IMG/VR virus record: IMGVR_UViG_2675903289_000010
Origin: a virus
Taxonomy: Duplodnaviria; Heunggongvirae; Uroviricota; Caudoviricetes
Length of the DNA stretch: 5,471 nucleotides
Direction: 5' to 3' (one strand)
The notes beneath the pieces are model-generated. The model saw nothing but the letters and a program-made list of their open reading frames with translations, was not told where the DNA came from and did not search any database. How positions within the stretch are numbered: the stretch's first letter is position 1; the number at the start of each line of letters is the position of its first letter. Positions 1-5,471 of the stretch are shown one piece after another. The position numbers and the translations under genes are program-made.

Positions 1-647
1 GCCGTGTTCGGGTAGCACTGTTTCACATCGATGATTTCGGTGTACGACGACCAGAGCGTTTTGTTCTGCAGCTGGTCTGTGGTGCTGTCCGGCGTCATTC
101 TGCGCATCCGGATATTAAACGGGCGCGGCGGCAGGTTATCCACCACCACCGAGGCCAGATACTGCGAGGTGGTTTTGCCCTTAATGGTGATGTCTTTTTC
201 CGTCACCCAGCCACCGTTACGCTGTATCTGAACCAGCAGGCGGACTTCCGACGGATTCCGGTCACCCTTTGAGGTGGTTTCCACCAGTGCCTGCACACCG
301 AAGGTCAGGCGCAGACGGTCGATGTTTGCCGACGTGATGGTCCGGGTGATCGGCGTGTCATATTTCACTTCCGTACCCAGCACCGTCTCGGAGCCGGAGG
401 ATTCAAAACCCTCCGGCGGTGTCTGCTCCTGCTCACCTGCACGGAACACCACCGTAACACCGGAAAGGTTTGTCTTCCCCTCGCTGTCCAGGACCGGCGT
501 ACCGTTCAGCAGCACGCTTTTTAATCCATCCACCGGACCGTCAACCGGCCCTTCGCTGATGGCATCGATCACACTCAGCAGCTGCGTGGACTTCAGGTTG
601 TCCTTCGCTTCGCGCGGGGTATGCCCCTTACTGCTGCCTTTACCCAT
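1..647 (-). CDS. J: Host specificity / central tail fibre protein J, N-terminal ~215 codons; gene continues past window start (3' end missing)
   Basis: Minus-strand ATG at complement 645-647 with GGAG about 8 nt upstream (complement 656-659). Reverse-complement translation begins MGKGSSKGHTPREAKDNLKSTQLLSVIDAISEGPVDGPVDGLKSVLLNGTPVLD, matching the N-terminus of lambda gpJ as I recall it; frame stays open to position 1. Plus-strand ORFs 31..231 and 274..663 are antisense shadows. Confidence 0.92.
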   Translation of the reverse strand, partial: MGKGSSKGHTPREAKDNLKSTQLLSVIDAISEGPVDGPVDGLKSVLLNGTPVLDSEGKTNLSGVTVVFRAGEQEQTPPEGFESSGSETVLGTEVKYDTPITRTITSANIDRLRLTFGVQALVETTSKGDRNPSEVRLLVQIQRNGGWVTEKDITIKGKTTSQYLASVVVDNLPPRPFNIRMRRMTPDSTTDQLQNKTLWSSYTEIIDVKQCYPNT

Positions 648-669
648 TCCTCACGCTCCATAAACGACA

Positions 670-689
670 AAACCGCCCGCAGGCGGTTT
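670..689 (-). terminator. I-J intergenic stem-loop (8-bp stem 670-677 / 682-689, 4-nt loop 678-681) followed on the minus strand by a T-rich tract; possible intrinsic terminator or attenuator
   Basis: Inverted repeat AAACCGCC / GGCGGTTT read directly from the sequence; minus-strand downstream sequence is TGTCGTTTATGG leading into the J ribosome-binding site. Function is inferred only. Confidence 0.3.
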
Positions 690-707
690 CACATAAAACA
701 TTTTGCA

Positions 708-1410
708 TCAGCGACCAATCACCACAACCTGACCACCGTCCCCTTCGTCTGCCGTGCTGATCTCCTGAGATACCACACGTGACCCCACGCGCATTTCACC
801 ATACAGAACAGGCATAACATTGCCCTGGGCAACCATGTTATCCAGTGACGAGAAATACGTGTTCTGCTTACCGTTATCCGTTGTCTGTGTNNNNNNNNNN
901 NNNNNNNNNNNNNNNNNNNNNNNNNNNNNNNNNNNNNNNNNNNNNNNNNNNNCGGGGAGTTCTGGCTTTCGGTGCCAGCATCTGTGCAACACCGCCAAGC
1001 GTCATACTGGCACCGAGAGAAAACAGCAGATTACTCGCCATAATTCCTACCCCCGGCATCCATATAGCAACCGCCATAACAGCCGCCCCCAGCACCGCCT
1101 GAAACACACCGCCACTTTTAGCTCCCACCAGACGCGGTACTATGTGGATCACTGCACCATTTGCCAGCGGCTCATTAAGACGGGCAGACAATTCGGTTTC
1201 ACCTGCATCACGCCCGGCAATGCGCACCTGATACCAGCCGTCACTCAGTTTCTGACGAAACGCCGGGAGCTGTGTGGCCAGTGCCCGGATGGCTTCAGCC
1301 CCCGTTTTCACACGAAGGTCGATGCGGCGACCAAATCGTTGTAAATCCCCGTAAAGGCAGATGCGCGCCATGCCCGGTGACGCCAGAGGGAGTGTGTGCG
1401 TCGCTGCCAT
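708..1410 (-). CDS. I: Tail tip assembly protein I (N-terminal ubiquitin-like domain ending in a Gly-Gly motif); interrupted by an N run at 891-952
   Basis: ATG at complement 1408-1410, stop TGA at complement 708-710. Track ORFs 874..1410 and 708..998 together read MAATHTLPLASPGMARICLYGDLQRF...VIHIVPRLVGAKSGGVFQ...MLAPKARTP[N]TQTTDNGKQNTYFSSLDNMVAQGNVMPVLYGEMRVGSRVVSQEISTADEGDGGQVVVIGR, colinear with lambda gpI. The apparent frame change across the N run is an artefact of gap length. Confidence 0.88.
891..952. other. Run of 62 N inside gene I (assembly gap or masked bases)
   Basis: Literal N characters. Flanks read ...KARTPR and TQTTDNG..., which are only a few codons apart in lambda gpI as I recall it, so the true missing length is probably much shorter than 62 nt. 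Confidence 0.95.
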
Positions 1411-1767
1411 TTGTCGGTGTACCTCTCTCGTTTGCTCAGTTGTTCAGGAATATGGTGCAGCAGCCCGCCGTCACCGCAGTAAATGGCGGCATGATTCGGC
1501 ACCGATGAACCAAAACAGCACAGCAGCACATCGCCCGGCTGTGCCTCTGTCAGTGCGACACGGTAAAAACCCGTCACCTCCATATTGTCAAGATAGAGAT
1601 TCTGACCGTTACGCCACCAGTCATCCCCGCGATGAAAATCCGGCATCTCAATCCCTGCCAGATGATAAGCATCCCGGAACAGCGTGTAACAGTCCGTCAC
1701 CCCGTGCTCAAAGCGCCGCCCGGTGAGATGCGGCACACAGCGGAACTTGTGAATCGCCCCCCGGCAG
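1286..1767. repeat. Direct repeat copy A (~482 bp), about 93% identical to 1769-2250; spans K C-terminal region plus I 5' end
   Basis: Manual alignment of 1287-1767 with 1770-2250: both start cggatggcttc and end cggaacttgtgaatcgccccccggcag; roughly 35 mismatches including one divergent ~60-nt patch (1545-1605 vs 2027-2087). Confidence 0.85.
1308..1767 (-). pseudogene. K: K C-terminal fragment (NlpC/P60 domain portion), second divergent copy, truncated at the N at 1768; overlaps the I start by 103 nt as in lambda
   Basis: Track ORF 1308..1736 ends ...GVTDCYTLFRDAYHLAGIEMPDFHRGDDWW...NHAAIYCGDGGLLHHIPEQLSKRERYTDKWQRRTHSLWRHRAWRASAFTGIYNDLVAASTFV. Similarity continues to 1767, then the sequence jumps to I-like sequence after the N. 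Confidence 0.7.
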
Positions 1768-1768
1768 N
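1768..1768. other. Single N at the junction of the two ~482-bp repeat copies
   Basis: Literal N; left flank corresponds to K (equivalent to 2221-2247), right flank to I 5' region (equivalent to 1287 onward). Confidence 0.95.
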
Positions 1769-1894
1769 CCGGATGGCTTCGGCACCCGTTTTCACACGAA
1801 GGTCGATGCGGCGGCCAAATCGTTGCAAATCCCCGTAAAGGCAGATGCGTGCCATGCCCGGTGACGCCAGAGGGAGTGTGTGCGTCGCTGCCAT
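1769..1894 (-). pseudogene. I: I N-terminal fragment (first 42 codons) fused at N1768 to K-derived sequence in a different frame
   Basis: ATG at complement 1892-1894; track ORF 1697..1894 reads MAATHTLPLASPGMARICLYGDLQRFGRRIDLRVKTGAEAIR then X then out-of-frame K sequence. Confidence 0.7.
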
Positions 1895-2250
1895 TTGTCG
1901 GTATACCTCTCTCGTTTGCTCAGTTGTTCAGGAATATGGTGCAGCAGCTCGCCGTCACCACAGTAAATGGCGGCATGATTCGGCACCGATGAACCAAAAC
2001 AGCACAGCAGCACATCGCCCGGCTGCGCCGCTGACAACGGCACCTGATACAGCCCTGTGGCCTCCAGATTATCCAGATAGAGATTCTGACCGTGACGCCA
2101 CCAGTCATCCTCACGATGAAAATCCGGCATCTCAATCCCCGCCAGATGGTAAGCATCCCGGAACAGCGTGTAACAGTCCGTCACCCCGTGCTCAAAGCGC
2201 CGCCCGGTAAGATGTGGCACACAGCGGAACTTGTGAATCGCCCCCCGGCA
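1769..2250. repeat. Direct repeat copy B (~482 bp), partner of 1286-1767
   Basis: See copy A; differences are scattered and include synonymous changes, consistent with diverged alleles. Confidence 0.85.
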
Positions 2251-2535
2251 GACCAGCCACCACGGCAAATCACTCTGCACCTGCAGCCGCCGGTCAGCCT
2301 CACTCAGCCAGGGCAGACCACCGGGATGACTGTGGACCAGCGCCACAATCTCACCCTGCATTTGTGCCCGCAGCCAGTCCTCCGGAGCCATCCGGAACCG
2401 TTCCTCCGGCTCACCGGAGATATTCTCGCTGGGAAGATACCTGTCTCCCTCCGGCGTTCTTACCACGAAGCCACACGACTCCGCTGGCGCACATCGCCGG
2501 GCGTGCGCCAGAATCGCTGATTCTGTCTCTGTCAT
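1792..2535 (-). CDS. K: Tail tip assembly protein K, 247-codon ORF: N-terminal JAB/MPN (JAMM metalloprotease-like) domain plus C-terminal NlpC/P60 cysteine peptidase domain
   Basis: ATG at complement 2533-2535, 5 nt after the L stop (TAA ATCCC ATG); stop at complement 1792-1794. JAMM signature HSHPGGLPWLSEAD (H-x-H-x7-S-x2-D) and NlpC/P60-like Cys/His residues (VTDCYTLF, NHAAIY, LLHHIP) are visible in the translation. An internal in-frame ATG (complement 2389-2391, MAPEDW) would give a 199-aa product. Confidence 0.88.
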   Translation of the reverse strand: MTETESAILAHARRCAPAESCGFVVRTPEGDRYLPSENISGEPEERFRMAPEDWLRAQMQGEIVALVHSHPGGLPWLSEADRRLQVQSDLPWWLVCRGAIHKFRCVPHLTGRRFEHGVTDCYTLFRDAYHLAGIEMPDFHREDDWWRHGQNLYLDNLEATGLYQVPLSAAQPGDVLLCCFGSSVPNHAAIYCGDGELLHHIPEQLSKRERYTDKWQRRTHSLWRHRAWHASAFTGICNDLAAASTFV

Positions 2536-2540
2536 GGGAT

Positions 2541-3239
2541 TTACTGCGAAAGTTTGTTAATGGAAAGGAAGCCGCCAAAGTTGCCGACGTTATTGCGAAA
2601 CTTACAGCCACTCAGGCATTTGCTGCATTTATCCTTCGTGATGTCGGACGTTGGCTGGTCATATTCATCCGCGACCGCCGGACCGTGATAACCGCACTCA
2701 TCGCCGCGATAGGTCCAGGTGCAGGTGTTGGCCAGCATGATACGTCCCGGAAAAACAGCGCCATCTGTTTCCGTCGGCGTGGACAGTACAAAAGAGGCAC
2801 TCACCGCGCTCAGTTCGCTGCACTGCTCAATGCGCCAGCGGCTGATCACCTCCTGCTCCGGATCGGCGTCACTGTTTCCGTTGACGAAGTTCACCGCATC
2901 CAGAAAACGGGCGTAAACCTTACGCCGGACCACCGTTCCGCCGACCAGACTCTGTAGATCTTCCGCCATCCCGGTGACCATACCGTACAGGTTAGAAACC
3001 ATCAGCGTGGGGCGCGTACTGGTGCCTTTGCCATTCAGTTCAAAACCACTCCCCTGAATGGGATACGGCTGATACTGTCGCCCCTGCCAGGTGACCGGCT
3101 CACCTTTTTCGTTCTGCTCATTACAGAAAAAATAACGTTCTCCACCGACCTCTGTCAGATCGATTTCCCAGAGCACCACGCTGGCCGACTGCTCCGCACG
3201 GGTGCATTCATTCAGTGTTTCCTGCCGGATATCCTGCAT
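2541..3239 (-). CDS. L: Tail tip assembly protein L (232 aa) with C-terminal cysteine cluster (Fe-S binding in the gpL family)
   Basis: ATG at complement 3237-3239, stop TAA at complement 2541-2543. Translation MQDIRQETLNECTRAEQSASVVLWEIDLTEVGGERYFFCNEQNEKGEPVTWQGRQYQPYPIQGSGFELNGK...ANTCTWTYRGDECGYHGPAVADEYDQPTSDITKDKCSKCLSGCKFRNNVGNFGGFLSINKLSQ matches lambda gpL. Plus-strand ORF 2214..2957 is an antisense shadow. Confidence 0.92.
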   Translation of the reverse strand: MQDIRQETLNECTRAEQSASVVLWEIDLTEVGGERYFFCNEQNEKGEPVTWQGRQYQPYPIQGSGFELNGKGTSTRPTLMVSNLYGMVTGMAEDLQSLVGGTVVRRKVYARFLDAVNFVNGNSDADPEQEVISRWRIEQCSELSAVSASFVLSTPTETDGAVFPGRIMLANTCTWTYRGDECGYHGPAVADEYDQPTSDITKDKCSKCLSGCKFRNNVGNFGGFLSINKLSQ

Positions 3240-3307
3240 CAGTTCACCACCTGTTCAAACTCTGCGCTGAACTCAACACGCAGCATACTGACCCGCGACG
3301 ACCATTT
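3239..3307 (-). pseudogene. M: M 3'-terminal fragment (last ~22 codons), lambda-like, truncated by the N run at 3308-3315; stop overlaps the L start (TGATG)
   Basis: Reverse complement of 3239-3307 translates WSSRVSMLRVEFSAEFEQVVN then stop, the lambda gpM C-terminus as I recall it; no upstream body of the gene is present. Confidence 0.75.
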
Positions 3308-3315
3308 NNNNNNNN
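3308..3315. other. Run of 8 N at a rearrangement junction (M 3' fragment | K N-terminal fragment)
   Basis: Literal N characters; flanks belong to non-adjacent parts of the canonical gene order. Confidence 0.95.
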
Positions 3316-3512
3316 AGCGCCACAATCTCACCCTGCATTTGTGCCCGCAGCCAGTCCTCCGGAGCCATCCGGAACCGTTCCTCCGGCTCACCGGAGATAT
3401 TCTCGCTGGGAAGATACCTGTCTCCCTCCGGCGTTCTTACCACGAAGCCACACGACTCCGCTGGCGCACATCGCCGGGCGTGCGCCAGAATCGCTGATTC
3501 TGTCTGTGTCAT
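3316..3512 (-). pseudogene. K: K N-terminal fragment (first ~65 codons), near-identical to 2339-2535, truncated by the N run
   Basis: ATG at complement 3510-3512, 4 nt after the L copy-2 stop. Translation MTQTESAILAHARRCAPAESCGFVVRTPEGDRYLPSENISGEPEERFRMAPEDWLRAQMQGEIVA; identical to the full K copy across 3316-3506 (equivalent to 2339-2529), with a single substitution at 3508 (equivalent to 2530, E3Q) and a 1-nt indel in the L-K spacer. Confidence 0.75.
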
Positions 3513-3516
3513 GGAT

Positions 3517-4215
3517 TTACTGAGAAAGTTTATTGATGGAAAGGAAACCGCCGAAATTACCGGTATTGTTGCGCAACTCACACCCGCGCATACACTTGCT
3601 GCATTTGTCCTTCCGGATATCCGTCGTTGGTTTGTCGAACTCGTCAGCCACTGCCCTGCCCGTGTAACCACACTCATCAGAACGGTAAGTCCACATACAG
3701 GTATTCGCCAGCATGATACGCCCCGGGAAAACCGCGCCATCCGTCTCCGTTGGTGTGGCCAGCACAAAAGAGGCACTGACCGCGCTCAGTTCGCTGCACT
3801 GCTCGATGCGCCAGCGGCTGATCACCTCCTGTTCCGGATCGGCGTCGCTGTTTCCGTTGACGAAGTTCACCGCATCCAGAAAACGGGCGTAAACCTTACG
3901 CCGGACCACCGTTCCGCCGACCAGACTCTGTAGATCTTCCGCCATCCCGGTGACCATACCGTACAGGTTAGAAACCATCAGCGTGGGGCGCGTACTGGTG
4001 CCTTTGCCATTCAGTTCAAAACCACTCCCCTGAATGGGATACGGCTGATACTGTCGCCCCTGCCAGGTGACCGGCTCACCTTTTTCGTTCTGCTCATTAC
4101 AGAAAAAATAACGTTCACCACCGACCTCTGTCAGATCGATTTCCCAGAGCACCACGCTGGCCGACTGCTCCGCACGGGTGCATTCATTCAGTGTTTCCTG
4201 CCGGATATCCTGCAT
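3517..4215 (-). CDS. L: Tail tip assembly protein L, second full-length copy with divergent C-terminal ~80 residues (cysteines conserved)
   Basis: ATG at complement 4213-4215, stop TAA at complement 3517-3519. Identical to copy 1 over the N-terminal ~150 residues; the C-terminus differs (LATPTETDGAVFPGRIMLANTCMWTYRSDECGYTGRAVADEFDKPTTDIRKDKCSKCMRGCELRNNTGNFGGFLSINKLSQ) but keeps all five Cys positions. Confidence 0.85.
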   Translation of the reverse strand: MQDIRQETLNECTRAEQSASVVLWEIDLTEVGGERYFFCNEQNEKGEPVTWQGRQYQPYPIQGSGFELNGKGTSTRPTLMVSNLYGMVTGMAEDLQSLVGGTVVRRKVYARFLDAVNFVNGNSDADPEQEVISRWRIEQCSELSAVSASFVLATPTETDGAVFPGRIMLANTCMWTYRSDECGYTGRAVADEFDKPTTDIRKDKCSKCMRGCELRNNTGNFGGFLSINKLSQ

Positions 4216-4259
4216 CAGTTCACCACCTGTTCAAACTCTGCGCTGAACTCAACACGCAG
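4215..4259 (-). pseudogene. M: M 3'-terminal fragment (second copy, ~14 codons), truncated by the N run at 4260-4270
   Basis: 4216-4259 is identical to 3240-3283 (agttcaccacctgttcaaactctgcgctgaactcaacacgcag). Confidence 0.7.
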
Positions 4260-4270
4260 NNNNNNNNNNN
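4260..4270. other. Run of 11 N at a rearrangement junction (M 3' fragment | L internal sequence)
   Basis: Literal N characters. Confidence 0.95.
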
Positions 4271-4779
4271 GCCAGCATGATACGCCCCGGGAAAACCGCG
4301 CCATCCGTCTCCGTTGGTGTGGCCAGCACAAAAGAGGCACTGACCGCGCTCAGTTCGCTGCACTGCTCGATGCGCCAGCGGCTGATCACCTCCTGTTCCG
4401 GATCGGCGTCGCTGTTTCCGTTGACGAAGTTCACCGCATCCAGAAAACGGGCGTAAACCTTACGCCTGACCACCGTTCCGCCGACCAGACTCTGCAGGTC
4501 TTCCGCCATCCCGGTGACCATTCCGTGCAGGTTAGAAACCGTCAGTGTCGGACGGGCAGCACTGCCCTTGCCGTTCAGTTCAAATCCCGTCCCCTGAATG
4601 GGGTATGCCTGATACTGCCGCCCCTGCCAGGTAACCGGCTCACCTTTTTCGTTCTGCTCATTACAGAAAAAATAACGTTCACCACCGACCTCTGTCAGAT
4701 CGATTTCCCAGAGCACCACCTGGGCTGACTGAGTGAGGCGTGTCGTCTCATGATGTGTTTCCTGTGGAATATCCTGCAT
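4271..4779 (-). pseudogene. L: L N-terminal fragment (~169 codons), third copy with divergent N-terminal residues; 3' end lost at the N run
   Basis: ATG at complement 4777-4779. Translation MQDIPQETHHETTRLTQSAQVVLWEIDLTEVGGERYFFCNEQNEKGEPVTWQGRQYQAYPIQGTGFELNGKGSAARPTLTVSNLHGMVTGMAEDLQSL...; 4271-4470 is near-identical to 3708-3907, while 4530-4779 is divergent. Confidence 0.75.
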
Positions 4780-4788
4780 CAGAGCCTC
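4780..4788 (-). promoter_or_regulatory. Ribosome-binding site for L copy 3 (minus-strand TAGGAGGCTCTGATG; AGGAGG overlapping the M stop)
   Basis: Reverse complement of 4777-4791 is TAG GAGGCTCTG ATG; the AGGAGG core sits about 6 nt upstream of the ATG. Confidence 0.55.
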
Positions 4789-5118
4789 CTATGCCACGAC
4801 CTGTTCAAAATCTGCCGTTATGGTTACCCACAACGCCCCCACGCTTGCCGACCATTTACGACAAACCACCCTGATCGGCTTCCAGTCATAAGGTGGCGTC
4901 CACTGAAATGCGCGGACGCCACCGTGCCGTTCCAGAAAGGCTTTTAAAAATGGGTGTTCACCTTTACGAACACGTATCTTCACGCTGTAAGTCGACAACT
5001 GGTTATTCAGTCCCGCCGCACGACGCTGTTCATAACCATCGCCCAGCTTCACTGTCACCACTTTCGGCTCTGATACCACATTCATATCCGGGCGCACTTT
5101 CCAGTGAAACGTCTCCAT
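4789..5118 (-). CDS. M: Minor tail protein M (109 aa), divergent from lambda gpM
   Basis: ATG at complement 5116-5118 overlapping the H stop (TAATG); stop TAG at complement 4789-4791. Translation METFHWKVRPDMNVVSEPKVVTVKLGDGYEQRRAAGLNNQLSTYSVKIRVRKGEHPFLKAFLERHGGVRAFQWTPPYDWKPIRVVCRKWSASVGALWVTITADFEQVVA is colinear with lambda gpM (same length, conserved GDGY, WTPPY, KWS, FEQVV). Confidence 0.85.
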   Translation of the reverse strand: METFHWKVRPDMNVVSEPKVVTVKLGDGYEQRRAAGLNNQLSTYSVKIRVRKGEHPFLKAFLERHGGVRAFQWTPPYDWKPIRVVCRKWSASVGALWVTITADFEQVVA

Positions 5119-5471
5119 TACCGGTATGCTCCACTTAACCGGCCACCATCACGGGCCTGCTGTTGCATAAAGTCCGCGGCCGCTTTTTTCCCGAGGTCAT
5201 AAACCACCTTCAGGGCAGCCGGACCTATCTGCCCGTTCGTGCCATCGTTATTGATCTCAATGTTGTACTGCGGGGCAAACATCACCATGCCTGAACCACC
5301 AGTATCCGCCACACCCCCCAGCTTACCATCAGCACCGCGACGCAGTGGCAGAATGGCTTCAGGTCCCGCTTCCCCCATCACACCCGCGCCTTTTGCAAAA
5401 GCAAAAAACGTCGGACGGTTAACCACCGTGCCACTGTAGCGACTCAAATCAGCAGACTGAGGTAGCCTGAG
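5118..5471 (-). CDS. H: Tail tape measure protein H, C-terminal ~117 codons; 5' end lies beyond window end
   Basis: Minus-strand frame is open from 5471 down to stop TAA at complement 5118-5120. Translation ...MVMFAPQYNIEINNDGTNGQIGPAALKVVYDLGKKAAADFMQQQARDGGRLSGAYR resembles the lambda gpH C-terminus (INNDGTNGQIGPAALK). The track's M at 5447 is a TTG, not the real start. Confidence 0.85.
   Translation of the reverse strand, partial: LRLPQSADLSRYSGTVVNRPTFFAFAKGAGVMGEAGPEAILPLRRGADGKLGGVADTGGSGMVMFAPQYNIEINNDGTNGQIGPAALKVVYDLGKKAAADFMQQQARDGGRLSGAYR

Follow-up and report, generated by a model that had tools for sequence, protein, structure and literature searches.

A threefold lambda-type tail-tip module in a draft prophage record is very probably a false duplication made during assembly

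The viral record IMGVR_UViG_2675903289_000010, 5,471 nt long and analysed here at its full length as "the window," appears to carry genes of a lambda-type tail tip three times over, which raises the question of whether a prophage has duplicated part of its tail operon or whether the reiteration was made during genome assembly. On the minus strand the order is H, M and L (codons 1-169), an N run, the M tail, L and K (codons 1-65), a second N run, the M tail, L, K and I (codons 1-42), a third N run, and finally the K C-terminus, I and J (Table 1). The Pfam families found were PF05939, PF05100, PF14464 with PF00877, PF06805, and PF24801, corresponding to Phage_min_tail (M), Phage_tail_L, Prok-JAB with NLPC_P60 (K), Lambda_tail_I, and FNIII-A_GpJ, and these lambda-type tail-tip families stand in canonical order inside each contig as well as in the unit left when the reiteration is removed. 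Gene I starts about 100 nt before K ends.

Table 1. Contigs, genes and N runs of the window, listed in the order of the minus strand.
Feature	Position	Strand	Content or remark
Contig S5	4271-5471	-	H tape-measure C-terminus, M, L codons 1-169; one block, reference 5185-6363
H tape-measure protein, C-terminus	5118-5471	-	in S5
M, full	4789-5118	-	in S5; Pfam
L, partial, 169 codons	4271-4779	-	in S5; length from coordinates 4779 to 4271
11-N run	4260-4270	.	gene order steps back 553 nt; junction pattern not in IMG/VR
Contig S4	3316-4259	-	M tail, full L, K codons 1-65
M, last ~14 codons	about 4216-4259	-	in S4
L, full	3517-4215	-	in S4; Pfam
K, partial, 65 codons	3316-3511	-	in S4; length from coordinates 3511 to 3316
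8-N run	3308-3315	.	gene order steps back 969 nt; junction pattern not in IMG/VR
Contig S3	1769-3307	-	M tail, full L, full K, I codons 1-42
M tail	about 3240-3307	-	in S3
L, full	2541-3239	-	in S3; Pfam
K, full, JAB and NlpC/P60 domains	1792-2535	-	in S3; Pfam
I, partial, 42 codons	1769-1894	-	in S3; length from coordinates 1894 to 1769
Single N	1768	.	gene order steps back 483 nt; junction pattern not in IMG/VR
Contig S2	953-1767	-	K C-terminal part, I first 152 codons; reference 3892-4706
K, C-terminal part	1308-1767	-	in S2; from about codon 96; Pfam fragment 1308-1736
I, first 152 codons	953-1410	-	in S2; Pfam
62-N run inside gene I	891-952	.	colinear, no jump, oversized gap
Contig S1	1-890	-	I C-terminal part, I-J spacer, J start; reference 3001-3890
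I, C-terminal part	708-890	-	in S1
I-J spacer, 60 nt	between I and J	-	in S1
J, codons 1-215	3-647	-	in S1; Pfam (J N-terminus)

Reverse-complemented, the window reproduces WGS record CXCF01000249.1 of the draft assembly GCA_001251775.1 over its full 5,471 bp, Ns included. It is a scaffold of five N-separated contigs, S1 to S5, of 890, 815, 1539, 944, and 1201 nt, and a whole small WGS record built from contigs of 815-1,539 nt has the draft character expected where false duplication occurs. In the public gene calls on this record L already appears twice at full length, together with several fragments. What look like truncated copies of L, K, I, and M are contig ends, not genes. A reading of the Ns as masks set by the data provider was rejected, since the public record, fetched independently, agrees with the window down to its Ns, and since masking would leave the flanks colinear.

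Aligned to a single-unit H-M-L-K-I-J reference, each N-free segment formed one colinear block, and the gene order stepped back at 1768 (483 nt), 3308-3315 (969 nt), and 4260-4270 (553 nt) and nowhere else. The original prediction of a reiterated tail-tip module that jumps back by roughly 0.5-1 kb at each of these N runs was thus confirmed by Pfam and by the single-unit mapping, and the lengths it gave for the partial L, K, and I genes follow from the coordinates. That each of the three jumps falls at an N run, so that gaps lie between the copies, is a mark of false duplication, and the contiguous sequence that a real duplication would carry across its junctions was not found, as no sequenced base spans any of the three. 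A search of IMG/VR for the three junction patterns returned none, as opposed to the normal K adjacency, which takes the place of the junction at 1768 in at least 120 IMG/VR contigs.

The fourth N run, at 891-952, lies just outside the interval 1286-4779 to which the original prediction referred. Its 62 Ns replace about 1 nt, S1 ending at reference position 3890 and S2 beginning at 3892, and the same gap of about 1 nt was found on a second reference (L001), where the S1 and S2 edges fall at 6649 and 6651. The run divides gene I into two reading frames, and with a 1-nt gap I is open through 213 aa.

The copies were expected to be different alleles, 93-95% identical and with localised divergent patches. 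Their allelic nature and the patches were borne out, and the measured identities were lower: 93.0% for S2/S3 and S3/S4, 91.5% for S4/S5, and 88.7% for S3/S5. Identity varies strongly along the copies: blocks of up to 269 nt show no difference at all, next to a patch that is about 19% divergent. S4 is an alternative allele of the S3 interval 2339-3283, identical to it over 190 nt at one end and over 412 nt (1 mismatch) at the other, with 65 differences in the 343-nt core (about 19%) between these near-identical flanks. S5 shares its first 196 nt (4271-4466) without a single difference with S4 (3707-3902), and the N-terminal region of L is represented in the window by at least three alleles (S3, S4, and S5). 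With identities of 88.7-93.0% and a core that diverges where its flanks are identical, the copies show the allele-specific differences that accompany false duplication, and such mosaic copies fit alternative graph paths or recombinant alleles, not duplicates diverging in place.

Finished E. coli and phage genomes assign the copies to one shared interval, again as in a false duplication. The whole window collapses as five pieces onto 3,363-3,375 bp in every complete E. coli record listed; in phage genomes the corresponding span is about 3,380 bp, for example 12210-15590 of mEp460. For S3, 4,352 complete E. coli records gave a single colinear alignment that took in 100% of the contig, with a best identity of 97.6%, and S4 matched complete genomes as one block at 99.0%. 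We are confident that the triple reiteration is a false duplication from draft-genome assembly, in which short contigs stemming from several near-identical prophages were strung together over N gaps; it is almost certainly ordinary, not a biological feature, with no biological mechanism involved. A chimeric scaffold of paralogous prophage alleles had been proposed from the start, and the small draft scaffold, the unsequenced junctions, the collapse onto about 3.36 kb in thousands of finished genomes, best matches in different prophages, and the recurrence of single-N reiteration in other contigs derived from drafts, and in no others, all uphold it. The proposal had spoken of "collapsed or mis-joined repeats," of which only the second term applies, because alternative parallel alleles were laid end to end.

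For contigs that adjoin in the window, the best relatives within one finished genome lie in different prophages. In CFSAN029787, S4 matched at 99.0% at 0.37 Mb versus 97.2% at 4.15 Mb, whereas S2 matched at 98.9% at 4.15 Mb versus 95.8% at 0.37 Mb. FDAARGOS_944 gave a similar picture, with S2 at 99.3% in the prophage at 4.38 Mb versus 89.2% at 5.04 Mb, and S5 at 97.6% at 5.04 Mb versus 95.9% at 4.38 Mb. By analogy with these two genomes, the alleles probably come from co-resident prophages of one strain. A complete genome holding all segments at about 100% in separate prophages was not found in the collection searched, where the best matches were 97.5-99.3%, and since no segment has a 100% match in complete genomes the true haplotypes are not reconstructable. 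A 49-mer from S3 was matched in genome contigs of Shigella flexneri, E. coli, Escherichia sp., and a MAG labelled Bacillota, and in those four genomes no segment matched above 97%.

The same kind of artefact could also arise if the alleles came from a mixed or contaminated culture, in which two strains each carried a related prophage. Paralogues of one genome and the prophages of two co-sequenced strains would read alike in sequence alone, and the presence of three or more alleles for the N-terminal region of L is in keeping with a mixture, but complete E. coli genomes hold a median of 3 and a maximum of 14 copies of the module, which makes a second strain unnecessary, and single finished genomes contain prophages that best match different segments. 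We regard a mixed culture as very unlikely.

An authentic locus, that is, a prophage whose tail-tip module has undergone nested partial tandem duplication and now includes three L genes besides M, K, I, and L in truncated form, the N runs being assembler failures beside genuine junctions, appears extremely improbable. The pieces do run consistently head to tail on one strand, the copies are non-identical, as expected of old duplicates, and with Ns for junction bases the bare sequence is compatible with such a locus. Against this, all three junctions consist of Ns, and where copies of 88-93% identity really meet, the sequence would hold unique k-mers and normally assemble through. Identical flanks of 190-412 nt beside a core of about 19% divergence are a poor fit to divergence in place, and the record in its entirety comes to 5.5 kb, scaffolded from contigs shorter than 1.6 kb. 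Nor did the reiterated arrangement turn up at the best-matching places of 4,159 complete E. coli records and of 99 phage genomes, both sets consisting of records where a single place accounts for at least 80% of the query, so that independent gap-free genomes did not supply the same arrangement, as they should for a real duplication.

IMG/VR contigs tell against an authentic locus in the same way, as the junction patterns are absent there and the arrangement was not seen in 117 other contigs listed. The module is reiterated in 3 of the 120 contigs listed (L067, L080, and L103), and in these a single N abuts every jump; only 1 of the 117 that do not reiterate contains an N, and it is located elsewhere. 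By our own arithmetic the hypergeometric probability of this association between reiteration and N is 4/280,840, or about 1.4e-5.

One path through the pieces of the false duplication yields a unit of 3,385 nt in which M (109 aa), L (232 aa), K (247 aa), and I (213 aa) are all intact and the N-terminus of J is present. The excess of the window over this single unit is 2,086 nt (5471 minus 3385), so the figure of about 2.3 kb originally given for the difference was too high. The reconstruction shows that one copy per gene is sufficient and is not put forward as a true haplotype, because S4 and S2 best match different prophages of CFSAN029787.

The probable course of events for the false duplication begins with a host, by similarity an Escherichia coli/Shigella-type strain, that would have carried several lambdoid prophages whose H-M-L-K-I-J tail-tip modules share long identical stretches broken by divergent patches. 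The multiple module copies in E. coli genomes are a substrate for such assembly tangles. In short-read assembly this tangle would come apart as five short contigs, each carrying one allele of a portion of the module. A paired-end scaffolder would then place these contigs, which are parallel and overlap, one after another on the strength of read pairs from the stretches they share, with Ns written wherever an overlap could not be merged. Extension of the edges during gap filling may have added identical flanks and shrunk gaps to 1-11 N. The pattern of N lengths, together with papers on these tools, suggests that SSPACE and GapFiller may have been used. Both are greedy and capable of false joins, which are recorded as Ns (PMC5320598), and GapFiller lengthens both gap edges base by base, the gaps that remain open lying mainly in repeats (PMC3446322).

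The value of the record is as a caution about data quality only. Its surplus L genes are spurious, as are its truncated reading frames of K, I, L, and M, and they would inflate gene-family counts, "accessory" clusters in pangenomes, and duplication calls. Since the same module is reiterated at single Ns in other IMG/VR contigs, suspicion is due towards lambdoid tail genes from scaffolded short-read drafts whenever an N run separates repeated copies.

The window resembles the "heterotype" false duplications at scaffold gaps described by Ko et al. 2022 (PMC9516828), in which two or more slightly different versions of one interval stand in tandem with assembly gaps between them, and it shares with those cases the allele-specific differences and the spurious partial and duplicated genes. 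It differs in that prophage paralogues of a haploid bacterium here play the part of the "haplotypes," which in those cases are the two parental ones of a diploid. The module itself corresponds to the lambda tail tip of gpH, gpM, gpL, gpK, gpI, and gpJ, with the same Pfam families and the order H-M-L-K-I-J within every contig, and its closest sequenced phages are vB_EcoS-569R4, PhiR47_1, mEp460, cdtI, and Ayreon, the window being 92-94% identical in nucleotide sequence to mEp460-like phages. Once the reiteration is removed there is no biological difference from a lambda-type module, which measures 3,385 nt here and about 3,380 nt in phages.

The ORF listing and Pfam placed every gene of the window on the minus strand and bore out the originally predicted gene layout, with equal codon counts. 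When aligned to a finished single-copy unit, that of FDAARGOS_943 (locus L006), each of the five N-delimited segments, S1-S5, formed one colinear block, and from the positions of these blocks it follows that the sequence steps back at N runs only, by 483 nt at the one at 1768, by 969 nt at the one at 3308-3315 and by 553 nt at the one at 4260-4270; there is no backward jump within the real sequence of the window. The triple reiteration of the tail-tip module that had been proposed, with its jumps at N runs, is thus confirmed. Every new adjacency in the window consists of Ns, and gaps of 1-11 N are written where the true relation is an overlap of 0.5-1 kb. The N run inside gene I is colinear, with no backward jump, but its 62 Ns stand for about 1 nt in two independent references, a gap too large by about 61 nt that splits gene I between two reading frames.

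N runs, segments and genes of the window, with segment positions on the FDAARGOS_943 unit
Feature	Window position	Strand	Detail
N run	891-952		62 N
N run	1768		1 N
N run	3308-3315		8 N
N run	4260-4270		11 N
Segment S1	1-890		reference 3001-3890
Segment S2	953-1767		reference 3892-4706
Segment S3	1769-3307		reference 4224-5713, plus divergent M tail
Segment S4	3316-4259		reference 4794-5713, plus divergent M tail
Segment S5	4271-5471		reference 5185-6363
H tape-measure protein, C-terminus	5118-5471	minus	
M	4789-5118	minus	Pfam Phage_min_tail
L, cut by N run after 169 codons	4271-4779	minus	
L complete, two genes	3517-4215 and 2541-3239	minus	Pfam Phage_tail_L
K start, 65 codons	3316-3511	minus	
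K complete	1792-2535	minus	JAB + NlpC/P60
I start, 42 codons	1769-1894	minus	
K C-terminal fragment	1308-1767	minus	
I	953-1410, continuing at 708-890	minus	
J, first 215 codons	3-647	minus	

I and K overlap by 103 nt in both copies (1308-1410 and 1792-1894), with I beginning in another reading frame within the 3' end of K, an overlap also present in lambda; RefSeq annotations of relatives give I a shorter start (180 aa). The 60-nt I-J spacer holds a perfect 8-bp inverted repeat, AAACCGCC-CGCA-GGCGGTTT, at 670-689, followed on the coding strand by TGTCGTTT, and to the eye the combination looks like a terminator; the repeat was not among the matches of the consensus scan.

Identity between copies was 93.0% for S2/S3 and for S3/S4, 91.5% for S4/S5 and 88.7% for S3/S5, a range of 88.7-93.0% that falls somewhat below the 93-95% originally predicted. 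The differences are unevenly distributed along S3, S4 and S5. The first 190 nt of S4 are identical to S3 and its last 412 nt match S3 with one mismatch, while between these flanks there are 65 differences in 343 nt (S3 2529-2871, chiefly the C-terminal third of L); similarly, S5 shares its first 196 nt without a difference with a region inside S4, beyond which the two diverge. Contig ends fall at the borders between shared and divergent blocks. Lambdoid prophages are mosaics with identical blocks in common, and identical flanks around a divergent core have the look of alternative paths through a repeat graph; in tandem duplicates about 19% diverged in one patch, identity on both sides is not expected. 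The two full L alleles diverge most in their C-terminal third, by about 19% of nucleotides (2541-2730 versus 3517-3706), and in both the Cys cluster near the C-terminus (CxWTY...ECGY...CSKCxxGC) has its five cysteines in full.

One copy of each gene suffices. A path that runs from S5 into S4 (3706->3316), crosses to S2 over an 87-nt bridge of S3 (2338->2252) and reaches S1 after one unknown base, offered as an illustration and with no claim to be a true haplotype, gives a unit of 3,385 nt, the size seen in finished genomes; in it M (109 aa), L (232), K (247) and I (213) are intact and the N-terminus of J is present. The window exceeds this unit by 2,086 nt, comprising 2,005 nt of repeated sequence and 81 surplus Ns. 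When 5,426 complete E. coli genomes were compared, the five pieces stacked on one interval of 3,363-3,375 bp in all E. coli records among the matches listed, and in 4,159 E. coli records a single place covered 80% or more of the query. Sequenced phages gave a corresponding interval of about 3,380 bp (e.g., mEp460 12210-15590), with at least 80% of the query covered by one place in 99 phage records. Taken alone, S3, S4 and S5 each aligned colinearly to thousands of complete genomes, in one block spanning 97-100% of the segment. S5 also had 97.0% identity over 1,190 nt to a 19.9-kb contig (L002, JAEWTL010000010.1) of the MAG 'Bacillota bacterium OH_SDB_141'; this contig has an E. coli-type lambdoid tail module, probably as a result of mis-binning or contamination.

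E. coli genomes with the module carry a median of three copies and a maximum of 14, so what an assembly tangle needs is normally present. In CFSAN029787, a finished genome, S4 is closest to a prophage at 0.37 Mb (99.0%, versus 97.2% at 4.15 Mb) and S2 to the one at 4.15 Mb (98.9%, versus 95.8% at 0.37 Mb); in FDAARGOS_944, also finished, S2 is closest at 4.38 Mb (99.3%, versus 89.2% at 5.04 Mb) and S5 at 5.04 Mb (97.6%, versus 95.9% at 4.38 Mb). Scaffold neighbours thus resemble different co-resident prophages. Alleles from a mixed culture, which would still make the reiteration an artefact, are superfluous given this usual multiplicity, and we regard that source as highly unlikely.

Searched as exact patterns with N positions free, the three window junctions had 0 matches among 2.9 million IMG/VR contigs, where the normal K adjacency occurs in at least 120. 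The module is reiterated in 3/120 of those contigs, L067, L080 and L103, which come from other draft genomes and have the same tail module, and in all three a single N adjoins every backward jump (5497 in L067; 3113 in L080; 8833 and 9992 in L103). An N is present in 1 of the 117 non-reiterated contigs, outside the module; by our own arithmetic, the chance that all three reiterated contigs would be among the four bearing Ns is 4/280,840, or about 1.4e-5. Reiteration of this module thus belongs to scaffolded drafts and not to phages. A real nested tandem duplication of the tail-tip module, in which the bases at the junctions happen to be hidden by Ns, is still less probable than a mixed culture, as it requires three unassemblable junctions despite unique flanks, identical flanks round a core with about 19% difference, and an arrangement of which gap-free genomes have given no example.

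The window is the exact reverse complement, Ns included, of CXCF01000249.1 (5,471 bp; draft assembly GCA_001251775.1), the one place found by an exact look-up of the K protein; the literature search found no paper naming the accession. Because the match takes in all of CXCF01000249.1, the window amounts to one complete small scaffold, built of contigs of 815-1,539 nt, and multi-copy prophage sequence in short-read assemblies typically ends as such small scaffolds. A paired-end scaffolder would have tied parallel allele contigs together via read pairs in shared blocks and then placed them in series, and a gap filler may have lengthened the contig edges with paralogous reads down to 1-11 Ns, presumably never meeting an overlap to merge. 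SSPACE and GapFiller are described as greedy and able to make false joins, and joins appear as Ns (PMC5320598); GapFiller grows a gap's two edges one base at a time, and those gaps that it does not close are mostly in repeats (PMC3446322). This literature fits the proposed mechanism.

The copies are separated by gaps, map to a single reference interval and differ in an allele-specific way, and the record is a draft scaffold; the reiteration is thus a case of false duplication at scaffold gaps, a class already known. The chimeric assembly proposed in the original prediction is supported, and the reiteration is not a real feature; it is of use only as a warning of spurious gene duplicates in such records. 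Biologically, the window holds an ordinary lambda-type tail-tip module, to which mEp460-like phages have 92-94% nucleotide identity.

Follow-up and report, generated by a model that had tools for sequence, protein, structure and literature searches.

The window (the whole stretch of DNA analysed here, 5,471 nt) holds complete or partial copies of the tail genes J, I, K, L, M and H, all on the minus strand (Table 1). The complete K gene (1792–2535) matches both Prok-JAB (E 5.8e-14) and NLPC_P60 (E 5.8e-13), which identifies its product as gpK; it lies between L and I, and this synteny agrees with that of annotated prophages. The I gene is located downstream of K and overlaps it. It matches Lambda_tail_I (PF06805) at 953–1410 (E 4.5e-24), and the fragment at 1769–1894 matches the same family (E 1.8e-7), identifying both as gpI. 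Neither gene is unusual: their products fall within the lambda K (Prok-JAB plus NlpC/P60) and I (Lambda_tail_I) families, and the synteny is normal. In comparison with lambda K and I, the domains, the H-M-L-K-I-J order and the K/I overlap are the same as in lambdoid phages. However, finished phages and prophages carry each gene once per module, whereas the window has extra copies or fragments of K, I and L, always beside runs of N.

Four such runs divide the window into five contigs, S1 to S5, of 890, 815, 1539, 944 and 1201 bp. Pfam domains are distributed over the contigs as follows: FNIII-A_GpJ in the J part of S1 (E 2.9e-43), Lambda_tail_I and NLPC_P60 in S2, Prok-JAB, NLPC_P60 and Phage_tail_L in S3, and Phage_min_tail in S5. 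K is present as one complete copy together with a C-terminal fragment and an N-terminal fragment, I as one complete (though gapped) copy and one fragment, and the C-terminus of M as two stubs. L is written three times, the third time truncated, and its copies are bounded by N runs. Three alleles of L imply that at least three lambdoid tail modules were present in the sample. The two complete L alleles are only 79% identical in the C-terminal part of the protein (2537–2836 vs 3513–3812) and at least 96% identical over the rest; the cysteines of a C-terminal CxW...C...CxxCxxxC-like stretch are kept in both.

Table 1. Contigs, N runs and repeat copies in the window. Reference coordinates are those of the tail module in locus L001 (NZ_CP022279.1); a minus sign in brackets gives the strand of the gene part.
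Feature	Position	Strand	Content and placement
Contig S1	1–890		J N-terminus (1–647, −) and I C-terminus (708–890, −); reference 3748–4637
Scaffold gap, 62 N, mis-sized (true size ~1 nt)	891–952		S1 and S2 abut on L001 and on L010
Contig S2	953–1767		I N-terminal two thirds (953–1410, −) and K C-terminal fragment, allele A (1308–1767, −); reference 4639–5483
Single N	1768		Exactly between the repeat copies; read as a join of overlapping, unmerged contigs
Contig S3	1769–3307		I N-terminal fragment (1769–1894, −), complete K, allele B (1792–2535, −), complete L (2541–3239, −) and M C-terminal fragment (3239–3307, −); reference 5001–6539
Scaffold gap, 8 N	3308–3315		Flanking contigs overlap by ~970 nt on L001
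Contig S4	3316–4259		K N-terminal fragment (3316–3512, −), second complete L allele (3517–4215, −) and M C-terminal fragment (4215–4259, −); reference 5571–6514
Scaffold gap, 11 N	4260–4270		Flanking contigs overlap by ~550 nt
Contig S5	4271–5471		Third L allele, truncated (4271–4779, −), M (4789–5118, −) and H C-terminus (5118–5471, −); reference 5963–6935
Repeat copy A	1285–1767	−	Last 152 codons and stop of K, first 42 codons of I
Repeat copy B	1769–2251	−	Last 152 codons and stop of K, first 42 codons of I

The window corresponds to the entire 5,471-bp draft WGS record CXCF01000249.1 of assembly GCA_001251775.1; an exact look-up with the protein of the complete K gave this contig as its one match. 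The record is made up only of repeat-derived contigs of 0.8–1.5 kb and is without unique flanking sequence. Its four N runs mark it as part of a draft, gapped assembly, the type of source expected for a scaffolding artefact. A literature search on the accession (CXCF01, GCA_001251775) returned nothing. Public gene calls on CXCF01000249.1, which as locus L019 reads as the reverse of the window, are located at 693–1223, 1960–2199 and 3772–4164. Fragments are called as proteins, namely a 176-aa L, a 79-aa K N-terminus and a 130-aa K consisting of NlpC/P60 only, and two full L genes are called as well.

The direct repeat and its two alleles

The two copies of the direct repeat, A and B, are each 483 nt long, lie at an offset of 484 and align without indels. 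Pairwise alignment over the 483 nt gives 34 mismatches (92.96% identity), and the length and similarity of the copies far exceed chance. Base 1768, the sole nucleotide separating copy A from copy B, is an N. An earlier note, made from the letters alone, had described a 482-bp repeat at 1287–1767 and 1770–2250 with copies about 7% diverged; the repeat and its divergence stand, with coordinates that fall 1–2 nt short at the ends.

Both copies match the NlpC/P60 profile in its entirety (positions 1–105 of 105), and the I segments in both match Lambda_tail_I; the K fragment of copy A (1308–1736) contains the NLPC_P60 part only. As previously noticed, the Cys (TDCY) and His (NHAAIY) motifs of NlpC/P60 and the K stop are kept in both copies. 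The I N-terminal fragment pointed out at 1769–1894 was likewise borne out: it comprises 42 codons, encodes a protein identical to that of the other copy and matches Lambda_tail_I.

Mismatches are unevenly distributed between the copies. Nineteen fall within 49 nt (1542–1590 vs 2026–2074), and 15 are spread over the remaining 434 nt (~3.5%). A strongly divergent patch had been placed at 1545–1605 with a length of ~60 nt; its presence is confirmed, as are its peptides, TGFYRVALTEAQPGD and TGLYQVPLSAAQPGD, but its position and extent are those given here. Within K the patch falls in the NlpC/P60 domain, in the stretch that separates the catalytic Cys motif from the catalytic His motif. Clustering of this kind is typical lambdoid mosaicism, and the patch suggests either a short tract of recombination or a surface loop that varies between lambdoid K alleles.

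For the K part of the repeat, Nei–Gojobori estimates are dS 0.196, dN 0.040 and omega 0.20; omega is 0.15 when the K/I overlap is left out. In the I part all five differences are synonymous. Such a pattern is that of two functional alleles, and a truncated duplicate degenerating at its site would look different. A scenario in which a recent duplication was followed by decay of its truncated copy was rejected on the dN/dS of ~0.2 and the intact domain of the fragment. Each allele is also found in single copy elsewhere, and the earlier reading of the copies as homologous alleles under purifying selection, not a recent duplication, is upheld. S2, which contains copy A, is an ordinary colinear K-I region elsewhere, with 99.75% identity to the IMG/VR locus L010 and 99.3% to NZ_CP065613.1. 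For copy B, identity is 99.0% with phage Ayreon and 98.3% with phage 434, and the copy occurs once per record in all 8 matches listed. The median number of such regions in complete E. coli genomes is 2–3, with up to 14 in a genome; several diverged copies within one strain are thus to be expected.

Contig tiling on a finished reference

The five contigs were placed on locus L001, the finished E. coli chromosome NZ_CP022279.1, whose annotation lists one copy each, in order, of the tape measure, an M-like tail protein, L, a C40 peptidase (K), a tail assembly protein (I) and J. The module of this finished prophage is therefore single-copy and ordered H-M-L-K-I-J. On it the five pieces of the window are sorted by start coordinate, and neighbouring pieces overlap at three of their four joins, by 483 nt for S2/S3, ~970 nt for S3/S4 and ~550 nt for S4/S5. 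S4 is nested entirely within the range of S3. The 483-nt overlap of S2 and S3 on the reference is the repeat itself. Further repeats are present at the two other N runs concerned, where 2339–3283 is 93.0% identical to 3316–4259 and 3707–4241 is 89% identical to 4271–4815. S5 is 99.8% identical to the IMG/VR locus L002.

The remaining join differs from these. S1 and S2 abut on the reference and on L010 with 1 nt missing, despite the 62 N written between them, and replacing the gap by any single base gives a full-length, in-frame gpI. Since 62 N here stand for ~1 nt, the gap lengths carry no reliable information. As written in the window, the two halves of gpI are out of frame across 891–952. 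That the N runs are masks added to the data was considered and rejected, given that three of the four stand at breaks of colinearity and that the 62-N run replaces ~1 nt.

The junction in other genomes and drafts

A junction query (1560–1980) was searched against complete E. coli, where 4,402 records matched, and 75 rows were inspected (the 15 best and 60 sampled evenly down the ranking). In 74 of the 75 the query matched as two permuted pieces within 482–487 bp, which is the single-copy K/I layout; the other row, the 60th of the evenly sampled set, was a 23% partial match. Among phage records, the 2,355-nt query spanning S2 and S3 collapses to ~1,870 bp in two pieces in the 12 rows listed of 268 matches, and copy A or copy B alone occurs once per phage record in all listed rows. 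Exact patterns of the junction were also scanned, allowing 0–20 arbitrary bases at the join. They gave 0 matches in 185,579 species genomes (one genome per species) and 0 matches in the 2.9 million viral contigs of IMG/VR, the patterns being allele-specific and such as would miss a diverged junction.

An IMG/VR scan with an I-side 54-mer yielded 17 loci, which were used as comparators. In each of 18 related loci ACCAGCCACCACGG comes after the K-side anchor GTGAATCGCCCCCCGGCAG, i.e. K continues, and I sequence comes before the I-side anchor. Among the window and these loci, only the window departs from the continuity of K into K, and it does so at the N at 1768. Thus neither feature expected of a tandem duplication was found: the junction base is an N, and the same junction was not seen in the related genomes inspected or scanned.

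Five of the 17 IMG/VR loci hold single Ns (L002, L004, L010, L013 and L015), and in each the pieces flanking the N cover ranges of the same reference module that overlap. The joins are at L002:5497, L004:3113, L010:898, L013:8215 and L015:8199/9658/11532. Single-N joins in IMG/VR contigs from draft isolate genomes are the same class of artefact, recurring across assemblies. The phage record ON470602.1 (Escherichia phage vB_EcoS-885R8, deposited as a 'partial genome') matches at two places and has duplicated tail genes; L-M-H is written twice in it, and N runs are located at 928–937, 1564–1573, 2914–2947 and 3184–3193. Positions 1–5238 of this record (locus L020) read I, K fragment, L, M, H fragment, L, M, H fragment, H. 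The duplication is probably the same kind of scaffold artefact in a deposited phage record. Among the records examined, duplicated tail segments occur only in N-gapped drafts.

Origin of the repeat

The repeat is very probably the unmerged overlap of contigs S2 and S3, derived from different lambdoid prophages and joined by a scaffolder, and not a biological duplication. Five direct observations bear on this: an N stands at the junction, the contigs tile on the reference, the record is a draft, the copies diverge as alleles do, and the junction is absent from the inspected finished records and the exact scans. The two alleles presumably sit in different prophages of one strain, with a scaffolder as the likely author of the join across 1768, and reads crossing that position would not be expected.

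The proposed sequence of events starts from a strain in which the H-M-L-K-I-J module would be present in several diverged copies, one per lambdoid prophage. Short-read assembly of tail modules that are 85–97% identical would yield small contigs ending at branch points, some pieces being allele-specific and others shared. S2 would end inside K with allele A, S3 would start inside I with allele B, and the N at 1768 would be their join. Over its final 36 nt S2 does not differ from the matching stretch of S3, which fits a contig that stops at the point where the alleles converge. Through read pairs from the prophage with allele A, S2 would be linked to the shared sequence of S3 past 2252, implying a gap of about −483 nt. 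As the overlapping ends are 86–93% identical (7% different for S2/S3), merging would have been impossible, and the scaffolder may have written a minimal gap, chaining the pieces end to end with Ns as placeholders. Contig ordering guided by a reference would also be in keeping with the sorting of the pieces by start.

Several scaffolders may emit a minimal 1-N gap when the gap estimate is negative, a convention not confirmed in the papers searched. Overlapping contigs are recorded by scaffolders with negative gap sizes, and gaps are sometimes inserted between them (PMC5368935); SSPACE and GapFiller are greedy, and false joins are possible (PMC5320598). A Velvet, SSPACE and GapFiller pipeline (PMC5320598) was considered for GCA_001251775.1, but this would be a guess from the type of record and is not claimed.

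Under the scaffolding model, copies A and B would each be covered at single-prophage depth, and excess depth would fall on the shared sequence beyond 2252. The earlier note had proposed that twofold coverage of a single copy would indicate a collapsed or chimeric repeat; its prediction for read depth is probably inverted, though its hint of a chimeric repeat pointed in the right direction. Its statement that the repeat is not a sequencing error holds only in a narrow sense, the adjacency itself being attributed to an error of assembly (scaffolding). It also assumed that the copies physically adjoin each other and kept a true tandem duplication as an option, having missed the N at 1768 and the chain of five overlapping contigs.

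A genuine partial tandem duplication within one prophage would require a 484-bp segment comprising the 3′ end of K and the 5′ end of I to have been duplicated, or gained when two prophages recombined unequally, with the N at 1768 an ambiguous base call. The copies do lie head to tail exactly one base apart, open reading frames are kept in both, and the N might, in principle, stand for an ambiguous call at one position of an otherwise continuous sequence; unequal recombination between lambdoid prophages is also known in general. Nevertheless, this explanation is extremely improbable. The base at the junction is an N, two of the three other N runs also separate overlapping alleles, S4 is nested, and L would be needed three times in 5.5 kb. 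The record is a 5.5-kb draft scaffold, and the junction was met in none of the inspected finished E. coli or phage rows and in neither exact-pattern scan. Additionally, 7% divergence with a dN/dS of ~0.2 means that the truncated copy has not been decaying at this site. The window resembles genuine tandem segmental duplications of phages in having homologous segments head to tail. However, such duplications have a sequenced junction, usually show almost no divergence while recent and would be expected again in relatives, whereas the window has an N at the junction, 7% allele-like divergence and a junction that was not found in the inspected finished records or the exact scans. Were the adjacency nonetheless physical, unequal recombination of two resident lambdoid prophages would have left a hybrid module in which a truncated K′ (a stand-alone NlpC/P60) and an I′ fragment lie upstream of a complete K-I pair, the N being a poor base call; this too is scarcely credible.

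Another conceivable, but very unlikely, explanation keeps the adjacency artefactual and derives the alleles from two strains, through contamination or a mixed culture, instead of from two prophages in a single genome. No feature of the window links its contigs to a single chromosome, and the scaffold is without unique flanks. Against this, multiple diverged lambdoid tail modules are the norm in an E. coli genome (median 2–3, up to 14), and contamination is unnecessary. A mixed-culture origin would in any case leave the verdict of artefactual adjacency unchanged.

The closest parallel to a scaffolded overlap of S2 and S3 is found in the unmerged contig overlaps, or negative gaps, in short-read scaffolds of multi-prophage E. 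coli drafts. These have the same N placeholders exactly at breaks of colinearity, adjacent pieces that overlap on a single-copy reference and end in diverged copies of a multi-copy repeat, and a short, repeat-only record; there is no material difference from the window.

Nothing at this locus functions as a repeat, and the repeat is without biological significance; the practical point is one of data hygiene. When multi-copy prophage modules are put together into short draft scaffolds, these contain spurious tandem repeats as well as genes that only seem truncated or duplicated, and through gene calls such as those on CXCF01000249.1 scaffold artefacts enter protein databases and viral-contig catalogues. 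Any repeat with an N at its boundary should be removed before it is interpreted. The underlying biology is that of ordinary gpK (MPN/JAB plus NlpC/P60) and gpI tail-tip assembly genes, present as two mosaic alleles.

Follow-up and report, generated by a model that had tools for sequence, protein, structure and literature searches.

A JAB/MPN+ and NlpC/P60 protein encoded beside a ubiquitin-like domain in the tail-tip genes of a lambda-like Escherichia coli prophage

What does a protein with the features of a JAMM deubiquitinase do in a phage that encodes, directly beside it, a tail protein beginning with a ubiquitin-like domain? The window analysed here, a 5471-nt stretch of DNA, comes from a lambda-like E. 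coli prophage and carries genes K and I of its tail-tip cluster (H-M-L-K-I-J), and our reading is that the JAB domain of K probably removes the ubiquitin-like domain of I, the remainder of which would serve as the plug of the tail tip. The pair itself is already known and the window holds no new biology. Iyer et al. 2006 (PMC1779556) predicted this TAPI/TAPK system of a ubiquitin-like protein and a JAB peptidase, with the JAB domain cutting at the C-terminal glycine, and it is to this comparative-genomics proposal about lambda gpI and gpK that the original prediction for the locus had correctly referred. Nevertheless, few natural systems couple a ubiquitin-like domain to a JAMM peptidase as simply as K and I, which belong to the best-studied phage, and the 2006 prediction would link the N-terminal domain of gpI that is missing from cryo-EM structures with a proteolytic checkpoint in the assembly of F-pyocins.

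A mis-joined scaffold with extra gene copies

The window is a chimeric, mis-joined draft assembly with extra paralogous gene copies. It is a scaffold of five contig segments, with runs of N at 891-952, 1768, 3308-3315 and 4260-4270, and on a finished E. coli prophage these segments mutually overlap, such that 5471 nt reduce to only about 3.36 kb of locus. The copies of K, I and L within the window differ from each other by 1-21%, more than would be expected of simple read-level duplicates, which is the one observation that favors a genuine tandem duplication in the genome. We consider such a duplication scarcely credible, as there is a run of N at every joint, genes are broken mid-frame at these joints, and the matches between the window and complete E. 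coli genomes extend across no more than about 3.36 kb, with a median of three such loci per genome. It was rejected because the segments map exactly in register onto a single finished prophage locus.

This arrangement bears directly on how K and I are to be read, as no single contig segment of the window holds an intact K-I pair. The interval 1308-2535, initially given for K and its overlap with I, turned out on segment mapping to merge full-length K (1792-2535) with a truncated second copy (1308-1767) that is about 92% identical to it (direct repeat D2) and derives from a different paralogous prophage. Gene I is interrupted by the 62-N run and reads through as 213 aa only with a 1-nt fill, as the mapping indicates. 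Scaffolds of this type can give false gene arrangements. The coordinates of the features are collected in Table 1.

Table 1. Features of the window, with coordinates in nucleotides from its first position.
Feature	Position	Strand	Basis or remark
C-terminal 60 codons of I and stop codon, plug region	708-890	-	
Run of 62 N (scaffold gap) in gene I	891-952		about 1 nt of real sequence; flanks map to 1190 and 1192 of L003
Gene I, N-terminal 152 codons, ubiquitin-like domain and hydrophobic linker	953-1410	-	ORF; begins at 1410
Hydrophobic, glycine-rich segment, I residues 102-147	970-1107	-	helices H1 and H2 of lambda gpI (PMC11101478)
Gly100-Gly101 of I	1108-1113	-	end of VPRLVGAKSGG
G96 of I	1123-1125	-	kept in 39/39 diverse homologues; 4 residues past the Pro of the last strand
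Predicted ubiquitin-like beta-grasp domain, I residues 14-97	1120-1371	-	PF06805, E 4.5e-24
K/I overlap, 103 nt, truncated K copy and I	1308-1410	-	two minus-strand frames
Second K copy, 5'-truncated, C-terminal part	1308-1767	-	PF00877 match; ended by the gap at 1768
Single-N scaffold joint	1768		joins two contigs overlapping by about 483 nt of paralogous sequence
Second I copy, fragment, first 42 codons	1769-1894	-	overlaps full K at 1792-1894; ended by the gap at 1768
Gene K, full length, 247 aa, tail-tip assembly protein, JAB/MPN+ then NlpC/P60	1792-2535	-	ORF and Pfam matches
NlpC/P60 (MEROPS C40) domain, K residues 111-224	1864-2205	-	PF00877, E 5.8e-13
H199 of K (in HH, 199-200)	1939-1941	-	kept in 102/107
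H187 of K (in NHAAIY)	1975-1977	-	kept in 102/107
C121 of K (in DCY)	2173-2175	-	kept in 101/107
JAB/MPN+ domain, K residues 4-98	2242-2526	-	PF14464, E 5.8e-14
JAMM zinc motif HSHPGGLPWLSEAD, K residues 68-81	2293-2334	-	E-x(n)-H-[ST]-H-x7-S-x2-D complete
Internal ATG, M49 (MAPEDW) of K	2389-2391	-	annotated start of the 199-aa lambda K; GGAGG 11 nt upstream
Glu19 of K, within AESCGF	2479-2481	-	kept in 101/107 aligned sequences
L stop TAA and 5-nt spacer ATCCC ahead of the K ATG	TAA 2541-2543; block 2536-2543	-	
Gene L, 232 aa, upstream neighbour of K	2541-3239	-	PF05100, E 1e-100
Further L copies, full or partial	3517-4215, 4271-4779		repeats D1 and D3

The same reservation applies to the 103-nt overlap of K and I that had been proposed at 1308-1410. 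The two reading frames are there, and the lambda annotation gives an overlap of the same length, but the K partner at this position is the truncated copy; full K overlaps only the 42-codon fragment of I. Patterns of variation in 77 unique related sequences show that the overlap is truly dual-coding, with both frames in use. Third-codon sites of K vary at 0 of 13 and 1 of 20 positions within the overlap, compared with 86 of 165 in the K body. The overlap has 15 variable sites, and 12 of them fall at the third codon position of I.

Two peptidase domains in K and the position of its start

K had been described from its residues as a fusion of a JAB/MPN and an NlpC/P60 peptidase, and profile searches agree, with scores of 52.4 bits for PF14464 (Prok-JAB; curated cut-off 25) and 49.2 bits for PF00877 (cut-off 23), the latter over the whole length of the profile. 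The JAMM signature is intact, as originally noted: H68-S69-H70, S78 and D81 all lie within HSHPGGLPWLSEAD, and E19, in AESCGF, provides the upstream glutamate. In an alignment of 107 sequences H68 and H70 are each kept in 103, D81 in 104, and S78 in 95, with threonine in nine more. A search of the PDB with the single K protein retrieved 2kks (E 4.5e-5), and a K family profile retrieved both 2kks (E 2.9e-12) and JAMM1 (E 1.4e-10). The AF2 model of K has Pyrococcus furiosus JAMM1 (5ld9/5lda) as its best Foldseek match (E 3e-6, target-normalised TM-score 0.63), and Rpn11, CSN5 and AMSH are among the other matches. The N-terminal domain is thereby predicted to adopt an MPN fold, and motif, profile and predicted fold together place K in the JAB/MPN+ (JAMM) metallopeptidase family. 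Our literature searches found no published assay of gpK activity.

The NlpC/P60-like residues singled out in the original prediction are likewise present, and C121, H187 and H199 form a putative catalytic triad, assigned by their position in the Pfam match. The K family profile retrieved Spr/MepS (3.4e-7) and CwlO (7.2e-6) from the PDB. In the model, pLDDT is only 52-59 over residues 181-220 of this half of the protein, and the best 50 Foldseek matches of K are mostly MPN/JAMM structures, with none of the NlpC/P60 type. Of 106 distant relatives (31-78% identity), about 95% retain the catalytic residues of each domain. The absence of gpK from virions led us to reject the idea that the NlpC/P60 domain works as a peptidoglycan hydrolase during infection.

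Full K is 93-98% identical to the K of 80 viral loci. A profile built from 36 very diverse K homologues contained no stretch conserved enough for locus retrieval, while a narrower K profile reached close relatives only (93-98% identical), which were used for polymorphism statistics and not as a measure of diversity; the loci of distant relatives were reached from one distant K homologue (P0298). Among the homologues listed in the searches for model alignments all were close enterobacterial relatives, so the structure alignments are shallow and the models of K and I are of moderate confidence.

The start of K is the point on which the sequence and the standard annotation differ. The start at MTETES, giving 247 aa, is well supported by the coding pattern of the region in front of M49. 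Across codons 1-48 the segregating sites fall at positions 1, 2 and 3 in 12, 9 and 34 of the 48 codons (p = 2e-8), and 79 of the 80 related loci encode a 247-aa K. The K model is at its most confident over residues 1-40 (pLDDT about 90), and the catalytic Glu19 lies within residues 1-48 along with parts of the MPN fold core. In 76 of the 106 distant homologues the protein starts at residue 1 or further upstream, and in a single one it starts at residue 49. As proposed, the ATG lies 5 nt (ATCCC) past the L stop codon, which can be read directly, and an equivalent spacer of 4-5 nt occurs in 79 of the 80 related loci. There is no Shine-Dalgarno sequence ahead of this ATG, and it is therefore likely that translation of K is coupled to that of L. 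The annotations of phage 434 and of E. coli genomes processed with PGAP likewise give K 247 aa. An example of a peptide within residues 1-48 is CAPAESCGFVVR.

Against this stands the possibility that the real product is the 199-aa form from MAPEDW, with the upstream 48 codons untranslated. This form has GGAGG 11 nt before its ATG, where the upstream start has no Shine-Dalgarno sequence, and it is annotated in the lambda RefSeq record, as the original prediction noted, and again in the record of re-sequenced lambda imm434. That it is the real product appears very improbable to us given the coding-type variation, the catalytic residue and the homologue starts in the upstream region, and since the lambda annotation can be traced to an error. 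K was annotated from M49 because the 1982 reference sequence lacks one G upstream of this codon; in re-sequenced lambda the frame is open from the upstream ATG and encodes 247 aa. Feiss et al. 2022 count '9 differences' relative to the original lambda sequence and do not itemise them. Initiation at M49 to give an additional, short second product of K is possible. For annotation, we suggest that K be recorded as 247 aa, in lambda too.

Protein I and the conservation of its pairing with K

The N-terminal 152 codons of I are 90% identical to lambda gpI (PDB 8iyk; E 1e-68). The original prediction that I begins with a ubiquitin-like domain is borne out by a match to PF06805 (Lambda_tail_I) of 85.1 bits (cut-off 23.8) at residues 14-97 and by structure prediction. 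The AF2 model shows strands at 15-19, 29-32, 60-64 and 87-92 and helices at 37-56 and 71-78, in the order of a beta-grasp fold, with pLDDT of about 75-79 in the domain and 60 for the whole model, whose underlying alignment was shallow (15 sequences). In Foldseek this model matches SAMP1 first (3po0; target-normalised TM-score 0.70, rmsd 2.9 A), followed by MoaD and Urm1, and the best 50 PDB matches are all ubiquitin-like beta-grasp structures. The N-terminus of I is thus predicted to be a MoaD/SAMP-like beta-grasp domain. The window I also matches chain 9 of PDB 25vf (E 4.8e-16), a putative phage tail assembly protein of 200 aa, which we presume to be PA0640, the homologous tip protein of F-pyocins.

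The position of the glycine that ends this domain required revision. A segment of about 95 residues ending in Gly-Gly had been proposed; the ending VPRLVGAKSGG and the hydrophobic, glycine-rich stretch that follows it are as described, but the doublet lies at residues 100-101 and not at about 95. In close relatives G101 is invariant and G100 nearly so, and the doublet is present in all 78 I proteins called in the related loci; among distant homologues it is not conserved. Judged from these alignments, the family-wide conserved glycine is G96 and the doublet is specific to lambda-like phages. We take G96 to occupy the position of the terminal glycine in MoaD and SAMP1. The hydrophobic segment behind it varies in length, and this gives I proteins of 211-223 aa in the related loci. 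Annotation of I should begin at M1, as the PGAP 200-aa start loses the first 13 residues and the 180-aa start removes part of the ubiquitin-like domain as well.

Conservation of the pairing, also part of the original prediction, is seen well beyond the close relatives. In 51 distant viral loci a homologue of I directly follows the homologue of K in 38, and the two are fused in 5, so that JAB adjoins or is fused to the phage's own ubiquitin-like domain in 43. Thirteen of these K homologues consist of JAB only, with no NlpC/P60 domain, and the JAB and ubiquitin-like pair therefore persists after loss of NlpC/P60. The gene order K-I-J is shared by the window, phage 434, lambda and E. coli prophages. 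Compared with lambda, the window has the same genes in the order L-K-I-J with the same overlap of 103 nt; the JAMM motif and NlpC/P60 residues are identical, and re-sequenced lambda K is only a few residues different. Unlike lambda, the I linker is 10 residues shorter (213 versus 223 aa), the gene copies lie on a fragmented scaffold, and the K of the lambda reference record is 199 aa. The features described for TAPI/TAPK (PMC1779556) recur here, namely, in I, a ThiS/MoaD-like ubiquitin-like domain that ends with a conserved glycine, then a glycine-rich linker and a C-terminal domain, and, in K, JAB plus NlpC/P60, and the listed variants (fusions, loss of one domain) are seen again. The differences are that the conserved glycine is here placed at G96 and not at G100-G101, and that the single-domain variant is JAB without NlpC/P60, whereas the 2006 paper stressed NlpC-only proteins; nothing essential differs.

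A possible maturation step at the tail tip

K is a non-virion protein of 247 aa whose translation begins at the ATG located 5 nt beyond the L stop codon. I has three parts, with the predicted beta-grasp domain (14-97) in front, the hydrophobic and glycine-rich stretch in the middle and the plug domain at the C-terminus. The proposed sequence of events is that during maturation of the tail tip the JAB domain of K would cut I just past the ubiquitin-like domain, either at the conserved G96-A97 or after G100-G101, and the ubiquitin-like part would be discarded. The remainder, from about residue 97-102 onward, would form the trimeric plug in the tip lumen and there hold the tape-measure protein by its C-terminus. 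The ubiquitin-like domain may serve as a removable chaperone or steric block whose removal acts as an assembly checkpoint, and the NlpC/P60 domain of K could be responsible for a further cut, either in I or elsewhere among the tail proteins.

Published structures and genetics fit the loss of the I N-terminal domain, both in the cryo-EM work of 2023-2025 and in the F-pyocin preprint of 2026. In lambda virion and tail structures gpI residues 1-100 appear in none of the models, which start at 101 or at 134/135 (PMC11101478, PMC10721106, PMC12617516), and residues 134/135-223 are resolved in the tail tip and so stay in the virion. Residue 101 itself is resolved in one of these (PMC11101478), which bears on the cut site. 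Recent cryo-EM studies continue to present the gpI N-terminal domain as a missing part without explanation, and the same study guessed it to be a cell-wall enzyme. gpK is absent from lambda virions and is reported to be needed for the assembly of lambda tails (PMC12617516). In F-pyocins the N-terminus of PA0640, a homologous tip plug, is present in stalled tips and absent from mature particles, which hold the C-terminal part only; it is lost before tip-tube joining, and the gpK homologue PA0639 is essential and also absent from particles, though the authors describe the protease as unknown (bioRxiv 10.64898/2026.02.24.707460). F-pyocins differ from the present case in being tailocins and not phages, in their low sequence identity, and in a ubiquitin-like domain ending in GSKQSG in place of GAKSGG. 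The lack of density for the gpI N-terminus in lambda could reflect disorder instead of cleavage.

We consider it unlikely, though the most serious competing account, that K does not cut off the ubiquitin-like domain of I, which would stay attached but disordered or be trimmed by host proteases, and that K is a chaperone or has a different tail protein as its target, for example the tape-measure protein H, cut into H* and HC. Cleavage of gpH occurs late in tail assembly and K acts early at the tip, which counts against H as its substrate. This account draws on the removal of the N-terminus of PA0640 by host proteases when the protein is expressed alone in E. coli (bioRxiv 10.64898/2026.02.24.707460), on the statement that the gpH-cleaving protease is unknown (PMC12617516), on the second peptidase domain of K that has no assigned substrate, and on lambda virion mass spectrometry that gave a single gpI peptide, its position not stated. 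The strict conservation of the JAMM residues together with the glycine that ends the ubiquitin-like domain (39/39), the fusions of JAB to I and the JAB-only neighbours are difficult to account for unless JAB and the ubiquitin-like domain are enzyme and substrate.

Removal of the domain by K also finds parallels in JAMM1-SAMP2 and Rpn11-ubiquitin. The best fold matches of the K JAB domain are JAMM1, including its complex with SAMP2 (5lda), and Rpn11, and those of the I N-terminal domain are SAMP1 and MoaD; as in these systems, a zinc JAMM enzyme is predicted to cut after the C-terminal glycine of a beta-grasp protein. Unlike them, the K JAB domain is fused to a papain-like peptidase, and it would act on a linear fusion inside a single polypeptide where the others act on an isopeptide bond. 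The cluster holds no E1-like or E2-like gene, the neighbours being H, M, L and J, and so gives no sign of conjugation. I has a predicted ThiS/MoaD/SAMP fold and would be neither a sulfur carrier nor a conjugated modifier in the usual sense. It has been speculated by Hor et al. (bioRxiv 10.1101/2023.09.04.556158) that K is an anti-defence deubiquitinase that strips a host ubiquitin-like protein, such as that of Bil, from the central tail fibre J, in which case K would not process I. Bil resembles K and I in joining a ubiquitin-like protein, a deubiquitinase-type enzyme and a phage tail tip with its central tail fibre, and the predicted JAB fold does resemble deubiquitinases; Bil, however, is host-encoded, conjugates through E1 and E2 and blocks assembly, whereas K and I are phage-encoded, come without E1/E2 and promote assembly. 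We regard this role as improbable, as JAB neighbours or is fused to the phage's own ubiquitin-like domain in the 43 distant loci, which points to a substrate within the phage, as PA0639 is needed for F-pyocin tip assembly without such a defence (bioRxiv 10.64898/2026.02.24.707460), and as gpK is reported to be required for lambda tail assembly (PMC12617516). An anti-defence role and the processing of I by K are mutually compatible.

A more far-fetched extension of cleavage by K, to which we give very little weight, is that the freed ubiquitin-like domain, with its C-terminal glycine, would be attached to J, L or H by the NlpC/P60 domain acting as a transpeptidase, transiently or permanently. 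If true, this would be a phage ubiquitin-like conjugation without E1/E2 that controls tail assembly.

Domains of the K and I proteins

The original prediction that K is a fusion of two peptidases is borne out by profile searches, in which Pfam Prok-JAB covers residues 4-98 (E 5.8e-14) and NlpC/P60 residues 111-224 (E 5.8e-13), each comfortably past its curated cut-off. Among 1.84 billion representative proteins searched, 1697 were relatives at E up to 1e-10. In an alignment of 107 sequences, including 106 full-length relatives that are 31-78% identical (median 38%), the JAB residues E19 (101 sequences), H68 (103), H70 (103), S78 (95, with Thr in a further 9) and D81 (104) are retained, as are the NlpC/P60 residues C121 (101), H187 (102) and H199 (102). 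The AF2 model of K averages a pLDDT of 73 and reaches ~90 over residues 1-40; its top PDB matches are P. furiosus JAMM1, including the complex with ubiquitin-like SAMP2, followed by Rpn11, CSN5 and AMSH, and the K-family profile picks up JAMM1 as well as the peptidoglycan endopeptidases Spr/MepS and CwlO. Because the C-terminal half of the model is weak, the papain-like fold proposed for it derives from sequence.

The N-terminus of I likewise has the anticipated ubiquitin-like (Ubl) character. Pfam Lambda_tail_I spans residues 14-97 (E 4.5e-24), strands and helices in the AF2 model follow the beta-grasp order (pLDDT ~75-79 over the domain), and the best 50 Foldseek matches in the PDB are all ubiquitin-like beta-grasp proteins, led by SAMP1, MoaD, a MoaD-related protein and Urm1 with TM-scores of ~0.7 normalised to the target. 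The outcome that would have undercut the original prediction, a predicted fold other than beta-grasp, therefore did not occur. The claim that this domain ends in Gly-Gly holds only among close relatives, where G101 is invariant and G100 nearly so, and where the doublet is kept in 78/78 I proteins called in related viral loci. The doublet does not align beyond the lambda-like group. Across 39 diverse homologues, two of them PDB sequences and some others from distant marine viral contigs, G96 is the sole glycine kept throughout; it lies four residues beyond the last-strand proline (I-V-P-x-x-x-G). We take the G96 position to be the site of the terminal glycines in MoaD and SAMP1. Since G96 is family-wide and G100-G101 is confined to the lambda-like group, the predicted cut could fall either at G96-A97 or after G101. 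One paper describes lambda gpI as resolved "from position 101 onward" (PMC11101478), which would fit the G96-A97 site slightly better.

Downstream, the hydrophobic glycine-rich segment of I corresponds to gpI helices H1 and H2, for which outer-membrane insertion has been proposed (PMC11101478). Its length varies, giving I proteins of 211, 213, 215 and 223 aa in the 80 close viral loci (L007-L086), and its flanking motifs, FQxVLGAA and GGVAQMLAPK, are invariant among close relatives. One E. coli I protein from the database search (P0203, 247 aa) carries a tandem duplication of 37 Ubl-domain residues (GRRIDL...WYQVR twice), probably an assembly or recombination artefact.

Translation starts and the 199-residue lambda annotation

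The start of K had been placed at MTETES in preference to the internal MAPEDW (M49), and four lines of evidence favour this long, 247-aa form. Among 80 related viral loci, 79 encode a 247-aa K from an ATG 4-5 nt past the L stop codon. Among 77 unique sequences, 12, 9 and 34 of the 48 first, second and third codon positions, respectively, are variable across codons 1-48 (p = 2e-8), and the pattern elsewhere in K is the same. The 106 distant homologues start at or before residue 1 in 76 cases and at residue 49 in just one. Finally, residues 1-48 contain the catalytic Glu19, one helix and two strands of the MPN core in the AF2 model. It is true that GGAGG lies 11 nt upstream of M49, whereas the long start, the ATG at 2535, 5 nt past the L stop codon, is without a Shine-Dalgarno sequence; however, given the coding variation across codons 1-48 and the presence of Glu19 among them, we consider it extremely improbable that the short form is the real product, though it may be made besides the long one.

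The 199-aa K annotated in lambda likely originates from a single missing base. At the relevant site, GGAGGCTATTTCC stands in the 1982 reference (J02459/NC_001416) but GGAGGCGTATTTCC in lambda stocks that were sequenced independently, the latter read directly in lambda imm434 and a K-12 CV601 lambda record. Other re-sequenced lambda or lambda-derived records, DE3 and two more lambda records among them, match over 302 nt where the reference has 301. The reference is thus without one G (GGAGGC-TATTTCC; ~1265-1270 in our lambda locus from NC_001416, lambda coordinate ~14266), which breaks the K frame; once the G is restored, an open frame runs from the ATG at 14133 and encodes a 247-aa protein beginning MTQTES. 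The re-sequenced imm434 record annotates K at 199 aa despite the open frame, and the 247-aa length is already given in phage 434 and in PGAP-annotated E. coli genomes. Nine differences from the original lambda sequence, unlisted, have been reported in many laboratory strains (Feiss et al. 2022, PMC9119081).

Database entries for I begin at M1 (213-223 aa), at M14 (200 aa, in many PGAP records) or at a GTG at V34 (180 aa); the last reduces the overlap with K to 4 nt and cuts off the first strands of the Ubl domain. Counted from M1, the window, lambda and 79/80 related loci all have a 103-nt overlap. Within it, K third codon positions vary at 0/13 sites across I codons 1-13 and at 1/20 across I codons 14-33, compared with 86/165 for the main part of K (p = 1.7e-4 and 2.7e-5), and 12 of the 15 variable sites fall on I third positions. 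The I frame is therefore under selection from M1 onward, which we take as its start. Across the family, the C-terminal tail of K shows poor conservation, and it allows amino-acid substitutions where the I third position varies; these last ~22 residues look like a tolerated read-through or overprinted extension and not a functional part of K. In distant relatives the K/I overlap is only 1-11 nt, so the 103-nt overlap is a feature of the lambda group.

Conserved pairing and predicted processing of I

The pairing of K and I was examined in 51 distant viral loci found via a K homologue only 36% identical to that of the window, and it proved conserved as proposed: an I homologue follows the JAB domain or is fused to it in 43 loci. 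A JAB plus NlpC/P60 protein directly precedes I in 25, a JAB-only protein precedes I in 13, and JAB and I are fused in 5; in the remaining 8, the available DNA held no I reading frame (5) or no callable K ORF (3). The JAMM motif and its Glu are intact in 46/48 loci. These arrangements identify the JAB-Ubl pair as the constant core and NlpC/P60 as a domain that may be absent. The JAB-only homologues, 111-117 aa and adjoining I, occur in metagenomic viral contigs (L118-L123, L128-L130, L133, L135, L136), and the fusions (L124-L127, L131) are single proteins of ~330 aa, with JAB joined to the N-terminal end of I, that place the enzyme and its presumed cleavage site on one chain.

The JAMM motif of lambda K has been on record since 2003 (PMC300881), and the full Ubl/JAB/NlpC reading was published by Iyer et al. 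in 2006, who proposed that the JAB domain frees the Ubl domain at its C-terminal glycine (PMC1779556). The K and I genes of the window are near-identical to those of lambda, and our additions, namely G96 as the conserved glycine, statistics in favour of both long starts, the probable single-base origin of the 199-aa annotation and the scaffold artefact described below, are refinements of annotation and interpretation, not new biology.

GpK is required for lambda tail assembly (PMC12617516); it is undetected in virions by mass spectrometry and unseen in virion structures (PMC10721106, PMC12617516). Residues 134/135-223, or 101-223, of gpI make up a trimeric plug inside the tip lumen, which holds the tape-measure protein by its C-terminus, and residues 1-100 have never been seen (PMC10721106, PMC12617516, PMC11101478). 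In F-pyocin, stalled tips still carry the N-terminus of the gpI homologue, which mature particles have lost, and the gpK homologue is indispensable; the authors describe the protease as unknown (bioRxiv 10.64898/2026.02.24.707460). We consider it fairly probable that the JAB domain of K would cut I at the end of the Ubl domain, which would act as a removable chaperone or block. It is rather unlikely, in our judgement, that I is cleaved by host proteases or stays uncleaved and K has a different substrate, for instance gpH. The speculation of Hor et al. that K serves as an anti-Bil deubiquitinase (bioRxiv 10.1101/2023.09.04.556158) appears very unlikely.

Composite structure of the window

The minus strand carries a lambda-like tail-tip assembly cluster (the end of H, M, L, K, I and the start of J), with Pfam matches for M (PF05939), L (PF05100), K (PF14464 and PF00877) and I (PF06805). 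At the DNA level, identity to phage 434, other lambdoid phages and E. coli prophages runs at 95-97%, and matches occur in 4473/5426 complete E. coli genomes at a median of three places per genome; in these genomes, the match to the whole 5471 nt spans only ~3.36 kb. Four N runs (891-952, 1768, 3308-3315 and 4260-4270) delimit five segments, which, mapped onto a finished E. coli prophage (L003, NZ_CP065615), share homologous stretches of 0.5-0.9 kb with one another. The identity of 79-99% between these stretches means that the five contigs come from different paralogous lambda-like prophages and were strung together through N runs by the scaffolder, and gene arrangements read across these joints are artefactual.

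Segments and K and I features of the window
Feature	Window	Strand	L003	Remark
Segment	1-890		301-1190	
Segment	953-1767		1192-2006	
Segment	1769-3307		1524-3013	
Segment	3316-4259		2094-3013	
Segment	4271-5471		2485-3663	
Full K	1792-2535	-		
K C-terminal tail	1792-1860	-		residues 226-247; wholly inside I frame, past NlpC/P60
Second K copy	1308-1767	-		without 5' part
Gene I	1410 down to 953, then 708-890	-		split by 62-N run
I hydrophobic segment	970-1107	-		
I fragment	1769-1894	-		42 codons; sole I sequence overlapped by full K

K, I and L are consequently each present two or three times. The interval 1308-2535, given as a single stretch in the original prediction, does contain every feature named for it, but it joins two gene copies, as the full K occupies one part and the 5'-truncated copy the other. 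Similarly, the expected overlap of 103 nt is correct in length, but at 1308-1410 the partner of I is the truncated K. By the mapping, the 62-N run represents ~1 nt of real sequence, and filling it accordingly yields an I protein of 213 aa. The two full copies of L are 96% identical over most of their length and only 79% over the last ~300 nt (2541-2836 against 3517-3812, minus strand), presumably the cysteine-rich iron-sulfur region known from lambda gpL, a pattern pointing to mosaic recombination within L between prophages.
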